Of a stretch of DNA of 64,000 nt, positions 1-64,000 are shown piece by piece; positions within the stretch are counted from its first letter, which is position 1, and the number at the start of each line of letters is the position of its first letter. The stretch lies in contig OY762654.1 in the NCBI GenBank assembly GCA_963666205.1, positions 2,432,001 to 2,496,000 of the forward strand, read 5' to 3'. A program made the position numbers and the translations under genes. The notes below the pieces were generated by a model that ran no database searches, was not told the origin of the DNA, and saw nothing but the letters and a program-made list of their open reading frames with translations. Source of the stretch: Synergistales bacterium. Lineage in GTDB: Bacteria; Synergistota; Synergistia; Synergistales; JAFGMB01.

Positions 1-122
1 TTCCCTACGCCTTCAGCCTGCTTTAACAAACTTCAGAACTTTCACTCTGGTATCTTTAACGTGAATAGAACTTGTCTTTTCTTTTTAGCATTTAACAGCT
101 ATAATGCCACAACTGCCGTATA

Positions 123-836
123 ATGAAACACAACTTATGCTTCAATTCTGGAGGACAATTAATGGCATCAATGAATTACTGGGACCACAACGTAGATCTG
201 AGGATCGTTTCATGGTTCCCCCTGGGCAGAGACTACAAGCCTGTTTCCATAAATGCATATCACAGTAATGTTCTGGAGAACATTGCCAGCCTGTCTCTTG
301 ACCTGGACAGTGAGCTGTTCTGTCTCACAAGTCTTAAAAGCGGTTATGTCGGTTCTCTCCTGAGGGATAACATGCTTATTCCTGGTAAGGATATAAAGGT
401 TGACCTGGGTTTTACCATGGTTTTCGGTTACTCACATAAAATGGAATCCCTTCTTTTCAGCCTGCTGAAGGGAATCCAGGGTATAAATGGAGGCATTACG
501 ACATGTACGTTGTGGAATAATGATCTCTTCCTCGACAGTTTTAAATCAATAATACTTGTTAGTACAAATCCCCTGTTCGATGAAGAAAGTTTCTTTACTC
601 TTCTTGTAAAGGCTATGAAAATCGTCTCTGATGCAAGTTCATCCATGACCTATTTTGCAGAAAAATTCGGTTACACCAGGTTCTTCATACCCTTTGAAAC
701 TGACAATCCTACCAGTCTTCAGATATCCCGTTACCTCTATGAGATGGAATTTGAGGAAACTCGAAAAACAGTAGGACCTTCACCGGAGAGATCCCTCCCT
801 GAAGTAATTGGCCTTATGCTCAAGGAGGAGGAATAG
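123..836 (+). CDS. hypothetical protein
   Basis: 237-aa open frame; no recognisable motif; start uncertain (ATG at 162 has a GGAGG upstream). Confidence 0.5.
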   Translation: MKHNLCFNSGGQLMASMNYWDHNVDLRIVSWFPLGRDYKPVSINAYHSNVLENIASLSLDLDSELFCLTSLKSGYVGSLLRDNMLIPGKDIKVDLGFTMVFGYSHKMESLLFSLLKGIQGINGGITTCTLWNNDLFLDSFKSIILVSTNPLFDEESFFTLLVKAMKIVSDASSSMTYFAEKFGYTRFFIPFETDNPTSLQISRYLYEMEFEETRKTVGPSPERSLPEVIGLMLKEEE

Positions 837-1296
837 GGTCAGCAAGGAGTATATTAAAATTAAGTTTAAAAAATGTGTCCTGTGAAGGGATTTTACCTCA
901 GTGGAATTCAATTCAGGTACAGATCTGGCAGGGAGTTAAGGTTATTATCCTGGTTTTCCGGTTTCATGGAACGGGGTAACCTTTTACCTTACTACCCATC
1001 CCATCACAGGTTTGTACCAGGATTATTCCATCCAGGCCTCCAGGATCGATCAATTGCCATCATCATGGAGTTAACATAGTTCACCTCCCTTTTTTTTTTG
1101 ACATCTTTATTGCAGGGCGTGCAATTTTATGGTTATTCCTGTACAATATCCTTTTGTTGCATAAACTGCCAAAAAGAGTTATCCTATTCTAACACTCCGC
1201 AGTATGCAGTCTGAATTTCTATCCAAACATTCAATATTTGAGATTAAGGGTCAAAAATTCAACGCTAGTCTAAAAACTGGAGGGAAATTACTGCCT

Positions 1297-2442
1297 ATGG
1301 ATATCAAGGACGATAATAACACCCAGCAACTTGATGCCAGGGAATTTTCCAATGAAGATCTCATAGGTTACATGGACAAGATCCGTGAACTTATCCATGA
1401 GGGACGGGAAAAGGGTTTTGTAAGCCAGAAGGATATTGAAAAATTTATTCCCATTGAGATCTGGAGTACGGAGATCCTCGAAAATGTGGTTACAAACCTT
1501 ATGGAACTGGGAATAAGGGTCGTAGAGGAAGAGAAGGAAGAAGAGGTTGTAAGCGGAGAAGCTTCCCTTGTCGAAACAGTGGAAGATTCGGAACTTGGAA
1601 AGCTTGACGATATTCCGCTCACAGACCCTGTACGAATGTACCTGAGAGAGATAGGTAAAGTACCTCTTCTGAGCCCGGCTCAGGAGGTGGAACTGGCCAA
1701 GAGAGTTGAGGCAGGGGATCCCCTTGCCAAAAAGAAGATAGTCGATGCCAACCTCCGCCTTGTGGTAAGTATAGCCAAGAAATATATTGGTAGAGGAATG
1801 CTTTTCCTGGACCTGATCCAGGAGGGTAACCTTGGCCTTATCAGGGCAGTGGAAAAATTCGATTATCGCAAGGGATTCAAGTTCAGTACCTACGCAACCT
1901 GGTGGATACGCCAGGCCATAACCAGGGCCATAGCAGACCAGGCCAGGACTATAAGAGTTCCTGTTCACATGGTGGAGACCATCAACAAGATGGTAAGGAT
2001 CTCAAGACAGCTGGTCCAGCGTCTGGGCAGGGAACCCACAGATGATGAAATAGCAGCGGAAATGGAAATTGAGGAGGGCAAGGTGGAAGAGATCCGCCGT
2101 ATTGCCCAGCTCCCTGTTTCCCTGGAAACACCAATAGGAGAAGAGGAAGACAGTCAGCTAGGAGATTTCATTGAGGACAGAGATCTTCCGAGCCCTGAAG
2201 AGTCTGCAGCGGGTCATCTTCTGCGGGAGCAGATCGAGGAAATGCTTGGAGCTCTTTCAGAGAGGGAAAAGGAAGTCCTCCATTACCGCTTCGGACTGGA
2301 AGACGGACGTTCCTATACCCTGGAAGAAGTGGGTAAACGTTTCGGTGTAACCCGTGAACGAATACGCCAGATCGAGGCCAAGGCACTCAGGAAATTGCGC
2401 CATCCCAGCAGAAGCAAAAAACTGCGCGATTTCCTTGATTAA
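1297..2442 (+). CDS. rpoD: RNA polymerase primary sigma factor (sigma70/SigA)
   Basis: [51 protein letters not shown], region 4 [27 protein letters not shown]; start moved to ATG 1297 after GGAGGG. Confidence 0.97.
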
Positions 2443-2458
2443 AAATAACAATACATAG

Positions 2459-2482
2459 AGGGGAGGCCGGCAGGCCTCCCCT
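2459..2482. terminator. hairpin between convergent rpoD and transporter
   Basis: AGGGGAGGCC-GGCA-GGCCTCCCCT inverted repeat. Confidence 0.7.
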
Positions 2483-2502
2483 TGTTATAACAGAATTTTT
2501 CT

Positions 2503-2524
2503 ATAGGATGCGCTTCAGCGCATC
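2503..2524 (+). repeat. REP palindrome (ATAG-type), dispersed copy
   Basis: ATAG-GATGCGCT-TC-AGCGCATC, identical to copies flanking the RAYT at 26 kb. Confidence 0.9.
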
Positions 2525-2531
2525 AAAAAAC

Positions 2532-3713
2532 TTACATCGATACCATGGCCAGGATCTTTGTAAAGGTCACCATACAGATTATAGCTACCGGGTATGTCGC
2601 CCCGTACCCGGCTCCACATTCTTCCCCTCCTGTGGCATCAATAGCTGCTCCCAGCCCTGGAGTGCTTGTCATTGCTCCACATATGGCGCCTGCAAGAAGG
2701 ATCCAGTTTATTCTGAAGACGTACCTTCCGATAAAGAACCCCGCCAGCTCTGCTCCCAGTGCTGCCAGAAGACCTATGGCCATTATTGCCAGACCATTCT
2801 CACTCAGTGCTTCCAGAACTTTAGGTCCGGCCATCAGACCCACCACGGCGAGGAAGTAGGCAAGAGATAGGGAACGGAGGGCAGAAAGGGTACGGTGATC
2901 CATTCTCATCGGAAAGGGACCAAGTCTTCCCATGGAACCGAAAACCAGGGCGATTATCAGAGCTCCGCCGGTTGTCCCCAGGGAAAGTTTTCCGAGACCG
3001 GGAAGATTAACTGATATTTTCCCGAAGGCTACTCCGCAGACTATGCATATTACGAAGGATAAAAGGGAAAAAGAGAGGGATTCTCTTTTGGATTCTCCAC
3101 CCTCATCTGAAACCGGGTGGAAAGACCTTTTCAGTTCCTCCCTTTCCTTCTCAAGGTCGAAATGGAAAAGAGAAGGAGCCAGTTGAACGAAAAGTACAAC
3201 AGCTATTACGCCAAAGGGATAGGCAATGGTGTACCCGATGGTTACAAGAGGATTTCCTCCCGTTGTTTCCAGGGCTGCGCCAAGGCCTGGCGAACTGGTG
3301 AGTGCTCCAGTGTATGATCCTGCAACAAGAAGGGGATCGATACCTCCGCTTGAGGCCAGTATACTGCCAAGGAAAAAGGTTATAAGGGCACCCACGGAGG
3401 TGACCACAATTCCCAGGATTATGAACTTTGCGCCGTAGTGTTTTACCACGGTCACTATATCCTCAGATGCCAGAAGTCCTACTGCGACGACAAAGATAAC
3501 AAGATTCCATGTGAAGTAGGCATAGGGGACAGTAAAACCCATAAGTCCCAGAGCCAGGCCAGTGAAAAGGGCTCCTGATGTTCCTAGACCTATTCCACTG
3601 ATCCTTATCCTGCCTATCATGAGTCCGGATGCAACAGCCAGGCTCATTAGAAAAATATGATTCTCGAACAGTTCTGCGATGTAATCCAAAATGCTTCCCC
3701 CGTTTATTATCAT
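2532..3713 (-). CDS. AspT/YidE/YbjL-family membrane transporter
   Basis: duplicated hydrophobic domain with GALTSSPGLGAA / GAMTSTPGLGAA and GYTIAYPF / GYGATYP motifs. Confidence 0.85.
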   Translation of the reverse strand: MIINGGSILDYIAELFENHIFLMSLAVASGLMIGRIRISGIGLGTSGALFTGLALGLMGFTVPYAYFTWNLVIFVVAVGLLASEDIVTVVKHYGAKFIILGIVVTSVGALITFFLGSILASSGGIDPLLVAGSYTGALTSSPGLGAALETTGGNPLVTIGYTIAYPFGVIAVVLFVQLAPSLFHFDLEKEREELKRSFHPVSDEGGESKRESLSFSLLSFVICIVCGVAFGKISVNLPGLGKLSLGTTGGALIIALVFGSMGRLGPFPMRMDHRTLSALRSLSLAYFLAVVGLMAGPKVLEALSENGLAIMAIGLLAALGAELAGFFIGRYVFRINWILLAGAICGAMTSTPGLGAAIDATGGEECGAGYGATYPVAIICMVTFTKILAMVSM

Positions 3714-3966
3714 ATAGGTGACATTATATAGCAGTTAACCACCATATCTCCATAGTCATACAATTCCAGCAGCCTGAACTTTCTGTTAAGATATCATTAT
3801 GACAGAGTTTTTGTGAAGTGTTTAATAGTATGGTTTTGAGTGCCTCTAAATACTGTGGAAATAAGACTTGCTTCTGCGCGATTTAATGGCAATATAATTA
3901 ATATATGAAAGATCCGTTCATCAGGACAATGACAGTATCTTACTGTCTGGTCGGCTCCAGTTTTGT

Positions 3967-3988
3967 ATAGGATGCGCTTCAGCGCAAC
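3967..3988 (+). repeat. REP palindrome (ATAG-type), dispersed copy
   Basis: ATAGGATGCGCTTCAGCGCAAC, one mismatch to consensus. Confidence 0.88.
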
Positions 3989-4086
3989 AAAAAAGACCAA
4001 TTTTAATGTTTTTCCCAAAATAGCACATCCAAAATTAAGTTGTTTTTGTGATGGCAAAATTACCTGTTTTTTTTCGAGGTGGTTAA

Positions 4087-5112
4087 ATGTCTACTTATTC
4101 AGAAATTCAGGAGAAACTCAGATCCATGCCCCGTAAATGGCTGGTAACCGGTGCTGCCGGTTTCATTGGTTCTAACATCGTTGGAAAACTCCTCGAACTT
4201 GACCAGACAGTTGCAGGAATTGATAACCTTTCCAGTGGATACAGAAAGAATATCGACCAGGTGCTGGACTGTATTACCTCCGAACAGGCAGCCCGCTTTA
4301 CCTTCATTCAAGGCGATATAACCGATCTGAAAACCTGTGCATCCGCATGTAAGGATATTGAAAATGTCCTTCATCACGCAGCCCAGGTAAGTGTTCCAGC
4401 CTCCGTCGAAGACCCTTTATACAACAATAGAGTCAATGTTGATGGCTTCCTGAATATCCTTGCCTCCTCAAAAGATAGCGGGGTAAAAAGGGTGGTATAT
4501 GCATCTTCAAGCGCCGTTTACGGAAATGACCCGGAACTTCCAAAACACGAAGAAATGAAATGTAATCCCATTTCCCCTTATGGACTCACAAAACTTATGG
4601 ATGAAATGTACGCACGTTTCTTTTTCGAAAGCTGTGGACTGGAAACAGTTGGCCTCCGTTATTTTAATGTCTTTGGCCCGAGGCAGGACCCCGATGGAGC
4701 CTATGCCGCGGTAATTCCCAAATGGATCTCGGCATTTATGGATGGGAAACAGCCCGTAATATACGGAGATGGAGAACAGACCCGTGACTTCTGTTATGTG
4801 GAAAACGTAGTGCAGGCCAATATCCTGGCTGCCTGTTCAGAGAATGGAGAAGCAGGAGGAAATGTCTTTAATGTTGCCTGTGAAAGGTCTATGGATCTTA
4901 ACGAACTCTTCGTTCTCATAAAGGAACATCTATCTTTGAGAGATCCGGATTTCGAAGCTGTAATGCCCAGGTATCTTCCACCAAGGACAGGTGATATAAA
5001 ACACTCCTGGGCAAGTATCGAAAAGATCCGGGAATATCTTGGATACGAGCCTGTCCATTCAGTATCAGAAGGCCTTGCAGCGGCACTGGACTGGTATATG
5101 ACAAATCTGTAA
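4087..5112 (+). CDS. NAD-dependent UDP-GlcNAc(A) 4-epimerase, WbpP/TviC-like
   Basis: WLVTGAAGFIGS, YxxxK (YGLTK), GLRYFNVFGPRQDPDGAYAAVIPKW. Confidence 0.88.
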   Translation: MSTYSEIQEKLRSMPRKWLVTGAAGFIGSNIVGKLLELDQTVAGIDNLSSGYRKNIDQVLDCITSEQAARFTFIQGDITDLKTCASACKDIENVLHHAAQVSVPASVEDPLYNNRVNVDGFLNILASSKDSGVKRVVYASSSAVYGNDPELPKHEEMKCNPISPYGLTKLMDEMYARFFFESCGLETVGLRYFNVFGPRQDPDGAYAAVIPKWISAFMDGKQPVIYGDGEQTRDFCYVENVVQANILAACSENGEAGGNVFNVACERSMDLNELFVLIKEHLSLRDPDFEAVMPRYLPPRTGDIKHSWASIEKIREYLGYEPVHSVSEGLAAALDWYMTNL

Positions 5113-5197
5113 CAACAAATAGATCTGTACGAAAAAATATTTCCTGGTATAAGCTTCCATGTGAAGTTATTACAGGAACAGCAGGAGGTCCTGATAG

Positions 5198-6175
5198 ATG
5201 ATCCTGGTAACAGGAGGAGCTGGATACATAGGAAGCCACGTTGTTCTCGAACTTGTAAGAACAGGAAAGGAAGTTATCGTTTTAGATAACCTGAGCCGGG
5301 GCCATAAAGAACTTGCCTTCGGAGATGTTTTTGAGGAGGGGGACCTGCAGAATTTTTCATTCGTAGATCAAGTATTTAAAAAATATAATGTCGAAGCAGT
5401 TGTCCATTTTGCCGCCAGCAGCCTGGTCGGTGAATCCATGACAAGCCCCGAAGATTATTATTACAACAATATCTTTGGATCCCTCAATCTCCTTCGGGCC
5501 ATGCGTATGAACGATGTGCACCGAATAGTCTTTTCATCTACTGCAGCGGTCTATGGAGAACCCGAAAATATCCCCATTTCAGAATCGGAAGAACTGATCC
5601 CGACAAATGTTTATGGAGAAACCAAGCTCTTCATAGAAAGCATGCTTGAAAGATACAGTCATGCCTATGGTTTGAATAGTATAGCTTTTCGGTATTTCAA
5701 TGCTGCGGGCGCGGATGCTGAAGGAAGAACAGGAGAGGACCATATCCCGGAAACACATCTTATCCCCATTATCCTGGATGTAGCTCTGGGCAAACGAGAG
5801 AACATTACTGTCTTTGGAAATGACTATTCCACTTCCGATGGGACCTGTATAAGGGATTACATTCATGTTACTGACCTTGCCAGTGCCCATGTCCTTGGTC
5901 TTGAAAAACTGCTTTCAGGACAACAGGGGAGGAACAGTTATAACCTGGGTAACGGAAAGGGGTATTCCGTATTCCAGATCATAGAAAGTGTCAGAGAGGT
6001 TACTCAAAAGAAAATTCCAGTAGTGGAAGGGAAAAGAAGGCAGGGAGATCCGGCAGTTCTTGTTGCATCATCAGCAAAGGCTGAAAGTCAACTTGGCTGG
6101 GTCCAGAAACATACCGACATAAAGGAGATCGTCTCCACCGCCTGGAACTGGCATCAGAGACGTTTTTCTAAGTGA
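5198..6175 (+). CDS. galE: UDP-glucose 4-epimerase
   Basis: ILVTGGAGYIGSH, FSSTAAVYG, RYFNAAGA, GEDHxPETHLIP, DGTCIRDYIHV. Confidence 0.93.
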   Translation: MILVTGGAGYIGSHVVLELVRTGKEVIVLDNLSRGHKELAFGDVFEEGDLQNFSFVDQVFKKYNVEAVVHFAASSLVGESMTSPEDYYYNNIFGSLNLLRAMRMNDVHRIVFSSTAAVYGEPENIPISESEELIPTNVYGETKLFIESMLERYSHAYGLNSIAFRYFNAAGADAEGRTGEDHIPETHLIPIILDVALGKRENITVFGNDYSTSDGTCIRDYIHVTDLASAHVLGLEKLLSGQQGRNSYNLGNGKGYSVFQIIESVREVTQKKIPVVEGKRRQGDPAVLVASSAKAESQLGWVQKHTDIKEIVSTAWNWHQRRFSK

Positions 6176-6319
6176 TTTACGTGAAAATGGTGTAAATATT
6201 CATAGCCAGGGAAATCATCATGCATGAGCAGGTATTAATACAGGATGGGTTTACACCCATCCTGTATGTTTTTAAATGTCCAATAGTCCGCCCGGATCTG
6301 TTCAGGACTGTCAAAGACA

Positions 6320-7873
6320 CTAATCGCCCTTCTTTTTCAATCCCTTCATCCATTCGATACGGTAAAGATCCTGTCTTCTGCTCTGCAGGTTCCGTACGCT
6401 TCCTGTCTGCCTGAGCTCCTTTATAAGGTTGACGTCCAGATCCGCGATAAGGGTCATTTCCGTATTTGGTGTTGCTTCCGCGGCAATGGCATCATGGGGA
6501 AAGGCAAAATCAGAAGGAGTGAATACCGCAGCCTGGGAATACTGAATATCCATGTTCTCGACTTTGGGTATGTTCCCCACGCTTCCACCGATGGCGACGT
6601 AACATTCATTCTCTATTGCTCTTGCCTGGGAACACCGCCTTATCCGCAGGTAAGCATTTTTGGTATCAGTCCAGAAGGGGATAAAGAGTATGTTCATTCC
6701 CTGTTCGGCCAGATAGCGGGGAAGTTCAGGAAACTCCACGTCGTAACATATAAGGATGCCGATCTTTCCCACATCTGTATCGAAAACCTTCAGCTGATCT
6801 CCTCCCTGCAGACCCCAGAATTTGTATTCATCAGGAGTTATATGCAGTTTGTACTGCTGGTCCCATGTTCCGTTCCTCCGGAGAAGAAAGCAGACATTGT
6901 GGAGTTTGTTATCCTTGTATTCCGGAACGCTACCTGAAATGATATTTATGTTATAGCTTACCGCCATCTTGAGAAGTTCCTCTCGAAGACTGTCAGTATG
7001 TTCAGCCAGCGATCTCATGGCTTCTGCCGCATCCTCCTGGTCGTAATGGGCTATCAGGGGCAGGTTGAATAGTTCAGGGAACATTACAACATCTGCGTTA
7101 TAGCTGGCCAGAACATCTACAAAGAATTCAACCTGGTGAAGAAATTCCTCAAAGGAATCAAAAAGTCTCATCTGCCACTGCACTATACCTATCCTTGCGT
7201 AGGTCTTGACCCTGGGAATAAGCCTTTTCTTTTCCTCGTAGTAAATGTTATTCCATTCAAGGATCACTCCCACTCCCCTTGACTCTTTATCTGCCGGCCA
7301 GTAATTCCTTGCGACCTTCTTGAAATGAAAATCATTGCTCAGCTGAAAGGTAAGGACCGGATCATTTATCTCCCGGTTCTTCACCTGGAGGATGTATTGC
7401 CTGGGAGTCATTTCTTCTGCATATTCCGAATAACCCGGTATTCGTCCTCCTATGATGATACCCTTGAGGTTCAAATTCTCTGAAAGTTCTTTCCGGGCGT
7501 CATAAAGACGTCTGCCCAGCCGCATTTCCCGGTAATCAGGATCGACGAATATGTCTATCCCGTAAAGAAAATCCCCGTCGGGATCGTGGTTCTTTAGCAT
7601 TCCGTCACCAACGATCTGGCGGTAAGTATGATTATCACCATAACTTGCGTAATCAATAATGAGGCTCAGAGCTGCTGCAGCAACCCTTCCACGATCATCT
7701 ATACATATCTGTCCAGCCGGAAAGCGGCGGATCATGGAATTGAACTGTTCCTGAGTCCAGGCTCCTCCCATGGAACCGTAGACCTTGTCCATTATCCTCT
7801 TTACATCCTCGTAATCCCCTTTTCTCAAGGGTCTCAGGTTTAAGAGGTATTCGTCCTGTATCCTGTCTGTCAT
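6320..7873 (-). CDS. GNAT acetyltransferase / carbon-nitrogen hydrolase (nitrilase family) fusion
   Basis: N-terminal GNAT (VDPDYREMRLGRRLY); C-terminal FPE, K(YKLH), ICYDVEFPE catalytic triad. Confidence 0.9.
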   Translation of the reverse strand: MTDRIQDEYLLNLRPLRKGDYEDVKRIMDKVYGSMGGAWTQEQFNSMIRRFPAGQICIDDRGRVAAAALSLIIDYASYGDNHTYRQIVGDGMLKNHDPDGDFLYGIDIFVDPDYREMRLGRRLYDARKELSENLNLKGIIIGGRIPGYSEYAEEMTPRQYILQVKNREINDPVLTFQLSNDFHFKKVARNYWPADKESRGVGVILEWNNIYYEEKKRLIPRVKTYARIGIVQWQMRLFDSFEEFLHQVEFFVDVLASYNADVVMFPELFNLPLIAHYDQEDAAEAMRSLAEHTDSLREELLKMAVSYNINIISGSVPEYKDNKLHNVCFLLRRNGTWDQQYKLHITPDEYKFWGLQGGDQLKVFDTDVGKIGILICYDVEFPELPRYLAEQGMNILFIPFWTDTKNAYLRIRRCSQARAIENECYVAIGGSVGNIPKVENMDIQYSQAAVFTPSDFAFPHDAIAAEATPNTEMTLIADLDVNLIKELRQTGSVRNLQSRRQDLYRIEWMKGLKKKGD

Positions 7874-8028
7874 TTCTCTATCACTCCCTTAAAACAGAGC
7901 AAATAAATATTCGTTTCCAGAAATTGTATCATTCAGCTCAAAACACTACCCATGTTCGTAAGATATATAACCTTGAATTGATCTTAGTAGAATAGGCTTA
8001 AGCCCATCTCTATCAAGCCCAGTTAAAA

Positions 8029-8050
8029 ATAGGATGTGCTTCAGCGCATC
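8029..8050 (+). repeat. REP palindrome (ATAG-type), dispersed copy
   Basis: ATAGGATGTGCTTCAGCGCATC (G.T wobble variant). Confidence 0.88.
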
Positions 8051-8150
8051 GTCGGGAAACTTTGCGACTTGGCAGTGAAAGTGGTTTATGGGGCTCAATC
8101 TGCCTTCGGGTTTCAATCCAAAATCCAAAATTGGCGATCGAAAATTGATC

Positions 8151-10154
8151 TTACCATCCACCGCCGCCTCCACCACCGCCTCCACCGCCGGAGGAACCAC
8201 CTCCGCCGAAGGCGGAACTCGACCCCGGAGGTGTTGATGCAGAACTGATCGCTCCCGAAAGCCCATGGCTAAGGCTCGAGGCAAAACTGTCCGAACCATA
8301 GAAAAAATAAGGTCCTGGTCCAACGTACCATCCAGGCTGGTAATTCGAAACTTCCAGGACATGGGAGAACCTCTCTGCCCATTGTTTTTCCACATCCAGG
8401 GCAATGGCATAGGGCAGCATCTTTTCGAACTGTTCTGGTGTATCCTCGGGCATATCCACCTGGGCAAAGCGTTTGATCCGCTCCCTTTCGGCAGTCCTGA
8501 GATACATCTCGAATCCTTCGAGCTTATCCATTATTGTTCGCCCTATGGGGGTGTAATTCTTCATCCACCTGGCGAAAAGTACATTCAGAACCAGGGCTGC
8601 TATCATGGCCAGGGCAAAATAGATCGAAGTCGATCTTGCCATGATACCCATACCTGCCACCTGACCGAAAATAAAGGGAATGGAAAAAGCTCCCATAAAT
8701 ATGCCCCTGAAGATGGCGCTTCCCTTGTTTTTCTGAAAACCCTCTCTCAATGCCTTGTACACTCCATAAACAAGTGCTGAAACTCCCACTGTCCACATGC
8801 TCAGCCATGCTGTCATGAATCCGAAGGCCGCTATGTTCCCTCCCGAGTTTGCCAGGAAAAGACCGGCTCCGCCCATGATCAGGATGGTAAGAGCTATTCC
8901 GGTTACTACGTAGGGAATATTCTTCTTAACCAGGGGCAGGCAGTAACCTTTCAGGTCACCTACAAGGAATTTCTTTGCTTCTCTCAGAGCTTCCCGGCTC
9001 GACTGGTTGATCACCAGGGTATTCCCATAGGGGAAGAGCAGGCTCAGAAAACTGCCTTCCATCATGTTAAGACCCTCACCCTTCTCGGTTCTTTTAAGAA
9101 TGTAGGTCTTGTCGGTTATCCTTGACCTGAACCGTTTCAGACTGCCCAGATGCCCATTTGCAAAAGTCCCTTCGTTGTAGTAAGAAAAGGCGCTGCCCAG
9201 TTCTTCAATAACCAGGTAACCCCGAACTGCCAGATCTATTATGGTGGATGTGAAAGCCTCGTCGGCATAGCCCTGGTTAACAAGAAAAGAGGCAGTAGCG
9301 GGGTTAACTTTCTCAGGAGGATAGAACAGGGGAATGATCCGTCCCGGCCGGAGGTCCTTGCCGTGGAGGAACCACACCGTAAGGTAATAGGCAAGAACAA
9401 GTATTATGGCCAGGATAGGTACATACCTTCCCACCAGTGCCATGTATTTGCCCCTGTTCATTGCCTTGTAATAACTCTCATCAGGGATCACATATCCCTT
9501 GGGCCATGCGGCAGCGATGGTAAAACCTTCTCCGGGCAAAAGGATCCTTGTGGTACTGAACTCGGCCCTGTTTCCATCAAAAGCTCCGGTACCGGCCCTT
9601 TCCTTTGAGCCCATTCTGCCGGTGAACCAGATTATATTCTGCAGGGGAGTTCCTTCAGGAAGAGAAATAGAAGCTGAAGCCTTTTCAATGGGAAACTTCC
9701 ATCCGTTGCCTGTAACGTTCCAGTAGAGTTCATCGTGGTCTTCAAAAAAGCCCAGCTGACCGGTGGTTTCATAGGTAATGGAATAGGTATGGCTGCCTCT
9801 GGGCACGATGGTGTCAGCATCTCCTATCCTTATTCGCACCCCGTTCTGCTGGTTCGTGACTTTGTATGCGACGGCAACCCCGTCGAGGTAGACATCAAAA
9901 ACCCTGAAACCCACCTTGACCGTATTGCCGTCCCGATCTTTGTAAGTAGTGGGAAAGTCGCGATAGATGCCATGGGTTATATTGACGTTCTCAACATTAA
10001 CGGTTATATCCTCTGTAACCGTCATTATCCCGCCCCTGTCAACCTGGATACTGCTATGGAAGGAACGGATAACCTCCATTCCCTGAGACAGGGAGGGGAG
10101 GAAAAGCAGGGCAAAAAATAATCCAAGGCAGATAAACAGCCGTTTATAATTCAT
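8151..10154 (-). CDS. DUF2207-family membrane protein
   Basis: signal peptide, DELYWNVTGNGW, FEKMLPYAIALDV, Gly-rich GGGGGGGGGGGW C-terminus; downstream of lemA. Confidence 0.88.
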   Translation of the reverse strand: MNYKRLFICLGLFFALLFLPSLSQGMEVIRSFHSSIQVDRGGIMTVTEDITVNVENVNITHGIYRDFPTTYKDRDGNTVKVGFRVFDVYLDGVAVAYKVTNQQNGVRIRIGDADTIVPRGSHTYSITYETTGQLGFFEDHDELYWNVTGNGWKFPIEKASASISLPEGTPLQNIIWFTGRMGSKERAGTGAFDGNRAEFSTTRILLPGEGFTIAAAWPKGYVIPDESYYKAMNRGKYMALVGRYVPILAIILVLAYYLTVWFLHGKDLRPGRIIPLFYPPEKVNPATASFLVNQGYADEAFTSTIIDLAVRGYLVIEELGSAFSYYNEGTFANGHLGSLKRFRSRITDKTYILKRTEKGEGLNMMEGSFLSLLFPYGNTLVINQSSREALREAKKFLVGDLKGYCLPLVKKNIPYVVTGIALTILIMGGAGLFLANSGGNIAAFGFMTAWLSMWTVGVSALVYGVYKALREGFQKNKGSAIFRGIFMGAFSIPFIFGQVAGMGIMARSTSIYFALAMIAALVLNVLFARWMKNYTPIGRTIMDKLEGFEMYLRTAERERIKRFAQVDMPEDTPEQFEKMLPYAIALDVEKQWAERFSHVLEVSNYQPGWYVGPGPYFFYGSDSFASSLSHGLSGAISSASTPPGSSSAFGGGGSSGGGGGGGGGGGW

Positions 10155-10170
10155 AAACCTGCCCCTGATA

Positions 10171-10722
10171 TTAAAATCGAACTTCCGGAACAGCGCGGGC
10201 TTCCTCTCCGGCCTCGAAATATTCCTTCTTTGTGAAACCGGCCATTCCGGCTATTACCGAATTGGGAAATACCTGTATGGTGTTGTTGTAATCCCGAACA
10301 GAACCGTTATAATAACGCCTTGCCATCTGTATCTCGCTCTCCAGGTCCGAAAGGGTCTGCTGAAGCTGGAGGAAGTTCGTATTGGCCTTCAGTTCAGGAT
10401 AGTTCTCTGCCACCGCAAAGAGGGTCTTCAATGCACCCGTCAGGGCATTTTCGGCAGTAGCCCTTTCCTGGACCGTTCCGGCACTTGTTGTACTTGCCCT
10501 TGCCTCTGTGACCTTCTCAAAGACATCCTTCTCGTGGGAGGCATATCCCTTCACAGTTTCAACAAGATTTCCCACAAGGTTGCTCCTTCGCTTGAGCTGA
10601 ACATCGATCCCGCTCCAGCCCTCCTCGGCCAGGTTCCTCATCCTGATCATCCGGTTGTAGATACCGATAAAGAAAAAAGCCGCCAAAGCAACTATCGCAA
10701 CAAATACAAGCAAAGCCAACAT
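10171..10722 (-). CDS. lemA: LemA family protein
   Basis: WSGIDVQLKRR, VAENYPELKA, RRYYN...FP; start ATG 10722 after GGAGGTG. Confidence 0.92.
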   Translation of the reverse strand: MLALLVFVAIVALAAFFFIGIYNRMIRMRNLAEEGWSGIDVQLKRRSNLVGNLVETVKGYASHEKDVFEKVTEARASTTSAGTVQERATAENALTGALKTLFAVAENYPELKANTNFLQLQQTLSDLESEIQMARRYYNGSVRDYNNTIQVFPNSVIAGMAGFTKKEYFEAGEEARAVPEVRF

Positions 10723-11030
10723 TTCGGGCACCTCCACAGACAGTATTTCTAATATTTATATCACGGATAGGGAAGGGTAGTACAGGTTTTACGAAACCTT
10801 CAAGGATAATATTTCTCTTTCGAACTTGTGCTTGGATCTAAACGAAAAAATAGCAACTCAGCAGACCCATTAAGCTATGAGAAGTATTGTAAGATCATAC
10901 ATAAAGAGGATTTTTCTTCATGATTATGGGTATTTGATGCAGAACGAGGAAATTGTACCCGTTACATGATAACATTATCAGTTGTACTCAACGAAAGTCC
11001 CGTATATTATTTTTCCTATGGAGGAAACTT

Positions 11031-12122
11031 ATGAATAAGACAGCTCTTATCACCGGAGTCACGGGTCAGGATGGAGCGTACCTGGCTGAATTTCTTCTGA
11101 AAAAAGGCTACGAAGTCCACGGAATAAAGAGGAGAAGCTCCATATTCAACACCCAGCGTATTGATCACCTCTATGTGGACCTTCACGAAGAAGATCCCAG
11201 ATTCATACTCCACTATGGGGATCTTACAGATTCCTCCAACCTGATCCGAATAATCCAGGAAGTCCAGCCTGATGAAATATATAACCTTGCAGCCCAGAGC
11301 CACGTCCAGGTATCCTTCGAGGAACCCGAATACACGGCCAATTCAGATGCCCTTGGAACCCTGAGGATCCTTGAAGCCATCCGCATCCTGGGCCTCGAAA
11401 AGAAGGCCCGCTTTTACCAGGCATCCACCAGTGAGCTCTATGGCAAGGTCCAGGAAACACCACAGAAGGAGACAACACCCTTTTATCCAAGGAGTCCCTA
11501 CGCTGCAGCAAAACTCTATGCCTTCTGGATAACGAAGAACTACCGGGAAGCCTATGACCTCTTTGCCTGCAACGGCATCCTCTTCAACCACGAATCGCCC
11601 ATCCGGGGTGAGACCTTTGTAACCCGCAAGATCACAAGGGCAGTGGCACGGATAAAACTGGGCCTGCAGAAAAAAATGTATCTTGGTAACCTCAACTCCA
11701 AAAGAGACTGGGGCTTTGCCAGGGACTATGTTGAAGCCATGTGGCTAATGCTACAGCAGGATAAGCCCGATGACTTTGTTATCGCAACAGGTGAGACCCA
11801 CATGGTCCGTGAATTTGTGGAGTTAGCCTTTAAAGAGGTAGGCATGGATATCAAGTGGCAGGGTGAGGGCATAAAGGAAAAGGGAATCAATGTCGAAAGT
11901 GGAGAAGTGCTGGTCGAAGTTGATCCTCGTTACTTCCGCCCCACCGAAGTTGAACTGCTGCTGGGAGACCCCACCAAGGCAAAGACGATATTGGGGTGGG
12001 AACCAAAGGTGACATTTAAGGAACTTGTTAAACTTATGGTGAAGAAGGACCTGGATCTCTTCAGGATGGATATCCTCTGCAAAGAGGCCGGCTTCACCGT
12101 CAACCACCATTTGGAAGAATAA
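11031..12122 (+). CDS. gmd: GDP-mannose 4,6-dehydratase
   Basis: [42 protein letters not shown] 11031 after GGAGG. Confidence 0.97.
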
Positions 12123-12211
12123 CAACCTGCAAAGTCAAGACGTGTTTAACACGGTATCTCTGCGGTAAAAATAGATTTTCAGTGGTTGTCTTTTCTGGAG
12201 GGATTATATAA

Positions 12212-13141
12212 ATGGATAAAAATTCAAAGATCTACATCGCCGGGCACCGGGGCCTCGTCGGCTCCGCTATAGTCCGCAAGCTCCAAAGCCTCGGCTACAC
12301 CAATCTTCTTACCCGAACCAGCAGGGAACTGGATCTCCGCAATCAGGCAGCCGTTGCTGAGTTCTTTGAGCAGGAAAAACCTGATTATGTCTTTCTTGCA
12401 GCTGCCAAGGTGGGCGGCATCATGGCCAACAGCACCTATGGAGCAGAGTTCATATACGACAACATAATGATTCAGACCAATATAATTCATAACTCCTACA
12501 AAAGTGGTGTAAAGAAGCTCCTTTTCCTGGGCAGTTCCTGCATCTATCCCAAGTTCGCCCCCCAGCCCATGAAGGAAGAATATCTCCTGACCGGAGAACT
12601 TGAACCAACCAACGAACCCTACGCAATTGCCAAGATAACGGGCATCAAGATGTGCCAGGCCTATAACCGGCAGTATGGTACCAACTATATATCCGTCATG
12701 CCCACAAATCTTTATGGTCCTAACGATAACTTTGACCTCGAAACCTCCCATGTACTACCAGCCATGATCCGCAAGTTCCACGAGGCTAAGCTCAACAACA
12801 GTCCTGAAGTTGTCCTATGGGGTACAGGTTCTCCCAAACGTGAGTTCCTACATGTGGACGATCTTGCCGATGCCTGTGTATTCCTCATGAATAATTACGA
12901 CGGAACAGAGATCGTAAATATTGGCACGGGAGAAGACCTGACCATCAAGGAACTTGCCGAGATGATAAAGGATATTGTTGGTTTTGAAGGCAAAATAACC
13001 TGGGATAGTTCGAAGCCTGATGGAACGCCGAGGAAATTGCTGGATGTTTCGAAGCTTAAAGAAGCTGGTTGGTTTTATACAGTACCCCTGAAGGAAGGGA
13101 TAGAACAAACCTATGAATGGTTTAGAAATTCTGTTAAGTAG
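12212..13141 (+). CDS. fcl: GDP-L-fucose synthase
   Basis: [47 protein letters not shown]. Confidence 0.96.
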
Positions 13142-13445
13142 GCATCTGATAAATAAGATACTGAATGATTTATGTTTCATTTGACAGGCCTTTTTGTAAA
13201 GCTGATTTCTTTAATGTTTGTATATAGTGGTCAACCTGTGAACCCAGTGAAGCAAGCTCCTAAATCTAGCACACATTCCTTGGTCTTGCATCAGAATGAG
13301 TAGTGTCGTTTTTATTTTAACTAGTCTTGTGTTGGTTTGTTGAATATCGAAAGCATAGTTTTAACTACATTATTAACAATAGAAACCTTTTAAGGAAGTC
13401 GTAATTCTCAAATATTGGTATGGTAATTACAAATATTCAAAAGTC

Positions 13446-14798
13446 TTGGAAGGGATACTATCAATAATGTTATCAAGGTTAGTACTATTCATAAAAAAAC
13501 CTTTCATTCGTAATGTAACGATGATAGCTACTGGAACAGCAATGGCGCAAATAATTAGCGTTTCATTTGCGCCAATTATAACTCGCCTTTATGGTCCTGA
13601 AGCTTTTGGTGTGTTAGGTGTATTTAGTTCTATAGTGGCAATTTTTACACCCGTGGCTGCATTAACATATCCTATTGCTATTGTTTTACCCTCCCAAGAT
13701 TCGGATGCAAAGGGATTAATACGCTTATCTCTTATTATTGCTGCGTTGATTGCTGTGTTAATGATAGTATTATTGTTAATATTTAACAATCCATTTGTGC
13801 ACTATCTTAAAATTGAAGTCATTGAACCATATCTGTTTCTAATACCCCTAGCCATGTTTTTGGGTGCTTGCCTACAAGTTACACAACAGTGGCTTATTCG
13901 TAAAAGACAATTCAAAATACGAGCGAAAATAACTGTCATTCAATCTCTTATCATTAACAGTGTCAAGACTTTTATGGGATTCATTAATCCCATTGGGGCG
14001 GTATTGGTCCTGGTCAACACCATAGGCACAGCCCTTCATGCATTAATGCTTATGTGGAGTGTTTCTAAAGTTACTAGTCAAGAAAGAAGACAGAAAAATG
14101 AAGAAGATAGGACACCATCTTTATGGGCGCTTGCTAAAAGTCATCACGATTTCCCATTATATAGAGGACCACAAGTCTTTATTAACTCCATCTCTCAAAG
14201 CTTACCTATACTTATGCTCTCGGCTTTTTTTGGACCTGCAGCAGCTGGTTTTTATAGTATAAGCAGGACAGTGATGGGTTTGCCTTCTCGTTTGATAAGT
14301 CAGTCTGTGGGTGATGTGTTTTATCCCCGGATTACGCAAGGGGCGCATGATAATGAGAATATTACCAGATTAATTGTGAAAGCAACTCTTGCTTTAGCTG
14401 CGATAGGGATTGTTCCCTTTGCTATTATTGTTGTTTTTGGACCTTGTTTGTTTGAATTCCTATTTGGTTCAGAATGGATTAAGGCTGGAGAATATGCTAG
14501 ATGGTTGGCCCTATGGTTATTTTGGGGATTTATAAATAAACCGAGTGTGATCGCTATACCGGTTTTAGGTTTGCAAAAAGCGTTACTGATTTATGAAATA
14601 TTCAGTACTGCTTCAAAAATTCTGGCCCTTTCGATTGGGTTCTTTATTTTTTCTGATGATGTTATAGCCGTAGCATTGTTCTCAATATTTGGTGTTTTTG
14701 CTTACGCTTATTTAATATTATGGGTTGTTTCTAAAAGCATGTATTATAAAAATAGATGGATAACAGGTGGATCCAAGAATGAAAAAACAGGTAGATAA
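13446..14798 (+). CDS. wzx: polysaccharide flippase (Wzx-like)
   Basis: multi-TM, PIITRLYGPEAFG motif, location in sugar cluster; start may be ATG 13467. Confidence 0.8.
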   Translation: MEGILSIMLSRLVLFIKKPFIRNVTMIATGTAMAQIISVSFAPIITRLYGPEAFGVLGVFSSIVAIFTPVAALTYPIAIVLPSQDSDAKGLIRLSLIIAALIAVLMIVLLLIFNNPFVHYLKIEVIEPYLFLIPLAMFLGACLQVTQQWLIRKRQFKIRAKITVIQSLIINSVKTFMGFINPIGAVLVLVNTIGTALHALMLMWSVSKVTSQERRQKNEEDRTPSLWALAKSHHDFPLYRGPQVFINSISQSLPILMLSAFFGPAAAGFYSISRTVMGLPSRLISQSVGDVFYPRITQGAHDNENITRLIVKATLALAAIGIVPFAIIVVFGPCLFEFLFGSEWIKAGEYARWLALWLFWGFINKPSVIAIPVLGLQKALLIYEIFSTASKILALSIGFFIFSDDVIAVALFSIFGVFAYAYLILWVVSKSMYYKNRWITGGSKNEKTGR

Positions 14799-15408
14799 AA
14801 CACATTACCAATTTTCTCATTATGTGAATAAACGGCGATGGATAAGTATCTGGCATCAGGTTGACGAAGTTATTTCTCTGGCACCAAGAAGTGTATTAGA
14901 AGTTGGACCTGGTCCGGGGATTTTTAAACAAATTGTAACTGGTTTAGGTTACTGTGTTGAAACTGTCGATATAGATTCAGATTTACAACCTGATCATGTG
15001 GCATCAGTTACAGCTTTACCGTTCTCAGATGGTGAATTTGACTTAGTCTGTGCATTTCAGATGCTGGAACATCTGCCATATGAAGAATCTAAAGTTGCAT
15101 TTAAAGAAATGGTAAGAGTGAGTAGGAAAAATTTAGTTATAAGTCTTCCTGATGCTAAATCATTGTGGAGATATATTTTTCACATCCCGAAATTAGGCGA
15201 CGTAGAACTTTTTATGCCAAGACCAAGGCTAATTCCTCTAATGCACGAATTTGATGGGGAACATTATTGGGAAATAAATAAAAGAGGTTATGCTTTATCT
15301 AGGGTAATAAAAGATTTTGGTAGTTGTGGTGCCCACTTGAAGAGAACTTATAGAGTGAAAGAGAACCCATATCATAGGTTTTTTATCTACAAAAAAGATA
15401 AAATATGA
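14779..15408 (+). CDS. class I SAM-dependent methyltransferase
   Basis: VLEVGPGPG, LPFSDGEFDLV, LEHLP; overlaps wzx stop. Confidence 0.85.
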   Translation: MKKQVDKTHYQFSHYVNKRRWISIWHQVDEVISLAPRSVLEVGPGPGIFKQIVTGLGYCVETVDIDSDLQPDHVASVTALPFSDGEFDLVCAFQMLEHLPYEESKVAFKEMVRVSRKNLVISLPDAKSLWRYIFHIPKLGDVELFMPRPRLIPLMHEFDGEHYWEINKRGYALSRVIKDFGSCGAHLKRTYRVKENPYHRFFIYKKDKI

Positions 15409-15749
15409 TGTGTAAGATGAAAGAAATAATATTTTGAATAAGCATAATTGCAATAGATAGGGAAAATGAAAAAATATTTAAGTAAATTCTCAAAGAGAGG
15501 ACTCAAGAAAACGAAAAGATCTTGAGGTTATGACTGGAGGGGGTCCTCAAAATATGTCATGGAAATGTTTTTTGAGGTCGAGGTTATGAATCTTTAAAAT
15601 AGACAGTTAGTTCGCCATTGAAATCAATCGAGGAAGTCTGGATGGACATTAACGCAATCGAAATATCAAAAAGGAAAAGGCAACAAATGTGTTCAGGAGT
15701 ATATGCAATAATTTCAGATTAGTTTTATTTTTGAAATGGAGGTTTTTAT

Positions 15750-17000
15750 TTGAAAATCCTTCACGTTATTGCAGGTGATCTCACTGGCGGGGCTGCAAGG
15801 GGAGCATACTGGCTGCATCAAAGCCTTTTATCAATTCGTGTAGATTCTTCTGTCATTGTCCAAAAAGGGCAATATAATGACCCCACAGTTTTTTCTATGG
15901 AAACTAATACAATGAATAAACTAGGCATAAGGCTTATTTCAAAGATTAATTCAAAGATTAATTCAGCCCCCTTAAGATTTCTATATCAAGATAGAAAAAA
16001 GACTCCTTTCAGTACTGGGTTTGGTGGAAATGATATCAGACAGCATCCAGCTTTTAAAAGTGCGGATATAATCCATTTACATTGGATAAATGCCGGAATG
16101 ATAAACTTTAAATTATTAAAGAGTTTTCATAAGCCTATTATATGGACTATGCGTGATATGTGGCCTTTTACTGGAGGATGTCATTATGCTCTTGATTGTG
16201 ATAAATATGAAGATAGATGTGGCGCTTGTCCTCAATTGAATAGTGATTATCAATATGATCTTTCCAGATGGATATGGAAGAGAAAGTGCTCAAATCTTCC
16301 TGAAAGCCTTCATTTAGTTGCAATAAGCAATTGGCTGGGAGATGTTGCTCAAAACAGTTCAATTTTTTCGAATTATCAAGTTAAGGTTATCCCTAATGGT
16401 ATAGATATAAAGGTGTTTAAACCAGTTGATAAGATACAGGCTAAGAAAATACTGAACTTACCTTTGGATAAACCAGTAATTCTTCTTGGAGCGAAGAATG
16501 TACATGACAGCTATAAAGGTTTTCCTGAGTTTATCAAAGCAGTTGATTTCCTGAGAGATAAGGACTTTCATTTTGTATTATTTGGAAAGGTTGATTGTGG
16601 TGTTTTAGATAAAGTTCAAATACCATATACTAACCTAGGATCTTTCCAAGATGAACTAGCTTTAAGATTAGTGTATAGTGCCGCGGATGTTTTTGTTGCG
16701 CCATCTATACAAGAAGCTTTTGGCAAAACTTTGGTAGAATCAATGGCCTGTGGAACCCCAGTAGTAGCTTTTAATGCTACTGGTCCTAAGGATATTGTTA
16801 CTCATAAAGAAACCGGTTACCTAGCTACGCCTTTTGAACCTGAAGATCTTGCACGTGGAATTAAATGGGTCCTTGAAGATGAAGAACGAAAAAAGTGCCT
16901 TTCCCAAAAGGCCAGGGAAAAGGCAGAGATGTGTTTTGATGTTAAGCAGGTTGCACAACAATACTTAAAGCTGTATGAAGAAGTTCTTGGTTCAGATTAA
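15750..17000 (+). CDS. GT4 glycosyltransferase (WcaC-like)
   Basis: GGAARGA, IIHLHW, WTMRDMWPFTGGCHY, EAFGKTLVESMACGTP. Confidence 0.88.
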   Translation: MKILHVIAGDLTGGAARGAYWLHQSLLSIRVDSSVIVQKGQYNDPTVFSMETNTMNKLGIRLISKINSKINSAPLRFLYQDRKKTPFSTGFGGNDIRQHPAFKSADIIHLHWINAGMINFKLLKSFHKPIIWTMRDMWPFTGGCHYALDCDKYEDRCGACPQLNSDYQYDLSRWIWKRKCSNLPESLHLVAISNWLGDVAQNSSIFSNYQVKVIPNGIDIKVFKPVDKIQAKKILNLPLDKPVILLGAKNVHDSYKGFPEFIKAVDFLRDKDFHFVLFGKVDCGVLDKVQIPYTNLGSFQDELALRLVYSAADVFVAPSIQEAFGKTLVESMACGTPVVAFNATGPKDIVTHKETGYLATPFEPEDLARGIKWVLEDEERKKCLSQKAREKAEMCFDVKQVAQQYLKLYEEVLGSD

Positions 17001-17119
17001 AAATGTTACCGTTAATTGAAATATCAGGAAAAACTATGGACGAATGGGTTTGTGCCGACAAATTATACTTCTTATTTTGGGAGTTCATAAAATCACTTTT
17101 GGAAGGTTGGGTTTAATCG

Positions 17120-17941
17120 TTGGAATTAAAAAATGACTTGGATTACCCCCTTGTTAGCATTATAACTGTTACGCTCAACTCTGAAAAAACAGTTAGAGAT
17201 ACTATCGAAAGTGTCCTTAACCAGACTTATAAAAACATCGAATATATAATCGTCGATGGCTGTTCCTCCGATAAGACCCTGGAAATAGTCAATGAATATA
17301 AAGGATCTATTTCCAAGATTATATCGGAACCTGATTCGGGTATCTATGATGCTATGAACAAGGGGATAAACTTGGCGAGTGGTGAATATATAGGTATTTT
17401 GCATTCTGATGATACTTATGTTTCTGATGCTATTGAGTCTGTCGTGAATGCTTTTCTTACGGATCCTTCTGCTGATATCCTCTATGGCAATATTCTTATG
17501 TATGATGAAAAATACGGAATATCATGCAAACTTTTTCCCGAAAAATTACCAATGCTTCGTCTGAAAATGGCAATCCACCATCCTTCATCTTTTATAAGAA
17601 AAGAAGTCTATTGTGTAATGGGCGGTTTTTCTTTAAGGTATAAAATTGCTGGTGACAGGGAATTTATGTTAAGAGCATTTGAGCAAGGATTTTCTTTTTT
17701 ATATTTGAATAAAGTCCTTGCTCATATGTCTTTTGGGGGGATGAGCGATGTAAGATATGTTCTCACAGCTTTTGAAGATTTATCTCTCTCATTTAAATAT
17801 AAGGGTAACATGATTCGATCATTATTTCTTTTTTTTCAGAAAGTTCTTTCTGTAAAAAGGCCTATGAGATTGTTTCTTGAAAAAATCGGTTTAGACTATT
17901 TTGTTAAACTCCATAAACAGAGAATTCTAAAAAATAAATAA
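17120..17941 (+). CDS. GT2 glycosyltransferase (WcaE/WfgS-like)
   Basis: SIITVTLNS, IIVDGCSSD, EPDSGIYDAMNKG. Confidence 0.9.
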   Translation: MELKNDLDYPLVSIITVTLNSEKTVRDTIESVLNQTYKNIEYIIVDGCSSDKTLEIVNEYKGSISKIISEPDSGIYDAMNKGINLASGEYIGILHSDDTYVSDAIESVVNAFLTDPSADILYGNILMYDEKYGISCKLFPEKLPMLRLKMAIHHPSSFIRKEVYCVMGGFSLRYKIAGDREFMLRAFEQGFSFLYLNKVLAHMSFGGMSDVRYVLTAFEDLSLSFKYKGNMIRSLFLFFQKVLSVKRPMRLFLEKIGLDYFVKLHKQRILKNK

Positions 17942-17954
17942 CTTTCTAATAAAA

Positions 17955-19094
17955 CTATTTTATAGTGGCAGCAATAATTTTATGTATTCGGGATTCGAAA
18001 ATTTCAAATGAATAGTTATTTTCCCAGTATTTTAGAGCATTTCTTGACCATTGCTCAAGGATTTCGGGGTTTCTTATAGCTTGCTTTATTGGTAATACCA
18101 TACTTTTGATATCGTTGACATTCCTGCCATAGGAGTCACAATCGTCATAACCCTCTAGTCCAAGTTGAGTTCCAATTACTGGAGTTCCACAGCTCAGAGA
18201 TTCCGCGACTCTAACCTTCATACCACAACCGAACAAATCAGGTAATATAAATAGTTTTGCATTATTGATTAGAGTCGTGATGTCTGTTGGGTTTGGAAAT
18301 ACTTGTACGGATGGTAAATTTAAGCATTTGTCTAGGAGAGTATTCCCAGGGTTTCTTCCTGCGATTGAAAGATTAATTCCCAAAGGAGCTAATTCTCCCC
18401 AACAGATATTTAAAAATTCTAAAATGGAATTTTCATTTGATATACGGTTAAGGCCACCAATGTACAATAAGTCCAAGGGTCTAGATATTAAAGGGTTATT
18501 TGTGCGGTTCATTTTATTAAAAGTGCATACAGAGTGAAAAAAAACCTTTTCACTGGGAATCGTTCCGTAGATTTGTTCAATACGTCTAAGGTCACCTTGA
18601 TGTAGGGCTAGAATAATATCCGAATATTTAAGTGTTATCCTTTCCGAAATGTGAGATGTGTAAGAAAGGAAATTTTTTCTCAGTCCCTTATTATTTACCC
18701 TTTGATAGTCTTGTTCTACATTGTGGATGCAAGAAATTACAGGAGGAAGAGAGTGTCCTTGATTGAAAACAAATCCGCAAAGAGTGGATTCAATAAAGAT
18801 AAGATCATATGTTTTGATTTTTGGTAGGAATACTTTCTTAAACCGAGCGTAAATCTTTGTTGCGTTGAAGGTCAATAGGGAGTAAACCTTATCAGATATT
18901 TTGCTACTCACGATTTCGACCTTCGCTATTTTATCGCTATAACTTTCAAATAATTCTGAATTTATGGCAGGGCATAGAATGTCTATTTTATTTGTCAGTG
19001 GAGAAGAAGCAAGGCTTAGCAAATTAGCTGTAGCATGCATCCCGCCACCGTAATCATATGATAAGGGGTAAGGAGTAATATATAAAATATTCAT
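17955..19094 (-). CDS. GT4-family glycosyltransferase
   Basis: GMKVRVAESLSCGTPVIGT; start at MNILYIT. Confidence 0.75.
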   Translation of the reverse strand: MNILYITPYPLSYDYGGGMHATANLLSLASSPLTNKIDILCPAINSELFESYSDKIAKVEIVSSKISDKVYSLLTFNATKIYARFKKVFLPKIKTYDLIFIESTLCGFVFNQGHSLPPVISCIHNVEQDYQRVNNKGLRKNFLSYTSHISERITLKYSDIILALHQGDLRRIEQIYGTIPSEKVFFHSVCTFNKMNRTNNPLISRPLDLLYIGGLNRISNENSILEFLNICWGELAPLGINLSIAGRNPGNTLLDKCLNLPSVQVFPNPTDITTLINNAKLFILPDLFGCGMKVRVAESLSCGTPVIGTQLGLEGYDDCDSYGRNVNDIKSMVLPIKQAIRNPEILEQWSRNALKYWENNYSFEIFESRIHKIIAATIK

Positions 19095-19174
19095 AATTGT
19101 ACACCTCTTCAATATATATTCTTCTATACGTTTAAGATAAACTGGGAAAAAGTGCAATCAGGGAACATCAGATC

Positions 19175-20302
19175 TTAAATACACGTGTTAAGACAACATT
19201 TTACAGTTTCCTCTGCACATTTAACCCATGAAAATCTCTTTGCATTGTTTGTTCCTCTACTGGTTAACTTTTTTCTTATCTTTTCATCCGCAGATATTTG
19301 AATAAGAGCCTTTGTCCAACCTTCTTGATCTTCAGGTTTAATCAATAAAGCAGCATCTCCTGCAACTTCAGGAATAGAGGTGCAGTCTGAAGCGACAACA
19401 GGAGTTCCGCATTGCATTGCTTCAAGAATTGGTAATCCAAATCCTTCGAACCTTGAAGGAAAAACCATTGCTGTTGCCAGCGTCATGACTCCGAACAGTT
19501 CTCTTCTTGTTAGATAACCAAGGTGAATTACTCTGTCTTTAATACCGAGTGATCTAATTCTGCTTCCAATAAGTTCCCATCTTTCGTCCTTGTACCCAGA
19601 AAAGACAAGGTTGCATTGTTTATCCTTCATTATTTGTAATGTATCTGAAAAAGCATTGAGCAGCATTAAATGATTTTTATGTGGTGCTAACATTGCAGGG
19701 TAGTAAAAAAAGTTTTGTTTAAGCTGGAATTTATCTTGAATCTCCTTGAGATCAGAAGCGTTAATTGAAAATTTGTCTGTTATGCCTTCATATACAGTTT
19801 TGATTTTATTCTCTTCCAGTCCATAGTTCTCGATTATTCCTTTTCGCGTAAAGTCGGAAATAGCAATGATCTTTTTCGCTTTTGCGAAAGAAAGTCTGAA
19901 TAAGATCTCTCTTTGCATATATTTTGCTTTTGAAAAATAAGATTTCAAATATTTATGTTGAAGGTCATGTACAGTAATAACTTGAGGAATATTTGCTTGA
20001 AGTAATGGTACGCCAAAATTTGCTGGAGAAAAAAGGATATCGACTTTATAACTCTGGCAAAAGTTTCTCAAGAGTATATTTTCTGCTAAAACCCTTCTCA
20101 TTTGGTTGAATGAATGGTTGAAAACCTTAACTATCTCCAGATTTTCACTAGAGTTGAATGTTTGTGATGCTTCAGTTCCACAGAAAAGGATCAAGGTTAC
20201 CTCAGTGAACTTGGAAAGTTCCTTGATTAGTTCCCTGATATATATTTCAGAACCTCCTACTTTCCCGGGTCTGAGGTAAAGCAGGTTAACTCCTATTCGC
20301 AT
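19175..20302 (-). CDS. GT4 glycosyltransferase (MtfB/WbpY-like)
   Basis: TVHDL, PHKNH, EGFGLPILEAMQCGTPV, SIPEVAGDA. Confidence 0.9.
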   Translation of the reverse strand: MRIGVNLLYLRPGKVGGSEIYIRELIKELSKFTEVTLILFCGTEASQTFNSSENLEIVKVFNHSFNQMRRVLAENILLRNFCQSYKVDILFSPANFGVPLLQANIPQVITVHDLQHKYLKSYFSKAKYMQREILFRLSFAKAKKIIAISDFTRKGIIENYGLEENKIKTVYEGITDKFSINASDLKEIQDKFQLKQNFFYYPAMLAPHKNHLMLLNAFSDTLQIMKDKQCNLVFSGYKDERWELIGSRIRSLGIKDRVIHLGYLTRRELFGVMTLATAMVFPSRFEGFGLPILEAMQCGTPVVASDCTSIPEVAGDAALLIKPEDQEGWTKALIQISADEKIRKKLTSRGTNNAKRFSWVKCAEETVKCCLNTCI

Positions 20303-21539
20303 TGTTTTTCTCCTGTATATTCCTTGGGCAACGTATATTATCTACTACCATGGAACAGAGGTTTCTTCTAGTCATGGACATCTCTATAGATGTTTGTGCT
20401 GGAGATTCCAAGTCGTTTGTTTTCTCATCTCCATAGATAGCAAGTTCTTCGAGATAAGAGATAAAACCTTTGGTGTCACCGTGTTCAATGTTTTTCCCAA
20501 TTTCATTTCCAGTAACTAGACGAGATAAATGAGAATCATCCGGACCAAGCGCAATAATTGGTCTGCCGACTTTCATAGCTCCATATATTTTACAGGGATG
20601 AACAACGCCCACCATTTCATTTCCAATTGATACAACATGTACATCAGCGGCGGAAAGACTGTATTTCAAATGATCAAGAGGCTGGTAGGGTAGGGAAATG
20701 ATATTTTTTGCTCCTGATCGTATCGCTTCTAACACGTTTATCTTCCCCTGGCCTCCACCAATAAATACAAATACAAAACGGTTATCCTTTTCAAGTTCCC
20801 TGGCTGCATCAATAACCGTATCTAATGGGTTTACAGGGCTGTGATTACCGCTGTACATGATAACGAACTTGCCCTCCAGTCCATGTTTCTGCCGAAAGGG
20901 ATTTTCTGAATGAGGAATGGATTCAATATAATTGTCCAGCGGCCAGAGTGGTATAACTGACAGTTTATCGGAAACATCCATCTTACTGTTGAGTGTCTTT
21001 GACATTTCTTCATCGAGAGTAATGATCTTGTCTGCCTGTTTGAGTATGGAGCGGTTAAAAACATTGAACACCTTTGAGATAAATGAATTTTCAGTGGTTT
21101 TCCCCATCCTGATAAGTTGGTCAGGGTTTATGTCCATTGCCCAGAAAATAACCGGTATATTCTTCAACTTCGAGAGTATAGACCCGAAAATGGAAGTCAT
21201 AGGCGGAACGGTTGTAATAACTATTTTATTGATACTACCCATAAAAAGGGTTACCAGGAAGGCCTGAAAAAGAAAGGACAGCTGTCCTGCAAGTCGAACA
21301 ATAATTCTTTTTTTCCCAAAAGAGGAGAATGAAAGCCGTCTTACTTCCACTCCGTCAAGGATTTCATGCCGAGGGAATATCTGGGAGGGGTCATCATAAC
21401 CTTCTCTTGAAGTCAGCACAAGTACCTTTTCTCCACGCTCCACCAGTTCCCTGGCAACATCAGCAAGATACTGGCCGACAGCTGCAGGGTCCGGTTCATA
21501 AACCTGACAGATAAATAGGATTTTCCTTTTCGTCGTCAT
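20286..21539 (-). CDS. GT4 glycosyltransferase (WcaI/WbuB-like)
   Basis: YEPD, MYSGN, LPYQP, PCKIYGAMKVGRP. Confidence 0.82.
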   Translation of the reverse strand: MTTKRKILFICQVYEPDPAAVGQYLADVARELVERGEKVLVLTSREGYDDPSQIFPRHEILDGVEVRRLSFSSFGKKRIIVRLAGQLSFLFQAFLVTLFMGSINKIVITTVPPMTSIFGSILSKLKNIPVIFWAMDINPDQLIRMGKTTENSFISKVFNVFNRSILKQADKIITLDEEMSKTLNSKMDVSDKLSVIPLWPLDNYIESIPHSENPFRQKHGLEGKFVIMYSGNHSPVNPLDTVIDAARELEKDNRFVFVFIGGGQGKINVLEAIRSGAKNIISLPYQPLDHLKYSLSAADVHVVSIGNEMVGVVHPCKIYGAMKVGRPIIALGPDDSHLSRLVTGNEIGKNIEHGDTKGFISYLEELAIYGDEKTNDLESPAQTSIEMSMTRRNLCSMVVDNIRCPRNIQEKNNANRS

Positions 21540-21558
21540 GTACTATATGTTGTTCCCT

Positions 21559-22569
21559 TCATTTTTTAATAAGATCTTCAGTTCGATACCATAAATAGAA
21601 TAAAAAAATGTATAGAGAAAAGCCTTCTATTCCAATAGAATCAGGGATATATCTGAAAGAGATTATCAGTAAGATCGTTATCATTATGTTGACTATTGAA
21701 ATTCCAGAGGTTGCCTGCAAGTGTGAAAACCCGCTCTGAACCAGCTTCTGATACCCATGTTCCCTGTGGGCTTCGGTAAACTTTTTCCCCTGCCATATCC
21801 TTTTTACCAGGGTGGCCGTAGCATCTACAATAAATACAGATAACAGGGCCATCCAGGCTATCAGGGGTACCTCGGTCATATTTTCCGAGGCCAGAGCAAT
21901 GACAGCAAAAGTATAACCCAGAAAGCCGCTGCCCACATCGCCCATGAATATTTTTGCGGGGGGCCAGTTAAAAACCAGGAATCCGGCCGCTGAAGTGGCG
22001 AGTATTAGACAGAGTATTGCCATTGAAGTATTTCCTGAAATAAACAACAGCAATGCAGCTCCACCGCTTACTGTTACTGCTTCTCCTCCTGCAAGGCCAT
22101 CGATACCATCCATGAAATTATACAGGTTGGTCATCCAGACTGTCCCAAGAACTGCCAGTGGGTAGCCCATCAGTCCCAGGTGAAGGGTAGTGAAGCCAAG
22201 ATTCATGGAAGGGAAACCGCCGAGCCAGTAAACAGCCCACAGGGCGGCGGCAAAATGGACAGAGATCCTTGGAAGCACGGGAAGGCATTTATGGTCGTCC
22301 ATCCATCCCATAAATGCTATAAGTCCTCCTCCAAGTAGTGCCAGCATTAATTTCATACTTATTGCTGACGTCATTCCCATGAACAGGACAGAACACAGAA
22401 ACACCAGGACGATCGCAAGTCCTCCGCCCCTCGGGATGGGAACAGTATGGGAACTCCTGCTGTTAGGGATGTCCATGATCTGCCTGGATATGGCATATTT
22501 TCTTATAAAAAAAGTCAGTGTAAGGCTTGCGATAAAAGTAAAAAATAGATAAAGGAATAAAGCGGGCAT
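21559..22569 (-). CDS. undecaprenyl-phosphate sugar-1-P transferase (WecA/WbpL, MraY family)
   Basis: RSSHTVPIPRGGG, GWMDD, NLYNFMDGIDG, IFMGDVGS, AHREH. Confidence 0.9.
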   Translation of the reverse strand: MPALFLYLFFTFIASLTLTFFIRKYAISRQIMDIPNSRSSHTVPIPRGGGLAIVLVFLCSVLFMGMTSAISMKLMLALLGGGLIAFMGWMDDHKCLPVLPRISVHFAAALWAVYWLGGFPSMNLGFTTLHLGLMGYPLAVLGTVWMTNLYNFMDGIDGLAGGEAVTVSGGAALLLFISGNTSMAILCLILATSAAGFLVFNWPPAKIFMGDVGSGFLGYTFAVIALASENMTEVPLIAWMALLSVFIVDATATLVKRIWQGKKFTEAHREHGYQKLVQSGFSHLQATSGISIVNIMITILLIISFRYIPDSIGIEGFSLYIFLFYLWYRTEDLIKK

Positions 22570-22570
22570 T

Positions 22571-23530
22571 TCAGTCTGCCTTTGCTTTGAACCAGCTACA
22601 GGTTTCCCCTAAACCTTCTTCCAGTGTGAAAGGAGGGGTCCAGCCGAATGATCCTCTGGCTTTTTCTGAAGATACCTGGAGAGAACCAAGTACTTTTTCT
22701 GCTTCTCTTCCTTTGCCCAGAAGCTTTGCTGCCAGGAAGAGCAGGGGGGGTGGAAATGGAAAGAGAAGTTCAGGTTTCCCAAATCCTTTCCTCAGCTTTT
22801 TCAGAAGCTCTGTTGTGGAAAGGTCAGGTTCATCAGAGATATGAAAGATATTATTCCCGGCATCGGATTTTTCAAGCAGATGGACTACAGCATGGGCCAG
22901 GTTTTTTACAAAGATGACACTTCTCATGTTATTCGATGATCCCAGTGGAAGGGGTATTCCCGCTGATGCGATTTTCAGAAGCCTCTGGAAGTTTCCCTTT
23001 ACCTCCGGTCCGAAGACCAGGGGTGGTCGAATAATAACGTATTCCATCCCTTCTCCTTTGGAGCAGAGCTCAATAAGGAGTTTTTCCGCTTCTAGCTTGG
23101 TTTTGCCGTAGTTATCCTCGGGGAGGGCAGGAAAATTTTCATCCAGGGGGGATGTGGATCTTTCTCCTATGGCCTTTATGGAGCTCATGAAAAGGAACTT
23201 TTTTATCCCGGATGAGAGGCAGGCCTTAGTCAGATTTTCCGTCAGATCGACATTGACCCTCTTGTAATCCAGATAGAGATCATGTCTCTCGAGGTCAGGG
23301 GTGTGAGTCCGTGCTATGAGATGGATGACATGAGTTATTCCCTGAAGGGCTTTATGCCAATCCTGGACTGAATAAATGTCTTCCACAATCAGGGGAAGAA
23401 CTTCTGAAGGGAGGAGTGATCCGGTTTCCTTATCCCGTACAGCTCCAGTTACTGTCCATCCCCGGGAGATCAGTTCGCTGCATACGTGCCTTCCTATAAA
23501 ACCGTTAGCACCGGTCACCAGGACCTTCAT
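22571..23530 (-). CDS. NAD-dependent epimerase/4-reductase (WbpK/WbpV-like)
   Basis: VLVTGANGFIG, YGKTK, IRPPLVFGPEVKGNF. Confidence 0.82.
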   Translation of the reverse strand: MKVLVTGANGFIGRHVCSELISRGWTVTGAVRDKETGSLLPSEVLPLIVEDIYSVQDWHKALQGITHVIHLIARTHTPDLERHDLYLDYKRVNVDLTENLTKACLSSGIKKFLFMSSIKAIGERSTSPLDENFPALPEDNYGKTKLEAEKLLIELCSKGEGMEYVIIRPPLVFGPEVKGNFQRLLKIASAGIPLPLGSSNNMRSVIFVKNLAHAVVHLLEKSDAGNNIFHISDEPDLSTTELLKKLRKGFGKPELLFPFPPPLLFLAAKLLGKGREAEKVLGSLQVSSEKARGSFGWTPPFTLEEGLGETCSWFKAKAD

Positions 23531-25428
23531 CAGTATCTCTCCATGGATGGCCCTGATCCTGCGGTGGCCTTTGGAATCATGCTGATATCTGATGTGGAGT
23601 TGAATCGGCAGTGGGGCACCAGTTTTTCAAAAGCCCTGTATATAGCTGCTCTATCTCCTCTATGGGCGGAGGCAAAAAGGTCTTCCAGATGGTCTTCCAG
23701 ATGGTCTGGCAGATTGGGATTTTTTGCGAAAAATATCTTGTCATGTTTCGTGGCAAGGGTGCCTTCCTCGGCTGTAAGGAGTTCTTCAAAAAGTTTTTCA
23801 CCCGGGCGTATTCCGGAATAAACTATATCGATATCAACAGAGGGCTCAAAGCCTGAAAGCCTGATCAGGTCCTTTGCCAGGTCCAGGATCTTTATGGGCT
23901 TCCCCATGTCAAGGACATAGACAGTTCCGTTTCCGTTCATCCCTCCCGCCTGAAGGACAAGTTGTACCGCTTCAGGAATGGTCATGAAGTATCGCTGCAT
24001 TTCAGGATGGGTAACAGTAACGGGTCCGCCCCTCTGGATCTGTTCCTTGAACATGGGCACAACGCTTCCCCTGCTTCCAAGAACATTACCGAACCTCACG
24101 GAGATAAAGGCCTGTCCGGGCGATGCCCTTTCTGCTCCCCGGCGGACGACCATTTCAGCGACCCTTTTTGAAGCGCCCATTATGGATGAAGGGTTCACAG
24201 CCTTATCTGTGGATATATTTACGAAACGCTCTACTCCGGATTCCAGTGCACATTGAACAAGGTTTTTTGTGCCGCCAATATTATTGAATATAGCTTCATC
24301 GGGATTATTTTCCATCAGGGGGACATGTTTATGGGCGGCGGCATGAAATACAACCTGAGGACGACAGGATTGAAAAACCCTGCGGGTCTTGTCCATGAGC
24401 CGGACGTCGCTGATCACTATCTTGTAGTCAGCCTCGGGATAATCCCGTTTCAGCTGGTTCTCAACCTGGAAAAGGCTGTTCTCTCCTCTGCCCAGGAGCA
24501 CTACGCGTAGGGGATTGAAATTCAGCACCTGTCGGACAAGTTCCGAGCCTATGGACCCTCCGGCTCCGGTGATCAGTACGGTCTTGTTATCCAGGTAATC
24601 TGCTATTTCTTCAAGGTGGAGATCCACAGGTTCCCGCCTGAGCAGGTCTTCAACTTCCACTTTGCGTATGTTTGATATGGTTACTTTACCTGATACAAGT
24701 TCATGGAGTCCTGGCATGGTTCTGAATGGCACCCGGGCCTTTCTGGCGAGGTCCATAACATTTCTTGTTACCTCTCCCGGAACGGAGGGCATCGCTATAA
24801 GGATTTCAGATACATCTTCATCTTTAACTACCTGGGGGAGGATGGCTAGTTCTCCAAAAACGGGAAGTCCCAGAATGTTGATGTGATGTTTGGTGGTGTC
24901 ATCATCCAGAAATCCTATAGGGATCATCCCTGATTCTGGATGTTTCATCATTTCCTTTGACATCATTGTTCCGGCTTCACCTGCTCCTACGACGAGAACT
25001 CTTCTGGTTATACGGGGGAGGGGTGATAGGCCGGTTTTTTCATGGTAAAGACGCCAGGCAAGTCTGGCGAAACCCATAAAAAACAATGTTAGAAGCCCAT
25101 CTATGGTGGGTACGGATCTTGGAACTCGAAGAAAAGTGTGCATAAGGAATATGAGAGTTGACTGAAAAAGGATGAAGATACCGCATAATTTTATAATACC
25201 GGTCAGGTCCTGGATGCTTGAATAACGCCAGAACTGTTTGTTTACCCGGAACTGGTTCATAAGGATCGCTTTCAAGGGGAGAGAGACCAGCAGATATATT
25301 CGCATGGATTCCTGGAAAACAGAAAGATCTCCACCGAGCCTCAGCCAGAAGGCAAGGAAAGATGATGTCAATCCGAGGAAAATATCAAGAATAAATTTTG
25401 CAGTTAACATGTGTTTTGCCTTTATCAT
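23530..25428 (-). CDS. UDP-GlcNAc 4,6-dehydratase, CapD/PglF/WbpM family
   Basis: N-terminal TMs, GAGEAG, TGAGGSIGSEL, HAAAHKHVP, STDKAVNP, VRFGNVLGSRGSV; ATG 25428 after AAGGAG. Confidence 0.93.
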   Translation of the reverse strand: MIKAKHMLTAKFILDIFLGLTSSFLAFWLRLGGDLSVFQESMRIYLLVSLPLKAILMNQFRVNKQFWRYSSIQDLTGIIKLCGIFILFQSTLIFLMHTFLRVPRSVPTIDGLLTLFFMGFARLAWRLYHEKTGLSPLPRITRRVLVVGAGEAGTMMSKEMMKHPESGMIPIGFLDDDTTKHHINILGLPVFGELAILPQVVKDEDVSEILIAMPSVPGEVTRNVMDLARKARVPFRTMPGLHELVSGKVTISNIRKVEVEDLLRREPVDLHLEEIADYLDNKTVLITGAGGSIGSELVRQVLNFNPLRVVLLGRGENSLFQVENQLKRDYPEADYKIVISDVRLMDKTRRVFQSCRPQVVFHAAAHKHVPLMENNPDEAIFNNIGGTKNLVQCALESGVERFVNISTDKAVNPSSIMGASKRVAEMVVRRGAERASPGQAFISVRFGNVLGSRGSVVPMFKEQIQRGGPVTVTHPEMQRYFMTIPEAVQLVLQAGGMNGNGTVYVLDMGKPIKILDLAKDLIRLSGFEPSVDIDIVYSGIRPGEKLFEELLTAEEGTLATKHDKIFFAKNPNLPDHLEDHLEDLFASAHRGDRAAIYRAFEKLVPHCRFNSTSDISMIPKATAGSGPSMERY

Positions 25429-25556
25429 TAATATCTCCTTAAACATTTTAGAGAAGTCCATATATCGAAGGGGATCAGGATCTGCCAGTTGCATGATAAC
25501 CTGGTTTTCTTCAGTATACAGTAAAAGAAGATGCTGAACATGATACTTCTTTCCAG

Positions 25557-25611
25557 CATTATAAATAACAAAGCAGGGAACAGTGAAGTCCCTGCTTTGT
25601 TATTTATAATG
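25557..25611. terminator. 23-bp perfect inverted repeat downstream of ferredoxin
   Basis: CATTATAAATAACAAAGCAGGGA / TCCCTGCTTTGTTATTTATAATG with 9-nt loop. Confidence 0.65.
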
Positions 25612-25642
25612 AATGGATATGTTATGTCGAAATCTGGAATTG

Positions 25643-25819
25643 TTAATCCTGGGTGATAGCCTCAACGGGACATACGGGTACACAGCTTCCGCACTCAATG
25701 CATTTGTCGGGTTCTACTTCGGCTTTGCCATCGATCATTGAGATCGCTTCTACTGGGCACACGCCTACGCAGGCTTCGCAGCCTACACATACATCCTTGT
25801 CTACAACAGCTTTTGCCAT
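25643..25819 (-). CDS. 2[4Fe-4S] ferredoxin
   Basis: two CxxCxxCxxxCP motifs; ATG 25819 after GAGGAGG. Confidence 0.93.
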   Translation of the reverse strand: MAKAVVDKDVCVGCEACVGVCPVEAISMIDGKAEVEPDKCIECGSCVPVCPVEAITQD

Positions 25820-25969
25820 AAAAGATCCCTCCTCTGAAATTTCTCTGACAGACTGATTATACTTTATTTTCCATTTCCAGGGCAAACAGGTTAAAGCTGC
25901 CTCACCGCAAAGACATATCTATTTTGGACCGGGGAGCAATCCCACAAACATGATGTAATGACAATTACT

Positions 25970-25991
25970 GATGCGCTGAAGCGCATCCTAT
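25970..25991 (-). repeat. REP palindrome flanking RAYT
   Basis: GATGCGCTGAAGCGCATCCTAT (reverse complement of consensus). Confidence 0.92.
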
Positions 25992-26018
25992 GATTCAGAG
26001 AAGGAAAAAGAACCTGAT

Positions 26019-26040
26019 ATAGGATGTGCTTCAGCGCATC
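26019..26040 (+). repeat. REP palindrome flanking RAYT
   Basis: ATAGGATGTGCTTCAGCGCATC. Confidence 0.92.
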
Positions 26041-26046
26041 ATAGGT

Positions 26047-26595
26047 CTATTCACCAAACTCATCGTCAGTATTGAGAGGTGAATAAGGATTCCATTCCTC
26101 ATCGTAAACACCTGTCTGAACATATTTCCTGAAAGTTGACCATTCCCATTCACCTGGTTTTTCAGTCAGTCCATGTTTTACCGGGTTGTAATGAATGTAG
26201 TCAAAATGTTTTATGTAATCTTCTTCAGATATTATGACATGCTCCCAGAACCGTCTTTGCCAGTATCCGGATTCTCTTCTTTTAGCTCGGCTTTCTGATG
26301 CTGGTTTTTCCATTTGTTGATGTTGGGCAAACAGCCTGGAGAAACGTGACTTTATTGAGGCCCAGCGAAGCCCGGATCTTTCATCTTCTTCCGGTAGAGT
26401 CCAGATACAATGGAGATGGTCAGGAAGGATACAAATCGCTTCGAGATCAAATGGGTATTTTTGATGTGTCTTTCGGATACTGGATCGTAACGTATCCACA
26501 GCGGGCCTGTTTGAAAAAAGGGGCATCCGGTTATAGGTAACAACAGTAAAAAAGGATGTTTTCCCTTTCATATGAATTCTTCGGTAATCTGTCAT
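26047..26595 (-). mobile_element. rayT: REP-associated tyrosine transposase (RAYT, YafM/TnpA-REP type, HUH)
   Basis: MTDYRR, FFTVVT, ILPDHLHCIW (HUH), WQRRFWEHVI, DYIHYNPVKHGL; flanked by REP palindromes. Confidence 0.93.
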
Positions 26596-26614
26596 TTTTA
26601 TTCAGAAGCCTTCT

Positions 26615-26636
26615 GATGCGCTGAAGCGCATCCTAT
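26615..26636 (-). repeat. REP palindrome flanking RAYT
   Basis: GATGCGCTGAAGCGCATCCTAT. Confidence 0.92.
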
Positions 26637-26694
26637 AATTTTATGTTTTAAAACAAGACCTGGCGGTTATTCCTTGTGATGTGTTGAAAACTGT

Positions 26695-26716
26695 GATGCA
26701 CAGAAGCGCATCCTAT
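26695..26716 (-). repeat. REP palindrome flanking RAYT (degenerate)
   Basis: GATGCACAGAAGCGCATCCTAT. Confidence 0.85.
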
Positions 26717-26744
26717 CCAACAGGTAAGAATAGGATAATAAGTC

Positions 26745-26766
26745 ATAGGATGTGCTTCAGCGCATC
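26745..26766 (+). repeat. REP palindrome flanking RAYT
   Basis: ATAGGATGTGCTTCAGCGCATC. Confidence 0.92.
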
Positions 26767-26788
26767 TTTACAGTTGTAATTTTACGAT

Positions 26789-27805
26789 TTACTTTGACCA
26801 GTAGATGTTTGGTGGATATTCGGGTTTGGGGTCACGGGTCAAAAGCTCTTTGAGCTTCTCCTTTGGAGAGACGCCCTGGTAGAGAATGGAGTTGACCGCC
26901 TGAGCTATTGGCAGTTCCACCTTGTATTTAGATGCCAGTTTTACCATAGCTTTTACTGTGTAGGCTCCTTCGGCCACCTGTCCCAGTTCCTTTTTGGCCT
27001 CTTCAAGACTCTTTCCCTCTCCAAGGGCCATACCAAGGCGGAAATTCCTGGAATGGAAGCTGTAACATGTGACCACAAGGTCTCCCACTCCTGCCAGTCC
27101 GGCGAGAGTGAGGGGATGGGCCCCCATCTTCGCTCCCAGGCGCATGATCTCAGCGAGACCTCTGCTGACAAGGGCAGCGGTTGTATTATCTCCCAGCTCC
27201 ATGGCGCGAGCCATACCAGAAGCTACTGCTATGACGTTCTTTACTGCCGCTCCTACTTCCACCCCTGCCACATCGTGACCGGTGTAAACCCTGAAGACGG
27301 GGCCATTCATGAGTTCCTGCCAGTGCAGAGCTTCCTTTTCTATCTCGGAGGCAACTACTACTGCGGTGGGCATTCTCTGTATGACCTCTTCTGCATGGCT
27401 TGGTCCTGAAAGAACTGAAAATGGTACTTCGGGCATTATGTCTGCAGCGATTTCGCTGATCCTGGACATGGTGGATATCTCGAAGCCCTTGGCGGCATTA
27501 CACAGGTGAAGGGGTTTGAGTTGCCTGGTCCTGAGTTCGCTGATTACCTCCCTAACGGCCTGGGTCGGTACTACGAAAAGCCAGTTTTCGGAATGATGGG
27601 CCGCTTCTGTAAGATCGGTTGTAGCCCGAATTCCCTTTTCGAGGGGATGATTGTTAAGATAACCGGGATTGAAACCGGATTCGTTGATAGTCTTAACGTT
27701 TTCTTCTTCGATGCTCCACAAAAGGACATCGTGGCCGTTCCTTGCAGCAGTGTCAGCAAGAGCTGTACCCCAGCTTCCTGCTCCGAATATGCTTAGTTTT
27801 GCCAT
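26789..27805 (-). CDS. gpsA: NAD(P)H-dependent glycerol-3-phosphate dehydrogenase
   Basis: GAGSWGTALA, LSGPSHAEEV, KNVIAVASG, GLAGVGDLVVTC, SRN. Confidence 0.96.
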   Translation of the reverse strand: MAKLSIFGAGSWGTALADTAARNGHDVLLWSIEEENVKTINESGFNPGYLNNHPLEKGIRATTDLTEAAHHSENWLFVVPTQAVREVISELRTRQLKPLHLCNAAKGFEISTMSRISEIAADIMPEVPFSVLSGPSHAEEVIQRMPTAVVVASEIEKEALHWQELMNGPVFRVYTGHDVAGVEVGAAVKNVIAVASGMARAMELGDNTTAALVSRGLAEIMRLGAKMGAHPLTLAGLAGVGDLVVTCYSFHSRNFRLGMALGEGKSLEEAKKELGQVAEGAYTVKAMVKLASKYKVELPIAQAVNSILYQGVSPKEKLKELLTRDPKPEYPPNIYWSK

Positions 27806-27839
27806 GTTTACCTTCCTTTCGAGTGTCTTTTAAAAGAGT

Positions 27840-29003
27840 TCATTTCCCCGTTTTGCGGGGGAGGGGAGTAATAACGGTCACCAGTGTTCCGGCGATAATT
27901 ATAACGCTTGCAGCCCAGAATGCGGGAACCAGAGAATTTGTTATGTCTCTGAGATATCCTGAGATTATGGGTGCAATTATGGCGGAGGTCATCACTGTAC
28001 AGTTGAAAAAGCCGGATGCCGCGCCCATCTTCCCGGGGTATCTTATACTGACGATATCTCCCATCCAGGCCACCATTACCGATATTATGGCAGAGTTGCT
28101 GAGCATTCCGTATATCATCAGGGTAATTATAATACCGGGAAAGGAAGTTACCCTTGAAAGGATGAAGATCATGATCGCTGAAAGAGGGAATACCAGGATT
28201 GTAACTATTTTCCTGTTCGTCCTGTCGGATAGCCGTCCCCAGAAGAGTCCGGCCGGGATGGCAGTTATTGCCAGAAGTCCTGTGAAGAGTCCGGCCTGGG
28301 AAAGGCTGAGACCCCTTTCGACTTTCAGGAATGTGGGTCCCCATGTCATGGCCACCCAGAATCCGTAAAGTGATGTGAATGTGGCGAAATTTATTTTCCA
28401 GAGGTCCATATCCCTGAAAAGGGCAAGATAGTCTCCAAGGTTTGGTGTGTTGGGATCCTTGATGGATGGGAGCATTTTATGGAAGATGGCTACCATAAGT
28501 AGTGTAGGAATAGTGAGTATGAGAAATGGTGCCTTGTATGAGCCCAGGCTATTGTATATGGGGCCGCTCATGGTCATTCCTATCAGCATTCCCAGGGCCA
28601 TTCCTATTCCTATAGTAGCTGCGCTGAATGCCCTTTTTGAGGGGGAAACCACCTGAAAGAGGGTGCCGAAACAGGTGGGGTAGTATGCGCCTGCTCCCAT
28701 ACCGGAAAGGGCAGAGAAAAGAAGGAGAAGATAATATGAATTTCCCAGAGTACCCAGTCCGAGCATTCCAAATCCTGCTATCACGAACATGAACATCATA
28801 ACCTTTTTCAGTCCCCATCTGTCCCCGGCAAGTCCGGCAGGGATCTGCATTATGACGTAGGTAAGGAAATAGGCGCTGGTAAGGGAACCGGCCTGGGCCG
28901 AGGTCAGAGAAAGGTCTTTTGCTATCACGGAAAGTAAAGGATACAGGCAGGTCCTGTCGGAATAAAGAACAGCCCAGCCAAGCATAAGCGCAAAGAGCAT
29001 CAT
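27840..29003 (-). CDS. MFS transporter
   Basis: 12-TM pattern, GLAGDRWGLKK and GRLSDRTNRK MFS loop motifs. Confidence 0.88.
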   Translation of the reverse strand: MMLFALMLGWAVLYSDRTCLYPLLSVIAKDLSLTSAQAGSLTSAYFLTYVIMQIPAGLAGDRWGLKKVMMFMFVIAGFGMLGLGTLGNSYYLLLLFSALSGMGAGAYYPTCFGTLFQVVSPSKRAFSAATIGIGMALGMLIGMTMSGPIYNSLGSYKAPFLILTIPTLLMVAIFHKMLPSIKDPNTPNLGDYLALFRDMDLWKINFATFTSLYGFWVAMTWGPTFLKVERGLSLSQAGLFTGLLAITAIPAGLFWGRLSDRTNRKIVTILVFPLSAIMIFILSRVTSFPGIIITLMIYGMLSNSAIISVMVAWMGDIVSIRYPGKMGAASGFFNCTVMTSAIIAPIISGYLRDITNSLVPAFWAASVIIIAGTLVTVITPLPRKTGK

Positions 29004-29193
29004 AAGTATGATCCACCTCCCAAATGCAGCTAATATAACACGAAAATGTGACCATTAACGTTTCTTTCAGCTAAAAGGTTCTGTAGATGTTAAAATTATG
29101 ATGAAAGTTCAAATCAGGTATTGTCAATAGCAATAATTCTGGCTTAAATTAAGGAAATGAACGATCTGCAATTTTCGCCGAAAACATGAATCC

Positions 29194-30366
29194 ATGAACA
29201 TCGATCTTATCCTGGGAGGGATGGCTTTGGCGAACGAAGAATCTTCAGGACTGCATTACATTAGAGAAAAGGTCAACAAATTCATCGAATACAGCATAGA
29301 TAATATTTCCTACATTCGTCAGGATGAACTGGACAGATTTCCCGAAACCCAGAATGAGCTTTCCAGGGTAAGTCAGGAACTCGAGGATCTGGAAGCTGTG
29401 ACGGCTCAGGCGAGGAAGGAATATGAAAAATTCCGTGCGAGTCTCCTTGATACAAGCCTTTCATCCAGTACGGAGATCGGGACCGATGATTACAACAGGG
29501 GCGCCCATCTTCTTAAAATGCTCACTACCTTTGAAGAACGGAAAAGAGATCTGGAAGAACAGGAAGGCATCCTTTCCAGCGAAGTTGAGAGAATAAAGAA
29601 ACTGATGTCCGCAAGCGTAGAGATGGCAAACAAATTCCGTCTTGCTCTAAGGGTAATGGGGGCGGATATGGAAGAACTGGAGACCGGTTCGGGAACGGAT
29701 GTCCAGTCCCTTGTGCATGCCTACAGGATAGCGGAGAGGGAGTCCATGAGTCTTGCCCGGGACCTTCATGATGGTCCTGCCCAGAAACTGGCCAGTGCTG
29801 TTCTTCTTGTCGAGCTTGTTGAGAGGATGATAAAGTCTGGAGATATTGAAAAGGCTCTTGATGAGCTTCACCAGATCACAGATCAGGTGAGGGAAGCCTT
29901 GTGGGACACAAGATCCTTCCTTCTCCGTCTGAACCCCAAGGGTCTTGAATATGGTCTTGACCTTGCTCTGAAACGTTTCATAGATCAGATAAGGATAATT
30001 TCCGATACAGAGGTTGTTCTGAGCAGTAAAGGGGAATTTTCAGTTTTATCCCTTCCGCAGCGCTCCAATATTTTCAAGATAATCCATCAGGCAGTTATGA
30101 ATGCTGTTCAGAAGGGAAAAGCAAGAAAGGTGCAGATATTTCTGAACGGAGGAAGAAAAACATTATACGCCAGGATCATCGATGACGGGGCCGGGTTTGA
30201 AGTCGAAGAAGCGATAAAACAGGCCAAGGAGAGGGGGTCCTTCGGACTTATGAACATGGAGGAACGGACCCGTATCGCTGGAGGGTCCATCAAGATCGAA
30301 AGTTCCCCTGGCAAGGGTACCCATATATCACTTGAGATACCAGTATCGGAGGCGGATTTGTTTTGA
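29194..30366 (+). CDS. cytoplasmic sensor histidine kinase, DegS-like (HisKA_3)
   Basis: coiled-coil N-terminus without TM, LARDLHDGPAQ, DDGAGF, FGLMNMEER, PGKGT. Confidence 0.85.
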   Translation: MNIDLILGGMALANEESSGLHYIREKVNKFIEYSIDNISYIRQDELDRFPETQNELSRVSQELEDLEAVTAQARKEYEKFRASLLDTSLSSSTEIGTDDYNRGAHLLKMLTTFEERKRDLEEQEGILSSEVERIKKLMSASVEMANKFRLALRVMGADMEELETGSGTDVQSLVHAYRIAERESMSLARDLHDGPAQKLASAVLLVELVERMIKSGDIEKALDELHQITDQVREALWDTRSFLLRLNPKGLEYGLDLALKRFIDQIRIISDTEVVLSSKGEFSVLSLPQRSNIFKIIHQAVMNAVQKGKARKVQIFLNGGRKTLYARIIDDGAGFEVEEAIKQAKERGSFGLMNMEERTRIAGGSIKIESSPGKGTHISLEIPVSEADLF

Positions 30367-31037
30367 GCGTATACCGAATTGTTCTTGCAGATGACCATAA
30401 ACTTTTTCGAGATGGACTTGAAAGACTCCTTAATCTTGAACCTGACGTTGAAGTAGTCGGAAGGGCTGATAATGGAGAAGAAGCCCTTGGAGTGGTAGAA
30501 GAGAAAAAACCGGATATTCTCCTTCTGGATGTTCATATGCCAATTATGGGTGGTACAGAACTGGTTAACGAACTTAATAAAAGGGGAATAGACCTTAAGT
30601 GCATAGCCATAACTGCCTTTGATGACGAGGAGCATATTGCCCAGCTTTCACAGGCTGGAGTGAGTGGCTATGTTCTCAAGACATCAGGTTTTACCGAAGT
30701 CCTTGCCGCTGTACGTTCTGTTGGTAAGGGGTTCCCCTATGTAGATCCGGGTATCGCCCAGAAACTGCTTTCTCCAATGAAAAAAGGTGAAGATAAAACA
30801 GATCTGTTCAAAGATCTTACCCTTAGAGAAAAGGAGTCCCTTTACTGGTTATCCCAGGGTCTTAATAATACAGAGATATCCGAAAAAATGATCCTTTCCG
30901 ATAAGACCGTGAAAAACCATCTGAGCCATGTAATGCGAAAACTGGGTATCCAGGACAGGACCCAGGCTGCCATACTTGCATGGAAAATGGGCCTGGCCAA
31001 GGTGGATCCGGAGATCTTCAGGGAATCTGAAGATTGA
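30363..31037 (+). CDS. NarL/DegU-family response regulator
   Basis: LADDH, LLDVHMP receiver; LuxR HTH LSDKTVKNHLSHVMRKL. Confidence 0.92.
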   Translation: MSVYRIVLADDHKLFRDGLERLLNLEPDVEVVGRADNGEEALGVVEEKKPDILLLDVHMPIMGGTELVNELNKRGIDLKCIAITAFDDEEHIAQLSQAGVSGYVLKTSGFTEVLAAVRSVGKGFPYVDPGIAQKLLSPMKKGEDKTDLFKDLTLREKESLYWLSQGLNNTEISEKMILSDKTVKNHLSHVMRKLGIQDRTQAAILAWKMGLAKVDPEIFRESED

Positions 31038-31117
31038 AGATAAAGAATGAGGCATTGCTGCCATATTTCTTTTGAAACCCTGAATATGAGATTTCAAACA
31101 GAGGGAGGAAGAGAAAA

Positions 31118-32539
31118 ATGTTTGTAAAACAGTTCTTTATCAAGGGCATAGCCCACAGTTCCTATCTTCTGGGAGCCAATAAGGTCTGCGCTATTGTGGA
31201 TCCGAGCAGAGATATTGATATTTACCTTGAGGCAGCTGAAGAAATGGGTATGAAGATAACCCATATCCTTGAAACCCATCTTCATGCGGACTTTATCTCC
31301 GGCCACATGGAACTTGCAGAAGCTACCGGAGCGAAGATCTACGCACCCCTTTCAGGGGGTTGTGCCTTTGAGCACGAAGCTCTGAAGGAAGGGGATACCT
31401 TTCAGATAGAGGATATGAAGATAGATGTCATCGATACTCCCGGGCATACTCCTGAAGGTATGTGTTACGTAGTTACTGACCTTGGAAGGGGAGAGGAACC
31501 AGTCGCTGTTTTTACGGGAGATACTCTTTTCGTTGGGGATGTTGGAAGACCAGACCTTTTTCCCGGTATGGCAAGGGAACTTGCCTCGAAACTCTATGAC
31601 AGCCTGCATGAAAAAATACTGAAACTCCCCGATTTCTGCGAAGTATATCCTGCCCATGGGGCCGGTTCCCTGTGCGGAAGGGCCATGGGAGCCAAGAGGA
31701 CAAGCACCATAGGCTACGAAAAAAAATATAACAAGGCTCTTCTCATCGAGAACAGGGAAGAATTTATCATTTCTCTAACCACAGACATGCCAGCTGCTCC
31801 CGACCATTTTGCACGTTGCAGCGATATTAACAGGCAGGGACCGGCGACAACTTCAGATCTTCCAGTTATGATGCCAATGAAACCCCAGGAAATGAAAAAG
31901 TTCATCGAGACCCGGGATGCAGTCGTTCTGGACTGCAGATGTTTTGAAGCCTTTGGCGGGGCTCATATACCTGGGGCATTTTCCATTGATTTCGGAGGCA
32001 ATTTTGCCACTTTTGCAGGATGGATCCTTCCCCCGGACAAACCACTTCTTCTGGTGACACTCGATGAGTATCAGGCCTATGAAGCCCTTATCTGGCTTCG
32101 AAGAGTAGGTCTTGACAATGTCGTAGGCTATCTTGAGGGAGGCATGTTCCAGTGGGTGACCTCCGGACTGGATACTTCTCATGTACAGCAGATCTCGGCC
32201 AGGAAGCTCTATGAACTGACCCTGGGTAATATGCCCATCAATATTGTGGATGTAAGGGCGGATAAAGAATTTAATGCCCATCATATTGGGGGATCTGTAA
32301 ACATTGCAGTCCAGGATCTTAGAACGAGATATACCGAGCTTGATGCCAATCTGCCCACCGTCACGATCTGCGGAAGCGGACATAGATCGAGCCTTGGCTC
32401 CAGTATCCTTAAACAGAGAGGTTTCAGGGACGTTCTGAATGTAGCAGGAGGTATGACCGGATTTACGGCTGCGGGGTTTGCACCTGAGTGTCCTATGTGC
32501 AGAATGCCCCATGGTCCTCAATTTCTGGGAAAAGACTAA
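31118..32539 (+). CDS. MBL-fold persulfide dioxygenase-rhodanese fusion (CstB-like)
   Basis: ETHLHADFISG, TPGHTPE, FTGDTLFVGDVGRPDL, PAHGAGSLCG, two rhodanese domains (active CGSGHRS in the last). Confidence 0.9.
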   Translation: MFVKQFFIKGIAHSSYLLGANKVCAIVDPSRDIDIYLEAAEEMGMKITHILETHLHADFISGHMELAEATGAKIYAPLSGGCAFEHEALKEGDTFQIEDMKIDVIDTPGHTPEGMCYVVTDLGRGEEPVAVFTGDTLFVGDVGRPDLFPGMARELASKLYDSLHEKILKLPDFCEVYPAHGAGSLCGRAMGAKRTSTIGYEKKYNKALLIENREEFIISLTTDMPAAPDHFARCSDINRQGPATTSDLPVMMPMKPQEMKKFIETRDAVVLDCRCFEAFGGAHIPGAFSIDFGGNFATFAGWILPPDKPLLLVTLDEYQAYEALIWLRRVGLDNVVGYLEGGMFQWVTSGLDTSHVQQISARKLYELTLGNMPINIVDVRADKEFNAHHIGGSVNIAVQDLRTRYTELDANLPTVTICGSGHRSSLGSSILKQRGFRDVLNVAGGMTGFTAAGFAPECPMCRMPHGPQFLGKD

Positions 32540-32749
32540 GGTTAAAAGCGATCTCACCGCAAAGGGACCATGGAAAGAACAAGATATTTGTTTGTCAGAA
32601 CATACGGAACAAACATGAAAACAGTAAAATATACTGATCAGAAGATTTTGAGGATGTTTATGGAGTTCCTTGTGTCTTTGCGGGTAAATGTGTCTGGTTC
32701 GTTTTTTCTTGAGGTAAAGACAATCTGAAATTGGCATGGGGGTGAGAAT

Positions 32750-33256
32750 GTGGCTTTCCTTTTTGAGGCCAGGTGGTCTCCATACCTGGTCGGTGTCGGG
32801 ATAGGAGTGCTCTGCTGGCTGACATTTCTGCTTTCGGATAAACCTCTGGGATGCTCAACCGCATTTGCACGTACAAGCGGAATGCTTGAAAGCCTTGTTA
32901 GTGGTAAGGAAGCGCTGGGAAGACCCTACTTCAGGGAATTTATTCCTGTTGTAGACTGGGAATGGATGCTTGTGGTCGGTATTGTAATTGGAGCCTTTCT
33001 TTCATCCACAATGTCGGGAGTTTTTTCTCCCGGTCTGGTTCCATCCCTCTGGGGCAGTACCTTTGGTTCCATGGCATTTCCCCGACTTGTAGTTGCTTTT
33101 AATGGTGGAATACTCATGGGTTTCGGTGCAAGATGGGCCGGAGGATGCACCAGCGGGCATGGGATAAGCGGGACCCTCCAGCTTGCTGTAAGTGGCTGGA
33201 TAGCGGTAGCCTCTTTCTTTGTCAGCGGTGTGATCACTGCTTTTTTCATCTACTAG
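32750..33256 (+). CDS. YeeE/YedE sulfur-compound transporter half
   Basis: LGCST, GFGARWAGGCTSGHG. Confidence 0.88.
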   Translation: MAFLFEARWSPYLVGVGIGVLCWLTFLLSDKPLGCSTAFARTSGMLESLVSGKEALGRPYFREFIPVVDWEWMLVVGIVIGAFLSSTMSGVFSPGLVPSLWGSTFGSMAFPRLVVAFNGGILMGFGARWAGGCTSGHGISGTLQLAVSGWIAVASFFVSGVITAFFIY

Positions 33257-33268
33257 GGAGGTGGCGAA

Positions 33269-33826
33269 ATGTTGACTCATCTCCATTCCAAAAGAAAACT
33301 TCAACTTGGGATAGGGCTAACTACAGGTATTTTCTTTGGTTTTCTCCTCCAGAAGGGAGGAGTAACCAGTTACGATGTTATCCTTGGTCAATTGCTTCTT
33401 AAGGATTTTACTGTTCTGAAGGTAATGCTCACGGCTGTTCTCGTTGGTAGTCTGGGAGTCCATTTTCTGGTTTCAGGGGGAATGGCCAATCTTCATCCCA
33501 AGACAGGTTCGGTAGGACAGACAGTGATAGGGGGTCTTATCTTCGGAGTGGGTTTTGCGACCTTGGGCTATTGTCCTGGTACCCTGGCTGGAGCGATTGG
33601 ACAGGGTTCTCTGGATGCACTGTTCGGAGGATTGCCAGGGATCCTTGCGGGAGCATGGTTCTTTGCGATATGTTATCCCACAGTAAGGGATAAGATCTAT
33701 CCCATGGGCAACTTCGGTAATGTAACTTTTCCCGAACTATTAAAACAGGACAGGTGGAAGATAGTGGCCCTTTTAGCTCTGGCTATTGCATTTGTTCTCT
33801 TTGCTATTGAGCTTGCAGGTTTTTAG
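33269..33826 (+). CDS. YeeE/YedE sulfur-compound transporter half
   Basis: FGFLLQKGG, GGLIFGVGFATLGYCPGT. Confidence 0.88.
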   Translation: MLTHLHSKRKLQLGIGLTTGIFFGFLLQKGGVTSYDVILGQLLLKDFTVLKVMLTAVLVGSLGVHFLVSGGMANLHPKTGSVGQTVIGGLIFGVGFATLGYCPGTLAGAIGQGSLDALFGGLPGILAGAWFFAICYPTVRDKIYPMGNFGNVTFPELLKQDRWKIVALLALAIAFVLFAIELAGF

Positions 33827-33853
33827 GATGGCCAACGATAGAAAGGGCGAATA

Positions 33854-34213
33854 ATGATATATCTGATAATCAACAGACTGGCCTTCGTGATAGGACTTAT
33901 GGGTGTCATCATAATCCTGTGGGGAGTTACGAATGTCTTTTTTCTTGCTGTAAAGACTGAATACCGGGGATTAAGGCAGCATTTTGTGAGGAAACACAGG
34001 GATGTTCTGAGACATTCCCTTGGAGTATACCTTCTTCTGGGATTGGAGTTCCTTGTCGCTGCAGATATTGTAAGGACAATGATACATCCTACTTTTCATG
34101 AGATAGCTGTCCTTGGTGCCATCGTTCTTATTCGTACTGTAATAGGTTTTACCCTCGATAGGGAGATGAATGCAATTCATAGTAATCACAATAATACCAT
34201 CAGGAAGCTTTAG
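33854..34213 (+). CDS. DUF1622 membrane protein
   Basis: LLLGLEFLVAADIVRT...LGAIVLIRT...L.RE. Confidence 0.82.
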   Translation: MIYLIINRLAFVIGLMGVIIILWGVTNVFFLAVKTEYRGLRQHFVRKHRDVLRHSLGVYLLLGLEFLVAADIVRTMIHPTFHEIAVLGAIVLIRTVIGFTLDREMNAIHSNHNNTIRKL

Positions 34214-34234
34214 ACAGGTCCCCTTGATCTCAAC

Positions 34235-36028
34235 ATGTTATTACTTACAAAGGATATATTATTAACCTTTTCAGTTCTTTCCCTGACGATCATTCTTTTC
34301 ATAAGTGAAAAGCTGAGGGTGGATATTGTTGCCATCCTCATAATGATATTGCTGCCGTGGTTGGGACTTATATCCCCGTCAGAGGCCTTTTCCGGTTTTT
34401 CCAGTAATGCTGTAATATCCATGATTGCCGTCATGATAATGGGTTCCGGTATGGATCATACCGGAATGATGAACCTGCTTGCCTCAAGGATAATAGAACT
34501 TGCTGGAGATCAGGAAAAACGGCTTATGGTTATCATTTCTTCCATGGTGGGACTGATCTCTGCATTCATGCAGAATGTGGGTTCCATAGCACTTTTCCTT
34601 CCTGCGGTCCTGAAAATATGTCGTAAGAAAGGAATATCTCCCTCCAATATCATGATGCCCCTTGGTTTTTCTGCTATTCTTGGGGGTACTCTCACCATGG
34701 TTGGTTCCGGACCTCTTATTATCCTTAATGATCTACTGAAGGGTGGAGGGGTGAAAACCTTCGGGCTTTTCAGTGTAACCCCTGTGGGGCTATCTCTTCT
34801 TGTTGCAGGAATACTATATTTTGCCATTTTAGGAAAAGTCATTCTTCCTTCCTCTCATGAAAAGATTGAAGAGGATTTATCTCAACAGAGCATGATCCGT
34901 ATGTGGAATCTTCCGGATACTCTCTATGTATGCAGAATACCTGCAGGGAGTTCTTTGGTCGGGATGACCAGGGAGGGTCTGGATCTCTGGAATAAATACA
35001 ATCTACACCTGATTTGCATCATTTCGGGGGAAGAAAGTATCTCTGCTCCATGGAGATACACCTCCTTTACGGAAGGTATGAAACTGCATCTTCTCGGAAA
35101 AGAAGAAAATGTGCTGCAGTTTGCAGAGGATAAGGGCCTGATCTTTTCAGGACGGGAAGAAGATTGGTCCCGTTTTGGAGTTGATTCAGGATTTGCGGAA
35201 CTTGTCCTGTTGCCAAAGGCTTCTCTCAAAGGTAAAACTATCCGGGAGATCGCTTTTCGGAAGAACCTGGGTGTGGAACCCATACTCCTTGTCAGGGCAG
35301 AGGGCACCATTTTAGATCATTTCCCGGACAGTCCCCTTAAAGCGGGAGATACACTTATCATTAATGGTCCCTGGAAGAACATAGGGGAGATTAGGAAGGG
35401 TGGGGATTTTGTCTGCCTTACCCCCGTTCAGGAGGAATCAAGGAGAAAAAAGATCATTCCTGCCCTGGTCTGTTTCACCACTGCAATTATCCTTGCCCTT
35501 ACCGGTTTCAGGCTTTCCCTTGCTCTTATGACTGGAGCAGCTGGAATGATCCTTTCCGGTGTGATAAAGATAGATGAGGCCTATGAAGCCATAGACTGGC
35601 GCACTGTATTCCTTCTGGCCGGACTCATCCCCCTTGGCATTGCTATGGAAAAGACCGGAGCAGCATCCTGGTTGGCATCAATGGTCATGAGTATTATCGG
35701 AGATGCTGGACACCCTTTAGCGATCCTTACCGCTGCAGGTATCCTGGCGACCCTTTTTTCTCTTTTTATGTCCAATGTTGCTGCTACAGTTCTTCTGGTT
35801 CCCCTTGTTCTTATAATCGGGGAGGAAACCGGGATTGATCCACGGGGACTTGCCATTCTTGTCGGGATATGTGCATCGAACTCCTTTGTGCTTCCCACCC
35901 ATCAGGTCAATGCCATGCTTATGTCCGTTGGGAGATACCGCAATGCCGATTATCTTAAGGCCGGCGGACTTATGACAGTAATCTTTCTTCTTCTTTCGGT
36001 ATTTCTGGTATACCTTCTTTTCCTGTAG
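34235..36028 (+). CDS. SLC13-family permease with TrkA-C domains
   Basis: EAFSGFSS, ISAFMQN, LGGTLTMVG, FMSNVAA, SFVLPTHQVN. Confidence 0.88.
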   Translation: MLLLTKDILLTFSVLSLTIILFISEKLRVDIVAILIMILLPWLGLISPSEAFSGFSSNAVISMIAVMIMGSGMDHTGMMNLLASRIIELAGDQEKRLMVIISSMVGLISAFMQNVGSIALFLPAVLKICRKKGISPSNIMMPLGFSAILGGTLTMVGSGPLIILNDLLKGGGVKTFGLFSVTPVGLSLLVAGILYFAILGKVILPSSHEKIEEDLSQQSMIRMWNLPDTLYVCRIPAGSSLVGMTREGLDLWNKYNLHLICIISGEESISAPWRYTSFTEGMKLHLLGKEENVLQFAEDKGLIFSGREEDWSRFGVDSGFAELVLLPKASLKGKTIREIAFRKNLGVEPILLVRAEGTILDHFPDSPLKAGDTLIINGPWKNIGEIRKGGDFVCLTPVQEESRRKKIIPALVCFTTAIILALTGFRLSLALMTGAAGMILSGVIKIDEAYEAIDWRTVFLLAGLIPLGIAMEKTGAASWLASMVMSIIGDAGHPLAILTAAGILATLFSLFMSNVAATVLLVPLVLIIGEETGIDPRGLAILVGICASNSFVLPTHQVNAMLMSVGRYRNADYLKAGGLMTVIFLLLSVFLVYLLFL

Positions 36029-36308
36029 GTCTGTTACAATACCTCAAAAAGCGAAGATAAGATAATGTTTACCAACAAAGCCGTAATAAATACAAAGCAA
36101 CCTGTAACCCTTGAGTTTATTTACTTTAGCTGCAATGTTTGTTCACGTTGAATAAATTGATTTTAATTAAATAAGAAAATAATATAGGATTCTCCTCGAC
36201 GTATCAAATGAGATTTGAAGTGGTTTTCGTAAGTTATTCTGATGTGTTTAAGCTAATAGAATGTTTTATTATTTCGTAGATGATGAGGTTTTGGAATTTG
36301 TTCTTTTG

Positions 36309-36338
36309 ATCCAAAATCTAAAATCCAAAATCTAAAAT
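36309..36338 (+). repeat. heptameric tandem repeat (AAAATCC/AAAATCT)
   Basis: ATCCAAAATCTAAAATCCAAAATCTAAAAT; related run CAATCCAAAATCCAAAAT near 8114-8131. Confidence 0.7.
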
Positions 36339-36355
36339 ATAGAGGGTGTATTTCT

Positions 36356-37474
36356 ATGGATTGGGAGAAGACCATACTTCCTGAAGTCAGAACCTATGAA
36401 CCAGCGCAATATGTATATTCCGGAGAGGGGGCAGTTCCTGAAATTGACTGTTCTCTTGGAACAAATCCCCTGGGTGCCAACGAACTTATCATGCATAAAT
36501 GGAACTCCGGTTTTTTCCTGGATCCTTCATTATATCCCGGAGACCAGAGCGGAGTAGTTGATGCCCTTGTTTCATTCTGGGATGGAGTGGTGAAGAAGGA
36601 AGATATCTTTTTCGGGACCGGTTCTATAGGGGTGATCTTTTCCCTTGCAAGGATCCTCATAAGTCCTGGGACGAAGATGCTGGGGATAGCTCCCCAGTTC
36701 TCCGACGGTGCTTTCTATTTTACTTTTTCCGGGGCGAGGATCACCAATGTCGAACTTAAAGCACCCGAATACCTGCTCAATGTAGAAGACCTTACAAAGG
36801 CCATGAGTGACGAGATTTCCCTGGTCTATCTCGATAGACCTCACAATCCTACCGGTCAGGTCATGAGCCTGGAAGATGTCGATTATCTTGCTGCAGAATG
36901 TGAAGGAAGGGGAGCGCTACTGTTAGTAGATGAAGCATATGGTGGTTTTATTCCCGAGGAAGATTCTGCCCTTAACCTTTTAAGAAAGAATATTGTCTGT
37001 ATTCGTTCATTTTCCAAAGCATGGGGTCTGGCAGGACTCAGGGTGGGATATACTGTTATCAGGGATGAGCGCCTTCAGAAGTATTACAGGAAAGTATCCC
37101 CCCCTTTTTCCATCCCGGTCTCTGCCATGGAACTGATACCGCTGATCCTTAAAGACAGGGATTATTTGAGATATCTCAGAACAACCATATCCGAACTGAA
37201 AGAGGAAACTATCAATACGGTGCTTTCAGGTTCAGGGTTTTCGGTAGCGCCTACATGCTCTACTGTTCCAATAATGATAGTGACCCATGAAAACACAGAT
37301 CTGGACCTGTATGACTTCCTTCTGAATAAGGGCGGGATAAAAACAGAACCAGGCTGGGGTTTTGAAAACCTGGGTAATAATTCAGTGAGGCTGAGGGTGC
37401 CAGGACCGGAGAATATGGAAGCCTTCAAAAAATGCTGGGCCAAGGTCTGCAGGGAACTGGAAAAAAGATCCTGA
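36356..37474 (+). CDS. class I/II PLP aminotransferase (HisC-like)
   Basis: PHNPTG, LVDEAY, RSFSKAWGLAGLRVG. Confidence 0.88.
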   Translation: MDWEKTILPEVRTYEPAQYVYSGEGAVPEIDCSLGTNPLGANELIMHKWNSGFFLDPSLYPGDQSGVVDALVSFWDGVVKKEDIFFGTGSIGVIFSLARILISPGTKMLGIAPQFSDGAFYFTFSGARITNVELKAPEYLLNVEDLTKAMSDEISLVYLDRPHNPTGQVMSLEDVDYLAAECEGRGALLLVDEAYGGFIPEEDSALNLLRKNIVCIRSFSKAWGLAGLRVGYTVIRDERLQKYYRKVSPPFSIPVSAMELIPLILKDRDYLRYLRTTISELKEETINTVLSGSGFSVAPTCSTVPIMIVTHENTDLDLYDFLLNKGGIKTEPGWGFENLGNNSVRLRVPGPENMEAFKKCWAKVCRELEKRS

Positions 37475-37481
37475 AAACCAT

Positions 37482-37764
37482 TTCACCGCAAAGACGCAAA
37501 GGAACCCGTTACCATTTTGTAAAATCTACTGTGCAAAATAAGACTCTATTTTGCACAGTAGAACATAAAATAAATAAAATGTTTCATTGAGGTTCAACAA
37601 CATTTCCTGGTTTCAAGGTTTTATTCGTGAGAAATGTAGCCTCATTTTTCATAGCCGACAAAGTGGCCTGTTTCTTGATCTTCTAGACCCGCGCAGCGTC
37701 CGCCCGTCCCCGGTTTATTCAGTGGTTTTTGGCGGATTTTCATTCTTTGCAATCTTGCCGTGAA
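37482..37764. repeat. intergenic element bounded by imperfect inverted repeats, with internal 16-bp perfect hairpin
   Basis: TTCACCGCAAAGACGCAAAG (37482) vs CTTTGCAATCTTGCCGTGAA (37745-37764); TCTACTGTGCAAAATA/TATTTTGCACAGTAGA at 37525-37562. Confidence 0.6.
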
Positions 37765-37775
37765 TAAACGTTGGT

Positions 37776-39647
37776 TTATGCGAAAAGGGTCTTTTTTGCC
37801 GCCTTTTTACGATCGTTATCGTTCAGTATAGCTTTTCTTACCCTGATCGATTTCGGAGTCACCTCTACAAGCTCGTCCGGGGCGATCCATTCCATAGCTT
37901 TTTCAAGGGTAAGGGTTCTTGGCACATCGAGTTTAATTCCCATATCCTTTGTGGAAGCACGATGGTTGGTCATCTGTTTTCTCTTGGTGGGGTTACATGC
38001 CATGTCTACAGGTCTGGAGTTTTCCCCGACGATCATCCCTTCATATACCTTGTCCATAGGTTTGATGAACAGAGTGCTTCTCTGTTGCAGATTGTCAAGT
38101 TGATATCCGGTTGCATCTCCTGTTTCGATGCTTACAAGTGAACCTCTGTTCCTTGAGTTTATCTCTCCCGCCCAGGGACCGTAACCGTTAAAACATGAAG
38201 ACATGATGCCCAGTCCCCTTGTATCTGTGAGGAATTCTCCCCTGTAGCCTATGAGTCCCCTGGTAGGGATCCGGAACTCGAGACGGAGAAGGCCTGTCTG
38301 GAGATTCAGCATGTTCACCATACGGGCTTTTCTCCTGGAAAGTTTCTCAAATACAATTCCCTGGAATTCATCTGGAACGTCTATGGTAAGTTCTTCCATG
38401 GGTTCAAGAAGTTTCCCGTCAACCGTGTCAGTTATAACTTCTGGTCTGGAAACACAGAATTCCATTCCCTCCCTGCGCATTTCTTCGATAAGAATGGCAA
38501 GGTGAAGTTCACCTCTGCCTGATACTTTAACTCCATCTGGCCTGCCAAGATCCTCCATGTGCAGAGCGACATTGGTCTGCATTTCTCTTTCTATCCTTGC
38601 CTTTATCTGGCGCAGGGTTATGGCTTGTCCATCCTGTCCTGAGAAGGGCCCGTTGTTTACCAGGAAGAACATGGAAACGGTAGGTTCTTCTATAGAGAGA
38701 GGTTGCATGGCCGGATCCTCCAGGAGTGGAGAAGCGAAGGTATCTCCGATGTTGATATCCTTAGGTCCTGCTACCCAGACGATGTCTCCGGCATGAACCT
38801 TGTCCACTTCTGCCCTGTCCAACCCTCGTGTAACCCATAACTGGGACACTTTTTCAGGGGTCTGGCCTGTTATCTCCCATTCGCCTTCCTGGTTCAGAGG
38901 GCTTTTCCATCGGGTAGAGATCCTGTTAAACTCCTGGCCGGCTTCCAAAGTGCCCTGGAGTATTTTGCCGCAGCCTATCCGACCGGTATATTCATTCCAT
39001 GCCAGGGTCGTGACCTGCATGAGAAAAGGAGCATCCTGCCTGGCTTCCGGTGCAGGTACGTGTTCGATTATCATGTCAAACAAGTCGTCCATTCCTTCCC
39101 ATTTCTGGGTTTCAAGATCCCTTACAGCCCAACCCTGGAGTCCTGAACCATAAATAACGGGGAAATCAGCCTGTTCATCACTGGCACCCAGCTCTATGAA
39201 GAGATCAAAGGTCTTGTTGAGGGCGTCTGCCGGGTCGGCATTGGGTCTGTCCGCCTTGTTTATGAATACCAGTGGTTTAAGGCCCATTTTCAGCGCATGC
39301 ATAAGGACATACCTGGTCTGGGGCATGGGACCTTCATTTGCATCTACAAGAAGAAACACTGAATCGACAGTTGATAGGACTCTTTCCACCTCTCCTGAAA
39401 AGTCAGCATGTCCAGGAGTGTCTATGAGATTTATAAGGTATCCCTTCCATTCAACCGTACAGTGTTTGGATCTTATGGTGATACCCCTTTCTTTTTCCAG
39501 TTCATTATTGTCCATGACCCTTTCTTCGATCTTTGCATTCTCCCTGAAGACATGGGCAGCCCTGAAGATGGAATCGATAAGGGTGGTCTTTCCATGGTCT
39601 ATATGGGCTATTATGGCCAGGTTTCTGATCTTGTTTACCTCATGCAT
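37776..39647 (-). CDS. typA: translational GTPase TypA/BipA
   Basis: IAHIDHGKTTL, EKERGITI, DTPGHADFSGEVER, VSGRGELHL, DELVEVTP. Confidence 0.96.
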   Translation of the reverse strand: MHEVNKIRNLAIIAHIDHGKTTLIDSIFRAAHVFRENAKIEERVMDNNELEKERGITIRSKHCTVEWKGYLINLIDTPGHADFSGEVERVLSTVDSVFLLVDANEGPMPQTRYVLMHALKMGLKPLVFINKADRPNADPADALNKTFDLFIELGASDEQADFPVIYGSGLQGWAVRDLETQKWEGMDDLFDMIIEHVPAPEARQDAPFLMQVTTLAWNEYTGRIGCGKILQGTLEAGQEFNRISTRWKSPLNQEGEWEITGQTPEKVSQLWVTRGLDRAEVDKVHAGDIVWVAGPKDINIGDTFASPLLEDPAMQPLSIEEPTVSMFFLVNNGPFSGQDGQAITLRQIKARIEREMQTNVALHMEDLGRPDGVKVSGRGELHLAILIEEMRREGMEFCVSRPEVITDTVDGKLLEPMEELTIDVPDEFQGIVFEKLSRRKARMVNMLNLQTGLLRLEFRIPTRGLIGYRGEFLTDTRGLGIMSSCFNGYGPWAGEINSRNRGSLVSIETGDATGYQLDNLQQRSTLFIKPMDKVYEGMIVGENSRPVDMACNPTKRKQMTNHRASTKDMGIKLDVPRTLTLEKAMEWIAPDELVEVTPKSIRVRKAILNDNDRKKAAKKTLFA

Positions 39648-39916
39648 TTATGAGACAGCTCCCTTGATTTTATCTTTCTGAATAAAATTATGTATTATAA
39701 AGCACATAGGCTAGGAATAATACACTCAAGATACAATAAATACAAGTTTTTTAGACTATTTTCAAAACCCTGAAGAGGTGTTTCCAAAGATCTGAAAAAT
39801 TAACTGAAAACAAAAAACATAAACAGAAATTCCTCTTTCATTTGCTTATTCATTAAGGTAATATAATAAACGATGAGTTATTCTGATAATCAGACTCAGA
39901 AAGGGAGTGATCTAAT

Positions 39917-40636
39917 TTGACTGAAAAGAAAGCTGGTTGCACAGTTCCATCCGCAAAAGTCGCTAAAAGTGATTCAGAAAAACTTCCTGTTCAGACTGAT
40001 ATAGTTAAGGAGGAAAAGGGTATGACAGTTATGGTTGGTAAAAAGGCCCCGGATTTCACTGCTCCTGCGTTTCATAAAGGAGAATTCAAGACAGTAACAC
40101 TTTCAGACTACCTCGGCAAATGGGTAGCGCTCTGTTTTTACCCCGGAGACTTCACTTTTGTCTGAGCCACTGAAGTTTCGGCAGTTGCCGATCAATATCC
40201 CAAGTTCCAGGAACTTGGTACAGAAGTTATTTCCATGAGCGTCGACAGCCAGTTCGTCCACAAGATCTGGAATGATGTGGAACTTTCCAGGATGGTTGAG
40301 GGTGGAGTACCCTTTGCTATGGCTTCCGACAGCGGCGGCAGCATTGGAAGAGTTTATGGAGTTTACAGTGAAGAAGCGGGAGTGGATGTGAGGGGAAGGT
40401 TCCTTATAGATCCTGACGGGGTGATACAGGCCATGGAAGTCCTGACGCCTCCTGTTGGAAGGAACGTGAGTGAAACCCTCCGCCAGATTCAGGCCTACCA
40501 GCTTGTAAGGGAATCCGAAGGATCCAAGGCTACTCCCTCAGGCTGGAAACCGGGCGGCAAGGTGCTCAATCCCAACATAGACCTTGTGGGTAATGTGTGG
40601 AAAGAGTGGAATCCCAAAGACGTTTACGGAAAATAA
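39917..40636 (+). CDS. prxU: selenocysteine-containing peroxiredoxin (AhpC/PrxU type)
   Basis: ORFs 39917-40165 and 40235-40636 are in the same frame; TGA 40163-40165 falls at the peroxidatic position [13 protein letters not shown]; alternative start ATG 40022. Confidence 0.9.
40178..40191 (+). promoter_or_regulatory. putative bacterial SECIS hairpin
   Basis: TCGGC-AGTT-GCCGA stem-loop beginning 12 nt after the in-frame UGA, G in loop. Confidence 0.6.
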
Positions 40637-40651
40637 TATAAATTGCACATT

Positions 40652-40684
40652 AAAAGGGGATCTCACCAGGACGAGATCCCCTTT
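40652..40684 (+). terminator. rho-independent terminator after prxU
   Basis: AAAGGGGATCTC...GAGATCCCCTTT followed by T-rich run. Confidence 0.75.
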
Positions 40685-40713
40685 CGTTTATCTTCAATAA
40701 AGAGGCGATCTTA

Positions 40714-42510
40714 ATGAAAAGAAATTCTCTTGTTTTTATGATGATCTTCTTTCTCTTTATCCAGATATTTCTGGTATTTTCTTTTTCCGAAAGATCTGAT
40801 GCAGATAATGCTTCTGGATCGGATATTTCTATAGAACACCTGAAAAATATTGACCTGTCCGAGAAGGATGGAACAGAGATCTGTTCATTTGTTTTCTCCT
40901 TGTTAAGGAGTGATGCTGCTGAAATTCTTCCCGAAAGCCTATCCATTGACAGGGTCCCCAGGATGGTCTGCATCTCTGTGTCTGATGGGGAAAAGCCCTT
41001 CACCGTTTTCCCCGGGGCGGGACACGGAATTGTAGATGCTCTGAATGTCGCAATTTCAAAGGTCCCTGATCCTGTAAGGCTAAAAGCCAGGTTTATTGTT
41101 TTTGATGTTATAAATCGGGTAACCAGGGTTAATAAACCTCCTGATGCTGGGGAAATTGTTCTTCAGCCTGGGATAGAGGGTCTTATTACGGATAAGGGAT
41201 GTTTTCTGCCTTCCCAGCTTTTATATGGTGGAATTATAGATAGCAGGGGGAGGGTAAATACGGGGAACCTTTTCTCAACCTTTAATGGATGGAAGATCCC
41301 CCTGTCTATCGAGGCGGCTAAAGAGAATTCAGGGTCCACTCGTTTCTGGATATTTACCCCAACTTCATTTTTCTCTGATGGAAAAACTGTTCTTCCTCTT
41401 TTCCGGGGCCATGGAATTTTTACCGATCTTACGGAAGAATTGCTTCTTGAAAGAATAAACCTGGGGGTAGGATATCTTGAACGATCAGTTAATCCAACCG
41501 GAGCCTTTGATTACAGTTACCAGTCCGATAAAGGAAAAGTCAACAGCGGGTACAATATTCTCAGACATTGCGGAACCCTTTATTCCATGCTGGAAGTATA
41601 TGAAATATCTCGTGATGACGGAATTCTTGGAAAGGCAAGATCGGCCATAGAATATCTTTTGAAACAGATAAGAGAAGATCGAACAGGAGGAATCAGGGTT
41701 GCCCTGGTGGAGGAGGGAGGATCCGTAAAGCTGGGTGGAAATGCTCTGGCCATAATAGCCCTTGCAAAATACACTGAAGTTACAGGAGATCAAGTATATC
41801 TTCCTCTTCTGAGAAGACTGGGGAAATGGATGCAGGTCATCCAGGAACCGGAAGGTAAATTTGGTATACACAAGATGGCCTATCCCTCTGGCAAGGTTTC
41901 CTCTTTTGTTTCATCATATTATCCAGGAGAGGCTATCCTCTCTCTTGTAAGGCTTTATTCTCTGGATAAAGATCCACTCTGGCTGGATATTGCTGAAGGG
42001 GCAGCGAAGTACCTGATCACCATCAGGGATGGAAGGCGGACCGACTCTCAACTTCCTCATGACCACTGGCTCCTTTATGGTTTGAACGAGCTTTACCGTT
42101 ATCGCAAGAACCCCCTTTATGTCAGACATTCCTTAAGAATAGCCGATGCGATTATATCGAAGCAGAACAGCGGAAACAGGTTTCCGGATTGGGAGGGAGG
42201 ATATTACAGTCCTCCGGGTTCGACTCCGACCGCGACCAGAACCGAGGGTTTATGTGCTGCGTATAGACTGGTGCAATATACTGGAAAGACTGAAAAAGAG
42301 GCAGAATATCTTTCTGCTATCCAAAAGGGAGTAACCTTTCAGCTCAATACCCAGATTGGAGAAGAGAATGCATGGTATTTCCCTGATCCTATGCGTTCTC
42401 TCGGTGGTTTCAGGAAAAGCCTTACTGATGGGGAGATCAGAATAGACTATGTTCAGCATAATCTGTCCGCACTGATGGGATTGCTCCGGATCCAAAGGGA
42501 AGGAAAGTAG
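40714..42510 (+). CDS. exported protein with N-terminal alpha/beta domain and C-terminal alpha/alpha-toroid-like domain
   Basis: N-terminal hydrophobic segment; helical repeats with YNILRH, KLGGNAL, YYPGEA, HDHW, IRIDYVQH motifs. Confidence 0.65.
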   Translation: MKRNSLVFMMIFFLFIQIFLVFSFSERSDADNASGSDISIEHLKNIDLSEKDGTEICSFVFSLLRSDAAEILPESLSIDRVPRMVCISVSDGEKPFTVFPGAGHGIVDALNVAISKVPDPVRLKARFIVFDVINRVTRVNKPPDAGEIVLQPGIEGLITDKGCFLPSQLLYGGIIDSRGRVNTGNLFSTFNGWKIPLSIEAAKENSGSTRFWIFTPTSFFSDGKTVLPLFRGHGIFTDLTEELLLERINLGVGYLERSVNPTGAFDYSYQSDKGKVNSGYNILRHCGTLYSMLEVYEISRDDGILGKARSAIEYLLKQIREDRTGGIRVALVEEGGSVKLGGNALAIIALAKYTEVTGDQVYLPLLRRLGKWMQVIQEPEGKFGIHKMAYPSGKVSSFVSSYYPGEAILSLVRLYSLDKDPLWLDIAEGAAKYLITIRDGRRTDSQLPHDHWLLYGLNELYRYRKNPLYVRHSLRIADAIISKQNSGNRFPDWEGGYYSPPGSTPTATRTEGLCAAYRLVQYTGKTEKEAEYLSAIQKGVTFQLNTQIGEENAWYFPDPMRSLGGFRKSLTDGEIRIDYVQHNLSALMGLLRIQREGK

Positions 42511-42515
42511 TTTTC

Positions 42516-43646
42516 ATGCTGACATGGAGACGTTCAGTTCTCTTCTGGGGATTATTGTTATTCACAGTCTGTTTTCCTGGGTCAGCCCTTGGTTCGGGGA
42601 CAAGAATACTTTTTCTTGGTGATCTCAGCTTTGGGGAAAACTACGGTACCATCAGGGGAGTCGATACAATAAGCGGAAACATGCGTTACACCTATCCACT
42701 TGAGAAATTCCGGTCCATTCTTGCAGATGCATTTATTGCTATTGCTAACCTGGAGACACCAGTAACAGATGACCTTTCCCAACCTGTAGTGAATAAAACA
42801 TATCTTCACTGGACTCATCCGGTCAAGGCACCTGAGGCCCTGGTCAAACATAATATTAAAGTAGCATCTCTCGCAAATAACCATAGTCTGGATTATGGCT
42901 ATCCAGGCCTTGAAGATACCTTGGAATATCTGGATTCCCGGGGTATATCCCGAATGGGTGCAGGAATGGACCAGAAGGCTGCCCAGAGTCCTTTCCATTT
43001 TAAGATGGAGATAGATGGAGACTCTCTGGACTGCTTTGTAATAGCAGCTTTTGAGCATCATAAGAGTTATGAGAAATACAATTTTTATGCAGAAGAGGGA
43101 AAACCGGGTGTCTATGTTTTGGATCCTTTCCTGATATCACTTCAGATCAGGAATATCAGGTCAGAATATCCTGATGCTTTCATCATCCTTTTTCCCCACT
43201 GGGGCAATAACTACTCCTGGAGATCCAGAAAACAGCAGGAAATAGCTCATAAACTCATAGAAGAAGGTGCAGATATTATCCTGGGGCATGGTGCTCATAT
43301 GATGCAGGAGATAGAATACTACAACGATAAATGGATAGTGTATAGTCTGGGGAATTTCATGTTCAATTCTCAGGGCAGGTATGGGAAATACAATGTTGAT
43401 CCAATAAGCCTGATAGCTCAGCTTGAATTCATAAATTCTGAAAATGAGGGAAATATACAACTGAAACTCTATCCAATAATTACTGATAACAGAATAACCC
43501 GATACCAGGGCTATTTTGTCGACAATCCCACTTTTAAGAAAGTGGTCAGGACCCTCGTGGAAAAGGATGATTCAGGAAGTCTCCAGGAAAAGCTTATTCT
43601 GGATCACGATCGTTTTGGACATTATATCGGACTGACAGTAAGATGA
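42516..43646 (+). CDS. CapA/PgsA-family (PGA_cap) metallophosphoesterase-like protein
   Basis: signal peptide, GD, ANLET, SLANNHSLDYG, HWG, GADIILGHGAH, YSLGNF. Confidence 0.88.
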   Translation: MLTWRRSVLFWGLLLFTVCFPGSALGSGTRILFLGDLSFGENYGTIRGVDTISGNMRYTYPLEKFRSILADAFIAIANLETPVTDDLSQPVVNKTYLHWTHPVKAPEALVKHNIKVASLANNHSLDYGYPGLEDTLEYLDSRGISRMGAGMDQKAAQSPFHFKMEIDGDSLDCFVIAAFEHHKSYEKYNFYAEEGKPGVYVLDPFLISLQIRNIRSEYPDAFIILFPHWGNNYSWRSRKQQEIAHKLIEEGADIILGHGAHMMQEIEYYNDKWIVYSLGNFMFNSQGRYGKYNVDPISLIAQLEFINSENEGNIQLKLYPIITDNRITRYQGYFVDNPTFKKVVRTLVEKDDSGSLQEKLILDHDRFGHYIGLTVR

Positions 43647-43674
43647 CTCTTTTCCGGAAATATGGAGGTTTATC

Positions 43675-44886
43675 ATGAAAATATGGAATAGATCAGTTTC
43701 GAACAAGAAATATCTGTTATTCCTTATCTTCTTCTGCCTGTATTTTCTTCATTTCCAGACTGCGGAGGGGACTGAAAAAATCATTCAGCTGGACAGGCGC
43801 ATCCTTGATAAGTCTCTTCAAATAGGAACAGATTTCATGATCAGTCATCAGAAAAATGAGGGCAATTTCAATTATGAGTATGACTGGATCAATAAAACCT
43901 TCACCAAGGGTGACAGTGAAGTCAGGCAGGCAGGTGCTGCCTGGGGGCTCGCTCTTATATATTCCGAAACAGGGCAGGATAAAGTTTTGAAGGCTCTTGA
44001 AAAGGCTCTTTTCTTTTTTGAAGATAATTCGAGAGTTACCCTGAATGGGGAGAGGTATATCAGTTATCCTGGAGCATCTGAAGGCAGTACAGGGACGGTA
44101 GCACTCTGTGCGCTTGCTCATATAGAGCTTTTGAGTTCCCTGGAAGAAGGAATTCTTGAAAAAGAAAGAATGGATCGCTACCGCACCGTCCTGGATGGGT
44201 ATCTTGCATTTCTTGTGAAAGCAAGGGATAACAACGGTCTATGGCATAGAAGTTATTCTACGCTTACGGGCAAACCCTACGGTCCTTCTTCCCCCTATTT
44301 TGATGGGGAAAGTCTTCTTGCCCTGACCAAGGCTGTTAAATATCTTGGGATGAAGGAACTTGTCCCTGTAATCATAAGTTCTGCAGAGTCAGGATATGTT
44401 CTAAACGTCAGGGAGGCGCTTGAGAAGAACCCGGATTCAAATACAACAAAGGGTTATTTCCAGTGGGCATCAATGTCATATTATGAATTGGCTGAACTTG
44501 GTCTTGATAATTCAGACTCCTACGGAGAGCGGCTTATGGAGTTGAGTGACTGGATGATCGATGTGCATAAGACATTGAGGCGAACCAGGAATACTGCCTA
44601 TGCTTACGAGGGTATTATACATGCCTACCAATGGGCCAGGGTCAAAGGCTATTCTTTAAAAGCAGAAAAATACCGTGATACCATTGAGAAGGGATTGGGG
44701 AAACTCTCAACATGGCAGGTAGGCAGTCCAGTGGCTAACTCATTCATAAGAAAACATCCCACTGCCGATCCTCTCGCTATTGGTGGTGTTCAGAACCACG
44801 GGAGCGAATCTCCCCTGCGGATCGATGTTACTCAACACCAGATGCACGCTGTTATTCTTGCCAGGCGTTATGTTTTCGATAAATGA
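43675..44886 (+). CDS. exported alpha/alpha-toroid-like protein, paralogous to C-terminal part of 40714-42510
   Basis: signal peptide; GNFNYEY, VRQAG, YFDGES, LRIDVTQH align with GAFDYSY, LRHCG, YYPGEA, IRIDYVQH. Confidence 0.6.
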   Translation: MKIWNRSVSNKKYLLFLIFFCLYFLHFQTAEGTEKIIQLDRRILDKSLQIGTDFMISHQKNEGNFNYEYDWINKTFTKGDSEVRQAGAAWGLALIYSETGQDKVLKALEKALFFFEDNSRVTLNGERYISYPGASEGSTGTVALCALAHIELLSSLEEGILEKERMDRYRTVLDGYLAFLVKARDNNGLWHRSYSTLTGKPYGPSSPYFDGESLLALTKAVKYLGMKELVPVIISSAESGYVLNVREALEKNPDSNTTKGYFQWASMSYYELAELGLDNSDSYGERLMELSDWMIDVHKTLRRTRNTAYAYEGIIHAYQWARVKGYSLKAEKYRDTIEKGLGKLSTWQVGSPVANSFIRKHPTADPLAIGGVQNHGSESPLRIDVTQHQMHAVILARRYVFDK

Positions 44887-44926
44887 TCTTGTGTTGGTGC
44901 GTTTTACATAAAGGAGCGATATTAAA

Positions 44927-45859
44927 TTGGGCGATATAAGGGTAGGGACATGTTCCTGGACAGATAGGTCTCTCATTGCCAGCGGGTGGTATCCGGAGAA
45001 TGCCAGGGATGCGTCAGGGAGACTGAAATATTATTCATCCAGTTTCAATGCTGTAGAAGTGGACAGCACCTTTTACGCCATTCCTGATGAAAGCAGGACC
45101 TACAGCTGGATAGCCAGGACCCCTCCCGATTTCAAATTCAATATCAAGGCCTATGGTCTTTTTACCTTCCATTCCGTCAATTTTGCTACTCTCCCTTTGT
45201 GGGTCAGAAAAGAAATCCATATTCAGGATGAAAAAAAGATCAGGTTTTCTGATCTTCCCCGATCCATTCGATTTGAACTCTGGAAAAATTTTGAAAAAGT
45301 TATCCTTCCTCTCCATAAAACAGGAAAAATGGGTTACCTCCTTTTCCAACTTCCTCCCTGGGCTGCATACTCAGAAAGAATGATCCGGTACATGAGAAGA
45401 GTTGCAGAAGTTGCCTCCGATTTCAGGATCGCAGTAGAAATAAGAAATTCATCCTGGTTAGCAGACGGGAACAGAGAACAATTTCTCGACCTGCTCAGGG
45501 AATTCAATATTGCCTACGTCGTGGTTGATGAACCGGAACTTGACTGGACGGTCAGGCCCGAACTCTATATTACTGCGACCTGGGGTTCTGTGGTCAGATT
45601 TCATGGAAGGAACAGCGAAGCATGGTCCCGAAAAGGGGCTGCAGTTCAGGAAAGATTTAAATATCTTTATAATGAGTCGGAACTTATACCCTGGAAAAAT
45701 TCGGTGCTGGATATTTCTTCCCAGGTAGGTACCGTTTATGCAATGTTCAACAACTGTTTCAGGAATTATGCTGTAACTAATGCCACTCAGTTGAAGGGAC
45801 TCCTCGGGTTTGATATTCCTCTGTTAAAAGGTCATCAGAAAGATCTGGGATTAAAGTAA
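44927..45859 (+). CDS. DUF72 family protein
   Basis: IRVGTCSW, VEVDSTFY, LFQLPP, RFHGRN, YLY, FNN. Confidence 0.9.
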   Translation: MGDIRVGTCSWTDRSLIASGWYPENARDASGRLKYYSSSFNAVEVDSTFYAIPDESRTYSWIARTPPDFKFNIKAYGLFTFHSVNFATLPLWVRKEIHIQDEKKIRFSDLPRSIRFELWKNFEKVILPLHKTGKMGYLLFQLPPWAAYSERMIRYMRRVAEVASDFRIAVEIRNSSWLADGNREQFLDLLREFNIAYVVVDEPELDWTVRPELYITATWGSVVRFHGRNSEAWSRKGAAVQERFKYLYNESELIPWKNSVLDISSQVGTVYAMFNNCFRNYAVTNATQLKGLLGFDIPLLKGHQKDLGLK

Positions 45860-45980
45860 GAAAAGCTTTCCCTAATGCCTGTTTTCGAGTATAATGAAGT
45901 TCTGATATCATTATATCAAGGTGAATAGCTAAAGAGATGAGTATCTTTTCTTTTTCTTAACGTATGAAAGAGGGGAGATT

Positions 45981-47477
45981 ATGTTAAGAAAAATATTGGG
46001 GTTCTTTCTGTTAGGGTGTATATTGCTTATCTTTTCCAGTTGTAGCCTTTATGCTGGAGAATACCTGCTTATGTTGAGAGATGGTCCGGATCAGATAGAA
46101 CTTCTATCTCCCTCTTCGATTGAGAATGATCTGGATCGAGTTTTAGAGGAATCAGGAGTTATAGGTTTTCTGAAAAGAAGATTTTATTCTCGGGTTGGCC
46201 TGCTTCATGTGAGCATAAAAGAGGAAGATGCCATAAAACTGAATTCCTGTGAAGGGTTCCTGATCATTCCAGCTGAACGGAAACTTTATCCTTCGATCAT
46301 TAGCAGTGAGAGCGATAAGAAACTGGATCTTTCAGCGATACCGTGGCATGTTGAAATATCCCTTCCCCTCTCTGAATTTGCCCATGATGCTGACGCCGAC
46401 TTTGCTGATGTCAGGGTCTTTGTACTCGATACAGGTGTTCAGAAGGATCATCCCCTGCTGAAGGATCAACTCGATATGGTTTTTGCACGCCACTTTTTTG
46501 AAGTTTATTCCGGCGATGAACTTGTCAGTATTGAATCAGATGAGGATGTTTCTGATTCTGATGGACACGGTACGTTTGTAAGTGGTGTCGTGGCTGGCAG
46601 CTCTACAGGTGTATCACCTGAAACCCTGGTTGTTCCCGTCAAGGCGAGTAACCAGGAGGGATCCATGACCCTCCTGGCCCTTGCTGCTGCAGTAGATTAC
46701 ATCCTTGATCTGAAGGATGGGGTCATGGCATCTAAAGGTCTGATAGTCAACCTCAGTTTCAATTCCGGACCGGGAGAAGATAAAACCCTTGAGGCATTCT
46801 TTGACAGTATCCTTCTTTCACTCGCAAGATCTGAAGTTCTTTTCATATGTTCTGCCGGTAATGGTACTGTAGGGGTAGGTACTGATGTGGATTCTATCCC
46901 AGTCTATCCTACGTACAACGAGTCTGAAAATTTTCTCAGTGTCGCTTCCGTTCATGAAACCGGATTCCTTGACCTGTTTTCAAATTATGGGAAAAGAACT
47001 GTTGAGATAGCAGCTCCAGGGTCCAGCATAGTAACAACCAATAAAGATCTTGGAACTTCCGTTGTAAGCGGTACGTCTTTTGCGAGTCCCTTTGCTGCAG
47101 GGATAGCTTCGATCATCTGGTCCCTCGATCCATCCCTCGAATACTGGCAGGTCAGGAATCTACTTATCCATGCCGTACGGGGGAAAGATATAGATGAAAA
47201 TTTCATCGATGAATACGCAGGTACCTCTCCAGAGTTCCTTTTTCTTCTTCCTTCTGTATTATCGCAGTCTGATTATGGAACTCTTCCCTTGAGCGTAATT
47301 TCAGGAAAGGCCCTTTATCCATCCATAATCGCCAATGGAGATAGTCCTTCACAACCTTCTGAACCAGACCCTGAGATTCCGGGGGGGGGAGGCTGCAATG
47401 CCTTTTCCCTGACTTGGTTTGTATTAATGTTTTTCCCTTTCCTGATATGTCTCCTGGGGAGAAAGGGTGGGATCTAG
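45981..47477 (+). CDS. S8 subtilisin-like serine peptidase with Synergist-CTERM-like anchor
   Basis: VLDTG, GHGT, SAGN, SGTSFASP triad; C-terminal GGGGCN + TM + GRK. Confidence 0.88.
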   Translation: MLRKILGFFLLGCILLIFSSCSLYAGEYLLMLRDGPDQIELLSPSSIENDLDRVLEESGVIGFLKRRFYSRVGLLHVSIKEEDAIKLNSCEGFLIIPAERKLYPSIISSESDKKLDLSAIPWHVEISLPLSEFAHDADADFADVRVFVLDTGVQKDHPLLKDQLDMVFARHFFEVYSGDELVSIESDEDVSDSDGHGTFVSGVVAGSSTGVSPETLVVPVKASNQEGSMTLLALAAAVDYILDLKDGVMASKGLIVNLSFNSGPGEDKTLEAFFDSILLSLARSEVLFICSAGNGTVGVGTDVDSIPVYPTYNESENFLSVASVHETGFLDLFSNYGKRTVEIAAPGSSIVTTNKDLGTSVVSGTSFASPFAAGIASIIWSLDPSLEYWQVRNLLIHAVRGKDIDENFIDEYAGTSPEFLFLLPSVLSQSDYGTLPLSVISGKALYPSIIANGDSPSQPSEPDPEIPGGGGCNAFSLTWFVLMFFPFLICLLGRKGGI

Positions 47478-47536
47478 GACTCTTTTCCTGCTTATCTACA
47501 TGGTCATGAGGGTATGAACCGAGGCAGGAAAACTTT

Positions 47537-48277
47537 TTATCTGAATTCGACCTGATTGTGCTTCTTAAAGGGGTTTGTCCTCAGGGCAAAGGAGTAGAGA
47601 TAGGGATATTCTTCTTTCAGATGTTTCATGTATTCCAGCCATTCAATGCAGAGCAGGCCATATGCCCTTTCAGCGTCACCTCGAAGGTGTTCCAGGTCCT
47701 CGTCAGGAGTTGTGTCTATAGTTTCTCGGGCAGTAAGTTCCATAGAGAAGTGATAAATGGACCAAAGCATGTCTGTGAGAGCTTCATGTTCTTTAAGGGC
47801 AGGATTTGCAAGCATACCGATAATGTAATCCCTGTGATCATTCAGAAAATCTTTCAGTTCTCCCAGGTTACTTCTGTTACATGCCAGGCAGACCTCCCTC
47901 GAAGATATATTTCTCCGTACGCTGGCAAAATTATTTTTATCCCACGAATCATCTACGGCTACAAGGTCCTGGATCTCTCCTCTTGACATGTCGAAAATGG
48001 CCATTTTTCTCAGGAGCTCATTTCCTATTTCGTGGAAAAATGTGCCCAGAGCCAGGTATGTTTTCTGAGTCTGTTCCTGTTTTGTCCGCATTTCAAGGAT
48101 CTGGTTTAAAAAGAGGGTTAGAAAAAGGACTGATATGGGGGCGAAGGCAAGGTTGTTGATCAGCAGTTTAAAGATAAAACGGGGTTCATCGAATATAAAA
48201 AAATGGATAAGATAGAGCACTATGGATACAAACAGTAATATGATCGTGAATTGGGCCTTCCAGCTTATTTTCTGCAA
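47537..48277 (-). CDS. conserved hypothetical membrane protein
   Basis: two N-terminal TMs and soluble helical domain; no functional motif recognised. Confidence 0.7.
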   Translation of the reverse strand: MQKISWKAQFTIILLFVSIVLYLIHFFIFDEPRFIFKLLINNLAFAPISVLFLTLFLNQILEMRTKQEQTQKTYLALGTFFHEIGNELLRKMAIFDMSRGEIQDLVAVDDSWDKNNFASVRRNISSREVCLACNRSNLGELKDFLNDHRDYIIGMLANPALKEHEALTDMLWSIYHFSMELTARETIDTTPDEDLEHLRGDAERAYGLLCIEWLEYMKHLKEEYPYLYSFALRTNPFKKHNQVEFR

Positions 48278-48306
48278 TTCAAACTTCCTCTCATTTTAAG
48301 CTCTGA

Positions 48307-48468
48307 TCAAAGGGTTCCCTGTTTCTCATCCTTTCCACCGGTTTCCCTCTTATCCAGGAAGGAATTCATGCATTTTCCACACCCGTGACACCCCTTTGAA
48401 CAGGACTTCCCATTATAGGCAAGAAAAAGACATAACCCAAGGGGTACCAGAAAAATGAAATATTTCAT
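48307..48468 (-). CDS. small Cys-rich membrane protein (53 aa), resembling FeoB-associated Cys-rich proteins
   Basis: MKYFIFLVPLGLCLFLAYNGKSCSKGCHGCGKCMNSFLDKRETGGKDEKQGTL; AAGGA upstream; co-directional with neighbours; below ORF-track cutoff. Confidence 0.6.
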   Translation of the reverse strand: MKYFIFLVPLGLCLFLAYNGKSCSKGCHGCGKCMNSFLDKRETGGKDEKQGTL

Positions 48469-48500
48469 AACATTTTTTTTCCTTTCATTATTTCATCTCG

Positions 48501-48983
48501 TCAGTTTATCTGTTTCTTTATTTTTTCAATTCTTTTCCGGTTAACTCCAAAGTCGGAATATCCAAGTCTTGCTGCTGACCTGTAACGTAGGAGTCCCATT
48601 TGGGTATCGAAATATAATTCCACGTCGTCAATAAAGCCGAATACGGAGCTCCGGCACTCCATCCTTATGTAATCTGTCCTTCTTTCCACGATGGAGCATC
48701 CCTTCAGGGTTTTGAGAAATGACGGAAGTTCTTTCCAGGAACTATCAGTAATTGGAAAGGGTTCCAGGTAATGGGAATCTTTCTCGTCAGTGCAGATGCA
48801 GTTTGGGCTTTCCTTACATGGCGCGAGTCTTCCCTGGTTCAGCCCAAAACTGAAACCCTCAGGCAGAGATGTTATATTTCTGCCGCTTACAGAGTAGATC
48901 CTTCCTGCAATGAAAAGGACCAGTAAAAGAATTAAAAGTGCTATCAGAATATTTTTCAACATATTCATTCTCCTTAGAGTCAC
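48501..48983 (-). CDS. DUF1499 family protein
   Basis: LAPCKESPNCI, FGFIDDVE, RSAARLGYSDFGVNRKRIE. Confidence 0.88.
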   Translation of the reverse strand: MTLRRMNMLKNILIALLILLLVLFIAGRIYSVSGRNITSLPEGFSFGLNQGRLAPCKESPNCICTDEKDSHYLEPFPITDSSWKELPSFLKTLKGCSIVERRTDYIRMECRSSVFGFIDDVELYFDTQMGLLRYRSAARLGYSDFGVNRKRIEKIKKQIN

Positions 48984-49076
48984 TTGATTATAACGCAGTT
49001 TTATTGTAGAACTTTAACATGACACAGGAGAAATGAGAACCCTGAAATATCTGTTCTCTGAACTCTGTACTGAAAA

Positions 49077-49880
49077 ATGCTTAAACTGAAGGAGGTATCT
49101 GATTTGAATATTTTCACGGTTTTAATCCTTGTTTTATTCCTTTATATGACTGCTTTTTTTATAGTTGCAATGATCAGAAAGGATAATTCTCTGGCTGATA
49201 TAGCCTGGGGCGGGGGTTTTGTGGTCCTTACCATCCTATCCTTTTTTTTCTCTCCCGGAGAAGCAGAGGCAAGGCAGGTCCTTGTAACAGGTCTTGTAAC
49301 AGTCTGGGGAGGGCGTCTGGCACTTCATATTTTACTTAGGAACAGAGGTAAGGGGGAGGATTACCGCTATGCCAAATGGCGCAAGGATTGGGGGAAATCT
49401 TTTGTTCTGAGAAGTTTTCTCCAGGTCTTCATGCTCCAGGGGAGTCTTCTCCTGATTATCGTTTTTTCTCCGGTCTATATTAATCTCAATCCATCACGGG
49501 GTCTTACCTGGTTTGACGGATTAGGACTTCTTGTATGGACTTCCGGTTTTTTCTTTGAAGCTGTTGGAGATTACCAGCTTGGCAAGTTCACGGGGGATCA
49601 GGGCAACAAGGGAAAGGTTATGGATAAGGGTCTCTGGGCTTACACGAGGCATCCGAATTACTTTGGTGAATCGGCCATGTGGTGGGGTATATTCTTCATG
49701 GCTCTCTCCATAGAGGGAGGCTGGATAACTATCGTAAGCCCCATAACAATAACTTTTCTTCTTCTCAAGGTTTCAGGTATACCGATGTTGGAAAAAAAAC
49801 TCATAGAGAATCAAAGGGGATACATTGATTACATGAACAGGACAAGTCCCTTCTTCCCTTGGTTCCCGGGGAAAAAATAA
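49077..49880 (+). CDS. DUF1295 (steroid 5-alpha-reductase-like) membrane protein
   Basis: DIAWG, GEDYRY, GLWAYTRHPNYFGE...WWG. Confidence 0.9.
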   Translation: MLKLKEVSDLNIFTVLILVLFLYMTAFFIVAMIRKDNSLADIAWGGGFVVLTILSFFFSPGEAEARQVLVTGLVTVWGGRLALHILLRNRGKGEDYRYAKWRKDWGKSFVLRSFLQVFMLQGSLLLIIVFSPVYINLNPSRGLTWFDGLGLLVWTSGFFFEAVGDYQLGKFTGDQGNKGKVMDKGLWAYTRHPNYFGESAMWWGIFFMALSIEGGWITIVSPITITFLLLKVSGIPMLEKKLIENQRGYIDYMNRTSPFFPWFPGKK

Positions 49881-50917
49881 TGAACCTTTTAACTTCCATT
49901 GCGGAGAGAGGATTTGTACCAGACAGACTTATCAGGTCCGGGATAAGGTGCAGACTGAGAAAAATACTTCAGGATCATGAAATGTTAAACACTGATCATC
50001 CCGATCAGATTGAATCTTTCCTGGATGAAATGGAGAAGGAGTCCATTGCTCCTTCTCCAGAAAAGGCAAATCATCAGCACTACGATCTTCCTCCAGAATT
50101 TTTCAGTTCTTTTCTTGGACAAAGGATGAAATACAGCTGCTGCTTCTGGGGATCCGGAGCCCGAAACCTCAACAGGGCAGAGGATGCTATGCTCGAGCTT
50201 ACATGTAGGAGGGCCGGGATAATAAACGGACAGTCCCTGCTTGATCTGGGGTGCGGATGGGGATCCCTTTCCTTTTATATGGCTGAAAAGTATCCTGATT
50301 CCACGATACTGGCAGTTTCAAATTCAAGGGAACAGGTAGAGTTTGTTCTTCAGGAAACTGCACAAAGGGGTCTGAAAAATCTTGATGCAGTTATTGGAGA
50401 AGTTTCTTCATTCCACCCGAATGAAAGGTTTGATAAAATTATTTCAATAGAGATGTTTGAACACATGAGGAACTGGAAAACCCTTTTTAAGAGGATTGCC
50501 TCCTGGCTTAACCCGAATGGCTTGTTTTTCTGCCATTTTTTTTGTAATTGCAGATATCCCTATTTTTTCAGATCAGAGGAGAAGTCTGAGTGGATGGGGC
50601 ATTATTTTTTCACAGGAGGAATGATGCCGAGTTTTTTCCTTCCGACTTTTTTTCAGGAGGACCTCCATGTTATAAAAAGCTGGAAGGTTAGCGGAAACGA
50701 TTATTCAAAGACCCTTGAAGTCTGGCTCAGGAATCTGGATGATAATAAAGATGTAACCAGATCGATCCTGGAAGGTTACTACGGAAAAAATAGAGTGGAT
50801 CTATGGTTTCAGAGGTGGAGAATATTTCTGCTTGCATGCAGTGAACTTTTTTCTTATAACGAAGGTCAGGAGTGGTATGTTGCCCATTATTTAATGGAAC
50901 ATGCCAGAGAAAGTTAA
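49880..50917 (+). CDS. cyclopropane-fatty-acyl-phospholipid synthase-family SAM methyltransferase
   Basis: ANHQHYDLPPEFF, KYSCC, LDLGCGWGS, SIEMFEHMRN, FTGGMMPS; ATG 49880 overlaps upstream stop. Confidence 0.85.
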   Translation: MNLLTSIAERGFVPDRLIRSGIRCRLRKILQDHEMLNTDHPDQIESFLDEMEKESIAPSPEKANHQHYDLPPEFFSSFLGQRMKYSCCFWGSGARNLNRAEDAMLELTCRRAGIINGQSLLDLGCGWGSLSFYMAEKYPDSTILAVSNSREQVEFVLQETAQRGLKNLDAVIGEVSSFHPNERFDKIISIEMFEHMRNWKTLFKRIASWLNPNGLFFCHFFCNCRYPYFFRSEEKSEWMGHYFFTGGMMPSFFLPTFFQEDLHVIKSWKVSGNDYSKTLEVWLRNLDDNKDVTRSILEGYYGKNRVDLWFQRWRIFLLACSELFSYNEGQEWYVAHYLMEHARES

Positions 50918-50932
50918 CTTTGAGGAGGGCCT

Positions 50933-52720
50933 ATGGGAAAAATAACCCATGTTGACGGAATTCATTTGCGATATGCTTTTCAAGCTGGTACCAGATGTCT
51001 GGGATCAAGCAGAGAGCATCTTAATCTGATCAATGTTTTCCCGGTCCCTGATGGGGATACTGGAACCAATATGTTTTCCACCATGAGTTATATATCCAGC
51101 CATGCTATTTTTTCAAGGTCTTTTTCAAGGACTTTTATTTCTATAGCAGAGACTGCTCTTCTTGGAGCAAGGGGAAATTCAGGGCTCATACTGGCACAAT
51201 ATCTTTATGGCCTGAGCCAGGTCTTTGACGGACATGAAAGGATATCTACAAAGGATTTCGGTCAGGGTGTCATGTTAGCTTTCCCATTCGCCTTACAGGC
51301 TCTTTCAAAACCGGAAGAGGGAACTATCATAACTGTTCTACGGGAATGGAGCCAGGCAGTAGATGAATTAAGCAGGGTTTCCCAGGATTTCATGGATGTT
51401 CTGGATCTTTCCCTTGAAACTGCCCGTCGTTCTTTGTCCCAGACCACAGAAAAACTTAAACCCCTTAAAGATGCAGGAGTTGTAGATGCCGGAGCTCTGG
51501 GTTTTGTCCGTTTTATTCAGGGGATCCTGGAATCAGGTAAAGATCGAACTACTATCTGTTATCCTTCAGATGACGGAACAATATCCCGTAATTACCTGAA
51601 ACATTCCAGCCATGATGAGTCTACTTCCTTCAGATACTGTACGGAAATATTTCTTGAAGGGATTGAAGATCTTCCTGTAGAAAAAATAAGGGAAGATCTT
51701 TCCAGGAAGGGAGATTCTCTTGTTATAAGCGGGGCAGATAAACGTCTGAGAATACATATCCATACAAATGAGCCTTCTGAAATAGCAGTTTCGCTCAAAA
51801 AATGGGGTGATCTGACCCATCAGAAGGTGGATGATATGTACAGACAGCAGAAATCTCTCTTGATCAATAATTCCCGCAATAAAGTAGCACTTCTTACCGA
51901 TTCTGCCTGCGATCTTCCACAGGAGATCCTGGATAGTTATAACATTCATGTTATACCCATGAAACTGACCATAGGTAAGGATGAATATCTGGATAAACTG
52001 ACAATAAAACCGGAACAGGTTTACAGACGGATGAATTCATCCGATGTTTTTCCTGTAAGCTCCATGCCCAGTCAAGGAGAATTTATGGAGATCTATTCGA
52101 AACTACTTGAGATTTACGATTCAGTGATAGCCATCCACCTTTCAGATAAACTGAGTGGAACCTTCAATGCCAGTTATCAGGCTGCATCAGGTCTTGGTAT
52201 GCTTCAAAGGGTCAGTGTCATAAATTCTAGAAATCTATGTGTTTCCCTTGGCCTGATAGTCCTTGAGGCTGCTTCAGCTCTTGGAAATGGTTGCGACCAC
52301 CGAGAAGTTGTCCGCATTGTAAATACCTCACTCGAGAGGGCTTTTATATATGTCAGCCTGGCAGATCTGAAGTACATGGTCCGGGGAGGAAGAATAAGCC
52401 CCATGAAGGGACATATTGCCCGTTTTCTCAACCTGAAACCAGTCATATCGGTCGATAAAGAGGGTAAGGGTATACATTGCGGCAAGGTCTGCGGAAGAAA
52501 TGCTAATCTCTCCAGAATAAGAGATCTATTCATGAGGCATTGGGTAGAGGGCAAAGTATCTCGCTATGCAGTTGTTCATGCAGGTGCAGAGGCGGAAGCA
52601 GCGGAATTCGCAGAAAAATTGTTTGAACTTACAGGAAAAAGAGTAGAGTACATAATGGAGATATCCCCGGTTATAGGTATCAACTCGGGACCAGGCTCAT
52701 TGGCTGTCGGAGGGGTTTAA
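50933..52720 (+). CDS. DAK2 (FakA-like)-DegV (FakB-like) fusion protein
   Basis: INVFPVPDGDTGTNM, GARGNSG, EGTI, VVDAG, YCTE, HIHT then TDSACDLP, SDKLSGT, GGRI, LKP. Confidence 0.9.
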   Translation: MGKITHVDGIHLRYAFQAGTRCLGSSREHLNLINVFPVPDGDTGTNMFSTMSYISSHAIFSRSFSRTFISIAETALLGARGNSGLILAQYLYGLSQVFDGHERISTKDFGQGVMLAFPFALQALSKPEEGTIITVLREWSQAVDELSRVSQDFMDVLDLSLETARRSLSQTTEKLKPLKDAGVVDAGALGFVRFIQGILESGKDRTTICYPSDDGTISRNYLKHSSHDESTSFRYCTEIFLEGIEDLPVEKIREDLSRKGDSLVISGADKRLRIHIHTNEPSEIAVSLKKWGDLTHQKVDDMYRQQKSLLINNSRNKVALLTDSACDLPQEILDSYNIHVIPMKLTIGKDEYLDKLTIKPEQVYRRMNSSDVFPVSSMPSQGEFMEIYSKLLEIYDSVIAIHLSDKLSGTFNASYQAASGLGMLQRVSVINSRNLCVSLGLIVLEAASALGNGCDHREVVRIVNTSLERAFIYVSLADLKYMVRGGRISPMKGHIARFLNLKPVISVDKEGKGIHCGKVCGRNANLSRIRDLFMRHWVEGKVSRYAVVHAGAEAEAAEFAEKLFELTGKRVEYIMEISPVIGINSGPGSLAVGGV

Positions 52721-52888
52721 ACTGATCCTGGTAGTATCTGTCATTGAATGAATCCACACCCGGGAGGGGAATTTCAAGTATTAAGCAGTATGGCGGCGTA
52801 ATACCTGTACAGGCACTGTTTTCCAAGGCCAGTAGTCTATAAATGCCTCTGACCTCAAATATATAGCACTATATACCGAGGGGGTATC

Positions 52889-52917
52889 TTGACACAAATG
52901 TTCTTATGAACTAATAT
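52889..52917 (+). promoter_or_regulatory. sigma70-type promoter
   Basis: TTGACA-17 bp-TAATAT. Confidence 0.72.
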
Positions 52918-52920
52918 ATA

Positions 52921-53324
52921 GATGCCAGGACAAAGAAGGCGAAAGTTCAGTGGAAGTAGTTCTTGGCATTGCCGGGTTATCTGGATTTTTTGCAGTAGAT
53001 CCAATGTACCAGATGTACGGCACAAAGAAACGAAAAGTTGTAAGTTTTACGAGTAGATTGTAGGGTAATCAGGTTAGTGTAAGTGAAGGAGTTGTTAGTT
53101 TGGAGCAACACTTTTCAAACCAGATAACCCGGCCTATTTGCAAAGGAGGGAACCGGAAAATAGGAATAAGATCAGTTCCCGTTACCGAAAAACCGAATAT
53201 GGACATATTGACAGGGTGACGAACCCTGGGAGAGCTGCATAAGGCTCAGAGCAGTCCGTGAGTTAGCCGGGCTTGTCTCAGAAAAACAGATCAGGGAGGG
53301 CGGTTTTTACCGTCCTCCCTTTTA
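52921..53324 (+). ncRNA. candidate large structured non-coding RNA (~400 nt), family not recognised
   Basis: no ORF in track; promoter upstream, terminator downstream; 14-bp long-range helix 52971-52984/53120-53133 and several hairpins with G.U pairs on the + strand. Confidence 0.6.
53293..53324 (+). terminator. rho-independent terminator
   Basis: AGGGAGGGCGGT-TTTT-ACCGTCCTCCCT followed by TTTATTATTT; G.U pair favours + strand. Confidence 0.8.
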
Positions 53325-53771
53325 TTATTTCTTTTCAGGCTGATATACAAGAACTGAGCAGGGAGAATGCCTTACCACTTTTGCTGCTACGCTTCCTATG
53401 AAGAACTGTGACAGATCAGATAATCCCCTGTTTCCTATCAGAATGATCTGATAATTCTCCTTCTCAGCCCTGATTATGATCTCTTCACAGGGTATTCCAT
53501 ATGTTATTATGAAATTGTATGGAGTGGTCAGACCTTCCAAATCCTTAACAGATTCTTCAACAAGAGCAGCAAATTTTTTTCGAAGATCTTCCTCTGTGAG
53601 GGGTGCGGTTTTTCCCTCAGCATCCCATCCATCAACCCTATGTGTCTTTTTCCCCCAGACATGGATAAAATCAAGATGGTCTATATCATTTCGTTCAGCG
53701 TATTTAAATGAATATTTAACCAGAGCTTTACTTGTTTGACTGTAGTCTACTGCAACCAGAGCCTTTTTCAC
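53325..53771 (-). CDS. universal stress protein (Usp family)
   Basis: LVAVDYS, IGNRG, FFIGSVAAKVVRHSPCSVLV. Confidence 0.9.
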   Translation of the reverse strand: MKKALVAVDYSQTSKALVKYSFKYAERNDIDHLDFIHVWGKKTHRVDGWDAEGKTAPLTEEDLRKKFAALVEESVKDLEGLTTPYNFIITYGIPCEEIIIRAEKENYQIILIGNRGLSDLSQFFIGSVAAKVVRHSPCSVLVYQPEKK

Positions 53772-54000
53772 AAATATTACCTCCCTCTTTACACTCTACC
53801 TGATTATTATACGACAGTTTATCCAATTCCATTTAAAACTTATTCTTCATGGAAAATAGAAGGTGTTTTTTTGTCTTAAATTCCTCATGACGCCAGACTA
53901 ACGTGGTAATATAGTGTAAAATACATTATAAATAAAGAATTTATTCAAGGGGATTATTTCAGGAACCTTTTCCCAAGCCTTATATGAGAGGTGAATCGAC

Positions 54001-54336
54001 ATGGATAAGATGGATAGAAATGAATTTGAACAGTATTCATTATTACGTAAAAAACTGGAGCTACGTTGTGAGCAGTTATGTCATGTTTATGTAGAGCAAT
54101 ATTATAATCTCGAGAAGGATGACAGGCAGATATTTATTACTAATCTTGAAATTGGGAAAAGCGGACGCATTCTTATCCAGTATGTTGATGGGGATATGGA
54201 GGAAAAACTTTATCTTCCTCCCGAATATCTATGGAGAACCGATGAAGAGGTAAGGGTATTAATGTCCATTGACAAGGAGAAAAAGGAGGTATCTCTCAGA
54301 GAGCATCGAGAAGAGCATCGCAAAAAAGATGATTAA
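54001..54336 (+). CDS. hypothetical protein
   Basis: 111-aa ORF with GAGGTG Shine-Dalgarno. Confidence 0.65.
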   Translation: MDKMDRNEFEQYSLLRKKLELRCEQLCHVYVEQYYNLEKDDRQIFITNLEIGKSGRILIQYVDGDMEEKLYLPPEYLWRTDEEVRVLMSIDKEKKEVSLREHREEHRKKDD

Positions 54337-54384
54337 CAGGTGCTTCCTGCTATAGTCGATCCGGTATTTTTCTGGAGGAATAGA

Positions 54385-54831
54385 ATGAAAAAAACCAATG
54401 CTGTCAGGTTGGTTGAAAAGCTGGGGATGAATGTTGATGTTTCTGTGTATCCGGTGGGTGATTCGGATCTCAGCGCTGTTAGTGTAGCGGGTAGATCAGG
54501 CATAGCAGGTTAGCGTATTTTTAATACCCTCGTTGTCAGTATTGATAAAGGAGTAATACTTCTTCCCTGTATTCCTGGAGACAGGGAACTGGATCTCAAG
54601 GCCTTTGCCGGGGCAAACGGCAACAAGAATGTGTAAATGGTTCATATGAAAGAGATCCAGGCTCTCACAGGTTGCATTCGTGGAAGAGTTTCACCCCTTG
54701 GTACCAAAAAGGATTACACTTTGTTATAGATCAAAGCATAATGGATCAACCTTCTATAATATGTTGGTGCAGGTAAAAGGGGACTTAAGATGCTTATCGC
54801 TCCTGAGGATCTTCTAAAGGCTTCAATGTGA
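54385..54831 (+). pseudogene. ybaK: Cys-tRNA(Pro) deacylase YbaK/EbsC pseudogene
   Basis: MKKTNAVRL..., then shifted frames [38 protein letters not shown]...APEDL with internal stops and frameshifts. Confidence 0.82.
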
Positions 54832-54893
54832 AGGCTTTGTTCGATCGTGTCCAAAAAATAAACTTTTCAATTCGGGTTAGAAAGGGTAAGGGG

Positions 54894-55307
54894 ATGAAAA
54901 ACAATCTGTTTCTTCTTGGAGTTTGCTGCCTGATCTTTTCAGTTACCCGTTGTCACGCAGGTTCTGCTATTCTTGAGGGTGATTTCAGAGAAGTCTTTGT
55001 GAATGAAGAAAATTCATGGTATCTTGATATGGGAAAATTAAAGCCTCTTGTCCTCCCTGAAGGAGAAAATGGATGGGAGGTTTATTTAAAACGTGATTAC
55101 AAAACTGGAGCTGTAACAGAGGTTTATCAGGTTCTCTTCAAGAAAAATCCCCCCTCTTTCAAGCTGCTTGATTCCTATGTGTTTGATATTGATGGAGATC
55201 TAGTGGATCAGTGAAGTATCCAGTCGGATTGGGTCCAGTGGAGACCTGTTGAAAAGGATTCTGTTGAAGAACATGTTTTCCGGATATTGATGGACCTGGA
55301 TCTTTGA
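54894..55307 (+). pseudogene. exported protein interrupted by in-frame TGA at 55212-55214
   Basis: signal peptide; frame continues after TGA as SIQSDWVQWRPVEKDSVEEHVFRILMDLDL. Confidence 0.45.
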
Positions 55308-55382
55308 TCTCTTTTGTGTTTTTGGTTATTATCCGTGGCTCCTGGCTTTATCGTGTATATGAACTGATCTTTTATAGCAAAA

Positions 55383-56366
55383 ATGTCCATAAAAATTAAT
55401 GGTTATAAAATTGTTCCCAATCTACATATCTTTCTTTCTGAGAGGCGATCTCCCTTGGCTGAAGCAATGATTATAGATGGGCATGCCCTTGCCTTTAGAG
55501 CGTTTTTTGGTTGTTCCTTTCCCCCTTCTTCTCCTTCGGGAGTACCGGTGAATGCCCTTTACGGCTTCGGTTCAATCCTCGTCAGTTTTCTTGAAAGATG
55601 GGATCCCGACATGGTAAGTTTCGTCTTTGACAGCCCGGGACCAAAGTTCCGCAATGAAATGTATTCTGAATATAAGGCCAACAGGCCGAAGGCCCCGGAG
55701 GATTTTATTGTCCAGTTACCTCTTATTATTGATTTTATAAAATGTCTGGGGTTCCCCGTCCTTTCCATAGGGGGGATAGAGGCAGATGATGTCATAGCAT
55801 CCCTTGCCATAAGTCTTTCAAATGATGGGAACAGGGTAAGGATAATGTCCCCGGATAAGGATTTCTGCCAGATCCTTGATGAAGGAGATATCGTTCTTAC
55901 GAGGCCTCCTGCGGGGAAATACTGTGATTACAGAGATGTCGATGCCCCTTCTTTCAGGAGTGAATTCGGTTTTGCCCCTCCATTGATGGTGGACTACCTT
56001 GCTCTTCTGGGGGATCGTGCTGACAATGTTCCCGGAGTAAGGGGAATAGGAAAGAAAGGTGCTCTGAAACTTGTACAGGATCATGGGGGTATTGAGCAGA
56101 TATATGAAAACCTTTCGAGCCTTACCCTTCCGGTAAGAACCAGACTGGAACAGGGTCGTGATTCAGCCTTCCTGTCCAGGGACCTGATCCGGTTGAAAAC
56201 AGGAGTGGATATTCAGGAAAGGCCCTGCACACCATGTAATTGCGACAGAGACAGGCTCAAAGAATTCTGCTCCGAAAATAATGTCTACAGGTTATATGAA
56301 AGATGTGTAAATTCTTCCATGAAACATTCCATTGAGAAAATAGAAGAGGAAGTCCTCTATATCTAG
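55383..56366 (+). CDS. stand-alone 5'-3' exonuclease/flap endonuclease (PolI N-terminal domain)
   Basis: IIDGHALAFRAFF, YKANR, EADDVIASL, DKD, GDRADNVPGVRGIGKK; no polymerase domain; true start probably near 55456-55468. Confidence 0.88.
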   Translation: MSIKINGYKIVPNLHIFLSERRSPLAEAMIIDGHALAFRAFFGCSFPPSSPSGVPVNALYGFGSILVSFLERWDPDMVSFVFDSPGPKFRNEMYSEYKANRPKAPEDFIVQLPLIIDFIKCLGFPVLSIGGIEADDVIASLAISLSNDGNRVRIMSPDKDFCQILDEGDIVLTRPPAGKYCDYRDVDAPSFRSEFGFAPPLMVDYLALLGDRADNVPGVRGIGKKGALKLVQDHGGIEQIYENLSSLTLPVRTRLEQGRDSAFLSRDLIRLKTGVDIQERPCTPCNCDRDRLKEFCSENNVYRLYERCVNSSMKHSIEKIEEEVLYI

Positions 56367-56500
56367 CTTTATTCTGTATATTCATAAACCCTCTGTTTCC
56401 TGGTATATCTTCAGAAAAAGAGTATTTAAGGGATTTTTTTATAGTGTTATGATTGAAGATCCTGAAGATCATATAAGCTTAAGCCATTAGATTTTACGGG

Positions 56501-57877
56501 GTGTATGAAATGGATAAAACTGAAAGAATGGGGAACAGGCCGATACCTGAGTTGCTTTTACACTTCGCAGCTCCTGCAATTACCGGGCTGATCGTAAATG
56601 CTCTCTACAATATAGTGGACAGGATCTTTATCGGTCATGCCGTGGGGCCCGCCGGAATCGCTGCCATTACAGTTTCCTTTCCTTTCATGATGGCTGTTAT
56701 AGCCTATGGGATACTTGTAGGAGTGGGTTCTTCCTCCCTTATCTCAATTTTTCTTGGTGAAAAGAATATAGAAAAAGCCGAATCCGTTCTGGGTAACGGT
56801 GTCCTGCTGATACTGGCAGGGGGTTTACTCTGTGCCCTTGCAGGGGCCTTTTCCCTTGATGCTGTTCTGAAACTCAGTGGAGCCAGCGAATATATCCTGC
56901 CTTACGGTAGAACATACCTCGGTATAATACTTTTTGGTATTCCCTTTTCGAGCATCAGTTTCGGTTTTAATTATTTCATTCGGGCAGAGGGCAGACCCGA
57001 TCATGCCATGTTCACCCTTATCATAGGAGCTGTCCTTAATATAATCCTTGATTGGCTTTTTATCATAGTCTTTTCCATGGGAATAGCAGGTGCTGCCTTT
57101 GCAACGGTTCTTGCCCAGGTAGCTGCTTCATGCTGGGTATTCTCATTTTACTTTGGTCACAAGGGTAACCTCCATATTCGCCTGATGGCACTTTTCCCCC
57201 GAAAAGAGATCATGAAGAAGATCCTGATAATAGGAGCATCTCCATTTCTCATGGAAATGACCTTTACTGTGATCCTTATCCTTTTCAACAGGGTGATCTA
57301 TGCGTATGGAGGAGATATTGCTATATCTGCAGTCGGAATATTCTTCAGCCTTGATTCCCTGCTTTTTCTACCTGTCCTTGGAATAGGAGAAGGCCTTCAA
57401 CCCCTGGTAGGCTATAACTATGGTGCCAGGGTCTACTCCAGGGTCATCCATGCTGTTAAACTGGCCATGATGAGTGCTGTCGGGTTTTTCCTGATAAGTT
57501 TCACAATTATCATGTTGTTTCCCTATCCCCTGGTCCATCTCTTCAATACGACAAGCGAGGAGCTGATCGACCTCACCATCAGGGGTATGCGTCTTGGCTA
57601 TATGGGGCTTCCAGTGGCAGGAGTGACCATTATAACAAGTTTCACTCTGCAGGCTTTAGGAAAGGCAAGGGAAAGTCTGATCCTTAACATTTTCAGGCAG
57701 GTCATTTTTTTTATTCCCTGTCTGATAATACTTCCGAAATATGTCGGGCTGGATGGAGTATGGCTGTCTCTCCCCGTTTCAGATGTTCTAGGAGGAATTC
57801 TGGCAGGAATAATTATCAAACAGGAGATAGGGTCAATGAGAAAGAAAGAGAGGGCTTTATTTTCCAGAGTGACATAA
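56501..57877 (+). CDS. MATE family efflux transporter (MepA-like)
   Basis: ALYNIVDRIFIG, IRAEG, NIILDWLFI...GIAGAAFAT, QPLVGYNYGA. Confidence 0.92.
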   Translation: MYEMDKTERMGNRPIPELLLHFAAPAITGLIVNALYNIVDRIFIGHAVGPAGIAAITVSFPFMMAVIAYGILVGVGSSSLISIFLGEKNIEKAESVLGNGVLLILAGGLLCALAGAFSLDAVLKLSGASEYILPYGRTYLGIILFGIPFSSISFGFNYFIRAEGRPDHAMFTLIIGAVLNIILDWLFIIVFSMGIAGAAFATVLAQVAASCWVFSFYFGHKGNLHIRLMALFPRKEIMKKILIIGASPFLMEMTFTVILILFNRVIYAYGGDIAISAVGIFFSLDSLLFLPVLGIGEGLQPLVGYNYGARVYSRVIHAVKLAMMSAVGFFLISFTIIMLFPYPLVHLFNTTSEELIDLTIRGMRLGYMGLPVAGVTIITSFTLQALGKARESLILNIFRQVIFFIPCLIILPKYVGLDGVWLSLPVSDVLGGILAGIIIKQEIGSMRKKERALFSRVT

Positions 57878-57894
57878 CAGTTTTTATGCAGAAG

Positions 57895-58107
57895 TCAAAG
57901 AATTTCAAAGGAGATCGCTTTTACAGGACATGTCCTTATGCACCTTCCGCAACCCAGGCATTTCCTGTAATCTTCAATAATCTCTCTTTCAGAGAAAGTA
58001 AAACATCCGGCAGGACATACTTCGGCACAGGTCCTGCAGCCGGTACATTTATCAGTATCCAGAATAGGGATAGCCAAGGTTTGATCACCAGCCTTTCCAG
58101 GTGCCAA
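57895..58107 (-). CDS. 4Fe-4S dicluster ferredoxin
   Basis: CTGCRTCAEVCP and CLGCGRCIRTCP. Confidence 0.85.
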   Translation of the reverse strand: MAPGKAGDQTLAIPILDTDKCTGCRTCAEVCPAGCFTFSEREIIEDYRKCLGCGRCIRTCPVKAISFEIL

Positions 58108-58139
58108 GGATAAAGGCTCTGCTTCCTTTGGTCAATATC

Positions 58140-59153
58140 TCAGCTATCCTTTAAATTTACGATTATTCTCCCTGATGATCTGCCTTCAAGCATCTGAAAG
58201 ATATATTTCTCAAGTTCATCAAGATATATTTCCCTGACCCTCTGCAGGAGTTCACAGGGTTTCCATGTCGTTGAAAGCTTCTGCCATATACTTGTCTTAA
58301 GTTCCAGTGGACTTTCTGCCGAGGCTATTCCCAGAAGGCTCACTCCCCTGATTATGAAAGGGTATACGGTCAGTCCACTCAGTGATGCACCAGCCACATT
58401 CCCGCAAGTGGTAACTACTCCTCCATATTTTGTTGATTTCAGGGCAGAAACCAGCACTGGTCCCCCAACTGTATCAATTACACCTGCCCATCTTGAAGAA
58501 AGTAGGCCCTTTTCAATATTGTCTACCAGATCCTCTGGAGTAAGTATCCTGTTTATTCCTATTCTTTCAAGAAAAGCTGTGTCTTTCCCCCCAGGAATCA
58601 GGGCAACGACCTGATAACCTTCTTTTTTTAGAATAACAGCGGCGTGGCTCCCCACACCGCCAGTCGTTCCTGTTACCAGGATTTCCCCATCATCGGGTCG
58701 TATCCCGCTATCCATAAGCTTTTTGACAGAAAGAGCCCCTGCGAATCCAGCTGTTCCTATGGCCATAGCCTCCCATGGTGTAATCAGACCCGGAAGCCTG
58801 AGAGCCCAACTGGAGGGAATACTGATATATTGTCCGAATCCTCCAGGAGTGTTCATACCCAGATCATATCCCGTTACCATAACCATGTCTCCTGGAGAAA
58901 AAGCATCATCTATGCTTTTTATAACTTCTCCGGAAGCATCTACACCGGGAGTATGAGGATACCTCCTGGTGATACCTTTATTACCTGTTGCCGAAAGGGC
59001 ATCTTTATAATTCAGTGATGAGTAATGGACCCTGATCAGAAGATCTCCCGGAGGAAGATCTTCTGTTGTCCTGTAACCGGTAGATCTTTGGAATGAACCA
59101 TCGGACATCTCCGTCACTACGAAGGCTTTATATGTTATATTCAGGGTAATCAA
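58140..59153 (-). CDS. YhdH/AcuI-family quinone oxidoreductase (acryloyl-CoA reductase-like)
   Basis: YSSLNYKDAL, PHTPGVD, AMAIGTAGF, TGGVGS, PFIIRGVSLLGI. Confidence 0.88.
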   Translation of the reverse strand: MITLNITYKAFVVTEMSDGSFQRSTGYRTTEDLPPGDLLIRVHYSSLNYKDALSATGNKGITRRYPHTPGVDASGEVIKSIDDAFSPGDMVMVTGYDLGMNTPGGFGQYISIPSSWALRLPGLITPWEAMAIGTAGFAGALSVKKLMDSGIRPDDGEILVTGTTGGVGSHAAVILKKEGYQVVALIPGGKDTAFLERIGINRILTPEDLVDNIEKGLLSSRWAGVIDTVGGPVLVSALKSTKYGGVVTTCGNVAGASLSGLTVYPFIIRGVSLLGIASAESPLELKTSIWQKLSTTWKPCELLQRVREIYLDELEKYIFQMLEGRSSGRIIVNLKDS

Positions 59154-59213
59154 CCTCCTATTTTAAATGATGTGTTAAAGTAATATCTGAATTTTACAGG
59201 GGAGGTCATTAAA

Positions 59214-59948
59214 ATGCCAGGTCTGATTGGAGAAGAGTTCATTAAAAGAACATGTTATGAATATCTGGAAGAATCTGACCAGTTCAAGGGTATCCCCCAG
59301 CCCCCCCTTGAGCTTAAAGGAGATCCGTCAAGAGAAAGGATATATCTTCCTCCCCCCGGAGATCTGAATACTGATGGAATTGACCTGAGAAGAGCCATTG
59401 AGGGGCGGATAAGCCTTCGTAGTTTCCGGAATATTCCTGTGTCACTTGAGGATCTGTCCTTACTCCTATGGTTTACCCAGGGGGTAAGGGAAAAACATCC
59501 CGAAGCAACTCTCAGAAACGTTCCCTCTGCAGGAGCGAGACATCCTCTGGAAACATACATGGTTATCAACAACGCAGAGGGACTCTCTCCCGGGCTTTAC
59601 AGGTTTCTTGCCATTGAGCATGAACTGGAAATTCTAGACCTGTCATCCCGGATAAAAAATGACATCTACATTGCCTGTCTTAAACAGGACTTTGTAAGGA
59701 AGTGTGCTGTACATTTCATCTGGGTTGCCCATATATATAGATCAGCATGGAGATATGATGAGAGGGCGTACAGATATGTTTTCCTCGATGCCGGTCACAC
59801 ATGCCAGAACCTTTATCTCGCTTCAGGTCTTGTCGGATGCGGTACTTGCGCGGTAGCAGCTTTTCATGACCAGTCCGTCTGTGATCTTCTGGGCATAGAC
59901 GGAAGAAGCCTTTTCCCGGTCTATATGGCCTCTGTGGGTAAAAAATAA
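59214..59948 (+). CDS. SagB/ThcOx-like nitroreductase-family protein
   Basis: RISLRSF, RNVPSAGARHPLE, YDERAYRYVFLDAGH. Confidence 0.87.
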   Translation: MPGLIGEEFIKRTCYEYLEESDQFKGIPQPPLELKGDPSRERIYLPPPGDLNTDGIDLRRAIEGRISLRSFRNIPVSLEDLSLLLWFTQGVREKHPEATLRNVPSAGARHPLETYMVINNAEGLSPGLYRFLAIEHELEILDLSSRIKNDIYIACLKQDFVRKCAVHFIWVAHIYRSAWRYDERAYRYVFLDAGHTCQNLYLASGLVGCGTCAVAAFHDQSVCDLLGIDGRSLFPVYMASVGKK

Positions 59949-59974
59949 GGGAGGGGAAAATCCCCTCCCTTATT
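59944..59974. terminator. bidirectional terminator
   Basis: AATAAGGGAGGGGA-AAA-TCCCCTCCCTTATT between convergent genes. Confidence 0.75.
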
Positions 59975-59989
59975 CAGGGTCCCTATCTG

Positions 59990-60433
59990 TTATTCCTTTT
60001 TAGGTGGCTGGAATACCAGTACAGTACAGGGCGAATGTCTTACCACTTTTGCCGCCACGCTTCCGATAAAGAAACGTTCCAGGTCGCTGAGTCCTCTATG
60101 TCCTATCAGTATGGTGTCATAGTGTCCGTTTTCAGCAAAATTTATTATTTCTTCATATGGAGTTCCTGTTCTAACTGTGATCTCATAGGGAGTTTTGACT
60201 GTATCAGAAGCCTTTAATTCATCTTCTATGATCTTCGCATAATTTTCTTCCACCGCACTTTCTTTGGGAAGTTCGAATGAATATGGCATTCCTGAAGGAT
60301 CGAAGTAGGGCTTTTCTACTACATGGATGAATTCAAGCTGATCAAGGCCTTCCTTCCGGGCATACTGGAAGGCATACCTTATCAGAGCTCTGCTTACGTC
60401 ACTGGCGTCAATAGCAACAAGAGCCTTTTTCAT
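59990..60433 (-). CDS. universal stress protein (Usp family)
   Basis: LVAIDAS, IGHRG, FFIGSVAAKVVRHSPCTVLV. Confidence 0.9.
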   Translation of the reverse strand: MKKALVAIDASDVSRALIRYAFQYARKEGLDQLEFIHVVEKPYFDPSGMPYSFELPKESAVEENYAKIIEDELKASDTVKTPYEITVRTGTPYEEIINFAENGHYDTILIGHRGLSDLERFFIGSVAAKVVRHSPCTVLVFQPPKKE

Positions 60434-60602
60434 GATTCTCTACCTCCTTTCGACCCATATTAGCTAACATTATACCACGGTAACTCGATAAATAAAGAGA
60501 TAGGCCTCTGGCACTGAAAGAGCTATCAGGAACTGGTGTTAATAAAATCTTCACCTTATAATTAATAAACTATCTTTTCTATTTTGAGGGGAATAAACAG
60601 TT

Positions 60603-60947
60603 ATGGGGAAAAAATTGATCTTTTCAGCCATTCTCATCATTGTAATTATGGGTCTTTTTTTTGAAAAAGAAATTGATAAACTTTTTCATACTGGCCCTTC
60701 AACTCCAGCTGGAGTTGAAGGGAAGGTTGGGAATACGTATAACATACCTGAAGATCCCGGCTGGATGGATGTTCTTGACCTCCTAAAAAGCGAGACCGTC
60801 AAAGAAAACGAAAATGGTTCTTTTGCCAGGGACCCTCTTGTTTATATCAGTGCTTTCTGGAAGGAGATAGTAAATGCGCCTTCGGATTCTTCCTTTTTTA
60901 CAAGGATAATTAAATTCCTGCTTGCTGTAAAAAATGCATCACAGTGA
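60603..60947 (+). CDS. hypothetical membrane-anchored protein
   Basis: N-terminal hydrophobic helix; GAGGGG Shine-Dalgarno. Confidence 0.6.
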   Translation: MGKKLIFSAILIIVIMGLFFEKEIDKLFHTGPSTPAGVEGKVGNTYNIPEDPGWMDVLDLLKSETVKENENGSFARDPLVYISAFWKEIVNAPSDSSFFTRIIKFLLAVKNASQ

Positions 60948-60971
60948 AGATAAAGGGGAGGATGAACCTTC

Positions 60972-62036
60972 ATGTTCAGTATATTGATCATCAATACTGG
61001 TTCTACATCCACAAAACTGGCCTTCTTTAAGGGGAGTACCTGTTTATGCAGGGAGGATATATCCCATTCTGCAGTAGATATTTCTTCCTTTCCTGATATT
61101 TTCGATCAATACGAATACCGTATGAGAGCTGTCAGGGATTTTCTTACACGAAATAATATCGTTCTCTCGGAGATATCAGCCATTGCTGCCAGGGGCGGCC
61201 ATACCATACCCATTGAAGGAGGGGTTTACAGAATAACTCCCAAGATGCTTTCCCAGATATCAAGTGGCAGTTTCGGGAGACATCCCTGTGATCTCAGCAG
61301 TGCCATAGCATTTGAACTTGCTGAAGGTAATAATATTATTCCCCTTGTTGTAGATCCTCCGGTTACAGATGAATTCCATTCCTTAGCCAGATTATCAGGT
61401 CTTCCTTCCATCAGCAGGAGAAGCCGGTTCCATGCACTTAATCTCAAAGCTGTTGCCAGGAAGGTCGCATATGAACTTGGAAAAGACCTTTCAGAAGTTA
61501 ACCTTATAGGTGTACATATGGGAGGGGGTATCTCTGTCTGTGCATGTAGAAAGGGAAGAATGGTCGACTGCAACAATGCTTTGGATGGGGATGGGCCCTA
61601 TTCTCCAGAACGTTCAGGAGGTCTTCCGGTATGGGATCTTGTAGAGCTCTGTTTTTCAGGAAGATCAAGTCGTGAAGGATTGCGCAGGATGCTGGTCGGA
61701 GAGGGCGGTTTAGTGGCATATCTTGGAAGCAAGGATGTAAAACAGATAGAAGAGATGATACTCAGGGGAGACGGGAGAGCAAAAACAGTTCTTGAGGGAA
61801 TGGCTTACCAGGTTGCTAAAGAAGTGGGAGCCATGGCCACAGTACTTGAAGGTAAGGTAGATGCTGTTTATATTACTGGTGGAATAGCCCGGTCGACTAT
61901 GGTGAAGGATTGGATCCTGAACAGAATTTCTTTTATTGCTCCTTTTTTTACCTTTCCCGGTGAATTTGAAATGGAAGCTCTGGCTTCGGGAGCTATAAGG
62001 ATATTGGAAGGAAAGGAAAGGATCAGGGAACTTTAG
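60972..62036 (+). CDS. buk: butyrate kinase
   Basis: INTGSTSTK, ARGG, VDP, FHALN, HMGGGISV, GDGPYSPERSG, TGGIA, PGEFEMEALA. Confidence 0.93.
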   Translation: MFSILIINTGSTSTKLAFFKGSTCLCREDISHSAVDISSFPDIFDQYEYRMRAVRDFLTRNNIVLSEISAIAARGGHTIPIEGGVYRITPKMLSQISSGSFGRHPCDLSSAIAFELAEGNNIIPLVVDPPVTDEFHSLARLSGLPSISRRSRFHALNLKAVARKVAYELGKDLSEVNLIGVHMGGGISVCACRKGRMVDCNNALDGDGPYSPERSGGLPVWDLVELCFSGRSSREGLRRMLVGEGGLVAYLGSKDVKQIEEMILRGDGRAKTVLEGMAYQVAKEVGAMATVLEGKVDAVYITGGIARSTMVKDWILNRISFIAPFFTFPGEFEMEALASGAIRILEGKERIREL

Positions 62037-62080
62037 CTATTATTCAGAAATCCTGCTGAAGAATAGCCATATATCAGGAG

Positions 62081-63946
62081 GTGTATATAATGGGTGGTTC
62101 AACTACTGGACATAGACCAGATTGTACCAATTCTCCAGAAGGAACAATGAAGACCTTTGATCAACAGGATTTGCTACCCTGTCTTCCCGTTCCAGAACTG
62201 AAAGATACCTGTGGTAAATTTCTTGATTGGATGGCTCCTTTACTTAGTGAGGATGAATGGAAAGAAACACTCCAGGCAGTATCCGATTTCACTCTTGAAG
62301 ATGGAGATGGAGAGAAATTACAAAAGAAACTTTCAGAATGGTCTTGCGGAGAGGAAATATGTAACTGGCTGGAACCTTTCTGGTACAGCCATTATCTGAA
62401 GGACAGACTGCCCATAGTAATAAACAGCAATGTCTTTTTCATGCTCCTGGATAAAGCACCATCAGCTTCTTTAACCCAGTCGGAAAGAGCTGCAGATATT
62501 GTCGATGCAGTGTTAAGATTTCAGGAGATGATTGTTGCTGAAAACCTGCCATGTGATCGCGAGAAAGATTGCCCCCTTTGTATGAGCCAGTTTTCAAGAA
62601 TATTTTCAACAGCAAGAGTTCCGGAGGTGGGTCAGGATCGATTAAGAACTCCATGTTGTTCCGAGGGCCCTACACCTTACAGGGCTGATAATATTATCAT
62701 TATTCGCCAGGGCCATATTTTCACTTTGAAAGTTATGGACGAATCTGGATATGTAAAGTCTCCGAAATTGATAAGGAGAACCCTGGACAGGATTCTTTCT
62801 TCCCATCTGGCCCCCTTGTCTGATGGAGAATGCGTTGGAGCGCTTACCTCCATGAACAGGGATGAATGGGCTGAAGTCAGGGTGAAGCTTATTGAATCTG
62901 ACAGTTCAAATTTATCTCTTCTCAGGGAGATAGAAGATGCTCTCTGTGTGATCTGTTTTGATGATATTGTTCCGGCCTCCAGAGGAGAAGCCTCCAGGAT
63001 AATGCTTCACGGTGATGCCAGGAACAGGTGGTACGATAAATCAATTGAGTTCATAGTTTGTAGAGATGGAACTGCAGCAATTAATTATGAACATTCCTCC
63101 ATAGATGGTTCTTCAGTAGTCAGCCTTACAGGTTTTATATATGAACATAAAACTGTAGCAGGTAAAGAAAATGAAAGACCTGATGGGATTCTTGATTACA
63201 AAGAATTAAAATTTGTTCTTTCTCCGGAGATAAAAGCCGCCATTAAGAAAGCTTGTATTGATTTCGATGCCTTTGCAAAGGACACCTCTGTCAGGGTCCT
63301 TGATTTTATGCATTTTGGAAAGGATCGCATCAAGACTTTCAAGTTAAGCCCTGATGGTTTTGTTCAGATGGGTATTCAGCTTGCTTCATATAAGCTGTGG
63401 GGGAAACCATGTACTTCATATGAGCCTGTTGCGACCAGGCGTTTCCTTCATGGAAGAACCGAGGCAATGCGTCCTGTTACCAGGGAGTCGGTAGAATTTA
63501 CATTTAAAATGATGGATCCAGCTCTATCCGACGAAGAGAAGGCAGATGCATTGCGGGCTGCAGTTAAAAAACATGTATCAAGGATGAAGGAATGCAAGGA
63601 GGGCAGAGGAGTGGATCGGCATCTTCTAGGTCTTAAGAATATGTATTACCTTTTTGGTAAAGAACTTGGAATATCAGGATTGCCTTCACTTTTCAGATCT
63701 CCGGGATACATCAGGCTATGCCACAATACTGTATCTACAAGTACGAGTGGTCATGCCGGGCTTTCCCTATGCGGGTTTGGACCGGTAGTGAATGATGGTT
63801 TCGGAGTAAGATACCTTACCAAACCGGATCAGTTGAACATCAATCTTTCCAGCCGGGCAGTGATGGAAGAAAAACTTGATAAGTTTACTGCTTATCTTGA
63901 AGAGTCATATCTTGAAATGGCTGATCTGATGGAGCGGATAAAATAA
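62081..63946 (+). CDS. choline/carnitine O-acyltransferase family protein
   Basis: LPCLPVPEL, NWLEPFW, NRWYDKS, catalytic EHSSIDG, SPDGFVQ, RFLHGRTE, GVDRHLLGL, STS, GFGPVVNDGFGV. Confidence 0.92.
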   Translation: MYIMGGSTTGHRPDCTNSPEGTMKTFDQQDLLPCLPVPELKDTCGKFLDWMAPLLSEDEWKETLQAVSDFTLEDGDGEKLQKKLSEWSCGEEICNWLEPFWYSHYLKDRLPIVINSNVFFMLLDKAPSASLTQSERAADIVDAVLRFQEMIVAENLPCDREKDCPLCMSQFSRIFSTARVPEVGQDRLRTPCCSEGPTPYRADNIIIIRQGHIFTLKVMDESGYVKSPKLIRRTLDRILSSHLAPLSDGECVGALTSMNRDEWAEVRVKLIESDSSNLSLLREIEDALCVICFDDIVPASRGEASRIMLHGDARNRWYDKSIEFIVCRDGTAAINYEHSSIDGSSVVSLTGFIYEHKTVAGKENERPDGILDYKELKFVLSPEIKAAIKKACIDFDAFAKDTSVRVLDFMHFGKDRIKTFKLSPDGFVQMGIQLASYKLWGKPCTSYEPVATRRFLHGRTEAMRPVTRESVEFTFKMMDPALSDEEKADALRAAVKKHVSRMKECKEGRGVDRHLLGLKNMYYLFGKELGISGLPSLFRSPGYIRLCHNTVSTSTSGHAGLSLCGFGPVVNDGFGVRYLTKPDQLNINLSSRAVMEEKLDKFTAYLEESYLEMADLMERIK

Positions 63947-64000
63947 AATCCAGTCTTTCCTGATCCGGGAAGATTGGAGGAAAGCCCCGGGCCCTTTATT

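Follow-up and report, generated by a model that had tools for sequence, protein, structure and literature searches.

Evidence for an abundant structured non-coding RNA, probably of an undescribed family, in a few genera of Synergistales

Trans-encoded bacterial small RNAs (sRNAs) with their own sigma-70 promoter and a Rho-independent terminator form a generic class. OLE, ROOL, GOLLD and raiA are large orphan structured bacterial RNAs, all of them Rfam families. The SRP RNA has small and large forms, i.e. one family occurs with and without a whole extra domain. To our knowledge, almost no regulatory RNAs have been described in the Synergistota. No report of the RNA considered here was found in the literature, and nothing recognisable as this RNA is present in passages of the text and parts of supplementary table S1c of the one published intergenic screen of a Synergistetes genome (PMC6429828).

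The RNA lies in the window, meaning the whole 64-kb stretch of DNA that was analysed, between the stop codon of a Dak2-DegV gene (52720) and that of a convergent usp gene (53325). Positions 52889-53330 of the + strand very probably form an independent gene, whose product is an abundant, structured non-coding RNA belonging to an undescribed family. The RNA is ~360-400 nt in size and is shared by a few Synergistales genera (Table 1). An initial annotation of the window had read the locus as a stand-alone structured non-coding RNA of ~400 nt, outside the known families and distinct from a riboswitch leader, and this reading is supported by Rfam, homologues and RNA contigs. All of the elements that it named are present in the sequence, at most one base from where they had been placed. 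They include the smaller hairpins GTAC/GTAC, GTAA/TTAC, GATTG/TAATC, GTTGTT/AGCAAC and GAAAAGT/ACTTTTC, the hairpins GGGAAC/GTTCCC, AATATGGACATATT and CAGGGT/ACCCTG, and a repeated motif, CAAAGAA at 52931 and 53023 with AAAGTT after each copy, which is limited to the genus of the studied genome. The spacer, described as a gap of ~600 bp without ORFs of 60 aa or more, measures 604 nt and indeed has none of that length.

Table 1. Features of the RNA gene, in positions of the window.
Feature	Position	Strand	Details
Sigma-70-type promoter	52889-52917	+	-35 TTGACA 52889-52894, 17-nt spacer, -10 TAATAT 52912-52917
5' leader	52921-52970	+	purine-rich ACAAAGAAGGCGAAAG 52930-52945, conserved box TTCAGTGG 52946-52953, 10-bp stem
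Stretch covered by RNA-library contigs	52939-53294	not given by contigs	metatranscriptomes, four studies
Helix H1, 5' strand GCCGGGTTATCTGG	52971-52984	+	pairs with 53120-53133
H1 interior ("expansion domain")	52985-53119	+	135 nt; 154-173 nt in other genera
ACCAGATGTACGGCA	53009-53023	+	inside H1 interior
AAGGAG box	53086-53091	+	inside H1 interior; 8 nt, then TTG
Hairpin GTTGTT/AGCAAC	53091-53109	+	inside H1 interior
Helix H1, 3' strand CCAGATAACCCGGC	53120-53133	+	each 14-mer once in genome
Junction ATTT and helix P2	53134-53186	+	purine tract AAGGAGGGAAC 53143-53153 with GTTCCC 53175-53180 and CC 53185-53186
Single-stranded linker	53187-53211	+	box AA-Y-Y-GAATA (AACCGAATA, 53191-53199)
Hairpin P3, CAGGGT/ACCCTG	53212-53228	+	6 pairs, 97.9% of cells paired
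Hairpin P4, GAGCT/GGCTC, loop GCATAA	53232-53247	+	two-sided change in 3/4 pairs
Hairpin P5	53249-53279	+	core GTCCG 53254-53258 / CGGGC 53268-53272, outer GAG/CTC
Intrinsic terminator	53293-53330	+	12-bp stem 53293-53320, loop TTTT, then TTTTATTATTT; abuts usp stop 53325

The unit is flanked by a sigma-70-type promoter and an intrinsic terminator, both of them conserved. The promoter, which had been called near-consensus, has 10 of 12 consensus matches and is the best of six promoter-like sites in 52400-54100 (shuffles 4.3 +/- 2.2). A promoter with 10-11 of 12 matches is found at the equivalent position in all five genomes of family f1, which carry the long form of the RNA described below, and the three genomes of genus g24 score 10, 8 and 8 of 12. 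Over its 29 bases the promoter is 96.6% identical to that of the sister species, compared with 87.5% in the spacer immediately upstream. At the other end, the terminator annotated at 53293-53324 is confirmed as a 12-bp stem followed by TTTTATTATTT, and all eight homologous RNAs end in a G+C-rich hairpin and a T run, the sequence of the hairpin varying between genera.

Judging from the -10 box, transcription would be expected to start at 52922-52925. RNA contigs do not begin near 52922, as had been predicted, but near 52939: those from two studies start at 52939 and 52940, one of them with adapter letters directly attached. The end near 52939 may be a processed one. A 10-bp 5' stem (52921-52930/52961-52970) that had been proposed for the leader is present in the minimum free energy (MFE) fold, with two G.U pairs, but it is genus-specific and absent outside the genus. 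The leader box TTCAGTGG is kept in four of the five f1 RNAs and reads TCCAGTGG in G002. A long-range pairing of UUCAGU in the leader with ACUGAA of the conserved box may also form. In G001 both the MFE and the centroid fold show it; in G003 it is present in the MFE fold, with just three of its pairs left in the centroid, and involves the first of two UCAGU copies. This pairing has a mismatch in G000 and in G002 (by reading), and has no partner in the short form.

The existence of a discrete transcript is borne out by contigs of four studies that are confined to ~52939-53294 and that, in X6, are far above the depth of the flanks. Contigs from X11 (52939-53294, with adapter letters at the 52939 end), X15 (52971-53287) and X17 (52940-53236) have 0 differences from the window, although carry-over from one library to another could in principle account for 100% identity in different habitats, and one of the best-matching runs may be the sample from which the genome came. 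Two X6 contigs, at 52957-53052 and 53134-53193, have depths of 24,182 and 22,600, while X6 contigs running into the flanking genes have depths of 386 and 493; the two listed RNA contigs are thus ~50x deeper than contigs spanning neighbouring genes, a comparison with the flanks that cannot be extended to a ranking of parts of the stretch. No contig covers the upstream spacer in three of the four runs, nor the usp gene in two of those. Among the runs listed, 20 of 22 contain all or part of the RNA stretch; nine of these are RNA runs, and the listed entries come from nine studies. The shares of runs other than those four are not taken as evidence of habitat. The RNA was assembled from environmental libraries of sediments, microbial mat and wastewater even where neighbouring genes were unseen, suggesting that it is among the most abundant transcripts of these organisms, although this evidence consists throughout of assembled contigs, from which strand, true ends and levels are not readable.

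In a cmscan-type check, no Rfam family matches the RNA. With Rfam 15 at gathering score, there are 0 matches in the whole 64-kb window and 0 in seven homologous loci. When the limit is relaxed to E 10, all matches are sub-threshold and none exceeds 20.7 bits, and at E up to 1 six homologous loci give one unrelated 20-bit match only. ARAGORN finds nothing in 52000-54000, and plasmid and phage collections hold no match to the RNA. The initial annotation had seen no tmRNA, RNase P or SRP signature at the locus, in agreement with the matches to those families, which lie elsewhere in the genome: RNase P RNA at 40229-40575 (308 bits), tmRNA at 2723201-2723551 (198 bits) and SRP RNA at G000:C1:2830770-2830869 (72 bits). 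A 6S-like match at G000:C1:505656-505832 scores 36.5 bits, under the cut-off of 46.4.

Homologues, and covariation among them, were both found in other Synergistota, giving eight RNAs from eight species and four genera. A long form of 400-450 nt is present in all five genomes of family f1, to which the studied genome belongs, and a short form of ~200 nt, without the H1 domain, in all three genomes of genus g24 in a second family (f3). The homologue in the sister species (G001) is 95% identical. That of G003 was found with covariance model R1 and has synteny on both sides, those of G002 and G004 (genus g2) were found by synteny, and those of genus g24 with model R2. R1, which was built from the genus of the studied genome alone, missed genus g2 even with filters off; it finds a single copy per genome, the RNA being single-copy in the genome of the studied locus. 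In a sample of 151 genomes of the phylum, model R3 gives seven with scores of 85-132 bits, followed by the next best at 25; within family f3, such scores are reached in three of 107 genomes, all of genus g24. Searches with the pattern CCGGCNNATTTNNNAAGGAGGGA gave 13 loci in genome contigs, of which only the known G001 and G003 pass R1, and 21 loci in metagenome contigs, none of which passes, with no new homologues. Weak model matches of at most 25 bits (G002:C32, G004:C39, G014, G050, G079, G031, G070, G155, G201 and others) were not counted; of the two that were read, one is a terminator preceding an asparagine-synthase-like ORF and the other the end of an ORF rich in Lys and Ser. A match at G033:C68:13316-13358 (E 0.0014) is within a 347-aa ORF and was treated as chance.

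No gene neighbour common to long-form and short-form loci was found. The convergent neighbour is usp in the window and a CcdA-like gene in g24, and in G002, G004 and G009 the regions after the Dak2-DegV orthologue are occupied by other genes. A 111-aa protein is the only neighbour kept within the family of the studied genome. Its gene is present in 33 of 151 genomes of the order, including 28 where no RNA was found, and in none of the three of genus g24; the best R3 score beside it in seven loci of families f5 and f6 is 3.7 bits. A link between the RNA and this gene was dropped, as the two do not co-occur.

The core common to both forms consists of a purine-rich leader, P2, an unpaired AAYYGAAUA, P3-P5, an A-rich linker and the terminator. 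P3 and P4 together have 91.1% of cells paired, compared with 28-56% when the partners are slid. Five of their ten pairs change on both sides, and the covariation score is 0.45 against 0.17 for shuffled alignments (0/500 as high), on an alignment fitted to the model and with eight related sequences from four genera, for which the shuffle control overstates significance. RNAalifold recovers the same two hairpins, again on the alignment fitted to the model. P3, noted initially as CAGGGT/ACCCTG, is kept in relatives: its pair 5 is G-C in six RNAs and A-U in two, and its pair 6 is A-U in three, G-C in two, U-A in two and unpaired in one. In P4, hand registration of the strands gives 39 of 40 cells paired and 2-4 standard pair types per pair. 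A hairpin is found at the place equivalent to P5 in all eight RNAs, and with strands picked by eye, 39 of 40 cells pair, with 2-5 standard pair types per pair.

P2 is formed by a purine tract (AAGGAGGGA, GAGGAAGGGGGA or GAAGGAGGGGA) that pairs with downstream CCC..TCC or CCTTC in separate folds of seven of the eight RNAs, the register varying between lineages. The pairing GGGAAC/GTTCCC that had been reported here is kept in relatives as a purine/pyrimidine helix, although in the RNA of the window it is obtained by reading, and the MFE fold picks another pairing. Both P2 and H1 are conserved in sequence, and hence show little covariation. Between P2 and P3, AA-Y-Y-GAATA is the longest conserved stretch left unpaired by the conserved helices; GAATA is invariant in 8/8 RNAs, and CAA[CT]TGAATAG is found in 5/8. 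A hairpin drawn over this region, AATAT-GGAC-ATATT, is not kept: the sister species has two changes that disrupt it.

The long form carries, between leader and P2, a 160-200-nt H1 domain and the box UUCAGUGG; the short forms of genus g24 are without the entire H1 domain. The perfect 14-bp long-range helix described at 52971-52984/53120-53133 is present and kept in relatives, with 70 of 70 cells paired across five RNAs, one compensatory pair (pair 10, C-G in three and U-A in two) and two G.U-type changes (pair 1, G-C in three and G.U in two; pair 8, U-A in four and U.G in one). It is the sequence of H1, and not pairing alone, that is kept over three genera. Within the genus, its two species share 97.5% identity over the whole domain (52971-53133), but between genera the interior is strongly divergent. 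From a MAFFT alignment, RNAalifold predicts H1 and two short doubtful stems only, and the detailed multibranch model that had been proposed inside H1 is not conserved.

The 404-nt stretch has a folding energy of -128.2 kcal/mol (z -3.9, 0/100 shuffles as good). The reverse strand folds about equally well (z -4.1), thus folding energy alone does not choose the strand. However, the predicted structure of H1 and of the 3' hairpins P3-P5 is backed by compensatory and G.U changes that fit the + strand only; on the opposite strand each G.U pair would turn into A.C, indicating that the + strand is the one transcribed into the RNA. Identity to the sister species is 97.5-98.1% in the leader and H1 domain, higher than in the upstream spacer (87.5%) or the usp gene (93.5%). 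In eight ORFs of 34-56 aa in the region, 32 changed codons are non-synonymous and seven synonymous; a start codon has disappeared in one case, and stops have arisen in two frames. On this pattern of changes, the ORFs do not behave as coding.

Our best guess is that this is a trans-acting regulatory or protein-binding RNA. It would act in trans, and could plausibly, if tentatively, be a riboregulator whose exposed AAYYGAAUA box pairs with other RNAs. No Hfq was found in the genome, which removes one common helper of pairing RNAs; many bacteria manage without Hfq.

It is also possible that the RNA is bound by one specific protein, as a scaffold or decoy, with H1 and the boxes as recognition sites. 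Such an RNA would likewise be a stand-alone non-coding RNA, with mechanism alone differing from the riboregulator explanation. Its very high level relative to neighbouring genes, the many separate invariant blocks over ~130 nt of core, the retention of the sequence of the 14-bp helix over three genera and the failure to find Hfq all fit this proposal. However, there is no candidate protein, the 111-aa neighbour having the distribution given above (0/3 short-form genomes, and 28 genomes with no RNA found), and there is no resemblance to 6S, SRP or CsrB RNAs. We consider it unlikely that the RNA instead represents a new class of large, very abundant modular RNA of ribonucleoprotein type, in which a ~200-nt core with an added 160-200-nt domain would serve as a decoy or scaffold for the translation machinery or for a novel RNA-binding protein, and not pair with mRNAs. 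Two observations touch on this idea. The added domain carries a ribosome binding site look-alike, (A/G)AGGAG followed after 8 nt by UUG, and the sequence of the 14-bp stem is fixed. Additionally, the ~200-nt core is common to two Synergistales families, the domain having been gained by one lineage under this model.

A riboswitch-like sensor, with the terminator controlling read-through, e.g. into the antisense of the convergent gene, appears quite improbable. The layout is aptamer-like, with several conserved junction stretches and then a terminator, and the downstream gene is convergent at six of the eight homologous loci (the window, G001, G003 and the three of g24), as this proposal would have it. 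However, no conserved alternative pairing that competes with the terminator was found, the terminator sequence differs by genus, and no Rfam riboswitch matches. In genus g2, the downstream gene lies in the same orientation as the RNA but is preceded by a separate promoter (CTGACA-17-TATAAT or CAGACA-17-TATAAT) past the RNA terminator. The orientation of the downstream genes and the separate promoter in g2 also uphold the initial statement that the RNA is not a riboswitch leader.

Titration of CsrA by the RNA through many GGA motifs, as in CsrB, had been offered as an alternative, and is very doubtful. The genome does encode CsrA (76.3 bits), the long forms retain two (A/G)AGGAG boxes, and the best Rfam match by E-value is CsrB (E 0.0095). 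However, this match is weak, its 18.1 bits falling below the RF00018 gathering score of 71. There are 7-15 GGA per RNA, which is not above dinucleotide shuffles in seven of the eight (p 0.22-0.93; the eighth has p 0.024, uncorrected). The conserved AAGGAG boxes are in helices of the folds and not in hairpin loops, and FliW, the protein antagonist of CsrA, is encoded directly upstream of csrA (72 nt).

That the transcript is the mRNA of a small protein, or a dual-function RNA, is highly improbable. (A/G)AGGAG, 8 nt and TTG are kept in 5/5 long forms, e.g. before the frame 53100-53219 in the window, where AAGGAG precedes TTG by 8 nt. The frames that follow the TTG are not alike, however, with 39, 39, 19, 6 and 6 codons, and the site is missing from the short form. 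In the frame 53100-53219, five of five codons changed in the sister species are non-synonymous and the first 23 codons are unchanged, a pattern that points to RNA-level rather than protein-level constraint. Scarcely credible is a DNA-level inverted repeat (mobile-element remnant, recombination site or operator) with incidental transcription: a perfect 14-bp inverted repeat does surround a variable interior, and the short form resembles the same gene without an insert, but the element is single-copy in the genome (one R1 match per genome) and matches nothing in the plasmid or phage collections, G-C to G.U and U-A to U.G changes keep the + strand RNA helix while breaking the DNA palindrome, and the interior is both 97.5% conserved within the genus, well above neutral spacer, and the most deeply covered part in RNA libraries, on contig depths that cannot rank parts of the stretch. 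A MITE or repeated mobile element was rejected on the one copy, the G.U-type changes in the repeat and the failure to match plasmids or phages.

With a defined gene, boundaries and eight homologues, the role of the RNA becomes a testable question. RNAs of such size with several invariant blocks have often been found to have unusual biochemical roles. The RNA could mark the activity of these organisms, and the short and long forms, one whole domain apart, are a natural experiment on module gain in structured RNAs.

Returning to known systems, the RNA is like 6S RNA (RF00013) in being an abundant stable RNA of a few hundred nt, but it has no long stem joining both ends, and RF00013 does not match. 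With CsrB/RsmB (RF00018) it shares abundance, a stand-alone gene, similar length and a terminator at the end, in a genome that has CsrA, but not the excess of GGA or the array of GGA hairpin loops. Like OLE, ROOL, GOLLD and raiA, it is long, structured, highly expressed and narrow in range, with sequence analysis preceding function. However, it is smaller than these, its conserved fold is demonstrable for part of it only, it has no Rfam match, and it is found in four genera of one order among the genomes searched. With the trans-encoded sRNAs it has in common its own promoter, an intrinsic terminator, an intergenic and non-coding gene, and a conserved unpaired box between hairpins; the ~200-nt short form has the typical size. 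The long form, at ~360-400 nt in this genome and 400-450 nt in the other genera, is far larger than is usual for them, with its extra 160-200-nt domain, and the RNA differs further in that many blocks are conserved rather than a seed alone, and in that Hfq was not found. Small and large SRP RNAs have no sequence or structural relation to it, and are an analogy only for a domain that is present or absent by lineage.

The RNA lies in a 604-nt gap that runs from the stop of the Dak2-FakA_M-DegV fusion gene to the stop of the convergent universal-stress-protein (usp) gene and has no ORF as long as 60 aa; the element is present once in the genome. The promoter, terminator, 10-bp 5' stem, 14-bp helix (H1), small hairpins and repeated CAAAGAA...AAAGTT motif of the initial annotation are all found where it placed them. 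A 404-nt stretch folds better than its own shuffles (z -3.9), as does its reverse strand (z -4.1), so folding energy alone does not settle the choice of strand. A promoter-like site is by itself weak evidence here, since six occur in 1.7 kb vs 4.3 +/- 2.2 in shuffled sequence.

In the 595-aa product of the upstream gene, Dak2, FakA-like middle and DegV domains are fused, so that one chain carries both fatty-acid kinase parts. The gene directly follows a CMAS-type cyclopropane-fatty-acid synthase gene, and orthologues of the fusion are found in the four other genomes of the window's family and in genome G009.

Searched at the DNA level, 61 related genomes yielded the sister species at 95% identity and one chance hit within an ORF, with no others. 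The leader (98.1%) and H1 domain (97.5%) are more similar to the sister species than are the comparison regions (upstream spacer 87.5%, usp gene 93.5%). In a further genus of the family, genome G003 has a diverged copy that scored 28 bits with R1, a covariance model built on the H1 domain; the flanking genes on both sides and the promoter position are the same, and the terminator sequence differs. R1 missed the third genus, g2 (G002 and G004), where the same 111-aa gene immediately follows the RNA, with no usp gene between them. The RNA is therefore present in 5/5 genomes of the family. R2, modelled on the conserved 3' block, recovered all three genomes of g24, a genus of a second family. With these copies added (R3), seven hits of 85-132 bits were found in 151 sampled genomes of the phylum, the remainder scoring at most 25 bits; among all 107 genomes of the second family, only the three of g24 reach the top R3 score level. 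Pattern scans of species-representative genomes and JGI metagenome contigs gave no further homologues. Two core-model matches in g2, L087 (G002:C32:2213-2338) and L088 (G004:C39:11844-11954), score only 19-25 bits and were set aside as looking like chance. Both have GAATA-type boxes beside terminators, and one precedes an asparagine-synthase-like ORF.

The eight RNAs share a core and fall into two forms. In the long form of the window's family (400-450 nt), a UUCAGUGG box and a 163-201 nt domain closed by H1 lie between leader and P2. In the short form of g24 (about 200 nt), the leader joins P2 directly, without the UUCAGUGG box and the H1 domain.

Features of the locus (window positions) and of the core common to the eight RNAs
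Feature	Position	Strand	Remarks
Dak2-FakA_M-DegV fusion gene	50933-52720	+	upstream flank of gap; 49859-52720 with the preceding gene
Promoter TTGACA-17-TAATAT	52889-52917	+	as initially annotated
Leader			purine-rich, with AAAGGA or AAAGAAGG; common to eight RNAs
H1	52971-52984/53120-53133		perfect 14-bp helix; as initially annotated
P2	53134-53186		position includes the junction ATTT; purine tract (AAGGAGGGA, GAGGAAGGGGGA or GAAGGAGGGGA) with downstream pyrimidine tract; eight RNAs, register varies by lineage
Unpaired box AAYYGAAUA			conserved in eight RNAs; CAAYUGAAUAG in 5/8
P3	53212-53228		hairpin; shared core
P4	53232-53247		hairpin; shared core
P5	53249-53279		hairpin; shared core
A-rich linker			shared core; precedes terminator
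Intrinsic terminator	53293-53320		12-bp stem, then T run; shared core; as initially annotated
usp gene	53325-53771	-	convergent downstream flank
Gene for 111-aa protein	54001-54336	+	no Pfam match

H1 is paired in 70/70 cells across the five long forms, with one compensatory pair (C-G in three, U-A in two) and two pairs in which a change on one side gives G.U or U.G. In a model-fitted alignment of all eight RNAs, P3 and P4 are paired in 91.1% of cells vs 28-56% after sliding the partners by 1-3 columns, and both-sided changes are seen at 5/10 pairs. Their covariation is 0.45 vs 0.17 +/- 0.05 in shuffles (0/500 as high), and RNAalifold predicts the same two hairpins from this alignment. With hand-registered strands, whose choice biases the counts, P3, P4 and P5 are paired in 47/48, 39/40 and 39/40 cells, with up to five pair types per position. 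The promoter matches at 10-11 of 12 positions in all five long forms, and at 10, 8 and 8 of 12 in g24. The orientation is fixed as + by this conserved promoter, by the terminators and by the G.U pairs, which would read as A.C mismatches if the other strand were the RNA. Other proposed helices did not hold up across homologues: the small helices inside H1 are not conserved, nor is the AATAT-GGAC-ATATT hairpin, which is broken twice in the sister species, and the 10-bp 5' stem is present in the window but not conserved.

The region is not coding. Compared with the sister species, the eight ORFs 34-56 aa long, counted over both strands, show 32 non-synonymous and seven synonymous codon changes, with one start lost and two new stops. 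An (A/G)AGGAG-8 nt-UUG site is kept in 5/5 long forms, followed by frames of 39, 39, 19, 6 and 6 codons that are unrelated to each other.

The stretch is wholly or partly present in 20 of the 22 sequencing runs listed (rows from nine studies), nine of the 20 being RNA runs. One of the 20 may come from the sample that yielded the genome, and carry-over could in principle account for identical sequence turning up in many libraries. Four RNA runs, one per study (n=4), were compared as assembled contigs, which give neither strand, true ends nor levels. Contigs without differences span 52939-53294 (X11), 52971-53287 (X15) and 52940-53236 (X17). No contig covers the upstream spacer in these three, or the usp gene in X15 and X17. 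Sequencing-adapter letters stand immediately before 52939 in the X11 contig and after 53292 in a second one. In X6, depth reaches 24,182 in the contig at 52957-53052 and 22,600 in that at 53134-53193. The contigs extending into the flanking genes stand at 386 and 493; they have 6 and 9 differences and so come from another strain. Single contigs put the ratio at about 50-fold, and summed depth puts it higher. These contigs are taken to represent a discrete transcript some 350 nt long and very abundant. Relative to the start that the -10 box predicts, its 5' end appears to be shifted about 15 nt downstream, suggesting possible processing. The very deep X6 contigs are limited to 52957-53193 (H1 domain and P2), with the 3' hairpins far less covered; this may reflect a stable processed fragment, although contig depth cannot rank parts. 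A second, low-depth X11 contig over 53155-53292 has 12 differences and is a diverged relative expressed in the same sample.

The 111-aa gene is the sole neighbour conserved within the window's family, where in every case it is the first gene past the RNA to run in the same direction. It occurs in 33/151 genomes of the order (families f1, which is the window's, f5, f6 and f9) and in 0/3 of g24, and no such RNA accompanies it at seven loci of other families. In g2 it has its own promoter past the RNA's terminator, thus the RNA is not its leader. Gene context gives no clue to function.

The preferred mechanism, put forward tentatively and at rather less than even probability, is that the RNA would pair with other RNAs via the unpaired AAYYGAAUA box. 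Hfq was not found in the complete genome. Binding of a specific protein is only slightly less probable; the numerous invariant blocks, the fixed sequence of H1 and the very high RNA level speak for it. The CsrB-like sponge that the initial annotation offered as an alternative is unlikely, as GGA is not enriched in 7/8 of the RNAs and CsrA is paired with FliW. The FliW gene is directly upstream of that for CsrA (G000:C1:1646646-1647235, +, outside the window).

The initial annotation had taken the RNA for an orphan, and Rfam 15 gave zero matches at gathering score in the whole 64-kb window, so it is not a known family. At E up to 10 only sub-threshold scraps appear, the best by E-value being CsrB (18.1 bits vs a cut-off of 71). 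ARAGORN had no match at the locus, and Rfam none at seven homologous loci. RNase P RNA, tmRNA, SRP RNA and a 6S-like RNA are all encoded elsewhere in the genome. The 6S-like match (G000:C1:505656-505832, -, outside the window; 36.5 bits, under the Rfam cut-off of 46.4) probably represents the 6S RNA of this genome in diverged form. No similarity was found in plasmid and phage records, and no report of the RNA by a full-text literature search, which most subscription journals lie beyond. No motif recognisable as this RNA stands in the portions seen of PMC8632094 and of PMC6429828 with its supplementary table for Thermovirga lienii, whose genome may or may not carry it. Narrow distribution limits the interest of the RNA, which is notable for its size, abundance and two-form architecture; it is classed as a new family within a known kind, the stand-alone bacterial structured RNAs.
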